Below are positions 1-64,000 of a stretch of DNA of 64,000 nucleotides, one piece after another. Under the pieces are notes generated by a model. That model had not been told where the DNA came from. It searched no databases and saw only the letters and a list, made by a program, of their open reading frames with translations. The translations under genes and the position numbers were made by a program. Positions within the stretch are counted from its first letter, which is position 1; each line of letters opens with the position of its first letter. Origin of the DNA: Eledone cirrhosa. Lineage: Eukaryota. The stretch is from NCBI GenBank assembly GCA_964016885.1, contig OZ024740.1, forward strand, positions 183,024,001-183,088,000, read 5' to 3'.

Positions 1-175
1 CGAATATTAATATTTGTTTCATTTACAAATTCATTTACACCTACTGTTTGGTTGGTTTTCGCTTCTGTATCTTTTATATCAGTTAATTTAATTTATTCGG
101 TCCTCAATGTTACCATTGACTGACCAACGGTCAAAAATACAGATATAATATAGACACAAACACATATATATAGTC

Positions 176-220
176 TAACAAAGTTCTTTCGTTGCACATC
201 TGCAACATTGTCAGTGGTGC
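176..220 (-). ncRNA. Degenerate minimal hammerhead ribozyme in PLE pLTR
   Basis: Minus strand: CTGACAA-t-GTTGCA gatg TGCAAC-GAAA-gaac-TT. G8 is mutated and stem I is weak. Confidence 0.55.
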
Positions 221-450
221 TATTATGTTTCCTCCTATTGTATTGTATGCCTACACCATCTTTATTTAATCCGTTTATTTATTTATTTTTGTCTTCTTCT
301 CTGCGCATGAGTTTGCGTGTGTGGATAGTGTTGACGTGTGTTCACGTTTGGGTGACTGTGTTTGGTTATTGTATTCTATCTTAGTTTACTAGTAGGTGTT
401 TATGTGTTTGTTGTTACTGTGCTTGTGTATGTATTTATTTATTTATTTAT

Positions 451-2545
451 TTATACTTCTCTTAGGTCAGTATTGTTTGTTTGGGTGTTGTTGTTATTCC
501 ACTCATTTTTTCTGTTTAGCTTTGCGCTTCTAAGTTCTATTTCGCTGGCCTCTCTGATTTGCCTATCTGCTGGGTCATTTCTATGTTTAGATATTATTCT
601 AATTTCTATGTTGTCTATGTTACCGTCGTGTTGTCTGGCGTGTTCGTATAGTACTGAACCGTTTTTTCGTCCTTTTAGTTCCCCCCAGTATTGGTCTATC
701 CTTTCACCTATGCTACGAGCTGTCTCGTCTATGTATATTGTTGTCATATTTCTGCAAGTACCCTCTGTACATCTTATGCTATAGACTACGTTTCTAGTTT
801 TACAGTTTATCCGGGGGTTTACTTTACATATAATACATTTCCTATTAGTACAGTGGGTTTTCTTAAAAGGGTAGATTTTGCTGATTAGAGATTTTATGGT
901 GGTTCCTGGCTTTTCTACCACCTTAATCTTTAAGTGGGTATATCTCAGGGTCTTTCTACACTGGTTAGCTAATTTCCCTCCAGGGTTAGCGTCAACGAAC
1001 ATGACACTCTGGTATCTCTGGTTGTCGTACCATGAGGTGGCTTTCCCTATCATATGTCTAGTCCCATCTAAGCTATTCCATGATTTGCTCCTGTATAATG
1101 GGAAAATTCCTTTCATGTCCAGTTCTATGAGGGTCTTATACTTATCCGTGGCTCCTTCGTATACTCTGATTCTGTCCCTTTGGTTGTAGCCAGAGAACTG
1201 CATGCGGTTGATGAAGCGTTGGATGTGTCTTTCCATTTCTAGGTAGTCTATTGTTAGGGTGTTTGGAAGGGTAATCGATAGTTACAGTTATACTCTGGTG
1301 TATGGAATTAGCTATCTTCTGAATGCTTTCCATTGTGCTACATTCTAAATCATACTTGTTAGTACTCTCTTGTGGGGATGTCCTTATTGCTATATTGATG
1401 TCATCTACGTAACGAGAGTACATGATGAGGTCTATAGAGCTCTCATCAAGGAGAACTTTGAGTCTCCTTTCCCACCATACCATAAAAAGGTTGGCAACGT
1501 CACCAGCTATGCTGATGCCAATGGCTGCCCCTCATTTTGGGTGTAGATATTCTCGTTGAATTTGAATATGTGGCCCTTTAGGGTAGTTTTAATACTAGCC
1601 CCTATTGCATGTGCGACCATTTTTCTTACCTGATCATTATTTTGGGGGTCCGTATGGCTTTGGTCCACCCAATCCACCTTCCCATGGGAGTCCTTTTAGC
1701 CATTGAGGTTATGGTGGGGGTTCTACCTTTTATGGGTCTACTGGGGCAGAAACGTCTAAGGTCGTGGCTGTCTCGGTAGTCAGTGTCGTAGGTAAGTCTA
1801 AGTAGGAGGCCCATTTCGTCTGTGTCGACGTCGCAGAACTCCACCTCACTCTCAATGATCATCTCCACACATTTTTTCACTGCAAAATCAATATTGATGG
1901 ATGGGTATAGTGACACCACGTCCATACTTCCTATTATGCAGTTGGATAGGTTTTTGTGTTTGTAGCACTCACTGATTCTGCTGAGCAGGTCCTCTCTACT
2001 GTCACATACATCTGGGGACATCTTAATTATTGGCCGTATAACCATTGAGAGGAAGTAGGAGATCCTGTAGTTGCTATCTATATTGGCTCCGCATACAGGT
2101 CCTGTTGGTGGTCCTGTTGTCGGGTCCTCGACTGACTTAGGGTCTTTGCGGAGCCCATACAAGGGTGGTATGCCATTGTTAGACGCCTGGAAGTCGTGTC
2201 TGCTTGGCTTTAGGATGTCGGACCACATCATCATGTGAACGTTGAGGATTTTCTCTCATGTATTTGCTGTACAATTCCGCTCGTGTTTGTGATGCCGGGT
2301 CGCATAGCCTTCGTTTAGTTCAGCATGCTGTCTATTGACATCTTACCAGACTTATCCGTGGGTAGACACTCTACCTCACCATCCCTTGTGCGCTGCTTGA
2401 GGCTAACCAAGCCTTCTACAGCTTTCCTCCCAAGTTGTTCGACCTCCGGTCTGCTTTGTCTCTTAGTATACCGGTCAACTATTTGTCTAATCTTATTTCT
2501 AGCTATGGTGAACTGTGCCTCTGTCTCTTCATCTATTTGTTGTGA
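451..2545 (-). pseudogene. Frameshifted PLE reverse transcriptase plus C-terminal GIY-YIG endonuclease
   Basis: ORF pieces 2315-2593 (PTDKSGK), 1626-2234 (LYGLRKD, GSMDVVSLYPSI), 1142-1483 (YSRYVDD) and 451-1236 (Cys-rich linker, NVVY...YIDETARS...REASEI..LN). Confidence 0.9.
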
Positions 2546-2793
2546 CATAAGAGAAGTATAAATAAATAAATAAATAAATAAATAAATACACAAGCACAGT
2601 AACTATAAACACATATAAACAAACACTAGTAAACTAAGATAAAATACAATAACCAAAACACAGTCATCCAAACACAAAACACATCAAGCACTATACACAC
2701 ACGCAAACGCATGCGCAGAGAAGATAAATAAATAAATAAACGGATTAAATAAAGATGGCGTAGACATACAATACAACAGGAGGAAACATAATA

Positions 2794-2838
2794 GCACCAC
2801 CGACGATGTTGCAGATGTGCAACGAAATAACTTTGTTA
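2794..2838 (+). ncRNA. Degenerate minimal hammerhead ribozyme in inverted pLTR
   Basis: CCGACGA-t-GTTGCA gatg TGCAAC-GAAA-taac-TT. The homologous copy at 21094 has an intact CTGACGA. Confidence 0.55.
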
Positions 2839-3357
2839 GACTATATATATATGTGTTTGTGTCTATATCATATCTGTATTTTTGACCGTTGGTCAGTCAA
2901 TGGTAATATTGAGGACCGAATAAATTGAATTAACTGATATAAAAGATACGGAAGCGAAAGCCAACCAAACAGTGAGTGTGTTCTGTTATTAATTCTGGCC
3001 AATATTATTACACAACTATGACCCTCCTCAAGTATAGGAAGAGCGATAAACCTGTTGATGAACTGAATCCTACGTTCGATCACCAATACCATGAGCTTGC
3101 CTTTCAAGTAAGTCTGATATTGGATTTCGGATTCAAAGAAACACTTTAAACGATTGTTCGTTTGATTTGTCCAGGTGTACTTTTCTCAACCAGATTAGTT
3201 CTATCGTTACTTTGGTATATATTGTGTGTTAGTTTAGCCTACCACAATGTTCGATTGTCAAGCTATTTAAACGTATGTTATTACTCTAAGGCCCTACCTT
3301 ATCGAGTGCTTTGCTAATTACTTGCAAACCGCCAGAGATTTGATTTTACTGATTTCC

Positions 3358-3440
<83 letters not shown>

Positions 3441-3641
3441 GTTTTAATATAGATGAGATTCTACAGGACTAGAACTGTTTCATTCTTTAGAAATCATCAG
3501 GAAGCATGAGATTCCTGATGATTTCTAAAGAATGAAACAGTTCTAGTCCTGTAGAATCTCATCTATATTAAAACTTTTATACTCTGCTATGTATTGAGTA
3601 CCTTACTTACTGTGGTTACCTCCGATTCAACCCGGAATAAC

Positions 3642-3642
<1 letters not shown>
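3441..3642 (+). mobile_element. Short HHR-bearing PLE-type 3' end with fold-back, between (TA)n arrays
   Basis: Perfect 63-bp inverted repeat 3441-3503/3512-3574, followed by a tail containing ACTCTGCT..GTATTGAGTAC and then (TA)n. Confidence 0.75.
3506..3562 (+). ncRNA. Type I hammerhead ribozyme (GUA site)
   Basis: Stem I ATGAGATTC/GAATCTCAT; CTGATGA; short stem II TTC taaa GAA with a U.U pair at its base; GAA; stem III ACAG/CTGT; A17 at 3553. Confidence 0.8.
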
Positions 3643-3707
<65 letters not shown>

Positions 3708-3994
3708 TATATATATGTAATAATCATAATAATAATAATAATAATAATAGTAATAATAATAAATTTGAAGACTAAAATCCAAAGAGGGCTCGATAACGAT
3801 AAATTTATATCAAATATATAAGAACCCTATAGCAAATATTTATTAAAATAACAGATTAAAGTTTAATTAAAGAATCGCTGCTTTCAATCTTAACGGAATC
3901 TTCTGAAACTAAAAAAAAATCAATCTGTGAAAGCCGAATAAAATATTTCGAAAACTTTGCAACCAAAGGAAAACAGGAAGACGATAATTTGGTT

Positions 3995-4274
3995 CGTGGA
4001 GATATTCCCTGGCAATGAACAGAAAAACAGCGAAGATAATACATCATTATTTGCAGAGGTGAGAACAATTACACGCAAAGACAAAACCATGTTTATGGTA
4101 TAAATGAAGCCGTAGACTAATATTCTATTTAAGTTTTCCGTGGAGACGTTCCTTGGCAATGAACAGAAAAAAGCGAAGGTAATACATCATTATGTGGAGT
4201 GATGAGAACAATTACACGCAAAGACAAAACCACGTATATGGTATAAATGAAGTCGTAGACTAAAATTCTATTTA
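3995..4274. repeat. Diverged tandem duplication, about 144-bp period, 2 copies
   Basis: cgtggaga...ggcaatgaacagaaaaa...gtagactaa..ttctattta starts at both 3995 and 4139. Confidence 0.9.
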
Positions 4275-4307
4275 GGAAACCGAATGATTCACGGCTTCAG
4301 AGTTTAA

Positions 4308-4488
4308 AATAATTGTTTCTACTTTAGCCACAAGGCCACCAATTACCCAGTACATTACTGGTACTTTATTTTATCGACCTCGTAAGGATGAAAGGCAAAG
4401 TTAACCTCGGCGGGATTTGAACACAGCCTGTAAAGGGACGTAACTATGCTAGAAAGCATGGCGTCCAACCCTCTACCGATACTGCCAG
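4308..4488 (-). mobile_element. tRNA-derived SINE (octopus OK-like)
   Basis: Reverse complement of the 5012, 49743 and 63245 copies; B box GTTCAAATCCC followed by GAGGTTAACTTTGCCTTTCATCC...AAAGTACCAGT. Confidence 0.85.
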
Positions 4489-5011
4489 AAAATAATGTAA
4501 GTAAATTACAGAGGGTATTGAAATCAACAATAATTAAAAATATACAAGCACGCATCCATATACGTACATAGACATTCATACGCGAAAACACCCATCATGG
4601 GTATGCAAATACAAGCACGTACACAAAAACAGGCGCATAGTTACAAAATCCCGCCAAACACCTGTACCCGCACACATACGAACGTATACACCAAATACAC
4701 ATACAAATATATATAAAAAAATATATATATGTGTGTGCACGCGCGCACGGCCCACACCTATCCACAAGCAACGCGACCTGCATCATGCGCAGGCTCCTAC
4801 CCAGTGCGTTAGCCCAACAGCCCCCATGTATATCATATAAACATTTGCACCACAGCCCACAACTACTGTATGAAACTTTAAGCACACCTCGATAATGCCT
4901 GGTCCCCTTCTGCATCCTTGTCATGTATGCATTCTCTTTTTCCAGCATTTTATTTTATTGTATTTTATCTTTTATTTCATTATTGTATAGTATTTCATTA
5001 TTTTGTGTTAT

Positions 5012-5205
5012 GTGCGGTGGATTAGCAGTATCAGTAGAGGGTAGGACGCTATGCTTTGACGCACAGAGTTACGGCCCTTGCTATTCTGAGTTCGAATCCC
5101 GCCGAGGTTAACTTTGCCTTTCATCCTTACGGGATCGATAAAATAAAGTACCAGTAATGCACTGGGTATGTGCTGGCCTTGTGCCAAAAAGTAGAAACAA
5201 TTATT
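5012..5205 (+). mobile_element. tRNA-derived SINE (octopus OK-like)
   Basis: A-box-like TAGCAGTATCAGTAGAG, B box GAGTTCGAATCCC, conserved core and AT-rich tail. Confidence 0.85.
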
Positions 5206-6158
5206 TTATGTTATGGGCATACAGGTTTTTTTTTATATATGTGCCACCCACGCTATATGCGATTAGTGCAGGGATATTGTGCTGCCGTAACATGTAGGCA
5301 TATTGTGCAGACACCTTCAGACTCACACCGCCACATGATCAGGCTGGGTCAAGGCCTCAAATGCGTTGTCTCATACAATACTGTGTGTACCATCTGCGCA
5401 TGGGTGGGCACTCATCAAGTATATACATCCGGTGTTGAGCCCGCGGTATGTATGCATGCCCACACAGACATGATTGAGCACGGGTCTGTGCATGCATCGG
5501 TCGATGTATTTATCTGAGCATGTATGCGTGGGGGTACGGATGACTTTACATGAATTTTTCTTTTCCCATCTGCCTATATATGTGCGGCATCTCGGCTACG
5601 CACGCTACCCTGAGTCTAGTGTGTGAGTGTAGAATTGGGTCTATTTGTTGAAAGCACCTTTGATATAGCCCTCCGTTTGAATGGCTGTTGATAGCTTCCT
5701 TTGAAAAACGTTTTTTAAAAAACGTTCTTGCTACAGGTACTTTCTTTCTCTTTTCCTTTTGAAATATGTATGGCGGAGTGTATCCTAAGGCTGTGTCCTA
5801 CTAATGTTACGCTAAATATCCCCAGGATTTTTTTTTTAATTCCCACTAAACAATATTTATGATGAATGCCGCATACAGCGTAATTGCGGGTGTGTACCTG
5901 GCCGTTGTAGACTAAGGCGCCTAGGGGCAATGAAGACGTCGAAGTGATGCCAGCCGTTCAAGATTAAACCCCTCTCCCACCACAGTAGTAATTCTGATAC
6001 ATGAAGATATTTTGATTGACAGGTGGAGAACGAGAGGAAGCAAGAAGTGGGCAACCATGAGTGGCTAGAAATACCGATGACGTGTACAATTCTTGACCAC
6101 TCATTGAATGACAACAGGATCTAAATCAACAAACGAAGAAATTCGATGTTAAAGGATT

Positions 6159-8285
6159 TGTAGCAAGAGTTGCCTCCCTTGTTATGACAATCACATAACC
6201 GCTCTCTGGACAGGAAGTAGCTCTGGAGTTACTTCCCGTTGAGGTGGCAGAGCTTTCTTTGTCACTTCCGTCCAGGGACCGCTATAAAGGAGAGAACTTT
6301 CAGCTCTCTCACTCTCTTCTAACCTGCCTGGCCATTCGGCCAGGCGTCGTCGGCCAGGCGCGTTCGCCGAGGCTATATTCTCTGGCAACCTGAACAATGG
6401 TAATGTAAAGACCACTTGGTCTCTTGCAAGATGACTTCAAAACGGTATTACAAATAACTTTAATTCGTTCTTTCATCTAATCTTGGCATGTCAACTATTC
6501 TGCTCTACATAACTCAACCTTGTTAAATAAACATTGTACATACGAACCGAGTGTCTTGTTATATTCGCACAACCCAGTGTCGCTGTTATAAGTGGTGACC
6601 CCGAGAAAAAATAATAGGATCTGGTGTTGTGTAAATGTGAAAAAAAAAAAAAAAAATTAATTAGCAGTATTTCAAAAAAGAAAAAATTCTTCTAACAATA
6701 TTCCACATGGATTTTGTCTAAAAAAATAGAAGTAATCTTTTTCTCAGCAGCAAACAAACAAGAAAAAATTTCGCTTTTCACCTCACGTGTTTACATCGTT
6801 TAAATGTCGCTACTTTTTAATCACTTTAAAAAAAATAAAAATGGAACTCTCGCCATATACAAAGCCTTTTCTTCTTTTTCATCATATTATCACGTTCACA
6901 CACAAATTTTTCAAAATGGCTGCCAACGACCTGTTGCACTATCATTTTCGCGCAATAGAAATATTTTTTTTTCAACTTGACTTTAACCTTGTTTCGGCAC
7001 GTATGGGGAGCAAACATCTCACTGAGTTAATACACGCCATAGATAATGTTTTTTGACAAGGATTCTCCAGCCTTAAGCTATATTCCCCTATTTGCCGGTT
7101 TAAAAATTTTCCACGTAAATTTGCCGTTGAAAACTGCGCATTTATTCAGAATGCTTATTTCTTTGGTCGCTGGCCTCTTGACCCTTCCAGGTCAACGCTT
7201 TCTCAACATCGACTATCAACTTTGGCTGTTATTTCTAGCAACTCATTTCTTCTGTGAACATTTTTACTGTGAACGGAAACAACATTGAATAGGCTCACTC
7301 CGCGAGACAACAACTCATTTTTTCTGGGAAATGTTTTACTGTGATTTGAAACAACTTTGAAAGAGTTATCTCACTCCGCGAGACAACAACATCAAAGCAA
7401 CATCAACAACCAAAACCAGCAGAACAAAACAGAGAATTTATTTTTGCAGCACTCTTCCTGTGAGAAAATCCCTTCGGAGGTTGGGAATTTCACGTTGTAC
7501 CACAGTCCAGAAACCACCTGCATACATTCTCTGGAACACACTTTCTTTCCCGCTGTCACCTGTGAACTGTATTTTGAACATTTGAACCTTTTTTTAATAA
7601 CTATGTTCGAGCACGTTTCTTTGCTCCTTTGACCTCTTCTTTTAGTTTGATTACATTTTATCTTTGAGTGATAGATAGGTAGATTTCCAGCGATTGGCTA
7701 CCTTGATATCTATCATTGATTTTTGCATGCTTATATTTTGCTGTTTTCCTTTTATTGCAAATACTATTTTTTGTAATTCTCATGCCTGGACTTTGGTGTT
7801 ACATGCTCACCATCTTACTCCATACATGGTTCATTCGATTTTTATGTTTTAACAATCTGGCGGGGGATAATGTAGCAAGGGTTGCCCCCTTGTTATGACA
7901 ATCACATCACCGCACTCTAGACAAGAAGTAGCTGGAGTTACTTCTCGTTGAGGTGGCAGAGCCTTCTTTGTCACTTCCGTCCAGGGACCCCTATAAAGAA
8001 GAGAACTTTCAGCTCTCTCACTCTCTTCTAACCTGCCTGGCCCTTAGGCCAGGCGTGTTCGCCGAGGCTATATTCTCTGGCAACCTGAACAATGGTAATG
8101 TAAAGACCACTTGGTCTCTTGCGAGATGACTTCAAAACGGTAATACAAATAACTTTAATTCGTTCTTTCATCTAATCTTGGCATGTCAACTATTCTGCTC
8201 TACATAACTCAACCTTGTTAAATAAACATTGTACATACGAACCGAGTGTCTTGTTATATTCGCACAACCCAGTGTCGCTGTTATA
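6159..8285 (+). mobile_element. Non-autonomous LTR retrotransposon (Gypsy-like, CsRn1-type signals)
   Basis: LTRs at 6159-6590 and 7871-8285 (TGTAGCA...TGTTATA); TSD GATT at 6155-6158 and 8286-8289; PBS at 6593; PPT GGCGGGGGATAA before 7871; 1.28-kb interior with no recognisable gag/pol. Confidence 0.92.
6593..6604 (+). promoter_or_regulatory. Primer-binding site complementary to the tRNA-Trp 3' end
   Basis: TGGTGACCCCGA, 2 nt after the 5' LTR. Confidence 0.85.
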
Positions 8286-8316
8286 GATTCTAGGAAAATC
8301 TGCTTCGTTGAATCGA

Positions 8317-8412
8317 GACGTATCTGATGACCGTGTTGATTTCAGAGTCAGGTCTAATCACCATATCGATCGTGCTTCGAACTGGTCGCCCGAGAAACAT
8401 TTGTAATATGTC
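8317..8412 (+). ncRNA. Type I hammerhead ribozyme with expanded, branched stem II
   Basis: Stem I GACGTAT/ATATGTC; CTGATGA at 8324; GAAA at 8394; near-palindromic stem III ACATTTGT; A17 at 8405. Tail with ACTCTGCT..GCATTGAGTGC leads to (TA)n at about 8541. Confidence 0.7.
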
Positions 8413-8854
8413 CAATAACTTCCTTTCGTCGCAACACTGATTCATTTTTTTCTGTGATATTCTTACTCTGCTCTACGAGAGCATTGAGTGCTCATAACGG
8501 CCTACCTCATACGGACGCTTTAAGCATCCGACACCAATTGCATATATATATACACACACATATATATATATATATATATTTAAAATATATAAATATATAT
8601 ATATATATATATTTAATATATATATATATATTTAATATATACATATATATATTTAATATATATAAATATATATATTTAATATATATAAATATATATATAC
8701 ATACATAAATATATATATATATACATATATATATATTATATACATACATAAATATATAAATATATATATATATACACATATACATATATACATATATACA
8801 TATACATATATAGATATATATATATACACATATATACATATATACATATATATC

Positions 8855-9157
8855 GGACCGTGACCTCTGGCATCACACAGTAGTACAGAACACCCGACGT
8901 CCCACGGGTACAAGCCTAAGCTGAAGAATATACTTAATATGCCCCAAACCCGTCCCACGACAAAAAAGCATCCAACCCACACTGTAAAAGAGGTTGGTGT
9001 TAGGAAGGGAATCCAAATGTAAAATGCTAGCCAGAATCAGTTCCCATATGAGCAAGACAAGATCAGGCGACCGGGCACTGCCCACAACAGGACAAGCCAT
9101 CTAACCCATGCTAGCATGGAAGAATGGACATAAAACGGTCATGATGATGATGATGAT
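8855..9157 (+). mobile_element. RTE LINE 3' end fragment
   Basis: GGTTGGTGTTAGGAAGGG...AACCCATGCTAGCATGGAA...(GAT)n tail shared with the 21676-25413 family. Confidence 0.85.
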
Positions 9158-9287
9158 ATATATATATTTAAGTAGAAGGGGGTATATAATTTGTTGGAAA
9201 TCCGACAGTCTTCTTGTACCCTTCAAATATATATAATAAAATAAATATGGTTTTATAAATATAGTTTCCATTTATTTTAAATCATTG

Positions 9288-9318
<31 letters not shown>

Positions 9319-9319
9319 A

Positions 9320-9362
<43 letters not shown>

Positions 9363-9367
<5 letters not shown>

Positions 9368-10106
9368 ATATTGAGAAACACACAGATACATGCGGACACA
9401 CACATATACATGAATATATCCACATCCATCCTTGAGTTAATGGTGCCAACCTTAACCGATGTTGCTCTATGAATAACTGGGACAAACCAATCCGAATAGA
9501 TTAGACTGAACCAGTATCAGAGCTAAAAGTACATTATGAAGAGAGAAGAAACATTTAGATATAATTAGTAATAAGATGTATCATACCTAAACTGCTTCTA
9601 GATTCCTCGACTACGTAGTTTCGTGGCATAATCAAAACCAATACATCATAGAGATATAGAGCTTTTGCGAGGTCTGCCGACGTATCAAGGGGATACCTCG
9701 TTTTACTAGCCTCAAGAACATGTCTATATGATGTGAGATAGAATCCCAAAAGGCGGAGGAGGAGTCAGTCACCTGATACAACGGCCAAGAAACAGAGCTA
9801 AGCCCCTTATAACTCCGAAAAAATACCACGGAGGCGGAGGGGGTATTTATATCGAAGCCGTAGAAGAGGTGGTTAAGGGGACGAGAAGTATGAGTAATGG
9901 CAGCTTTTCCAGCAGTCACTACACTTCAAAGATTACTCGACAAGAGGGAGTTATAAACAATATATTGAGAAACACATAGATACATGCGGACACACACATA
10001 TACATGAATATATCCACATCCATCCTTGAGTTAATGGTGCCAACCTTAACCGATGTTGCTCTATGAATAACTGGGATAAAACAATCCGAATGGATTAGAC
10101 TGAACC
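9363..10106 (-). mobile_element. Retrozyme-like non-coding unit, 594-nt period, about 1.25 copies
   Basis: Direct repeats 9363-9512 and 9957-10106. Minus strand carries GAA-ACTACGTAGT-C-gaggaatc (HHR 3' half, 9601-9622) and a TTGTCGAG motif at 9936-9943; 3' end in (TA)n. Confidence 0.65.
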
Positions 10107-10686
10107 GACTAAACTGGCAACCCTACCAGGGTTTCTTGGTGAGGAGGATGACTTTGGACATCCTGCAGGACTAAAAACAAAACCTGTCAAAGGGCAAATA
10201 AGCTCTTAAGAGTCAATGGCCATCCAAAATCACCGGGAGAGATGACCCCTTAGCCTTTGTCAAGGCAGAAGTCTAGGAGAAGGAAAACTCTGATATAACA
10301 CCTGCAAACCTGATGGTATCCAATGATGTTGACTTGTTCTTCGTTTTGGTAAATATCATCTTGGTTAAGAGAGTGGGACTGGCTTTGTGCACTGCCTTTG
10401 CTCACTATAAAAGCTTCACGGCACAGGCATTGCTTTATATCTGGAGATCTCTCTGCAAATGTCGTCACATGGTACCATAGACCCAGCACTATGTGTCAAT
10501 AATTGTGACAAGTGTAGTGTTTGTACCAGAGTTTTCAAGTCGCTGGCTGGACTAAAAAGTCACACTCGTTCAGCTCTTCGGTAGGGGTTCTCCTTCATGG
10601 ATATAAAGTAGTGGACGTACTCGAAAACGAGTTGGCAGCCACCATATATGTATATATATTTATATATATATGTATATATATATATG

Positions 10687-10719
<33 letters not shown>

Positions 10720-10965
10720 GTATATATGTATATAAAAGCTTCACGGCACAGGCATTGCTTTATATCTGGAGATCTCTCTGCTCTTGTCACATGTTACCAT
10801 AGGCCCAGCACTATGTGTAAATAATTGTCACAAATGTAGTGTTAGTACCAGAGTTTTCAAGTCGCTGGCTGGACTAAAAAGTCACACTCGTTCAGCGCAT
10901 CGGTAGGAGTTCTCCTACATGGATATAAAGTAGTGGCCGTACTCGAAAACGAGTTGGCAGCCACC
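10106..10965 (+). mobile_element. Non-autonomous RTE derivative (5'UTR plus zinc-finger/3' tail) with a tandem partial second copy at 10733-10965
   Basis: Homologous to the 15340-15560 5'UTR. Encodes [20 protein letters not shown] like the 18950-19020 finger; tail GTACTCGAAAACGAGTTGGCAGCCACC(AT)n. Confidence 0.8.
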
Positions 10966-11084
10966 ATATATGTATGTATGTATATATATAAGTATATATA
11001 TATATGTATGTATGTATTTATATATGTATATATATATATATATTTATGTATGTATGTATATATATATATGTATGTATGTATATA

Positions 11085-11136
<52 letters not shown>

Positions 11137-11138
<2 letters not shown>

Positions 11139-14008
11139 AGAGAACTCATGGTGGGGTTGCTCTGTATATCCGTGAAGATGTCACACCAATTGTACTGTTG
11201 ACACATTCAAACTCAGTCTGTGACACACTGATAATACATATGAAGCAACTACAGACGGTAATATGTGTCACATATCGGCCGCCCGATGCCCCCAGTCATG
11301 AGGGTAAATTTGAGGATAGCCTAAGTAGGATAGAAGAGGTCCTTGACAAACTAGACCAGGGTCTCAACATCCTACTGCTGGGAGACTTCAACCTACCAAA
11401 GGTCAAATGGCCTGAGGGCCACCTCCTCCCTGGAATGACGTCAATAGAACAGAGACAGACGGAATCCCTGCTGGCCCTCACACACAGGCTGTTCATGGAG
11501 CAAGCGATACTCCTCCCAACAAGAGGCGAAAATGTCCTGGACCTCTGTTTTACAAACAACGAAGTGCTCATCCACAATGTAAAGGTGACACCAACAATTC
11601 TCTCGGATCATAACTTGGTAGAGCTAATGATATGTGGTCCAAGAGAACCAACAGAGACAAAACCACCAAGAAGCTTCGGGACGCTATCCAGCCTTAACTT
11701 CTACGGGGCTGACTGGAAGAAGATTAAGAGTGAAATCCGGAAGCAAACATGGAGTGCAAACATCGCCACACAAGACACTAACACACAATTTCAACACTTC
11801 ATGACAACGATACACACCATATGCAAAAAGTGTGTCCCGGAGAAAGAGGCAAACAGACACAAAAATCTTATTCCCAGAGATAGGAAAATCCTTATGAGAC
11901 GTAGAACTAAACTCTCAAACCAGTTGAATAGTCAACAAAACCAAAACAAGAAGGAATCCTATTTGAAACGTGCACTACTTGACACCGAGATTGCACTCAA
12001 GCTTTCACATGAGAATGAGAGGGCAAGGAAAGAGAACAGGGCCATAGAAAACATTAAAACAAACCCTAAGGCCTTCTTTAAATTTGCAAAAGAAACTGCC
12101 TCAGTACACTGCAAGATTGGACCACTCTTCCACACGGACGGTTCATTAACCGAAAATCCCCAAGAGATATGTGAAATACTGAACGAACAGTACAAAAGTG
12201 TCTTCACATGTCCACTGAGGCACATGCAAATAACGAAGCCAGAGGAGTTCTTTGATGCCACAACACTACATCAAGAAATTTCAACCATCAACCACATAGA
12301 CATAACGGAGGAGGATGTGGTGTACGCCATTGATGAAATTAGAACAGACTCGGCTGCTGGACCTGATGGATTCCCAGCAGTTCTCCTAAAAATATGTAAG
12401 CGGGCCTTAGCAACTCCACTGAAGATGCTCTTCAGAAGCTCCTTGGCTAGCGGTGTACTACCCAGGGAGCTGAAAGAAGGCACAATATGCCCTATCCACA
12501 AAGGAGGTAGTAGAGCGGAGGCCAAGAACTATAGGCCAGTCTCCCTGACGTCGCATATCAGTAAGGTCATGGAGCGAGTCGTCAGAAAGAAACTAATCAC
12601 TTTCCTCGAAGAAAATGACCGCCTGACTAGCACGCAACATGGCTTCCGCCCAGGAAGAAGCTGCCTTACACAGCTGCTACATCACTACGACTGGGTACTG
12701 AGACAGCTACTAGACAGCTCACATGTAGACGTGATATATCTTGACTTTGCGAAGGCCTTTGACAAGGTCGACCACGGAATGATATGTCACAAACTACACG
12801 GACTCGGCATAACTGGAAAAGTAGGTGAGTGGCTGCATGGCTTCCTAAGGGACAGAAGCCAGGCAGTCGCAGCAAATGGGGCCCTCTCGAGGGAAACACC
12901 GATAACAAGTGGGGTGCCTCAGGGGACAGTCCTGGGACCACTACTGTTTTTGGTGGCTCTCTCGGACATGCCCTCTGTGGTGCATGCAACAACATCCCTC
13001 ACTAGCTATGCTGATGACACTAAGGTAGCACAGGCAATCAAAAACCCGGCTGACGCTGCCCTCTTACAGCAGGATCTGGATGCCATATACAGATGGGCGG
13101 AAGAAAACAACATGCAGTTTAATGCTGGCAAATTCCAAGCCCTACAATACAAACCTGCAAACACAAACACAAATATAGCGGAACACAGCTACACAGGACC
13201 AGGAGGGACCGATATGCCCGTGTCAAAATCGATACGAGACCTGGGCATAGACATGAGCGATGATGCATCTTTTTCTTCACACATCATGAAGGTGGCGACA
13301 GCATGTAGACGATTCGCTGGCTGGATCTTGAGGACTTTCCTTACAAGAGATCGAGACACCATGTTGACACTGTGGAGGACTTTTGTCCTAAGCCGCCTGG
13401 ACTACTGCTCCCAGCTGTGGTCACCCCATAGTGTCAAACTAACCACAGAGCTTGAGGCAATCCAGCGAAGCTACACCAAGAGGATTGCCAAGATGAGGGA
13501 GACAAGCTACTGGGAGAGGCTGAAGGAACTGAACCTCTACTCCTTGGAGCGAAGACGGGAGAGATACGCAGTGATCTACATGTGGAAAATCCTGGAGGGA
13601 CTAGCACCAAACTTTGGCATTGGGAGCTGGACCAACCGTCGAACAGGACGTCACTGTGTGGTGCCAAAGGTCCCGTCTTCCACATCTAGAATAAGGAGCA
13701 GGTATTGCAATAGCCTGGGATTCAAGGGCCCTCAACTCTTCAACAGGCTGCCGAGGCATCTGCGAGACATGCATGACGTGGAGGTGGATGTCTTTAAGAA
13801 ACATCTCGACACCTTGTTATCCAGGATCCCGGATGAGCCCACAGCAAGACACGAGGGAAACCTAAGGGCAGCAGCAACAAACTCCCTCCTACACCAGTGG
13901 CCAACCTATACAGGCTGGAGATAAAATGTGTAGCAACAAGGGCGGTGCCCCAGCATGGCCTCAGCCGGATGGCTGAAACAGGTAAAAGAGTAAAAGAGTA
14001 AAAGAGTA
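11137..14008 (+). mobile_element. Young CR1-group LINE, 5'-truncated within the endonuclease
   Basis: Open frame from (TA)n edge to 13924; 3' hairpin TCAGCC ggat GGCTGA and (GTAAAAGA)3 tail; flanked by (TA)n on both sides. Confidence 0.92.
11198..13924 (+). CDS. LINE ORF2: APE endonuclease (partial) plus reverse transcriptase, 908 aa with no stops
   Basis: [18 protein letters not shown]; [45 protein letters not shown]. The frame continues upstream as [10 protein letters not shown], so the listed start is not the native start. Confidence 0.93.
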
Positions 14009-14439
14009 ATATATATGTATGTATATATATATGTATATATATATATATGTATGTATATATATATGTATATATATATATGTATGTATATATATATGTATAT
14101 ATATATATATATGTATGTATATATATATATGTATATATATATGTATATATGTATGTATATATGTATGTATATATGTATGTATATATATATATATGTATAT
14201 ATGTATGTATATATATATGTATATATGTATGTATATATATATGTATGTATATATGTATGTATATATATATATGTATATATAAATATGTATGTATATATAT
14301 ATGTATGTATATATAAATATGTATGTATATAAATATGTATATATATATATATATGTGTATATATATGTGTGTATATATATATATATGACCCATGCTAGCG
14401 TGGAATATCCACGTTAAACGAAGATGATGCAGATTTTGA

Positions 14440-14492
<53 letters not shown>

Positions 14493-14909
14493 CGTGTGTA
14501 AATATATATATGTATATATATATATGTATATATGTATATATATGTATTTATGTATGTATATACATATATATGTATATATGTATATACATATGTATATATG
14601 TATATATATATGTATATATGTATAATTATATATGTATATATGTATATATATATATATGTGTATATGTATATATGTAAATATATATATCTATATATGTACA
14701 TATATATATATGTATATATATATGAATATATCTACATATATATATATATGTATATATATGAATATATGTACATATGTATATATATGTATATATATATATA
14801 TATATAAGTATTGAAGATTCCTTTGAAAATTGAAAAAGTCAGAGGAATGAAGAGTGCTCTATGAAAGTTACAGAGCTAAATATTTAATGTATAGTAAACA
14901 ATACAGTAT

Positions 14910-14987
14910 AATTACCTCATTGCCAGAGGTTTCCCGAATAAGACGAATACAAGATACGTCCGCATTCGTTAATCAGACAAGGCAATT
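14910..14987 (-). ncRNA. Degenerate type I hammerhead in a short (TA)n-flanked element (14808-14998)
   Basis: Bulged stem I AATTGCC-TTGT / GCAA-tga-GGTAATT; CTGATTA; stem II CGAAT/ATTCG; GAAA-cctc-TG. Two core mutations; tail GCTCTG..CATAGAGCAC. Confidence 0.55.
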
Positions 14988-14996
14988 TAAAACAAA

Positions 14997-15073
<77 letters not shown>

Positions 15074-15294
15074 ATATGTATATGTATTCAAGATTATGTC
15101 AACAGTTGACATAATCTTGTATCAGTAATGACGGTAATATATATGTATATATGTGTGTCTGTAAGTGAGTAGCATGTGTGTGTTTGTTTGTATGCATGTG
15201 TGTTGGTGTGTGTGCGCACGTATTTATGTGTGTGTGCATGTGTGTATGTGGTACGTATTAGTGTCAATAAGTAAGTTTTTTTTATGCGCGGGGA

Positions 15295-18200
15295 CATAGA
15301 ATGAGTCGGGCTGGATACCCGATCGCAGAGTTAAACCACTGGGAGTGAAGAACCCCTAGCCCTTGTCAGGGCATTCTTCTAGGAGAATGCAACTCAGGAA
15401 ACTGGGTTAACTCCGACATAAAACCTGCGGCTCAGTAGTTACCGATGATGTTGATCTTTACTTCTTTTCGGGTTACAGCTACTGTCGCTCAGAGAGTGGG
15501 ATTGGCTCAGTGCACATTATTTCCTCACTTTATTATTTCCGAACATGCATTGTACGATTGCATTAATTAATAATTATTAATAGTGTATTATTATTACTAT
15601 TGTTATTGTTACTACTATTATTACTTTTTTTTTCCCAATTCAATGATGCTCCAAAACAATATAAAATAGATAATTGGCAATAGGGGCAGGGGCCCCAGGT
15701 TATCACAGTCTGGGCTCACTTGTCAACGTGCCACTGTAATAGGGCCAAACAAGGCATTTAGCCTTGGCTGCTGGAACGTACGGATGCTGCTTAACAGGGA
15801 TTCCTAGGAACGTCCTGAACGAAGGGCCGCTGTTGTTACAAAGGAGTTCGACGTTACGATCTTGATATCATGGCTTTATCTGAGACAAGGTTAGCTGGAG
15901 ATGGTCATCTTACAGAATTTTGCGGAGAATATACATTCTTCTGGAAAGGAAGAGATGAAGGAACCAGAAGAGAGGCTGGGGTAGCATTTGCTGTTAAGTC
16001 TCCTTTTATGAATAAATTAGAAAAATTCCCAGTGGGGATTAATGAGAATTATGTCCATGAGAATTCCGCTGGACAAAGGAAGATATGCGACCCTGGTGAG
16101 TGTGTATGCTCCAACTATGAATTCTGTCGATGAAGAAAAAGTGTCCTTTTACCATGCCTTGAAAGGTGTTTTAAGAAATATCCCTCATGCAGACAAAATC
16201 ATCGTGCTTGGTGACTTTAATGCTAGAGTGGGTAGGGATTTTAACACATGGAATGTAATCGGAAGGCATGGGGTGAGAAAGTGTAACAACAATGGTATGC
16301 TCCTATTGCAGATGTGTGAAGAGCTGGATCTGTGTGTTATCAACACCATGTCCAACAAAAGAACAAATTTAAGATTACATGGATGCATCCTCCATCGAAG
16401 GAATGGCATCTTTTGGATGCGTGACAGACGGGATGTGCAGTGCGTTCGTGCTCTTCGTTGAGCTGAGTGCTGGACGGACCACCGCCTGGTACGCGCAAAA
16501 GTGAAACTAATCACTAAACGTAAAATCCGGGCTCCTGGTATTATCCAGCCCAGAAGATTGAATGCTGCTCGTCTTAGAGATAAAAATGTGAAGGGGACAT
16601 TGCGAGAAGAGATGCAGGTTGCAGATCTTGGTGAGGATTGGCCGACCCTTAAACAGTCGGTTTATGATGTAGGCAGGCGTGTTCTGGGATTGGTGCAAAT
16701 AAAACATCAAGACTGGTTTAATGAGAATGGTGAACATATAGAAGACTTGTTGGCTGATAAGAGGCGTGCTCTGTCATGCTACTTGGCGGCAAAACCACAG
16801 GAGAAGAATATTTTGCATTAGGAACTCAAGGATGTGAAATCACGTGTTAGGCAGAGTCTTTCTCAGATGAAGGATCAGGGGTGGGTGAGAGGGCTGATGA
16901 GATATAAACTGCGTCAGATTCCAATAACACAAAGCTGTTGTACAGTCTCTTGCGTGAAGTATATGGACTGCCTTCTTCTTCGTTACTCACAAGGAATTCT
17001 ACGAAGGTGGCGGGAGCACTTTAATGAACTTTTGAATCAGCCGTCTGTCGTCGATGAAGGTTTCCTCAATCTTTTTCCAGAACGTCCTGTGAAAATAGCT
17101 CTCGAAAAACCTCCGACGCTTGTAAAGGTTGCAGTAGCTATCTCGAAGCTGAACAGTGGAAGGTCTCCAGGTATGGATGGCATACATGCAGAGATCCTAC
17201 AATATGGTGGTGAGAGACTTCTGCAACAGCTTCACTCTTTGTTTGGCAGGATATGGGCTAATGAATCTGTACCTGGGGACTGGAGAGATGAAGTAATGGT
17301 GGTCTTGTACAACGGTCGGGTAACAGGAATGATTGTGGGAACTACAGAGGTATATCATTGCTTTCTGTCGTAGGGAAAGTTTTATGTAGGGTGCATCTGG
17401 ACTGTCTGCTAACACACATTGCAGATTGTGTTCTATCTGAAAGTCAATCTGGTTTTCGTGCTGGACGCGACACTAGTGATATGATCTTCTCAGCTAGACA
17501 GCTCCAGGAGAAGTGCATGGAAGAAGGTTTGGATCTGTATCAGGTTTTTGTCGATCTGACGAAAGCTTTCGATACTGTTAACAGAAATGCATTATGGAAT
17601 GTTCTCCAGAAACGTGGTTGCCCTGATAAGTTGTTTGCTTTGGTCAGGTCTTTCCCTGGCGACATGAAGGTTTGGGTTAATGTCGGAGGTAATATGTGGG
17701 AGCCTATCTCAGCAAAAAATGGAGTGAAACAGGGGGATATTCCAGCACCGCCCCTGTTTGCCATATACGTTGCAATGGTTTTCTGTATTGCATTCAGGAA
17801 TTACGAGCATGAAGTTTACATCCAATATCGAACCTCTGGCAGCATATTTAACATCAGGCGCTTTGCTGCAAAAACAAAAGTAGAGACCTCTTGTATGCAG
17901 ATGATTGCGATCTTGTAGCGCACACAAAGAGTGATATGCAGCACATTTTGAATGCATTTTCTTATGCTTGTACTGCCACAGGATTGACTGTCAGTCTCAA
18001 GAAAACCGTCTTCATGTACCAACCTGTCCCTGGTAAGCAGTACAGTGAACTAAATATCTATGTGTATGGTAAACGACTTGGAGGGGTTGATCAGTTTGTC
18101 TATCTGGGGAGCACTGTCAATCGACAGAGCAACCTTGATTAGGAAAGGATTAGGAAAGCAAGTGATGCTTTCGGAAAGCTAGAAAGGTGACTCTGGGGTC

Positions 18201-19032
18201 GGCGAGACATATGCAAGAAGACAAAGATAAATGTGGACAAGGCATGTGTGCTCTCTTCTCTTCTTTATGCCTGCAAGACCTGGGTCACATATCGACACCA
18301 CCTTAAGCAATTGGAGCATTTCCATCAGACGTGTCTCAGACGGATCCATGGCGTTCACTGGAGGGACCACATCAGTGATGTCGAGATTTTGGAAAGCTCT
18401 CTGTGTGACAGTATAGAAGCTCTTGTGCATAAGCAAAGACTCCGTTTAAGTGGTCACCTTGCCAGGATGAAGGATTCTAGAATACCAAAACAACTCTTTT
18501 ATGGAGAGTTAGTTAAAGGAAAACGACCGCCACATAAACCAAAAAAGAGGTATAAGAATTCCTTCAAAGCCTCTTTGAAAGCCTCTGCTGATACATAGGA
18601 AAATGTTGCTGCTGATCCTAATAAATGGAGAAAGACTGTATATGAGGGAAAAGTTGCCTTTGAGGCATCTCAAATTGCATTCGAGAAAGTAAATCGGGAT
18701 GTGAGGAAGGGCATTGCTGTTGCATTTCCAGACGGCGAAGGTCCTCATATGGCGCTGACATGCCTAAGCAAAGCTGGAGTCGAAAGTCATCTTCGCAGTC
18801 ATAAAGTGAGATCAGTGTTTGATTTCCAGGCTGCTGCTGGACATGCTACTCATCATGATTGCCACGCATGTGGTAGAGAATGTAAATCAGCAGGAGGGCT
18901 AAATGTCATGCAAAAGTACAACCATAGCCGGCTATTCCCAGTGAATGTTTTGGTTGCCAAATCTGTGCAAGACATTTTAGATCATTGGCTGGGCTAAAAA
19001 GCCACATTCGATCGCAGCGCTGTTAATTGATA

Positions 19033-19079
<47 letters not shown>

Positions 19080-19194
19080 GGTTTATGTGTGTGTGTTTGT
19101 GTGTGTATATGTATGTGTATATTATTATTATTGTTGTTATGGGTTTTTTTTCTTGTCCAATGGCCATACTCGATAACGAGGGAACAGCCATCAT
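15295..19194 (+). mobile_element. Near full-length degenerate RTE (BovB-like) LINE with C-terminal C2H2 fingers
   Basis: Frameshifted EN (ALSETRL, SVYAPT, LGDFNARVG, TDH), RT (SQSGFRAGR, DLTKAFDTV, GVKQG, YADD), CxxC..HxxxH fingers; tail GGCCATACTCGATAACGAGGGAACAGCCATC. Confidence 0.9.
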
Positions 19195-19394
19195 GTATAT
19201 ATATATATGTATATATATATATGTATATATATGTATATATATATACATTTATATGTATACATATATACATAGATATATATATACATATATACATATATAC
19301 ATATATATATATATATATGTATATAAATATATACATTTATATGTATACATATATACATATATATATATACATATATACATATATACATATATAC

Positions 19395-19425
<31 letters not shown>

Positions 19426-19456
19426 AACATATATATATATATACATATATATATAC

Positions 19457-19487
<31 letters not shown>

Positions 19488-19526
19488 AACATATATATAC
19501 ATATAAACATATATATATATATATAC

Positions 19527-19630
<104 letters not shown>

Positions 19631-19759
19631 ATACTTTGGGAGGGTCATGTTGCCAATAAGAAACACACGCACCAGTTGTTTCACTTCAATTTATTATATA
19701 TTTATAAATTTATAAATTCATAAATTTCTGGTTCCACAACCAGATAGTTGTTTATATAT

Positions 19760-19804
19760 AGTCATACTTCTTTCGTCACACACTCTGTGACCTCTTCAGT
19801 GACT
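19760..19804 (-). ncRNA. Minimal type I hammerhead ribozyme in PLE pLTR
   Basis: Stem I AGTCA/TGACT; CTGAAGA-g; stem II GTCACA/TGTGAC; GAAA-gaag-TA. Confidence 0.8.
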
Positions 19805-21087
19805 GGGGATTCCTTTCTTTGTTTCTGTGCCTCTCCTTTGTTCTCTCCTACGCCATTTTGTTTCTGTGTGTGTGTTGTGTGCTCAGTCTGCGCATGCGCC
19901 ACATCCGGGTGTCTGTGTGTGTTTATGTTCATTTCTTTATTTCTTTATTTACATATTACTGGTTGGTTTTTTGTTCTATGTGTGTGTGTGTGTTTTCATT
20001 TTGTCCTTAATTGTAAGTTGTGATGTTGCTGTTCCACTCATATTTTCTATTTAATTTTGGTTGTAATTCTTTTATGTTTATTGCCTCTGTAATTTGTCTA
20101 AACATTGCGTCTTTTCTGTGTGTAGATTCTATTTTTATTTCTATGTTCTCTAATTTACCCTTGCGTTCTATTTTAGCATGTTGGTAGAGTACAGATGATT
20201 TAAGCGATACTCCGGCAAAATTCCAACTCACTCAACAAACATTACGAAATAAGTGAGTATATTCCTAATTAAACGTTCGGGGTGCTAACTGTGTGGAAAA
20301 TTGGCTGTATTATTTCATAAGAGACTTATCGAATATACCTCTTCCCAGACGGTCTTTCTACTATCTTAATATTGAGATTATGTTTATTTAGGGCCCTTCT
20401 AAATTTGTAGGCTAGTTCGCCTCTAGGGGTTGTATTGATGAACATTACACTCTGGTATTTATTGCTATCATACCATGAGTTTATTCTATTGGCCTTGATC
20501 CTAGTTCTTTCTATTCTATTCCAAAATTTGCTCCTATACAAGGGGCAGGTCCCATTTATGTCATTATTTACCATTTTTTCCCATTTGGTTCTGGCTCCTT
20601 TATACACTCTGATTCTATCTCTCTGATTGTAGCCAGAGAACTGCATACGGTGGATGAAGTGTTGTATGTGTCTCTCTAGTTCTTCGGGGTTGCACATGCG
20701 GGACACATTTCTCATCACCCGTACCAAATCCGCAATCAGTATGTTGATTTTGGTATGGTCCGAAATGGCCGAGTTTCGGTGGATCAGATGTTTGGAAGTC
20801 ATGGGTTTGGCATAATGGGAATGGAGGATTTGTTATTGGTTGTTAATGGTATCTAAATACATACACAAGCACAATAACAACAAGCACATAAACACACACT
20901 AGTCACCCAGCAAACACGACACTATACACACTAGTCACAAAACAAACATAACACTATACACACACGTAAACGCATGCGCAAAGAAGACAAAATAAAATAA
21001 ACAAACAAGCAAATAAATAAATAAATATATAGACAGACTGAATAAAAAATGGCGTAGACATACAACACAACAGGAGGAAAAAATATA

Positions 21088-21131
21088 ACACCACTGACGA
21101 TGTTGCAGATGTGCAACGAAAGATTTATGTA
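21088..21131 (+). ncRNA. Minimal hammerhead core in inverted pLTR
   Basis: CTGACGA-t-GTTGCA gatg TGCAAC-GAAA-gatt-TA; weak stem I. Confidence 0.6.
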
Positions 21132-21339
21132 AATTATGTAAACTATATATATGTGTTTGTGTCTATATTGTATCTGTATTATTTTTGACCGTCGGTCAGT
21201 CAATGGCAACATTGAGGACCGAGTAAGTTAGATCGCAGATATAAAAGAGAGCGAGAAGCGAAAACCAACCAAACAGTGAGTGTGTTCTGTTATTAATTCT
21301 GGCAATATTACACAAATATGACCCTCCCCAAGTATAACA

Positions 21340-25413
<4,074 letters not shown>

Positions 25414-25478
25414 TATATATATATATATATATATACATACATATATATATGTATATATGCATACATATATATATATAT

Positions 25479-25614
<136 letters not shown>

Positions 25615-25631
25615 GTATATATATATGTATA

Positions 25632-25663
<32 letters not shown>

Positions 25664-25786
25664 AAGGAGAAAATTGAGAGTGTGTAACACTCAACTTATC
25701 AGATAGGCAGTATATGGTTAGCTCAATGTCTGAAGACAGAGCCGTAATACAATTAACAACAAAGAGCGCTTAGCACATAGGTATAT

Positions 25787-25844
25787 CTTTAATTGCTGAC
25801 AATGTTTCCTCCACAATAAAAGTGGGACTCTTCAGAGCTTAAAG
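25787..25844 (-). ncRNA. Minimal type I hammerhead (GUC site) near the 3' end of an unclassified AT-rich element (about 25662-28024)
   Basis: Bulged stem I CTTTAA-GCT / AGC-aa-TTAAAG; CTGAAGA; stem II CCAC/GTGG with a damaged base; GAA-ACATTGT-C; tail GCTCTG..CATTGAG then (TA)n. Confidence 0.7.
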
Positions 25845-25969
25845 AGTAGATACAGAGTATCGAAGCATTAACAAATCCAAAACAGAAGAATATAATGTGG
25901 GGATATCATAAGGTGGGAGGAATTTAAGGTATTGTTCATGTACAAGATAAGGATTAACGAATAAAGGAT

Positions 25970-26452
25970 AGAAAATAAAAAATAAAAAATAAAAAATAAA
26001 AAATAAAAAATAAAAAATAAAAAATAAAAAATAAAAAATAAAAAATAAAAAAAAAAAAATAAAAAATAAAAAATAAAAAATAAAAAATAAAAAATAAAAA
26101 ATAAAAAAAAAAAAATAAAAAATAAAAAATAAAAAATAAAAAATAAAAAATAAAAAATAAAAAATAAAAAATAAAAAATAGAAAAAAAAAATAAAAAAAA
26201 AATAAAAAATAAAAAATAAAAAATAAAAAAAAATAAATAAAAAAAAATAAATAAAAAATAAAAATAAATAAAAAATAAAAAATAAAAAATAAAAAATAAA
26301 AAAAAAAAAATAAAAAATAAAAAATAAAAAAAAAAAAAAAAAAAATAAAAAATAAAAAAAAAATAAAAAATAAAAAATAAAAAATAAAAAATAAAAAATA
26401 AAAAATAAAAAATAAAAAATAAAAAATAAAAATTAAAAAAATAAAAAATAAA
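25970..26452. repeat. (AAAAAT)n microsatellite
   Basis: About 480 bp of near-perfect hexamer. Confidence 0.95.
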
Positions 26453-28023
26453 ATCAAGCAAAAGATAGTGAATATGAGGAATATACTAATACTAATAAGG
26501 ATACGGATCTTAAACGTTATCACTCACAGTTGGGTAGGGTTTTATTATGACCGGCAATCATGGAAGCAATGATGTGATTGGTTAACACACAGCTACGTAT
26601 GCATACACTCACATAAAAGTATACGTATAAGCATGAGCACCCGCATGCACCTACACGCAAGCACCCATATGCAATACAGAAAGTATACACTAATACAAAT
26701 AACATATCAAAAACGGATGGGCACATACTCCATACTGTCACAAAATATAGCAATAACAGTAGAAACGATGACATATAACATGGAGGAGTACAATATAAAG
26801 AAATATAATAAATTATAAAAACATATAAAAATATGGGAACATAAGGACATATAACGGAAGGAACATACATGGTAGGAAACTCATAAGGAGTACACCGTAA
26901 TAGATGAGAAATAAACAATAAAGGAATAAGAATATAAAAAGTATAAAATGCATGGTAACAAATTTTTTTAAAAAGAAGTTAAGAGATAAAAATAGATAAA
27001 AACTAGATAAAAAATAGATAAAAAAAATAAAGTAAAATATACACCATAAAGGAAGGTGTGAATAAAGATGAAACTGGCAAAGGTATAAGTTATCAAGCTA
27101 TGTGCAACAAGTGATATACGTAAAATATATAAAATATATAAAAGAAACATATATATAAGGATATATATATATATCAGTGAAAATAATACATATTTATAAA
27201 AATAACTGGGGGTAAATAAGGTAATAAGGATAATATGGATGATAATGAAGGCATGTAATAATAATAGTAGTATAGGTGCTAGTTTCCTAATATTGGAAAT
27301 AATGTCAGTAAATAATGTCAGTTAATAAAATAAAAATAAAAATTTTGTTAAATACTAATATAAAGTACTCATAATGTTTTAAGAAAATTTAGAAATTATA
27401 AGGTGACACTAATATTGATTCATGTTGATATAAGGAATATATCAGGAATACAAGAACATTTTAGGTGTTGCAATTAGCAGCAGTCCAACAATAGAGTGTT
27501 CGAATGAGACCTTTATAAACAGATGCGATGTCCACACTAGATGAGTGGACTATTACAATATAATGGAAACATCCTAGGTTAGACAATCCCAAAAGTTCAT
27601 ACTTCAAAGTTCAATCCGCAGATGTGCATTCATAAAGTTGAGCACTCAGACAAAAATTATTGGTTGACAAGATGTATCCATAAACATATCTCAAGCCGGA
27701 ACATATGCTGGGAAGGTTGCAGGCAAATTCTCATATAGCAATGCGAACATCAAAAGGCAAACAATTGAGGTGCATATCAGTGAATGAAAGCAGGCAAAAG
27801 CAGATGGTTCAATACGGTTAGGTGAAGCAGGTTATTATTATGCATACCACTTAATATAAAATACTAAATACAAAATACAACTGGGAAATTTAACACTCAA
27901 CAACGTGCATAGCAAATAGCTTTCAAAGCCGATAACCTCTCAAAATCACAACACTGAGTAACGTCGCTGGCATCACAAGAATATAGATAGAAGGCACGCA
28001 ACAATAGGGTTAGCCCAGAGACA

Positions 28024-28144
<121 letters not shown>

Positions 28145-28151
28145 CATATAT

Positions 28152-30372
28152 AAATTCAAGCATGTTTTACAACGTGAGGACCAGAAACAGGAGGTATTCA
28201 AGATTGCGAGGCAGTGTGTCAGAGATAGTTGTGATGTCATTGGAGAGAAGTGTATCCGGAATGATAAAGGTGAGCTTGCCCTCACAAGTGCTGAGAAGAA
28301 AGATGCATGGAAGAGTCATTATGATAGATTACTAAATGAGGAGAATGCATGGGAAGAAGAGACCCTACCCCAAGTAGACCCTATAGAGGGACCAGCAGTA
28401 CAAGTCAGCGGCAGCGTAGTAAGTAAGGCAATCAAAGATATGAAGATGGGGAAGGAAACCGGTTCATCGGGTATAGCTGCCGAGATGCTGAAGGCATCTG
28501 GGTCTGTAGGTCACACTATAACCACACGTATCGTTAATCAGGTAATACTAGAAGGGGCCATACCAAAAGATTGGTGCAGTAGCATCATTGTCAACTGCTA
28601 CAAAGGTAAAGGCGATGCACTAGATAGAGGAAACTATAGAGGTATGAAGTTGATGGACCAGGTCATGAAAGTAACAGAAAGAGTTATAGCACAGCTGATT
28701 AGGGTCCGGGTGAAAATAGACGAGATGCAATTTGGGTTTGTACCAGGAAGAGGCACCACTGATGCCCTCTTCCTTGTGAGGCAATTAAAGGAAAAGTACC
28801 TAGCTAAAAGTAAGCCACTCTACTTGGCATTTGTCGACCTTGTGAAAGCCTTTGACAGAGTTCCACGTGCTGTAATCTGGTGGGCTCTTAGAAAACTAGG
28901 AGTAGTTGAATGGCTTGTGAAAGCGGTACAAGCCATGTATAGGGGAGCAGTCAGCAAAGTTAGGATTAGCAATGAGTATAGCGAGGAATTTAGCGTACAG
29001 GTTGGTGTCCACCAGGGCTCTGTTTTAACCCCCTCCTGTTCATCATAGTCCTGCAGGCAATAACGGAGGAGTTTAAGACCGGATGCCCATGGGAACTCCT
29101 GCATGCTGATGACCTCGCACTGATAGCTGGATCTATGGTAGAACTAGAGAATAAATTCCAAACCTGGAAGCAGGGACTAGAAAGAAAGGGTCTCAAAGTC
29201 AACATGACAAAGACTAAGGTCCTTCAAAGTAGACGATAATACAGAACCCAGATCCCCTCAGGGAAATGGCCTTGCTCAGTATGTAGGAAAGGTGTAGGTA
29301 GGAACTCCATTCTCTGCCCCAAATGCAAACAATGGGTACACAAGAGATGTAGCGGGATCTCAGGAAGCTTAATTAAGAATGTAGTATTCACATGCAGCAG
29401 CTGTGCTGAGACAGCAAACAGCAAACAGCCACGGGAAACAAGTACCACCAATCTCTGGGAGGGCCCTGTAGAAACAGTAGACAGCTTCTGCTACCTAGGT
29501 GACCGAATTAGCAACGGAGGTGGGTGTTCAGAAAGTGCAATAACTAGGGTAAGAACGGGATGGAAGAAGTTTAGGGAACTACTACTACTGCTAGCTGCAA
29601 AAGGCTTCTTCCTCAGAATGAAAGGCAGACTGTATGATGCGTGTATCCGAACAGCGATGTTGCATGGTAGCGAGACCTGGGCGCTGAAGGTGGAAGACTT
29701 ACGTAGATTAGAAAGAAACGAAGCTTGCATGCTCCGATGGATGTGTAACAATAATATACGTGAACGACAAAGCATAAATGAATTGAGAGAGAGACTGAGC
29801 ATAAGAGGAATCAAATGCTATGTGCAGGAGAGGCGGTTGCGCTGGTATGGACATGTGATGCGTATGAAGGATGACAGCCGCAAATAAAGGTTTCTGAACA
29901 CTGGAAGTTGATGGAAACCGCGGAGTGGGGAGACCGAAGATAACCTGGGATGAGGTGTTGAAAGCCGACCTTACCCAATTACACCTCTAAAAGATAATGA
30001 CACACGACCGTGACTTCTGGCGTCACGCAGTAATACATAGTACCCGACCTCCCATGGGTACAAGCTGAAGCATATAGACAATATGTCCCCACACCCCCCA
30101 CCGCAAGGTGGTCGTGGAGGTGACGGCAAAAAAACACCCAGCCCACACTGTAAAGTAGACGTGTAGGCGCCACGAAAAAGCTCCCAGCACTCACTGTAAA
30201 TGAGGTTGGTGTTAGGAAGGGCATCCAGCTGTAGAAATCAAGCCAAATCAGTTCCTGTATGAGCAAGGCATGGTCAGCCGACCAGACACTGCCCACAACA
30301 GGACAACCCGTCTAACCCATGCTAGCGTGGAAGAACGGACGTAAAACGGTGATGATGATGATGATGATGATA
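28152..30372 (+). mobile_element. 5'-truncated RTE LINE, same group as 21676-25413
   Basis: ORFs 28440-29048 and 29618-29887; frameshifts; (GAT)n tail. Confidence 0.92.
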
Positions 30373-30380
30373 AATATATA

Positions 30381-30680
30381 TGATGGCTGACCCCTGGTTA
30401 TCGAATATGGCCATTGCATGAAATACCCAATTAATAATTATTAATTAATTCTATCATGCAATGCTTGTGCATGAGATAGTGAGGAATGACTGTGCACTGA
30501 ACCAATCCCACTCTCTGAGCGAGAGTAGCTATAACCCGAAAAGAAGAAAAGGTCAACCACATCGGTAACTACTGAGTCGCAGGTTTTATATCGGAGTCAT
30601 CACAGTTCCTCAGTTGCCTTCTCCTAGAAGAATGCCCTGACAGATTTTAGGTGTCCTTCACTCCCAGTGATTTAACCGTA
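30381..30680 (-). mobile_element. Short non-autonomous derivative of the BovB-like RTE (5'UTR fused to 3' tail)
   Basis: Reverse complement matches 15330-15570, joined to a tail like 19160-19194. Confidence 0.8.
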
Positions 30681-30791
30681 CTGTAGTGTGTATATACATA
30701 TTTACACACTTTTGGATGGCCGTTGACTCTTATGAGTTTCTTCCGCCCTTTATATATGAATATATATAAATATATATACATATATATATAT

Positions 30792-30825
<34 letters not shown>

Positions 30826-30829
30826 GCAA

Positions 30830-32150
<1,321 letters not shown>

Positions 32151-32331
32151 AACGAAGGAAATGTGGTAAGGAACCAGGTGGACCATAACGCACCAAAGTA
32201 CTCAATACTTGAGGTAGTAGAGTGGATAATAGGAACCAGTAAGACCCCGACAACTGAGCTCAAGCCGTTTCGACGGCTAGCCGTCGAAACGGCTTGAGCT
32301 AAGCTGTCGGGGTCTTACTGGTTCCTATTAT
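32151..32331 (-). mobile_element. PLE-type 3' end with a palindromic fold-back centred in hammerhead stem II
   Basis: Palindrome 32226-32331 with no loop; each arm has GAAAC-stem III-GTC-stem I 3' strand; same family as 47883-48088. Confidence 0.75.
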
Positions 32332-32442
32332 ATTTATATTTATATATATGTATATATATATGTATATATGTATATATATATGTATATATATATATATGTA
32401 TATATATATGTATATATGTATATATGTATGTATATATATATG

Positions 32443-32473
<31 letters not shown>

Positions 32474-32562
32474 GTATATATATATATGTATATATATATG
32501 TATATATATATATATATATGTGTATATATATATATGTATATATATATATATGTATATATATG

Positions 32563-32593
<31 letters not shown>

Positions 32594-32594
32594 G

Positions 32595-32628
<34 letters not shown>

Positions 32629-32643
32629 TATATACATATATAT

Positions 32644-33518
32644 TCTGTAGAAACAGGAGACAGCTTCTGCTACCTAAATGACCGAATTAGCAGCGGAGGT
32701 GGGCGTTCAGAAAGTACGATAACTAGGTTAAGAACGGGTTGGAAGGAGTTCAGAGATCTACGGCCACTGCTAGCTGCAAAAGGCTTCTCCCTCAAAATGA
32801 AAGGCAGACTGTATGATGCGTGTATCCGAACAGCAATGTTACATGGTAGTGAGACCTGGGCGCTGAAAGTGGAAGACTTACGTAGATTAGAAAGAAACGA
32901 AGCTTGCATGCTCCGATTGATGTGTAATAGTAATATACGCTTACGGCAAAGCATAAATGAATTGAGAGAAAAACTGAGCATAAGAGGAATCAAACGCTGT
33001 GTTCAGCAGCGGCGGTTGCGTTCGTATGGACATCTGATGCGTATGAAGGATGATAGCTGCATAAAAAGGTGCAGAGCACTAGATGTCAATGGAAAATACG
33101 GTGTGGGGGAGACCCAAGAAGACCCGGGATGAGTTGATAAAAGCCGACCTTACTCCATTACACCTCTGGCGTCCTCAGTAATACAGAGTACCCGACCTCT
33201 CATGGGTACAAGCTGAAGCATATAGACGATATGCCCCTACTGGAAAGTGGTCGTGGAGATGCCATGGCAAAAAAGGACCCAGTCCACACTGTAAAGGGGA
33301 CGTGTACGCGCCACGGAAAAAAAACATCCAGCACTCACTGTAAATGCGGTTGGTGTTAGGAAGTGCATCCAGCTGTAGAAATCAAGCCAAAATCAGTTCC
33401 TGTATGAGCAAGCATGGTCAGCCGACCAGACACTGCCCACAACAGGACAACCCGTCTAACCCATGCTAGCATGGAAGAACGTACGTAAAATTGTGATGAT
33501 GATGATGATGATGATGAT
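32644..33518 (+). mobile_element. RTE LINE 3' fragment
   Basis: [17 protein letters not shown]...RRLR motif; (GAT)n tail. Confidence 0.9.
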
Positions 33519-33638
33519 ATACATATATACATATATACAAATATATACATATATATAAATATATACATGTATATAAATATATACATGTATATAAATATAT
33601 ACATATATATATAGACATATATACATATATATATATGT

Positions 33639-33669
<31 letters not shown>

Positions 33670-33708
33670 TACATATATACAAATATATACATATATATAT
33701 ATATATAT

Positions 33709-33741
<33 letters not shown>

Positions 33742-33884
33742 TATATACATATATATATACATATATACATATATATATGTATACTTATATACATATATAC
33801 ATATATATATGTATACATATATATATATATACATACATAGTGATGAAACATAAATCAATGGCATGAACTCATAATCCTTTATTT

Positions 33885-33940
33885 ACTGCTATATATATTT
33901 CGATGATAGCCATTGAATAGCTATGACCTCATCAGGCAGT
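33885..33940 (-). ncRNA. Minimal type I hammerhead with palindromic ATATATAT stem III (element about 33845-34330)
   Basis: Stem I ACTGC/GCAGT; CTGATGA; stem II GGT-c-ATAGC/GCTAT-c-ATC; GAA-ATATATAT-A. 33890-34125 is homologous to the reverse complement of 58800-59035. Confidence 0.85.
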
Positions 33941-34679
33941 TATTCAGTTCTTAGATATGCCAGCTCTGTGTTTATCTTATTGATGGTATCAGAGCCTTGG
34001 ACATATGAACTTGTTAGGAATAATTTAATGTTGTCAGTAGGAATAGTCTTGATTCTCATTGGTCAGTTTGTATATGGTAGTAGGATTGGTATTTGACCTC
34101 AAAGAGGCAGGTGGTGTTGTAAAGTTCAAACCGTCAGGCAAGATGACAATAGTTCCATATGACTGATTTTCACAAAAAGCATTCCTGGTCAGATATATAT
34201 TCAATTAAGCTTAATAGTATGATATAAATACTACAGGTCATTCTTAAATTGAGGAATTTATGTGGAGTGGTGCTACTGAAATTTATGGTTAGAGTAGAAA
34301 ATTTACAAATAAAAAGACTTATGTAGCTTGGCTTGCACGTACACTAACACCCACCTCCACAGACACACACACACATCCACACATACAAAATGGGGGGTGG
34401 TAATACTTAAAATATTGGTAAGAGTCCAATACTTAGATAGTTTAGAAAATTTAGAAATAAAAGGTTTATGCTGGTTGACTTGTACATACACTCACACATA
34501 CCCCCTCAGACATACCCCCTCAGACACTCACACATCTACACACACAAATCCATACCGGTGTGTATATATATATATATGTATGTATGTATGTACGCACAAC
34601 CATATATATATATATATAAAATATATATATATACACGGAACATACATATATATATATATAAAATACACATACATATACA

Positions 34680-35948
34680 TCTCGATCATGTCCCTTAGGG
34701 TTATAGCTGATCCTATGGCTGTGGGACGCCTTAGCTAGCGCTGAGTTATAGTAATCAGCGTTACTATTGAAGATCTCTTTATTAGCCGACAAGTTAGAGA
34801 TCCTGTCAGAGACACTCTTAACTACGGCCTTAACTATAGATCTAGGGTGATTAGACACGGCGTTGATATACACCAGCTTCTCATTGGGTTTATGATGTGG
34901 GTGGTGTAGCTTGGTGTTGATGTTGAGGGTGGTGTCCAGGAAATTCACTACTTTTCTATTGGGTTCCATCTCTACCTTAAGTCCTACCTTGCTAAAGAAG
35001 TGCCTAATTCTCCTCTTCAAATTTTCGACCATTGTGGTGCTATGGTCCACTACGCTGAAGAGTGCGTCGTCTCGGTACAGCCCACCACCCAGGTTGGGTA
35101 TTTCTCTCCTGATCACGTAGAGTATGTATATCCCAACCAAGTCCGTTAGCTGCTCGGAGTCACTGGAGCTCATTGTAATGTCAAACTTATTTGGCCAGTC
35201 GCTCCGGGTCCATATGTCTCCACCGAATCGGATCAGGGTCTTTCTGGCGGCGTGTATGATTCGGACCTCGTCGCGTGTTAGGTCTGTCCCATTCATCGCG
35301 AATATGAGTGCCTTGTTCAGGATTATGGGCGACATAGAAGAGTAGTAATTGTTGATGTCTAGTTGTATGAAGCTAGTCCTATGTTTGTCAGGTAAAAATG
35401 TAAACCAGTCCAGCACCTGGCTGATGCAGGACCAGAGTTGTAACCTTATTTTACTCTTAAGTGTCGCCAGGATCCTATCTAAAATGCTTTTGCTAATAAC
35501 CCCCATCTCTGACCGGGAGGGGGCTATCAGTCTGACAGGCAGGTTAGACTCGAAGTTTGGTTTGTGGTCCTTAAAGGTAATCCTCGGCTCCCTTGGTTGG
35601 TATGGGGCCGTCCTATCATCTATACCAAGACCAGATACGATCTCATAAGCCTTGATGTTGATATCCTCCAGGGTAGCCTCGGCCGTTTTTTTTGTAGCTT
35701 TTTCTCAATTTCCTGAGGATTAGCTCATGGTAAAGTTGAACGTCTATGTTGTAAAGGTTGTTGGTTTTGTCGGCATAGGCGAGTATTCCTGTAGATGCCT
35801 TAAGCTCGGTAATTCCATTTTCCAGTCGTCTAAGGTACTCTCGACCCCGGTATGGTTGGTCGGAAAATTTGATGTTGGAAATGATGCCAATCATTTCGTT
35901 CTCGAACTCTTTCAATAGTCTGTTGTAGTTGGGGGATTCTTCTTGATA
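34680..35948 (-). pseudogene. Third PLE RT fragment from a different clade
   Basis: ADKTNNLY, LDINNYY, FDITM...LVGIYIL, GLYRDD, VNFLD, KPN..YINAVSNHP; bounded by TA-rich arrays. Confidence 0.88.
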
Positions 35949-35996
35949 CATATATATATGTATACATATATACATATATATATATATATACATATA

Positions 35997-36062
<66 letters not shown>

Positions 36063-36246
36063 AATAATGCTTTTAATTAAGCACACAGTGTATTGCAAAA
36101 TACACTATATATACATTCATATATATATACATATATATATATATACATATATACATATATATATATACTTATATACATATATATGTATACATATATACAT
36201 ATATACATATATACATATATATACATATATACATGTATATATATAT

Positions 36247-37017
36247 ATTACAATTTTAAAAAATATGATCAACACTAACGTGTTGTTTTTTGCAAAATGA
36301 CAATAATTTTTTAGCCAGATAGAAATACCTTAATTCAAGTACATATAGTCCTCCTGTATCGATCTAGAAGATATTAAATATTAAATCTATACTTACAGAC
36401 GTAAAATGGCAACTGCCTGGTGCCTAGACAAGTTTAAATTTCAAAATTCAAACCTTTTCAGCAGATCGGTCGGAACTTCAAAACATAAACCTGTTTCACA
36501 AGGGATGGTATACTAATGAAATAATTAATTAATTACGGAACAACTATTTATAAAATAATTATTAGTGAAGTAATCAATTTTCTGTGATTTTTAATAGGCA
36601 CCCAGAAATTATAGTTACTTCTCCTAAGATAATAATCTTAAGACTGATCTGTCGCAAGCCTAATACATGTGATTTGCCACACGACCTTCGCAGCATTCTG
36701 GCTCATATCCATGGCGCTAGAAGTAACAGCCGTAAATATGGGATTATGAATTCAGCTCTACCGAAGGAGCAGATTTGTTTCAATTTAGTAGTCAATTACA
36801 ATTATTAAGCTCTAAGAAAATACTTTTGAGCATTACATTACAATTTAAAAAAATATGATCAACAGTAACGTGTTTTTTTTTTGCAAAATGACAATAATTT
36901 TTTAGCCAGATAGAAATACCTTAATTCAAGTACATATAGTCTGCCTGTATCGATCTAGAAGATATTAAATATTAAATCTATACTTACAGACGTAAAATTG
37001 CAACTGCCTGGTGCCTA
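36247..37017 (-). mobile_element. Retrozyme-like unit, about 590-nt period, 1.3 copies, starting at the HHR cleavage site
   Basis: Direct repeats 36247-36426 and 36837-37017; degenerate HHR at 36419-36602; homologous to 59115-59870; (TA)n on both sides. Confidence 0.78.
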
Positions 37018-37110
37018 AATATATATATATATACATATACATATACATATATATACATATACATACATATATATATACATATATATACATATATATATAC
37101 ATATATATAC

Positions 37111-37141
<31 letters not shown>

Positions 37142-37264
37142 CATATATACATATATATATACATATATACATATATATATACACATATATATATATATAT
37201 ATACATATATATACATATATATATATATACATATATACATATATATAAATGTATACATATATAC

Positions 37265-37321
<57 letters not shown>

Positions 37322-37375
37322 CATATATGTATACATATATATATATACATATATATATACAAATTCAGAAACGAA

Positions 37376-37406
<31 letters not shown>

Positions 37407-37408
37407 CA

Positions 37409-38018
37409 TGGTGGCTGCCAACTCGTTTTCGAGTACGGCCACTACTTTATATCCATGTTGGAGAAGCCCTACCAATGCGCTGAACAAGTGTGACATTTCA
37501 GTCCAGCCAGCGACTTGAAAACTTTTGTACAAACACTACACTTGTGGCAATTATTGACACATAGTGCTGGGTCCAAGGTACCATGTGACGACAGGTGCAG
37601 AGAGATCTCCAGATATAAAGCAATGCCTGGGCCGTAAATAGTGAGCACTGCACAATAGTGAGCACTGCACAAAGCCAGTCCCACTCGCTTAACCAAGATG
37701 ATATTTACCAAAAAGAAAAACAAGTCAACATCATTGGATTCCATCAGGGTTGCAGGTGTTATATCAGTTTTCCTTCTCCTAGAATTCTGCCTTGACAAAG
37801 GCTAAGGGTTCATCTCTCCCGGTGATTTTGGATGGCCATTGACTCTTAAGAGCTCCTTTGCCCTTTGACAAGTTTTGTTTTTAGTCCTGGAGGATGTCCA
37901 AAGTCACCCTCCTCACCAAGAAACCATGGTAGGGTTGCCAGTTTAGTCGCCAACGACCTGACCATGGGTGAGGTTGTACTAGGAGACATGTTACCAGTAG
38001 CACCAACTGGTGACCTGA
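37409..38018 (-). mobile_element. Longest copy of the approximately 600-bp non-autonomous RTE derivative
   Basis: Reverse complement of the 10106-10643 family with additional 5' sequence. Confidence 0.85.
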
Positions 38019-38050
38019 CATACATATATACATATATACATATATATACA

Positions 38051-38084
<34 letters not shown>

Positions 38085-38504
38085 CATATACATAGACATA
38101 TGTACATATATATATACATATATATATATATACATATTTACATATATATATATATATATACATATATACATACATATACATATATACATACATAAATATA
38201 TACATATATACATACATATACACATATATACATATATATATACATATATACATACATATACACATATATACATATATATATATATATAAATATAGATATA
38301 CACATATACATACATATACACATATATATATATACTGCCAAATCAACTTTTCAAATACAAGTCGATGTTGTTACGGTATGTCAAATCTATTTATCTATAA
38401 ATCTATTTATCTATAAAACTGTTTATATTGTATTTTGTCTGAGGAAGGCATAGCATATTGTTAATATGATATACATAGACATATACATAGACATATGTAC
38501 ATAT

Positions 38505-39965
38505 ATCATCATCATCATCAGGTTTAGCGTCCGTGTTCCACGCTTGCATGGGTTTGGACGGGGGTTTTCCCACTTGAGGCAAGAGTGGTTGTCTTGCTCG
38601 CATAGGACTGTCTGGCGGGTTTTCTACAGTTGGGTGCCCTTCCTAACACCAACCACATTTACAGTGTGGGGCTGGGAGGTTTTTACCGTGTTGCCTACAC
38701 GGCCACATTACAGCGTGGACAGTCTGGCGGGTTTTCTACAGCTGGATGCCCTTCCTAACACCAACCACATTTACAGTGTGGGGCTGGGAGGTTTTTACCG
38801 TGTTGCCTACACGGCCACATTTACAGCGTGGACTGTGTGTTTTTTGTCGTGACACCTACACGATCTCATTTGTTTCGGCCTGGATGTTGTGGGACCAACA
38901 TAACTTTACATTGAAAGGGGCGGTGTGGGTGGGGTGGAGGTGGTGGGACGGGGGTGTGTTTTGATAGAGATGCCTACTGACTGTAGTAGGTTTTTACTTT
39001 GTATTTAGGTAAGGCGGGTCTTCTCTATTACTGAGTACCGCCAAAGGTCTCGGTCCAGTGACATTGTCTTGGAGAGGTGTAAGCGTGTGAGGTCGGAATT
39101 TATCAGCTCGTCCCATGTTTTTCTGGGTCTGCCTACTCCGTGGCTACCGTCTATCTTTATTGCCCTGCACTTTGTTATACAGCTGTCGTCTTTCATGCGC
39201 ATCACGTGACCGTACCAACGTACTCTTCTCTCGAGTAAACAACATCTGATCCCTCTTATTTCTTATTTTTTCCTTAGTTCGTTTATGCTTTGCCGTTCAC
39301 GTATATTACTATTGCACATCCAGCGGAGCATGCAAGCTTCGTTCCTCTCTAGTCTGCGTATATCCTCTGCACACAATGCCCAGGTCTCACTGCCATGCAG
39401 CATTGCTGTTCGTATGCAGGCATCGTATAACCTGCCTTTCATTTTTAGGGAGAACCCTCTAGCGGCTAATAGTGGTATAAGCTCTCTGAACTTTTTCCAT
39501 CCAGTTCTGACTCTAGCTACTGTACTTTCAGAGCACCCTCCCCCACTGCTGATTTTGTCACCCAGATAACGGAAGCTGTCCACTATTTCTATAGAACCCT
39601 CTGCGCAGTTGAAGGAGCTAGTATTTTGTGGGCACTTGCTGCTACTTATTGCACCAGAGCACCGGCCACATGTAAAATCTATGTTCTTAGTTAGCTTACC
39701 TGTGATCCCACTACATCTTTTATGCACCCATACTTTGCATTTGGGACATAAAATGGAGTTTCTACCTACTCCTTTCCTGCACACTGAGCATGGCCATTTC
39801 CCAGATGGGACCGCCGCCTTATTTTCTTTCCTACAAACTAGAACTTTAGTCTTAGCCAGGTTAATTTTAAGGCCTTTTGATTCTAGGCCGTGCTTCCATG
39901 TTTGGAATTTCTTCTCTAGTTCGGTCATTGATTCAGCTATGAGCGTTAGATCATCTGCGTATAGG
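38505..39965 (-). mobile_element. Young RTE 3' fragment with an open frame from YADD and a ~112-bp 3'UTR duplication
   Basis: ORF 39263-40201 is nearly identical to the C-terminal part of 21682-25029; (CAT)n at left end; flanked by ~360-bp direct repeats. Confidence 0.92.
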
Positions 39966-39997
39966 ATATATACATATATATATATATACATATTTAC

Positions 39998-40028
<31 letters not shown>

Positions 40029-40290
40029 TACATACATATACATATATACATACATAAATATATACATATATACATACATATACACATATATACATATATA
40101 TATACATATATAAATACATATACACATATATACATATATATATATATAAATATAGATATACACATATACATACATATACACATATATATATATACTGCCA
40201 AATCAACTTTTCAAATACAAGTCGATGTTGTTACGGTATGTCAAATCTATTTATCTATAAATCTATTTATCTATAAAACTGTTTATATTG

Positions 40291-40356
40291 TATTTTGTCT
40301 GAGGAAGGCATAGCATATTGTTAATATGATATCCCTGAAATATATATAATGAAATA
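40291..40356 (+). ncRNA. Minimal type I hammerhead in a ~205-bp (TA)n-flanked unit (40195-40400); copy at 42373-42438 and truncated copy at 38431-38472
   Basis: Stem I TATTTTGT/ATGAAATA; CTGAGGA; stem II AGG-c-ATA-g-CATATT/AATATG-a-TAT-c-CCT; GAA-ATATATAT-A. Confidence 0.82.
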
Positions 40357-40393
40357 AATATGGTTTTATAAATATAGTTTCCATTTATTTAAT

Positions 40394-40447
<54 letters not shown>

Positions 40448-40675
40448 CACATATACATATACACATAATATATCATCATCATCATCATTTTATGTCTGCT
40501 TTTCCTTGCTTGCAAGGGTGGGACGGGAACTGATTCTGGCTTGATTTCTACAGCTGGATGCCCTTCCTAACACGAACCTCATTTACAGCGAGGGCTGGGT
40601 GCTTTTTTACCATGGCACCTCCACGACCACTGTGCAGTTGAATGATAAGGACTCCAGTCCCTCTCGTCTCATTTC

Positions 40676-40811
40676 TACAGCTCAGTAAACTGGAGCAATG
40701 TGAAATAAAGTGTCTTGCTCAAGGAAACAACACATCTCCCGGTCTGAGATTTGAAGTCACAACCTTTCGATTGCAAGACCAATGCTCTAATCACTAAGCC
40801 ATGTGTCTCCA
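40676..40811 (-). mobile_element. Second tRNA-derived SINE family (copies at about 42720-42858, 43157-43292, 54490-54604)
   Basis: Minus strand: TGGCTTAGTG(A/G)TTAGAGCATTGG..TTGCAATC..TTCAA tRNA-like head, then CCTTGAGCAAGACACTTTA..TGCTCCAGT. Confidence 0.8.
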
Positions 40812-40935
40812 TCACATATATTTACATATATATATATACATATATATACATATATACATACATATACATATACACATATATACAGATATATATACATATA
40901 TATATACACATATACATACATATACACATATATAC

Positions 40936-40972
<37 letters not shown>

Positions 40973-41157
40973 CATATATATATACATATATACATACACA
41001 TACATATATACATAGATACATATATATACATATATATATAAATATACATATATATATATACATACATACATATATATATATATACATATATAAATACATA
41101 TACATATATAAATACATATATATATCTACATATTTAAATACATATACATATATGAAT

Positions 41158-41232
<75 letters not shown>

Positions 41233-41251
41233 TATATATATATACATATAC

Positions 41252-41282
<31 letters not shown>

Positions 41283-41356
41283 CATATATATATACATATA
41301 TATACATATACATATATTTACACTTATATATAATATATATATACATATATATATAC

Positions 41357-42005
41357 ATAAAGAAAAAAAGATGAAATCGAAAATGCAACTTAGTCTTATT
41401 TAAAAAAAATATATATATACTTATTTGGTTACTATACCGGTTTCGCAGTTCTTCTGCTTTTCAAAAGTAGAGTTGAGATGGAGGGTCTGTGGTTTTTCTC
41501 ATATCTGGTTGGTCTCTGAATGTTACTTGTTTTATATGGAAAAAGTGGCTCGACATGCCAGGTTTGCCTTTGTGAGCCCCCTTTTTTTAAGTAAAAAGAA
41601 ATTCAAACATTCATATATGAAAAACCAACCTGTGACACCCCCCTACCCCCACCCCCTTGTTTGAAGAACTTTGTAACGCAAACTGGTGCCAAATTTATTA
41701 TAATTATTGACCAACCGATCAAATTATTTCTCGAAAAACCTGGCATTTCGAGCACTTTTTCCATATAAAACAAGTAACATTCAGAGACCAACCAGATATG
41801 AGAAAAACCACTGACCCTCCATCTCAACTCTACTTTTGAAAAGCAGAAGAACTGCGAAACCGGTAAAGGAACCAAATAAATATATATATTTTTTTTAAAG
41901 TAAGACTCCAGTTGCATTTTCGATTTCATCTTTTTTTCTTTATACTTTCACTCGTGTAGGACACCTCGGTTATTTTTCATTTTGTAAAAAAAACCTCACT
42001 TTCTA
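41357..42005 (+). mobile_element. HHR-bearing PLE-type element with ~208-bp 5' inversion (duplicate at 43836-44484)
   Basis: Inverted arms 41357-41565/41736-41943 plus a 3' extension to (TA)n. Each arm holds TACTT-TTGAAAA-GCAG aagaa CTGC-GAA-ACCGGT-A (41831-41870 +, 41430-41469 -). Confidence 0.72.
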
Positions 42006-42475
42006 ATATATATATATATATATATATTAACACATATATATACATATATATATACATATATGTTTACATGTATATATATATATACATATATATCCATATA
42101 TATCCATATATATATACATATACATATATACATACATAAATATATACATATATACATACATATACACATATATACATATATATATACATATATAAATACA
42201 TATACACATATATACATATATATATATATAAATATAGATATACACATATACATACATATACACATATATATATATACTGCCAAATCAACTTTTCAAATAC
42301 AAGTCGATGTTGTTACGGTATGTCAAATCTATTTATCTATAAATCTATTTATCTATAAAACTGTTTATATTGTATTTTGTCTGAGGAAGGCATAGCATAT
42401 TGTTAATATGATATCCCTGAAATATATATAATGAAATAAATATGGTTTTATAAATATAGTTTCCATTTATTTAAT

Positions 42476-42512
<37 letters not shown>

Positions 42513-42857
42513 TCATCATCATCATCATCATCATTTTTACGTCCGCTTTTCCCTGCTTGCAAGGGTGGGACGGGACTGATTCTGGCTTGATTTCTACAGC
42601 TGGATGCCCTTCCTAACACCAACCTCATTTACAGTGAGTGCTGGGTGCTTTTTTGCCGTGGCACCTCCACGACCACTTTGCAGTGGAATGATATGGACCC
42701 CAGTCCTATCATCTCATTTCTACAGCTGAGTAAACTGGAGCAATGTGAAATAAAGTGTCTTGCTCAAGGAAACAACACATCACCCAGTCTGAGAATTGAA
42801 CTCACAACCTTTCGATTGCAAGGCCAATGCTCTAACCACTAAGCCATGTGCCTCCAC

Positions 42858-42928
<71 letters not shown>

Positions 42929-43416
42929 CACATATACATATACACATAATATATCATCATCATCATCATTTTATGTCTGCTTTTCCTTGCTTGCAAGGGT
43001 GGGACGGGAACTGATTCTGGCTTGATTTCTACAGCTGGATGCCCTTCCTAACACGAACCTCATTTACAGCGAGGGCTGGGTGCTTTTTTACCATGGCACC
43101 TCCACGACCACTGTGCAGTTGAATGATAAGGACTCCAGTCCCTCTCGTCTCATTTCTACAGCTCAGTAAACTGGAGCAATGTGAAATAAAGTGTCTTGCT
43201 CAAGGAAACAACACATCTCCCGGTCTGAGATTTGAAGTCACAACCTTTCGATTGCAAGACCAATGCTCTAATCACTAAGCCATGTGTCTCCATCACATAT
43301 ATTTACATATATATATATACATATATATACATATATACATACATATACATATACACATATATACAGATATATATACATATATATATACACATATACATAC
43401 ATATACACATATATAC

Positions 43417-43453
<37 letters not shown>

Positions 43454-43640
43454 CATATATATATACATATATACATACACATACATATATACATAGATAC
43501 ATATATATACATATATATATAAATATACATATATATATATATACATACATACATATATATATATATACATATATAAATACATATACATATATAAATACAT
43601 ATATATATATACATATTTAAATACATATACATATATGAAT

Positions 43641-43711
<71 letters not shown>

Positions 43712-43730
43712 TATATATATATACATATAC

Positions 43731-43761
<31 letters not shown>

Positions 43762-44654
43762 CATATATATATACATATATATACATATACATATATTTAC
43801 ACTTATATATAATATATATATACATATATATATACATAAAGAAAAAAAGATGAAATCGAAAATGCAACTTAGTCTTATTTAAAAAAAATATATATATATT
43901 TATTTGGTTACTATACCGGTTTCGCAGTTCTTCTGCTTTTCAAAAGTAGAGTTGAGATGGAGGGTCTGTGGTTTTTCTCATATCTGGTTGGTCTCTGAAT
44001 GTTACTTGTTTTATATGGAAAAAGTGGCTCGACATGCCAGGTTTGCCTTTGTGAGCCCCCTTTTTTTAAGTAAAAAGAAATTCAAACATTCATATATGAA
44101 AAACCAACCTGTGACACCCACCTACCCCCACCCCCTTGTTTGAAGAACTTTGTAACGCAAACTGGTGCCAAATTTATTATAATTATTGACCAACCGATCA
44201 AATTATTTCTCGAAAAACCTGGCATTTCGAGCACTTTTTCCATATAAAACAAGTAACATTCAGAGACCAACCAGATATGAGAAAAACCACTGACCCTCCA
44301 TCTCAACTCTACTTTTGAAAAGCAGAAGAACTGCGAAACCGGTAAAGGAACCAAATAAATATATATATTTTTTTTAAAGTAAGACTCCAGTTGCATTTTC
44401 GATTTCATCTTTTTTTCTTTATACTTTCACTCGTGTAGGACACCTCGGTTATTTTTCATTTTGTAAAAAAAACCTCACTTTCTAATATATATATATATAT
44501 ATATATTAACACATATATATACATATATATATACATATATGTTTACATGTATATATATATATACATATATATCCATATATATCCATATATATATATATAT
44601 ACATATATATATACATATATATATATATATACATACATATATACATATATATAT

Positions 44655-45417
44655 ATATAAGATACGTAAGATAAGAAAATTATAAAATTAACTTACTTAC
44701 TAAAATATCACTTTCAACTAATTAGTTTCTGGAATGGAGTAGATACATCTTCCGAAGAAGGTGTTGAGAAACATCCCGTCATCAGGAAAGTCTATTCTCA
44801 TATAAGTTTCCAGGCAAAGCGAGGACTCTGGAAGCTTATTAAAAAATAAATCAGTGAATAGGAAATAACAAAGCGTGGACTTACTTCCTAGCCATTGAGA
44901 AAATCACTGCCTCCGTGTCTGTGGCAAATTCAAAAAGAATCGAACACGTGACATCGAGGTCAATCGGTGGAAAGTGGGTTGTTAATAAGACAGCGGCCAG
45001 CCTACTACCGTAGCAGCAGTCATGGCCAGTATTGCTCGACAAATATTTTGGAGATAATAATAAAGAATTTATATCTAGTAACATATATATACATACAAAT
45101 GCATATCGATGCCAGCAAATATATAGGTTTTGTCTTAATAACATTGTGGTTCAATGCATGGGGTTGCAGAACAATAATATATGTTTCTCTACACCTTCTT
45201 CGGAAGATGTATCTACTCCATTCCAGAAACTAATTAGTTGGAAGTGATATTTTAGTAAGTAAGTTAATTTTATAATTTTCTTATCTTACGTATCTTATAT
45301 TATTGTTCTGCAATCCCATGCATTGAACCACAATGTTATTAAGACAAAACCTATATATTTGCTGGCATCGATATGCATTTGTATGTATATGTATGTTACT
45401 AGATATAAATTCTTTAT

Positions 45418-45420
<3 letters not shown>
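44655..45420. mobile_element. Retrozyme-like element: one ~527-nt monomer (minus strand) back-to-back with a partial plus-strand copy
   Basis: 44655-44774 is the reverse complement of 45181-45300; 45057-45181 is the reverse complement of 45296-45420; complete HHR at 44710-44791. Confidence 0.8.
44710..44791 (-). ncRNA. Type I hammerhead ribozyme with UUCG-capped extended stem II
   Basis: Stem I ACTTTC/GAAAGT; CTGATGA; stem II (c)GGGATG/CATTCC(a) enclosing CTTC-TTCG-GAAG; GAA-ACTAATTAGT-T (palindromic stem III, GUU site). Confidence 0.85.
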
Positions 45421-45453
<33 letters not shown>

Positions 45454-45464
45454 TATATATACAC

Positions 45465-45566
<102 letters not shown>

Positions 45567-46013
45567 ATATATATACATACATATATACATATATATATAC
45601 ATATTATTAAGTGTAATGGATTCTTTTTTTAAATTTTCTTTTGCAATATAAATACAGATGTGTTGGTATCTGTGTTTCATCATATATATTAGTTTATATA
45701 TACATACATATTTATATATACATACATACATATTTATATATACATATTTACATATTTATATATACATACATACATACATATATATATACATACATACATA
45801 TATATATATATATACATACATACATACATATATATATATATACATACATACATATATATATACGTACATACATATATATATATATATACATACATATATA
45901 TATGCGTACATACATATATATATATATACATACATATATATATGCGTACATACATATATATATATATATATACATACATATATATATATATACATACATA
46001 CATTTATATATAC

Positions 46014-46541
46014 ATGGTGGCTGCCATCTCGTTTTTGAGTACAGCCACTACTTTATATCCATGTAGGAAAACCCCTACTGATGCGCTAAATGAGTGTGAC
46101 TTTTTAGTCCAGCCAGAGACTTGAAAACTCTGGTACAAACACTACACTTGTGACAATTACTGACACATAATGCTGGGCCCATGGTACCCTGTGATGACAA
46201 GTGCAAAGAGATCTCCAGATATAAAGCAATGCCTGTGCCGTGAAGCTTTTATAGTGAGCAAAGGCACTGCACAAAGCCAGTCCCACTCTCTTAACCAAGA
46301 TGATATTTACCAAAAAGAAGAACAAGTCAACATCATTGGATACCATCAGGTTTGCAGGTGTTATATCAGAGTTTTCCTTCTCCTAGACTTCTGCCTTGAC
46401 AAAGGCTAAGGGTTAATCTCTCCCGGTGATTTTGGATGGCCATTGACTCTTAAGAGCTCCTTTGCCCTTTGACAGGTTTTGTTTTTAGTCCTGCAGGATG
46501 TTGAAAGTGACCCTCCTCACCAAGAAACCTTGGTGGGGTTG
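46014..46541 (-). mobile_element. Non-autonomous RTE derivative
   Basis: Reverse complement of 10117-10643. Confidence 0.85.
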
Positions 46542-46880
46542 CACATACATACATACCTACATATATACATACCTACATATATACTTACATATATACATAC
46601 ATACCTATATACACACATACATACCTACATATACACATACATACACACATACATACCTACATACACACATAACTACATACCAACATACACACATACATAC
46701 CTACATATATACATACATACACACATACCTAGATATATACATACATACACACATACATACCTACATATATACATACATACCTACACATACCTACATACAT
46801 ACATACACATAACTACATATATACATACATACCTACATACACACCTACATATATACATACCTACCTACACACATGCATAC
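46541..46880. repeat. (ACAT/ACCT)n microsatellite
   Basis: Degenerate tetranucleotide array. Confidence 0.9.
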
Positions 46881-47317
46881 ACAGACAAAAAGGTGCAAAC
46901 TGTTTAAATTCCAGTTCACCCACACCATCTCAACCCACCCCCATCACCCCCATTCCAGACCTCCAACAACATTTCAATATTTCAACTTCTCTTTGGAGGT
47001 GGAAGGTTGCTCCAGCTTGGTCTCATACTATATTGTTACTTTTGGATGTCTTTTTGACATTTTCTTTGTTTTTCCTTTGTGATGTTCTGCTGATAACGAT
47101 GATGGTGCTTGCTTCCGTTTCTTATCTTTCCCGCCCGTCGTTGCTAATGTCATCCCTGGTACCTTGTTGTCATTGACGACATCTCCTTCATCACTGCTAG
47201 AGTTGTAATCACTCAACCGAAGATCCTCAAGATCTTCAATGTCACTCTCTTCAAATTCATTGTAAGGAACATACTTATATATACATACATATATATATAT
47301 ATATACATATATATATA

Positions 47318-47848
47318 TCATCATCATCACCGTTTTATGTCCATTCTTCCATGGGTTAGACGGGTTGTCCTGTTGTGGTCATTACCCGGTCACGTGACTT
47401 TGTCTTGCTCATATGGGAACTGTTTCTCGCTTGATTTTTACAGTTGGATTCCCTTCCTAACACCAACCTCTTTTACAGTGTGGTTTGGATGCTTTTTTGT
47501 CGTGACACCTACACAACCACTTTGCAGTGGGACGGTGTTGGGGCATATTGACTATATGCTTCAGCTATGGCTTGTACCCGTGGGACGTCGGGTGTTCTGT
47601 ACTACTGTGTAACGCCAGAGGTCACGGTCCTGTGACATTGCCATTGAGAGGTGTAATTGCGTAAGGTCGGCTTTTACCGCCTCATCCCACGTCTTCTGGG
47701 GTCTCCATACTACACGACTCCCATCGACTTCTAGTGCTCTGGACCTTTTTATGCAGCTGTCATCCTACATATGCATCACATGTCCATACCAACGCAAACT
47801 CCTCTCTTGCAGACAGCATTTGATTCCTCTTATGCTCAGTCTCTCTCT

Positions 47849-47851
<3 letters not shown>
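47318..47851 (-). mobile_element. RTE LINE 3' fragment
   Basis: Reverse complement matches the RTE C-terminus and 3'UTR; (CAT)n at left end. Confidence 0.88.
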
Positions 47852-47882
<31 letters not shown>

Positions 47883-47884
<2 letters not shown>

Positions 47885-48088
47885 CGGAGGAAATGTGGTA
47901 AGGAACCAGGTGGACCATAACGCACCAAAGTACACTCAATACTTAGGGTAGTAGAGTGGGTAATAGGAACGAGTAGGACCCTGACGGCTGAGTTCAAGCC
48001 GTTTCGACGGCTAATTCTGGACTACTGAGTCCAGAATTAGCCGTCGAAACGGCTTGAGCTCAGCCGTCGGGGTCCTACTCGTTCCTAT
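47883..48088 (-). mobile_element. PLE-type 3' end with a 61-bp-arm fold-back through hammerhead stem II
   Basis: Arms 47963-48023/48028-48088, loop ACTG; GAA-ACGGCT tgagctc AGCCGT-C-GGGGTCC. Confidence 0.75.
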
Positions 48089-48137
48089 ATATATATACGA
48101 TATTAATAAATGGAAACTAGATTTATAAAACCATATT

Positions 48138-48202
48138 TATTTCATTATACATATTTCAAGGATACCAAGTTAAATTATGGTATGCCTTCATCAGATAAAA
48201 TA
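48138..48202 (-). ncRNA. Minimal type I hammerhead (inverted copy of 49056-49120)
   Basis: TATTTTAT-CTGATGA-AGG-c-ATACCA..TGGTAT-c-CTT-GAA-ATATGTAT-A-ATGAAATA; lies in inverted repeat 48093-48228/49030-49165. Confidence 0.82.
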
Positions 48203-49055
48203 AAATATATATCAGTTTTACAAATAAGCATTGATCGCATATATGCATAATTTTAACAGCCATAAATGCATGAAAGTTAATCCTATATATTTATATATAT
48301 ATATATTGTGAATTTTTTATTTTATAACACAATGAATGTATAGCAGTAATAAAAAAATCACTTATGCTCTGTATGTATATATTATATGTGGGAGTAGATA
48401 TAATGTCTATTTTCTGAATGTATGTGTATATATGTATTTATGTATCTTTGCCTATGATAGGTAACCTCTATAGCAATATACATTTTGTGATGTTTAAATT
48501 CCAAATTTTAGTATATTGATCTCAATTTTTAAACTAAATATCTAATCATAATTAAACAATGATTAATTTCTCATATTATATACGTATATTCCATTCATGA
48601 ATATTAATATTTCTAATTTTATTTATTCGTTTCATCTCAATTGTTAACTCAACTTAATATGACATGACTTAAGGTTTTCGTTCTCTCCCCCTCTCTCTAT
48701 CTCTTATTTCTCTCTCTTGAGTTTTTTCTCTCTGTCTGATGGTTTGATATCTCTCTGTTGCTTTCCTCTGTTTTCTTATATTTTCCTTTATTCTTCTTTT
48801 CTTTCCTCTTTTTCTTTATTTATCTCTCCCTTTTTCTCCACGCTTTTCTCTCTCTCTCCGTTTTTTCTCCACGCTTTTCTCTCTCTTTCCGTCTTTTCTC
48901 CATGCTTTTCTCTCTCTCTCCGTCTTTTGTAATTGTCCTTAACACTAAGACTTACTAAAATAATATAAACAAACCACTATCCTGATGTCCTCCAAAAGTA
49001 ATGGTCGCATTTTGAAAGGATACGTCATACTTATTTGTAAAACTGATATATATTG

Positions 49056-49120
49056 TATTTTGTCTGATGAAGGCATACCATAATTTAACTTGGTATCCTT
49101 GAAATATGTATAATGAAATA
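49056..49120 (+). ncRNA. Minimal type I hammerhead, same family as 40291
   Basis: Intact CTGATGA and GAAA; stem II differs in sequence from the 40291 copy but still pairs. Confidence 0.82.
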
Positions 49121-49247
49121 AATATGGTTTTATAAATATAGTTTCCATTTATTAATATCGTATATCTACTCCAAATACTTGTCGAGTGCTTTATGTCAGT
49201 TATAAAAATATTTACTTGTTGTATCCCAACAATTTAAATAGAACTTT

Positions 49248-49295
<48 letters not shown>

Positions 49296-49742
49296 TATGC
49301 ATACATTCATATGCACACACATATACATATATGGCTACATCTCAGCTTCGAGAATTGCCATCCATTGACCTTTTTCTCATTTATGAGTGGCACAAAGAAG
49401 ACTTAGCCCTCCCAAGAATTTAGATTCCTTTCTGTATATGTTGCAACCGAAGAAGAAAGTAATGGCTATGCTCACACAACACACTTGAGAGTCATTTAGA
49501 TCAACTGATGCCTGCGTCTTAAGCTTTTTTTAAGTGAAGTACTGGACCACTCCGAATCCTTCAATTCTAGCACATGATACGGTTTCCTGTCTTCCATCAC
49601 TTGTGAAAACAGCCCCAAGATACTTGAACTTCTCCAGCTGCTTCAGTATAAATCCACTCACATGTAGAGTGCACAGTGCAGGCTTCATTTAGAGGGTGTA
49701 TGTCTCAGTCTACTCAATTAAATATTTTTATTACTATTATAT

Positions 49743-49940
49743 AGGCACGGTGGATTGGCAGTATCGGTAGAGGATCGGATGCTATGTTTTGCAGCATAGA
49801 GTTACGTCCCTTTACGATATGAGTTCAAATCTCGCCAATGGCTAACTTTACCTTTCGTCCTTACGGGGCCGATAAAATAAAGTACCAGTAATGCACATAG
49901 ATAATTGCTGGCCTTGTGCCAAAAGTAGAAACAAATATTA
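49743..49940 (+). mobile_element. tRNA-derived SINE (OK-like)
   Basis: Homologous to 5012-5205. Confidence 0.85.
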
Positions 49941-49943
49941 CTA

Positions 49944-49985
<42 letters not shown>

Positions 49986-50559
49986 TCATTACCATCATCG
50001 GAACCATTTTAGCATGCGTCAGATGAGTTGTCCTGTTCTGCAAAAAGTCAGATCATGTGACCATGTCTTGCTCATACAGAAATCTTTCTAGTTTGGATTC
50101 TACAGCTATATATATATATGTGTGTGTGTGTATACATATATGTTTCTTTCCACAATGTACACTATACATTAGATATTTGTAAATGTTAGATTTCTACAGG
50201 AACATGAAAAAACATCACCAAAATGTCTTACTTTCTCTAAACTTTATAAGATATAATTAGGTCACTTGGATACTAATAAATACAAAGTGAAGACATAAAA
50301 TAATGTAAATTATAATTGAATCAATTATAATTTTTCTTTTCTCACATTTTTTCCACTGAGTGCAGTTTGTTGATTTCTATATAATGTAGCTTGGAAATTC
50401 CTCCAATCAGTGCACCATTCCATCTGATATTGAATGTTTATATTTAGTTAGGCCTTGAAAGCCTTAATCAAATCTCATATAAGCACTTGAAAAGAAACTA
50501 GATGATGCATACACAACAATGATTATGTTTGTACAAAACAAACTGGTGTCAACATATTA

Positions 50560-50862
50560 CAAATGAAAGTTTATATGGAAACTTGCCCAAGATAAAAACT
50601 ACAATTGCATAAATACATTTACGATTTGAGGGCACATTGCTGGAGAAGTAAGCAGGAAATTATACACAAGCTACTATTGACTTCTCCAGAGAACCAACTC
50701 ATGGCAGATGCAATAGAAAAAGATCTGCTCAAACTATCATCAATCAACTATTAGATGATACAAAGCTCAGTAGGGAATAGTTGCCAAGAGCAATAGAAAA
50801 TCATGAATTGTGGAGAGATTTTGTTAGGAATGTTTGACTGTGGTCACATTGATGATGACGAT
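50560..50862 (+). mobile_element. Old RTE-group LINE 3' remnant
   Basis: HCWRSKQE-like peptide; GATGATGACGAT tail. Confidence 0.55.
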
Positions 50863-53571
50863 AAAGAAATCAAATCTCTTCCTTAATTTACATTAAAGAC
50901 CTGTAAGCTGTTTTTTAATGACCTATTATTATTGTAGTGCCATAAACACTGCCTAATTCACTTAAATGTAGATGTTATAGCAATAACCAAATATGGGAAC
51001 AGGTATCATAGTGAGATTTAAGATGTGCCCCTCACAATTATGTAATTCTGAGCTCAAAGTCACTGCACCTTCTACAATAGCCTCAGGTGAAACCAAGCAT
51101 TTTGAGTAAATTTAGGTAGGAGAAATCTGTGCAGAGGTGCATGTGTTCTTGGTGGCAGACATTATCTGCTGTCCTGTTTAACATCATTTCCAAGCCCTTG
51201 GAGCATATTTCACTATGTTGAAAACATTTGAACTAGGTCTTCAATCTGAGAACAACTTGATATTTTGATATGATGTTTTATACTGCAAACACATCGTCCT
51301 ACAATTGGTACTTTAGTAATTAATTATTAATATAAGATATTTTGATGAAACAAATCTGATACACTTATTTCCAAATATTAGTAAACCAACTTCTTTGTTC
51401 AGATGGCATCTTTTAACACTTGATTGAACAAGGAGAATCTCCTACCACCTGGTGCCACCCAAAGTTGCTTTCACTTGCAGTATTTAACAATGGAAGCAGA
51501 CTGAAGAACTGAACACTCTCCATTCCACTCCATTTCAATGTCTTCTGTTTCCTCAGGGAGGTCTCTAAATGTGGATGCAATAGTAATGTGTCAGCTTCAG
51601 CATTATATCATCAAAACAAGTAGGTGTAAAAGCCAAACTTGCTATCTTTAGTTTGGAATCCATGACAACCCTACTTATGATAATCAATCTTGCACAATGA
51701 GTAAAGTATATCGTAACAAACACAATCAGGTTGAAATGGGATTTGTCTGAAGGATCCTTAAAGTAATGTAACTCAGTAGAGTACATAGCTTGAAGATAAG
51801 AGAGTTCTTCCAAGAGGTATCAGCTCCAATAATATGGACATGTTAGAATGTCTAAGGAAAGAATCGCTGGACAGATTTTATGGGTAAAACCAACCACCAA
51901 GAAATTCATGGATAGATCCCAAGCAAGATGGTTTAATATCAATTATGAGCTGAATCGATTGGACAGTTTCTTCTGACAGAACCTACCAGAAGGCATGCTT
52001 GAGGACTCTTCCCTCACAACCCTCCCAGGAAGAAGAGAAGAAGAAAGTCTCAGATTTTATGTTATATTTTCATTACCCCTATCATTAACATATTTCTAAT
52101 AAAAAGAAAAAAAAATATCTTCTATGATTTTCAATTAATTTGGAAAACAATCAAGAATTTGGATGGATTTAGTAATTTGGTTGTGGCGCATAAAGGTTCT
52201 TAACTATATTTAAGAAGGAAATTTTAAAGATGAATATAAACGTTTTAAAACAGTGAGTATCATAGAACCAGATGAATATTTATCGAAAAGTTTAATGAAT
52301 AAATCAAAGAAGGAAGAGCTGTGCCCAATATCTTTATCAAGGTCTCTGAGGATGGTTGCAGAAAAGGAGAAAGTACTCTTCAGACTGGTCTGACTGAATG
52401 CAACCTACTGAAGTTACCTAAAATCCAGGCGTTGGTGTTAAACCGAGTGGCAGGAAGAATCTACTACACAACTGTAGGAATGTTTCCTCTATCAGACTTT
52501 CAGGAAGATTTTTGTCCATCAAATTTCAATCCTCCCAAAATAATAGAATGCACTTGTTCAAGGTATGCTAACCATTGCCTATTTATATTGAAAGAGGGTA
52601 GGAAAACAAGAGAAGAAATTTAAAATTATTGGTAATCAGTTATGACTCAATTGGCATGAAGCAGTTAGATAATATTATAACAGAACTATTCTGAAATGTT
52701 CTGAAATTCCACGAAGAACAAAGTAGAAAATTAGTGGCAAGAAATAAGGAGCAAAGTAAAAGGTGAACAAATTATGTTTTGATAACTGGGAACCAGCCAA
52801 ACTACACATCTTAAATACTAACATGATGGAGAATAAATGTACACATGTCAAATTTGTAAATTATCTAGCTGTTAGAAACAGTCAACTGAAACTTCAAGTT
52901 GAAAGTATCTATACATTTTGACATATGCAAACTTAAATATAATCAGACTGTCACTCAGTTTAAGACAGATACATTGAAGAAGCTTACAGAAAATAGTTGG
53001 TCACATAGTGTTGAAGACAGTTAGCAAGAACACACAACTAATAAGTAGAATAATATTAGTAGTAGATGCTGAGAAACATGCAAAGATTAAATGGCTCAAT
53101 GCATGAATCTGGAATTTGATACTATGAAAAATCAAAATCAAACAAGCACAATTATGGCTGTATGGTTAAGGAATTCACTTTGCAACCATGTACTGTTAGA
53201 TTCTATATCTTGCATAAAGACTTAACCAAGTGCCTTCTATAATCTTGAGGCAACCAAAAACTTATGGGTGAATTAGTATATAGAGTAGGAATGAAGCTTA
53301 TCTTATAATGTGTTGGATTCTATACCCTGCATAAAACCTTAGCCAAGGTCTTCTACTATTTATATATGTATTTTGTCAATGTTAACATCCATATAGAGGT
53401 AATAGAGCTACGGGAAGTAGATAGCATTCTTATAGTCGAGAAAAAAAAAGATTTACAGAGATAATTGAATATAAAAATAAAAATAAAAAATAAAATAAAA
53501 GAAAAGTTTTAAATAAAGAAAGCCTATAATTTTGAGTCAGCCAATGACTTGTGAGTGGTTTCATCATCATC

Positions 53572-54095
53572 ATTTTTATGTCCATTTTTCTATGCTTGCA
53601 TGAGTTGGACAGGTCCTTTACAGCAGCAGCCTTTCTCTACTTGCTGCATTCCTTCATCATCTCCTCTGTAAGTCTCAGCAATTTAAGATCAGCTTTCACC
53701 ACCTCCGGCCATGTCTTCTTTGGTCTACCTCTATGTGGCTTCCTTCTACTGGGATTTCCTGACACTTCTTCAACAAGCGATCCTCATCCAACCTCATCAC
53801 ATGTCCATACCAATGCAGTCTTCTCTCTTGCACACCACTTCAGATTCCTTTTAAACCCAGTTTCTCCCTCAGTTCATCCAAGCCCTGCCGTTCTCACACA
53901 TTTACATCGAACATCCAATGAAATATGGTTGCTTCATTTCTCTCCAGCCTATGCATATTATCTGCAGTCACTCTCCATGTTTCACTACCAAGTAACATCA
54001 CACTTTGCACAGAGGAATCATACAGTCATCCTTTAGTGTGTAGTGAGAAACGTTTTGTTGTCAACAGTGGGAGTAGCTCTCTAGCTTCTTCCATT
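53572..54095 (-). mobile_element. Old RTE 3' remnant
   Basis: Reverse complement gives LHWYGHVMR and GRPKKTW-like motifs; (CAT)n at left end. Confidence 0.75.
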
Positions 54096-56369
54096 TTAGG
54101 TAGATAGAATAGTAACGAAACCCATCATATAATATCTCTTTTCTTCAAATTTAATATTTCATACATTCATATTTGCTTACATTTAACAGATCCCACTGTT
54201 CAGTAATTAGATATTCAAATATACTAAAATAGAAGAGAATGTTGTCAGCGGGAAAGTTATTGAGCTATAGAATTCTACCTTAGAAGATATTTACCAATCC
54301 ATACATGGACATAGAACTAGTGACAGTTATCTAAAAGTCTAACAACTGTTCCAAGCCTGAAGGCTCATCAGGCTGGAGCTTATCCCAGTTTCTGTGGCCT
54401 TAAGCAAATGAGAGGACTAGACTCCTCCTTGAGCAGGATGCCAGTTCATCACAGATTTACACACCCAGCTACTGCTGGTATCCGTTTTCAGCTGAGTATA
54501 CTGGAGCAACAAGAAATGAAGTGTTTTGCTCAAGAACACAACTTAGTCCAAGAATCAAACCTATAACATTTTGATTGTAAGTTCTACACCCTTACCAATA
54601 GGCCATTTATGACAATCGACAAAATAGAAGTATCATATGAGTTGTCATAACAGGAAAAGACATTAGCTAAATTAGATAGTAAAAAAGAATATTCAATAAA
54701 AATCAGATGAGACTCAAATTTCGAAACTTAAGAACGTATCCACATCAACATTTAATAACAGCAGCACGTTGGATTTCATCACTCAAGAAATTCATATCAG
54801 AAACTACATCAAATACCCTGATGCTCTCAACATTTATGTAGAATTGCTCAAGTATAGTGCTTTATTCCTTAACACTGACTGTGTTATGTATGTATGAACC
54901 CATAACATCTTATGGAGTCATCGAGGCACTATATTGACATACAACATTTCTTGGGACATTTTAAAACCTGGCAGAGCACATATCTTCAGGGCTGAACACA
55001 CAGAGAAGGATAGACAATGCAAGTGAAGAAGTGAGAAAGAGATATAGAGGAAGAATCGACCCAAGTCCTAGACCGATACATTTTTATCAACCTCGAATGG
55101 ATGAAAGGCAAAGTTAACCTCGATGGACTTTTAATTCAGAGTGCAGAGAGCCAGAATGAATACCACAAAGCATTCTATTCAATGTTCTAATGGCTACACT
55201 GTATTATAATTCTCTATAAAACTTTAATTTAATAAATGAAAACAATAAACAACAATAGAAATGTGAAAATGTTCACACTTTCACTGAGAGTTTAACAGGT
55301 TTATTTGTTATTGATACAGAATGTATCTTTAAAGATTTCAATTTCACTAGAATATGGAATTTATTGTTTAGATCAGTGAATATTTGATTTGCCTTTGCTA
55401 ATAATATAGATTTAATTACAGAAAACTGCAAGTGATTGCAGAATATGACAGATAAGCTTAATGATGCAACAATAAAACCAAGATTGAAAAGATTGCTCCC
55501 AATCAAAAGCAAAAACCAAAGGCATACATATAACTTATAAAATGAGGCTCATTTATTTCAGCAGTTCAGTTCTATAAAGCTGTTGTAATTTATGAATCAA
55601 ATTTGTGGGTCATTATCTCAGGGTTCTTGTAGGTTATTGACTAAGAAAAAGATAGCTAGGTAGTTATCTTGGAGCTCAGAGCTGATAAGCAACTGCAAGC
55701 AAAGTCTAAAATCACACAGCAATCAACTATATTCAATTTAAAAATGTAAAATTTCCTCAAATGATGTGAAGTCTCCTGCAATCAATAAAATAGGCTTTGC
55801 AAACTAAGAATGAAGAAACCGGTAATGTTGATATTTATTGGGATTTTTTATTAGAGTAAAAAGTCATATCTGAAATTTTTATTTATCCATGGCATATTTG
55901 TCTATTAGATATAATTCCAATCAAGTAAAGTAACAGAGGTTTTTAATTTGGGGTGGCTAACTCCTGCTTGGATTGGGCATTCTTCGAGGAATAGAAATCA
56001 ATGATGTACCCCTTTTCTTCATAAGAATGTTAATGCTATATAAATAATACAAGACAATAGATAAACAAGAATTTTATTTTTAAAAACAGAAATTTGTCAA
56101 CAGCCTGGAATACTGCCATATGTAAAAATTATTTTATTTTTCTTCCCACTTTCAGACATTGGAGTGCAGCCATACAAGGTACAACCATTAAGGGTTTAGT
56201 AGGTCATATCAACTCTAGCACTTAGCTTTAAGCTGTCTACCTAATTTATTGATCTCTATTTATTGAACCAGCAGACACACGTGTATGATGGGTTTCTACA
56301 AAGAATACCTCTACCAACTTTCCCTCACAAAGCATGGGTGAAATTGTAGTTAGTGTTACGTGGTTGTAG

Positions 56370-57700
56370 CAAATGACTTCCACATGAATGAAATTTCTAA
56401 AGTCAACAATGGAGCATAATTTAGATATTGTATATGTTCAAGAACATAGTTTCATACATAAGGAACATATAACATATTATCAGCTTAACTCATAGTTCAC
56501 ACACGTTATATCAACAGCTTTAGTAAATAACTACAATGCTGCAGGTGGTGGGGATGATTTACTTGAAAATAAACAAGTACTTTCTTCATTATTAACGTTA
56601 GAAACTATTTCATCACACATAATGGTGGCTACTTTTACAGCAAATCCCAGAACTATCATAATATACTGCCACTCCACAATTAATCAATCACCTAAAAATG
56701 ATATCATTACTCTCTATGAAGATCTCCTAGATTTTTTAAGTCTTATTCCTTCACACAATGAAGATTGGCAATTTCAATACACAATTATATCTTGATAGGG
56801 TACAATATACCTATCACAAATTCAAAAACCACAATGGTGAACATTCTTTTAACTTTATAATATGTTTCAGTATATTGTCAGTAAACAATCACCTACAAAA
56901 GCCTAGTAGGAAACTTTAGATATGTTCTTGCCTAAATGGATCTAAAGGACAAGTTGATTACATATTGAATAGAAAGAAGTGGATCTGATCTGTTTGCAAT
57001 GCAGAAGCTTAAACAACGACATTTCAAACACTAACTTCTGAACCTAGAGCAGTTTCAGTAAACATTAAATATGTGCCAATGAAGAAATTATCTGATTGTG
57101 GAGCCATAAATTTCATGTTGTTAAGTAAATCAAAAAACCCTACAAAATTTGTATAGTTTCTCTGAACTCATGGACAGTATACCAGAAGTATCTGATAATC
57201 AAAAGAAATATGATAGCCCCATAAAATCATGCTTAGGGTTGGTAATTTCCTATTACAAAAATGAAAGGAAAAGAAATGGTTTAACTTGCACCTTTCCAAA
57301 CCCATAACACCGGCTAGAACAAATTTAGAGAGCATGCTAGAATCTGGTGACAGAATTATGATTCAAAATGCAAAATCAGAACAGATGATTGTATGCAAGA
57401 ATCCTATATCTTAACCATGGTACACATCATTGAAAATTCTTCTTACTAAGCTTGACATGCAGCTTTATGGAGAGCTATAGATGAATTTACTAGTAGAAGA
57501 GATACAATTCCAATGATTAAATTACAAGGAACTATGGTGGAGAGAAAAATCTTTGGAAAGAACATTTCAGCTCCCTTTTACAGAAACAACCAGAAGTACC
57601 TGGCACTGAATTTGGTATATCTCCATTAGTGGAACAACCATTACAAATTAATGAAGGCTTCTTTACTCTGCAAGTGTAAAGAGGGAGAGTAGTAGGAGTG
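56370..57700 (+). mobile_element. Highly degenerate RTE-group LINE endonuclease region
   Basis: MEHNLDIVYVQEH and QVDYILNRKKW remnants with many stops and frameshifts. Confidence 0.6.
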
Positions 57701-57718
57701 CATCTTATTCCTTTAGAG

Positions 57719-58560
57719 CAGTGTTTCTTAACCTGTTTCTATTGGGGTACCCTCTGAGATTTTAAAATGTCATTGCATTCCCTAGGTCTAGCGCATAAGA
57801 CAAAAGAACTTTAATGTTCAGGTCAAACTGTCAGCTACTTAGGCGCTAACATTAAATTAGTTGATTACTATGATTATTAAACAGAGATTTTAACAAACAA
57901 CAAAAAATATCCAATCAAAATATTTCAAGCTTTAATATGACTTCTCTTCTTGCTTCTTCTCAAATATTTTTTAAATATAAACTCCTTTTTTGCTGAGAGT
58001 AAAGTGCATGTCAAGTTGAACTTTGATGCAGTTTTAAAACTTGCTTTTCATATGAAAATAATTTGAAAATCCTGCTTCACAGAGCTAGGTTGTTGCATAT
58101 GGAACAATTATGTTAGTGCAATCTTGGAACTACTTGGTAATGCTGCAATTTGTGATGCCCAGAAATTCATCAATGTTTTCACTTCAAAAACCATTTTTGC
58201 AGCTTTATCCTGTTGTATGTCAATATTCCCTCTCAAAAGATCTTCATCAGGCATGTCCCTTAGCTGAAGGAGAAATAGATTCCTTATCCAATGGTCATAG
58301 CCTTCCAAATTTCCCACTAAGAAATACTCATCAAAGGCATTCAGCATCTGCTGAAGGTGCACCTGTATTGCTGTAGCAATATCTGGAAGTAGTAACTCTT
58401 CTTCCAACGATGGAAATCTGGCCATATTTCCCTATTCGGCATCTCTCATCCACAGTGGCATCTTATTTTTATAGAAAGTAAACTTTTCATGTAGAATAAC
58501 AATGTTTATATTACTTCCTTGGAGAGAAATATTCAATTCATTCAATCAAGTAAAGAAGTC
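57719..58560 (-). mobile_element. hAT (Charlie/Buster-like) DNA transposon 3' fragment
   Basis: Terminus CAGTGTTTCTTAACCT preceded by CTTTAGAG; ORF 58108-58425 (HL..F.EYF...WIRN.F...FW) followed by a degenerate P..T.YLCE.GFS motif. Confidence 0.82.
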
Positions 58561-58799
58561 AAGTAAGCCAACGTTTGCACAACTAACTCAGTTAGATAAA
58601 ATATAACAAACTGAGAGCTATACCAAGGCATGCTATAGCTGTCAGATACCATTAGGGAGAGAAGATTACACTTTTGTTTGGTCACCATCAGGTGGTAGGT
58701 GACACAGAGGAGCAGGAATGAAGATCTTTCCCAAAATGCTCGGAGAGGATACTTGTATGAGCTCCGATTTAGAAATCAAAGTCTTGATGGGTTTATAAC

Positions 58800-59035
58800 A
58801 CTTTACAAAACCACCTGCCTCTTTGAGGTCGAATACCAACCCTACTACCATCTACAAACTGACCAATGAGAATCAAGACTATTCCTGCTGACAACATTAA
58901 TTTATTCCTAACAAGCTCATATGTGCCAAGGCTCTGATACCATCAACACTATAAACACAGAGCTGGCATATCTAAGAACTGACTAACTCCCTAATGAGGT
59001 CATAACCATTCAATGGCTATCATCGAAATATATAT
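58800..59035 (+). mobile_element. Second copy of the 33.9-kb HHR element, ending in its TA stem III
   Basis: Homologous to the reverse complement of 33890-34125; CTAATGA (mutated)..GAAATATATA. Confidence 0.8.
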
Positions 59036-59040
59036 ATATA

Positions 59041-59870
59041 TACAATATAATTGAATAAACAAGAAAGATGAACACTAATATAAACATACATGTGTTCGAA
59101 TCGTAAGGACCAAATATAGGTATGTTATTTTTCTTTATTTTTCTTAATTTAATAATTAAACTTAAGGATAACAAACTATATTGCTGTAGTTAGTATTTTT
59201 TCACCCGAGCAAATTTGGTCGTTACGATTCGGAGACATGTATGTTTATATTAGTGTTCATCTTTCTTGTTTATTCAATTATATTGTACAGCTCGGAAAAG
59301 CTTTTTTCTTAGAGCTATTTAATTGTAAAAGACTACCCTGAGTTCTTAACTCAATATATATTTGTCGGCTCCATCATGTAGAGCTAATTTTTATTGTCTT
59401 GACAGCCAGGCTGCTATTTTTAGCGGCAGGGAATTTCGAGACAAGCTGGGTTACGAATGACACGTGCGATAATTAATATCGTACATAATTCATTCTCTAA
59501 TATTTTTAGAAGTGAAAGGATCACTAATTTCTCAACAACTACTGATGAGCAGAGAAACGTGAGAACTTCACTTAATAAGTCGTTGCGGAACAGTCTCCAA
59601 CACTGTCTAGTTGTTACCAGGAATTTTTGCCCTATAAAGCTATGCTATTTTTCTTAATTTAATATTTAAAGTTAAGGATAACAAACCATATTGCTGTAGT
59701 TAGTATTTTTTCACCCTAACAAATTGGCTCCTTACGCTTCGAACACATGTATGTTTATATTAGTGTTCATCTTTCTTGTTTATTCAATTATATTGTACGG
59801 CTCAGAAAAGCTTTTTTCTTAGAGCTATTTAATTGTAAGAGACTACCCTCAGTTCTTAACTCAATATATA
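59041..59870 (+). mobile_element. Retrozyme-like element: 510-nt period, about 1.45 copies, 75-bp 5' inversion, (TA)n 3' end
   Basis: Direct repeats 59136-59360 and 59646-59870; 59041-59115 is the reverse complement of 59213-59287; HHR at 59534-59615. Confidence 0.85.
59534..59615 (+). ncRNA. Type I hammerhead ribozyme (GUC site at 59607; A13G variant)
   Basis: Stem I AACAACTA/TAGTTGTT; CTGATGA; stem II GCAG/TTGC; GGA-ACAGT ctccaac ACTGT-C. Confidence 0.85.
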
Positions 59871-59902
59871 TATATATATACATACATATATATATATATA
59901 TA

Positions 59903-60018
<116 letters not shown>

Positions 60019-60367
60019 AGTTTAGATTGATATCCAGTGATTTGGATTTCATTGTTTACAATTTGCTCCACGAATTCATTTGGATCACAAACAAAGGATA
60101 AATTGTAAGACAACATTCCCAGCCAGATGCCTAAGCTATGAAAACAGTATAATTATTGTATCAATAGATTAACATATAAAAACCTAAAAGTAATCACTAT
60201 TTCATCAATTGAAACAACCTGTATCCTCCTAATTTAAAACACAAACGCCTGCCAGAGTACAAAAATCCATGTCTAAGCTGGTGCAGTACTTTTTCACATT
60301 CCGCGGAGAATCCACTGGTCATTGTTTAATAATAAATCCATAACCAGCAATACACAAACATTATATA

Positions 60368-60403
<36 letters not shown>

Positions 60404-60454
60404 TACACAAACATACTCACACACATACACATATATGCATACATTTACACATAT

Positions 60455-60800
60455 ATATCATCATCACCATTTAAGATACATTTTCCACACTAGCATGGGT
60501 TAAATGAGTTGTACCGTTTGCGAGATAAGTCAGTTCAGATGATTATGTCTTGCACACACAGAACTGTTGCTGGCTTAGTTTCTAAACCACATTTATAGTA
60601 TGGACTGGGTGCTTTTTATTGTGGCACCAAAATGAAATGACAACTTTACAGTGTGAACTGGGCGCTTTTTGTCATGGCACTGAAACAACCACTTTATAGT
60701 GTGGACTGAGTGCCTGTCACAGCACCTAAACAACCACTTTACAGTGTGGACTGAGCACTTGGCACCAAACCGACCACATTTCAGTGTGGACTGGATGTTT
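60455..60800 (-). mobile_element. RTE 3'UTR remnant with about 5 copies of a ~40-bp unit
   Basis: ACTTTACAGTGTGGACTG-like unit that also occurs in RTE 3'UTRs; CTAGCATGGGTT tail motif. Confidence 0.7.
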
Positions 60801-62599
60801 AATATACAGCTGGCATATGCTGAGTTTTCACTGAGAAAATTTGTTTGGAAATTAGCTAGTATACAGCAAGAACGACAAGAAGTACTATCAATGACCACCC
60901 AGCATGTAATAAATATGGCAGATCTTATATCAGAAGGACCACTTGCAAGCTGCACATGCACCTCAAAGTGCTCATTCATATTACTGTTTCTTCTGATAGA
61001 AAACATCAGGAGAAATATCGGAACCAAGATTTCATGATAACTATCAAAGCCGTACATTAAATCCCTCTATCAACAACAGACATGAGTGTGTGTGTGTGTG
61101 TGTGGGGGGGGGGGGTTCTTAATCTACTATATAATATAGAAGAGTGATGTTGATTGGTGTCTTCATGCATCACACAAAATCGAAAACTGACAATCAAAAA
61201 GTAAGTACACCAATAGAATAAGGCTATGTCCAGAAAGGTATATTGATACTCATTTTACAACATCAAAGAAAAAGAAAAACATCCCAGATATGCTAACCAA
61301 CCTAACTGATATTTCTAGCAGGCTGGGAGACAACTATAAAGGATTCTCTCTGCATTATCAGCGATTCTCATGTTTCATGGCCAGCATCTCTATGGATTTG
61401 AATACTGGTTTACCGACAGACTCACAATATATAATTATCTATGTTCATATATAATATGAAAGAGAGATGTTTGCTGGTTGGTGTCTTTGCACATCACCCA
61501 CAATCGAAAACTGACAATCTAAAAGTTCCCTCTTAAAGCCAATTTTGCTATGACCATAAATAAAAGTCAGGTTCAGAGTTTCAATGTTATAGGATTGTAT
61601 ATGAGAGAAACGGTTTTTACCCATGTAGGTTGTTTACAAATGGGAACACCTAGAAATCTTCATATAATATGCATGAATGGTAAAACAAAGAATATGGTGT
61701 CTCTGGGAGATTTTTTACTGTTTTATTTGCCTTTCACACACACGCACTTACACTGGGCTCAACTCATACTGTCAACTAGACAATGTATCTAATACAGTCA
61801 TTTTTTCTTCTACCTGTCTTCTCTTATCTATTTACCTTGGTGAAGCTGAGTACCTCAGCTAAGGATTAATGTAACACTACTAATTTATTTTATCTAGGTG
61901 AAGACTTAACAAGTTGGACTCGGTGCTTTTTTTCTGATTCCTTCACAACATTGTCATTAACATGACCCCTCTATAGGGTTAACTAAGCACTTCTGTCATG
62001 TCACCGACCTGCCCACTCCACAGGGCAATTTACAGGGTGGACAGGATGGAGTGGGTGCCTCTTGTTGTGTCACCAACATGATCAGTTTACAGCATGGACT
62101 GGGTGCTTATTTGTCATATCACAAGCATGACCACCTTGCTGAGAGAACTAGGTGCTATTTTGTCATGGCACCAGCATGAGCCCCTTATTTGATGGACTAG
62201 AGGCTTTTGTTGTCACCAGCATACCATAGTACTGAGAGCTATTAGCAATTAGTCAGTTAAGCAGCATTGTTGGTTAAGAGAGGTATGTCAGATGTGGAAA
62301 GCGAGAGGTGTAGTGTGTGGATTTTAGAGGTAGGTGATAGAGTGATGAGATGTGGGAAATATATGGAAGCGGGGAGGAGAAGTGGTACAAGAGACTGCAG
62401 TACTGTATGGAGTAGGGAGAAGTAGTGCAAACTAGAGGTCACTAAATGTTTCATATGGGAAGGTGGGTTTTCTGAAGTACTGCATAAGACCAGAGATCTT
62501 GATTCTGTGTCATTGCCTTTTATCATTCTAAACTCTCCTTGGTCTTCCTCTTCCATAGCTATCATCAACTTCAAGTCACCTGTAGTTTTTTTATAAAGC

Positions 62600-63085
62600 T
62601 GTCATCCTTCATATGCCTTAAATGTCCATGCTAATGTAATCTTCTCTCCTGCACCCTGTATCTGGTGCCTTTTACATCTTGCTGAGAATATTGATATACT
62701 GGAAACTGTTCAGAGATGTGCAACCAAATGAATAACTTCCATCGGGCATCTACTATACTCTGAATGCTTTGCTTCCCTGGGTATGGATACATTAAAGCTC
62801 CAACATCTGGCAACTGACTTGGTAGACACCCACAAGATTATTAACCATCTTACCAGCAACAGCATTGAGCACCTTTTTGAATTCCATGTGTGTAACACCT
62901 CAGGACATGTTTACAAAATCAGAGAACAGTACATCTCCCATGACTTTTGGAAACATTTTTTTCATGCTCAGCGTTGCTGAAGCATGGAACAAACTACCTA
63001 CATCAGATAGATGCTGGAACACTGCATCCTTCAAAACTTCCATGCGTCCCAAAATTCATCAACAATACACCTGGTATTCCCCCTC
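62600..63085 (+). mobile_element. Old CR1-like LINE 3' remnant
   Basis: DL..THKII, FF...V.EAWNKLP and SFK motifs. Confidence 0.7.
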
Positions 63086-63244
63086 CATACACATGCACAC
63101 ATGTGTGCATGTGTGTGTGTCTGTGTGTAAACCATGACTCATACACTGTTCACTTTCCTGACATTTTTACATTATTTCATGTACATCTGATGTGTTGTAG
63201 TGCACCTGAGCATTGTACACAATTTTCATTATTATTATTATATC

Positions 63245-63440
63245 CAGGGCAGTGGATTGGCAGTATCGGTAGAAGGTCGGATGCCATGCTTTGCAGCAAA
63301 GAGTTACGGCCCTTTGTGGTCTGAGTTCAAATCCCGCCGAGGTTAACTTTGCCTTTCATCCTTACGGGGTCGATAAAATAAAGTACCAGTAATACACTGG
63401 GATAATTGTTGGCCTTGTGCCAAAAGTAGAAATTATTATT
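63245..63440 (+). mobile_element. tRNA-derived SINE (OK-like)
   Basis: Intact A and B boxes and core. Confidence 0.88.
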
Positions 63441-63444
63441 ATAT

Positions 63445-63780
63445 CCAGTTTCTCTCTCAATTCATTTATGCATTAATGTTCATGTATTATTACATATCCA
63501 TTGGAGCATGCAAGCTTCGTTTTTTTTCCAATTTACATAGGTCTTCTGCACAAAGTGACCAAGTCTCATTACTATGCAGCACTGTTGTTTGTATACACAT
63601 CATATGATCTGCCTTTCATTTTAAGGCAAAAACCTTTTGTAGCTAACAGCTCCTTGAACCTTTCTCATTGTGTTCTCACTATGTCAATTGTACTTTCAGA
63701 ACACGCCCCTCACTGATAATTTGGTCACCCATGTTACAGAATCTGTCAACTGCTTCTACATAACCCTACAAGAATTTGAT
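63445..63780 (-). mobile_element. Degenerate RTE fragment
   Basis: Reverse complement matches the KGF.LKMKGR.YD...NEACML region. Confidence 0.75.
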
Positions 63781-64000
63781 AGAGCTTGTTTCGCGTGAGT
63801 GTCTTCTGCTTACTACTCCTGTGCCTCAACGACATGAAAGCCTACTTTCTTTGCTAGCCTACAACTCTTGTGTAGGCATAGATGACAGTTGGGACAGAGG
63901 ATGGAATTCCTACCTACAACTTTCCTACACCTTGAACATGTTCAGTTCAATGAGCAGATTGAAGTTGGTATTGGGTCTATAACACAAATATGGATCTTGA

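Follow-up and report, generated by a model that had tools for sequence, protein, structure and literature searches.

Dispersed copies of a non-coding hammerhead family, probably a non-LTR retrozyme, have Penelope-type ends in the genome of Eledone cirrhosa

Two described systems stand closest to the element reported here, the non-LTR retrozymes of metazoans and the Penelope-like elements that carry an endonuclease. For animal retrozymes, a return to DNA by Penelope enzymes using a circular template has been proposed, and not shown, in the literature compared here. Penelope insertions are described as having an adjacent inverted, 5′-truncated copy and a tail that is usually found on one end only (Craig et al. 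2021, 10.1101/2021.04.23.441226); the tail is explained as the stretch between two internal reverse transcriptase (RT) start sites, and at AT-rich DNA a predicted dimer is described as cutting both strands and extending them (Frangieh et al. 2024, PMC11167929). In the hammerhead core, U3-A8 replaces C3-G8 in natural ribozymes, Penelope-associated ones included, and U4C is known from nature as a weakened variant (Perreault et al. 2011, PMC3088659; Cervera and de la Pena 2014, PMC4209133); C3G/G8C is reported as an engineered partial rescue mutant (PMC11167929).

The window analyzed here is a stretch of 64,000 nucleotides from E. cirrhosa (assembly GCA_964016885.1, contig OZ024740.1, positions 183,024,001 to 183,088,000, forward strand), in whose coordinates all positions are given unless stated otherwise. 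The element at 59041-59870 consists of an inverted arm followed by 1.5 units of a 510-base repeat, set in (TA)n. A first-pass annotation, made from the letters of the window, had read it as inversion-R-X(HHR)-R-(TA)n, and self-alignment bore this layout out, with (TA)n on both flanks: the direct repeats R at 59136-59360 and 59646-59870 (both +) are offset by 510 and 93% identical, the second terminating at what we term site 2. The inverted piece at 59041-59115 matches 59213-59287 and 59723-59797 at 96%. It is present as annotated, but it is not simply a 5′ inversion; it is a second arm (59041..59114, −) whose outer end is a fixed site, site 1, followed by (TA)n. This short arm overlaps by ∼5 bases the start of the long arm (59110..59870, +), which comprises ∼1.5 units of the 510-base monomer, ends at fixed site 2 and then runs into (TA)n. 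The start of the long arm was corrected from 59136 to ∼59110-59115 and falls ∼21 bases short of the upstream cut site. When inspected for a target-site duplication, both element ends merged into (TA)n, namely a (TA)n/(CA)n tract at the right (59864..60016) and a shorter (TA)n at the left (59028-59042). The copy is inserted in the (TA)n that terminates a Penelope-type fragment at 58800-59036 (+). This fragment is the end of a very abundant element, is homologous to 33890-34125 (−) and has a small hammerhead of its own, in which stem III is a TATATA run.

Genome-wide searches of the 3.0-Gb assembly placed the window unit in a family, here family A, with a unit length of 510-520 bases and 591 candidate places on many contigs, of which 40 were scored and showed 93-96% identity. 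A second family, B, is represented in the window at 36247..37017 (−) and has a unit of 591 bases and 808 candidate places. Homology between these two window elements had been claimed from collinear blocks, and it holds: BLAST aligns 87 bases at 75% identity (E 5e-8), all four named blocks are found in both elements, and local alignment of the whole elements gives z values of 9.4 and 19.9 under two scorings, and under neither of them did any of 300 dinucleotide shuffles attain the observed score. One sub-comparison, of R with a short 3′ piece of B, is weak (z 3.5 and 1.2). The superfamily's most conserved block, GGCTG-TA-TT-TAGC, lies at 59409..59424 (+), as judged from genome motif matches and alignment, and a motif common to A and B, made up of this block with motif 2 (below), has 1015 matches in the genome and 0 in the reversed control. 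Clustering of 88 distinct segments gave A, B and at least seven further groups with stem-I sequences of their own, so that the superfamily has at least nine non-coding hammerhead families. The units are AT-rich, carry no LTR and repeat as partial tandems; no coding frame of at least 170 codons was found inside A or B units at 60 loci, and no RT or GIY-YIG reading frame within the units. Four copies of another type I hammerhead family, unrelated to A and B by BLAST and with a minimal stem III and an AUA cut triplet, lie at approximately 40291-40365, 42373-42447 and 49056-49130 (+) and 48130-48204 (−).

The window B copy is a single arm, a 591-base monomer plus 184 bases, which starts exactly at the predicted cut site and terminates at site 1. 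Its hammerhead (36419..36602, −) has the U3-A8 core, a U-U at the base of stem II and long stems II and III, and its core is itself broken, reading TTAAAAA against TTGAAAA in family B (G5A). Homology with loci L063 and L152 led us to prefer a U-U first pair in family B over the alternative of two extra bases inserted ahead of stem II. Just downstream of this copy, across (TA)n, lies an RT fragment at 34523-35704 (−) from a second Penelope-type group (32,032 candidates).

The family A hammerhead in the window (59534..59615, +) is of type I, with an 8-pair stem I (59534-59541 and 59608-59615), a long stem II, a 5-pair stem III, the core CTGATGA at 59542-59548, GGAA at 59587 and a predicted cut after 59607. 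It had been called near-canonical. That is true of the family, whose majority core, CTGAGGA/GAAA/GTC, is that of a type I hammerhead with canonical GAAA, but the core of the window copy is not intact, having A13G at 59588. Folded in isolation, the window hammerhead gives no signal over shuffles (z 0.41), and for a typical copy the fold with the ribozyme shape sits 1.5 kcal/mol above the minimum. The 150 Rfam matches listed, of 217, include no hammerhead family and are almost all microsatellite-driven miRNA matches. A weak tRNA-like Rfam match elsewhere in the window (42785-42848, −; 29.9 bits, barely over the cut-off) falls within a 435-base tandem duplication.

Compensatory change, by contrast, supports the fold, as had been argued from the two window elements, where stem I is 8 bp in both, with both partners different at 5 of those 8 pairs. 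The covariation becomes strong once more families are added. In an alignment of 11 natural hammerheads, both-side changes occur in 12 of 14 pairs, comprising all eight of stem I, the 3:8 core pair, two of three in stem II and one of two in stem III; stem II is long and variable across families. Paired cells make up 95.9%, against 70.7% in shuffles (0 of 500 reach the observed value) and 28-45% with slid partners, a shuffle figure that is not a formal probability, since the 11 rows are related and stem I was a condition of their selection. Family A has C-G as its 3:8 pair, and B and two other families have U-A. In sister family D (570 pattern matches), the 100 matches listed, counted by hand, have G-C in 60, U-A in 22, C-G in 10, G-U in 2 and no pair in 6, so that 92 of the 100 have a Watson-Crick pair, in three forms. 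A single superfamily in which the catalytic 3:8 pair is naturally C-G, U-A or G-C provides a ready test set for core tolerance. Members of family D (for example, G000 L138:1666-1760, L149 and L153) have an AUA cut triplet and the same end motifs as A and B. A compact U3-A8 hammerhead was also seen in a short tandem region at L081:493-545 (+); a Penelope-type frame of 938 codons lies nearby on the other strand.

The ends of the copies are confined to two places. Family A yielded 52 internal 3′ ends, 42 of which run into (TA)n, and all 42 stop, in window terms, at 59283 or 59361; the internal copy of site 1 is at 59279..59283 (+; 25 of the 42 ends, in 30 loci) and that of site 2 at 59357..59361 (+; 17 of the 42). 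Independent public contigs from one sample have loose (AT)n ends at both places. The corresponding figures for family B are 39 internal 3′ ends, 32 running into (TA)n and 30 of those at its fixed sites. Site 2 of family A lies 78 bases downstream of site 1, and these 78 bases are the Penelope-type "tail." We then counted whole insertions. The 93 distinct A insertions comprise 56 with two arms and 37 with one; among the two-armed, 40 have one end per site, none has both ends at the same site and 16 have at least one end at neither, and the one-armed end at site 1 (16), site 2 (16) or elsewhere (5). In a rerun under a stricter filter, one end per site was found in 38 of 55, and two ends at a single site once more in none. 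Thirteen of the 24 B insertions are two-armed, 10 with one end per site and 3 with an end elsewhere. Two-armed insertions having both ends at fixed sites thus follow the one-end-per-site rule in 40/40 cases in A and 10/10 in B. The "inversion" is a second arm, and the two-site end rule is the Penelope tail signature. The first-pass annotation had the fold and the homology right, but it missed the second fixed-end arm and left the class of the element unnamed.

Taken together, we consider it probable that the stretch is a dispersed copy of a non-coding hammerhead family of 510-520 bases, a non-LTR retrozyme, likely copied into (TA)n by the RT-endonuclease of an autonomous Penelope-like element. 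In such a scheme, a locus with at least two units would be transcribed, the hammerhead would cut at GUC and the monomer would be ligated to a circle. A dimeric Penelope protein would bind the two GCTC...GAGCT motifs described below and break AT-rich DNA, and on either side of the break one subunit would begin cDNA, each a few bases upstream of the motif it has bound. Both cDNAs would go the same way round the RNA, past the cut junction, stop at variable points and be joined, giving back-to-back arms of unequal length.

The expectation that GGAA reverts to GAAA in the family consensus was confirmed, GAAAC being present in 19 of 22 regex-matched motifs from the first 30 loci. Those loci had been picked by likeness to the window, and the counts were therefore redone on pattern-picked loci, where position 13 in 69 units is A in 54, G in 9, T in 4 and a gap in 2. 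The majority letter at 59588 is likewise A in the contigs of three public runs (one sample). Of 92 variable sites on a tree of 68 units, A13G shows the most homoplasy, with 10 steps and carriers in three subfamilies, a step count that may be inflated by the star-like shape of the tree. Its descent as one inherited subfamily was rejected, the carriers not being nearest neighbors and being present in three subfamilies. A general signature of RNA-editing scars was likewise rejected: in family A, an excess of A>G over T>C holds for all changes together (p 0.006) and is lost when rare changes are taken alone (p 0.54), and family B leans the opposite way. A13 also shows A>T changes. The recurrence of A13G may reflect tolerance of, or selection for, weakened cutting, or site-specific editing.

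Changes in the hammerhead core lower cleavage, which is the basis for expecting an A13G copy to be weakened. The window copy is likely a dead-end daughter, since its only ribozyme is probably weakened by A13G and its last unit is not followed by motif 2. Taken alone, with 1.5 units and one ribozyme, it falls outside what has been defined as an "active" retrozyme, for which two ribozymes are needed (10.64898/2026.07.22.740005).

We also asked what form of template the copies record. Among 174 matches to the sequence just past the cut site in family A, 15 lack the preceding C and comprise, by eye, 10 point changes in the ribozyme and 5 starts with unrelated upstream DNA; most arms therefore read through the cut site (169 of 174 matches, taking 129 unfetched matches as read-through). 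In family B, 4 of 24 insertions, the window's included, start within 4 bases of the cut site. The excess of starts at the cut site is modest, with ∼0.6 expected per position by a rough estimate, or ∼1.7 allowing three positions of TA ambiguity, and it suggests, from sequence, that cutting may take place in the animal. Pieces of the same insertion are less divergent from one another than from other loci (5.2 versus 8.0% in A and 2.5 versus 3.4% in B), and minority letters are shared in 244 of 1033 cases within one insertion and 14866 of 263588 between loci. Folded as a circle, the natural monomer has a z of −4.6 against 40 shuffles. A ligated circle, as proposed for retrozymes, would most simply explain the read-through, the likeness of pieces within an insertion, the circle fold and the arrays.

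The alternative that fares best is that a Penelope enzyme acted on an uncut or partly cut linear multi-unit transcript of the retrozyme, with weakened ribozymes favored because they are read through. In its favor, the read-through of most arms and the unusually frequent changes at A13 (13 of 67 units) and U4 (9 of 69) fit it as well as they fit a circle; these changes recur in all three subfamilies, with A13G the most homoplastic; in the window, the B copy begins at the upstream cut site and the core inside it looks dead; and ∼8 of the 93 A insertions hold, by eye, two ribozyme units and could be sources. For the anole element, moreover, unprocessed RNA is reported as the main substrate in vitro, and hammerhead mutants were without effect on in vitro insertion (PMC11167929). 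However, the complete ten-letter core is kept in 52 of 93 read-through units, and outside the hot spots A13 and U4, changes at G5, A6, G8, A9, A14 and A15.1 number 0-1 in 69 units, and inactivation in general is therefore not favored. A linear template would also imply that each generation can only shorten and that site-2 ends lose motif 2, so that by our reasoning the arrays would need renewal. We regard this alternative as unlikely and favor a circular template.

A second alternative holds that the copies are 5′-truncated ends (pseudo-LTRs) of an autonomous Penelope element and not an independently spreading unit. The inverted arm, the tail and the hammerhead are all pseudo-LTR traits, and frog retrozymes are described as homologous to pseudo-LTRs (10.64898/2026.07.22.740005). 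In the 93 A and 24 B insertions, however, sequence upstream of R leads back into the same unit, up to 3-6 times, and never into a coding frame. At the family level, units with one type I hammerhead apiece stand head to tail at L106, L029, L121, L127 and L210 in family A and at L045 and L038 in family B. Arrays of 3 to 6 units retain the fixed ends, among them L106 with three units and the B array at L045 with about 4-5 full units plus partial end units. These head-to-tail units largely refute the pseudo-LTR explanation, which we judge very improbable, although a retrozyme may have originated from a Penelope end by internal deletion. The B array spanning L045, L048, L049 and L057 (G000 C1714, ∼162200-165250) includes, besides two long partial units, a second arm of 28 bases, and its units differ by 1.5-3% in a star-like manner. 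5′ inversions and truncations are also known products of LINEs, in whose twin priming the second primer sits at variable internal places. RTE/LINE-like frames (named by eye) are common in the window, but a LINE enzyme inserting a SINE-like repeat, and inverting it by ordinary twin priming, is a highly unlikely source, as the outer ends are fixed, mutually exclusive in 50/50, internal to the unit and without poly(A), and no LINE sharing the retrozyme's 3′ end was found in any locus examined.

A retrozyme moved by a Penelope-like enzyme calls for an autonomous partner, and the genome is rich in GIY-YIG/RT elements, with 10,597 GIY-YIG candidates and young Penelope-type families having frames of 800-1200 codons, some above 1000. 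Among ∼70 Penelope-type loci examined out of the more than 10,000 GIY-YIG candidates, none had the shared motifs or homologous ends. The best profile matches in three Penelope-type groups examined were at E ∼4 or worse, and the significant matches at Penelope-type loci proved to be separate retrozyme copies in neighboring (TA)n. One young and abundant Penelope-type family is represented in the window at 454-2255 (−), a fragment that Pfam does not recognize, and elsewhere at L244 (G000 C28:57246500-57256400) and other loci; this family is marked by intact frames of 1000-1218 codons, by an asparagine-rich insert and by two-armed copies.

What the families share at their ends is a short duplicated motif. 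Motif 1 (GCTC...AGAGCT; 59290..59316, +, with a second copy at 59800-59826) is a predicted hairpin 6 bases past site 1, and motif 2 (GCTCC...GTAGAGCT; 59368..59385, +) is a predicted 4-pair hairpin 6 bases past site 2; the role we give to both below is inferred. Read by eye in eight family groups, ends fall 1-11 bases before a GCTC...GAGCT-type motif, of which there are two per unit. This holds for 42/42 ends in A, 30/32 in B, 11/11 in C, 8/8 in F4, 3/3 in F9, 9/11 in D, 3/3 in D2 and 1/2 in F6. The two ends are ∼61 bases apart in B and as many as 103 in D, and so they track the motif and not a fixed length. All 9 of 9 aligned rows conserve motif 2, which can fold into its four pairs, with no both-side changes in those rows; the motif hairpins are thus conserved in sequence without covariation. 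We infer that the motif is the enzyme's binding site, folded as a hairpin. More tentatively, and with somewhat less than even confidence, we propose that the duplicated GCTC...GAGCT is an RNA signal read by a dimeric Penelope enzyme, one copy per subunit, which would fix two start sites a few bases upstream. Such a signal would explain both the tail and the inverted arms, and would allow the circular hammerhead RNAs of a whole superfamily, whose 3:8 pair would come in three interchangeable forms, natural G3-C8 included, to be copied into the genome from the two sides of a single break. The motif is thereby a candidate short signal just after both start sites, in families that have otherwise diverged, and a protein-free unit of 500 bases with the Penelope signature offers a compact substrate for a precise mutation test of the choice between two start sites.

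The retrozyme class itself is known. Titles and the beginnings of abstracts in the literature contained no paper on cephalopod retrozymes or on tail-type retrozyme ends, and the supplements of the 2026 preprint could list such families. As described by Cervera and de la Pena (2020, PMC7229834) and by Li, Clavereau and Pollet (2026, 10.64898/2026.07.22.740005), metazoan non-LTR retrozymes are likewise non-coding and AT-rich, with head-to-tail units of a few hundred bases, one type I hammerhead in each and no LTR; they likewise co-occur with Penelope elements, and their circle is likewise predicted to be strongly self-paired. Family B shares its U-U at the base of stem II with the axolotl HHR_Amex2 described for retrozymes. 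The monomers of 510-590 bases lie above the 170-400 bases given in one of these accounts (PMC7229834) and within the 51-972 bases given in the other (10.64898/2026.07.22.740005). The families reported here, known from genomic DNA, differ from those described in occurring mostly as dispersed two-armed copies of 1-2 units and not as satellites, and in having oversized stems II and III. The natural hammerhead core variants compared here include U3-A8 as a natural form, whereas G3-C8, found in 60 of the 100 listed copies of family D, is described as an engineered rescue mutant. Penelope-like elements with an endonuclease (PMC11167929; 10.1101/2021.04.23.441226) likewise form partial tandems with an adjacent inverted, truncated copy and a tail on one end, and are described as having two internal start sites downstream of the hammerhead cut and AT-rich or (TA)n targets. 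In contrast to them, the units here have no RT-GIY-YIG frame, the tail is ∼61-103 bases in place of 30-40 and the hammerhead is full-size and not minimal. To the retrozyme class, the present families add family-wide covariation, a strict two-site count and a duplicated end motif; fixed Penelope-type ends and the end motif are features that set them apart from the retrozymes as described in the portions of the metazoan accounts compared here.
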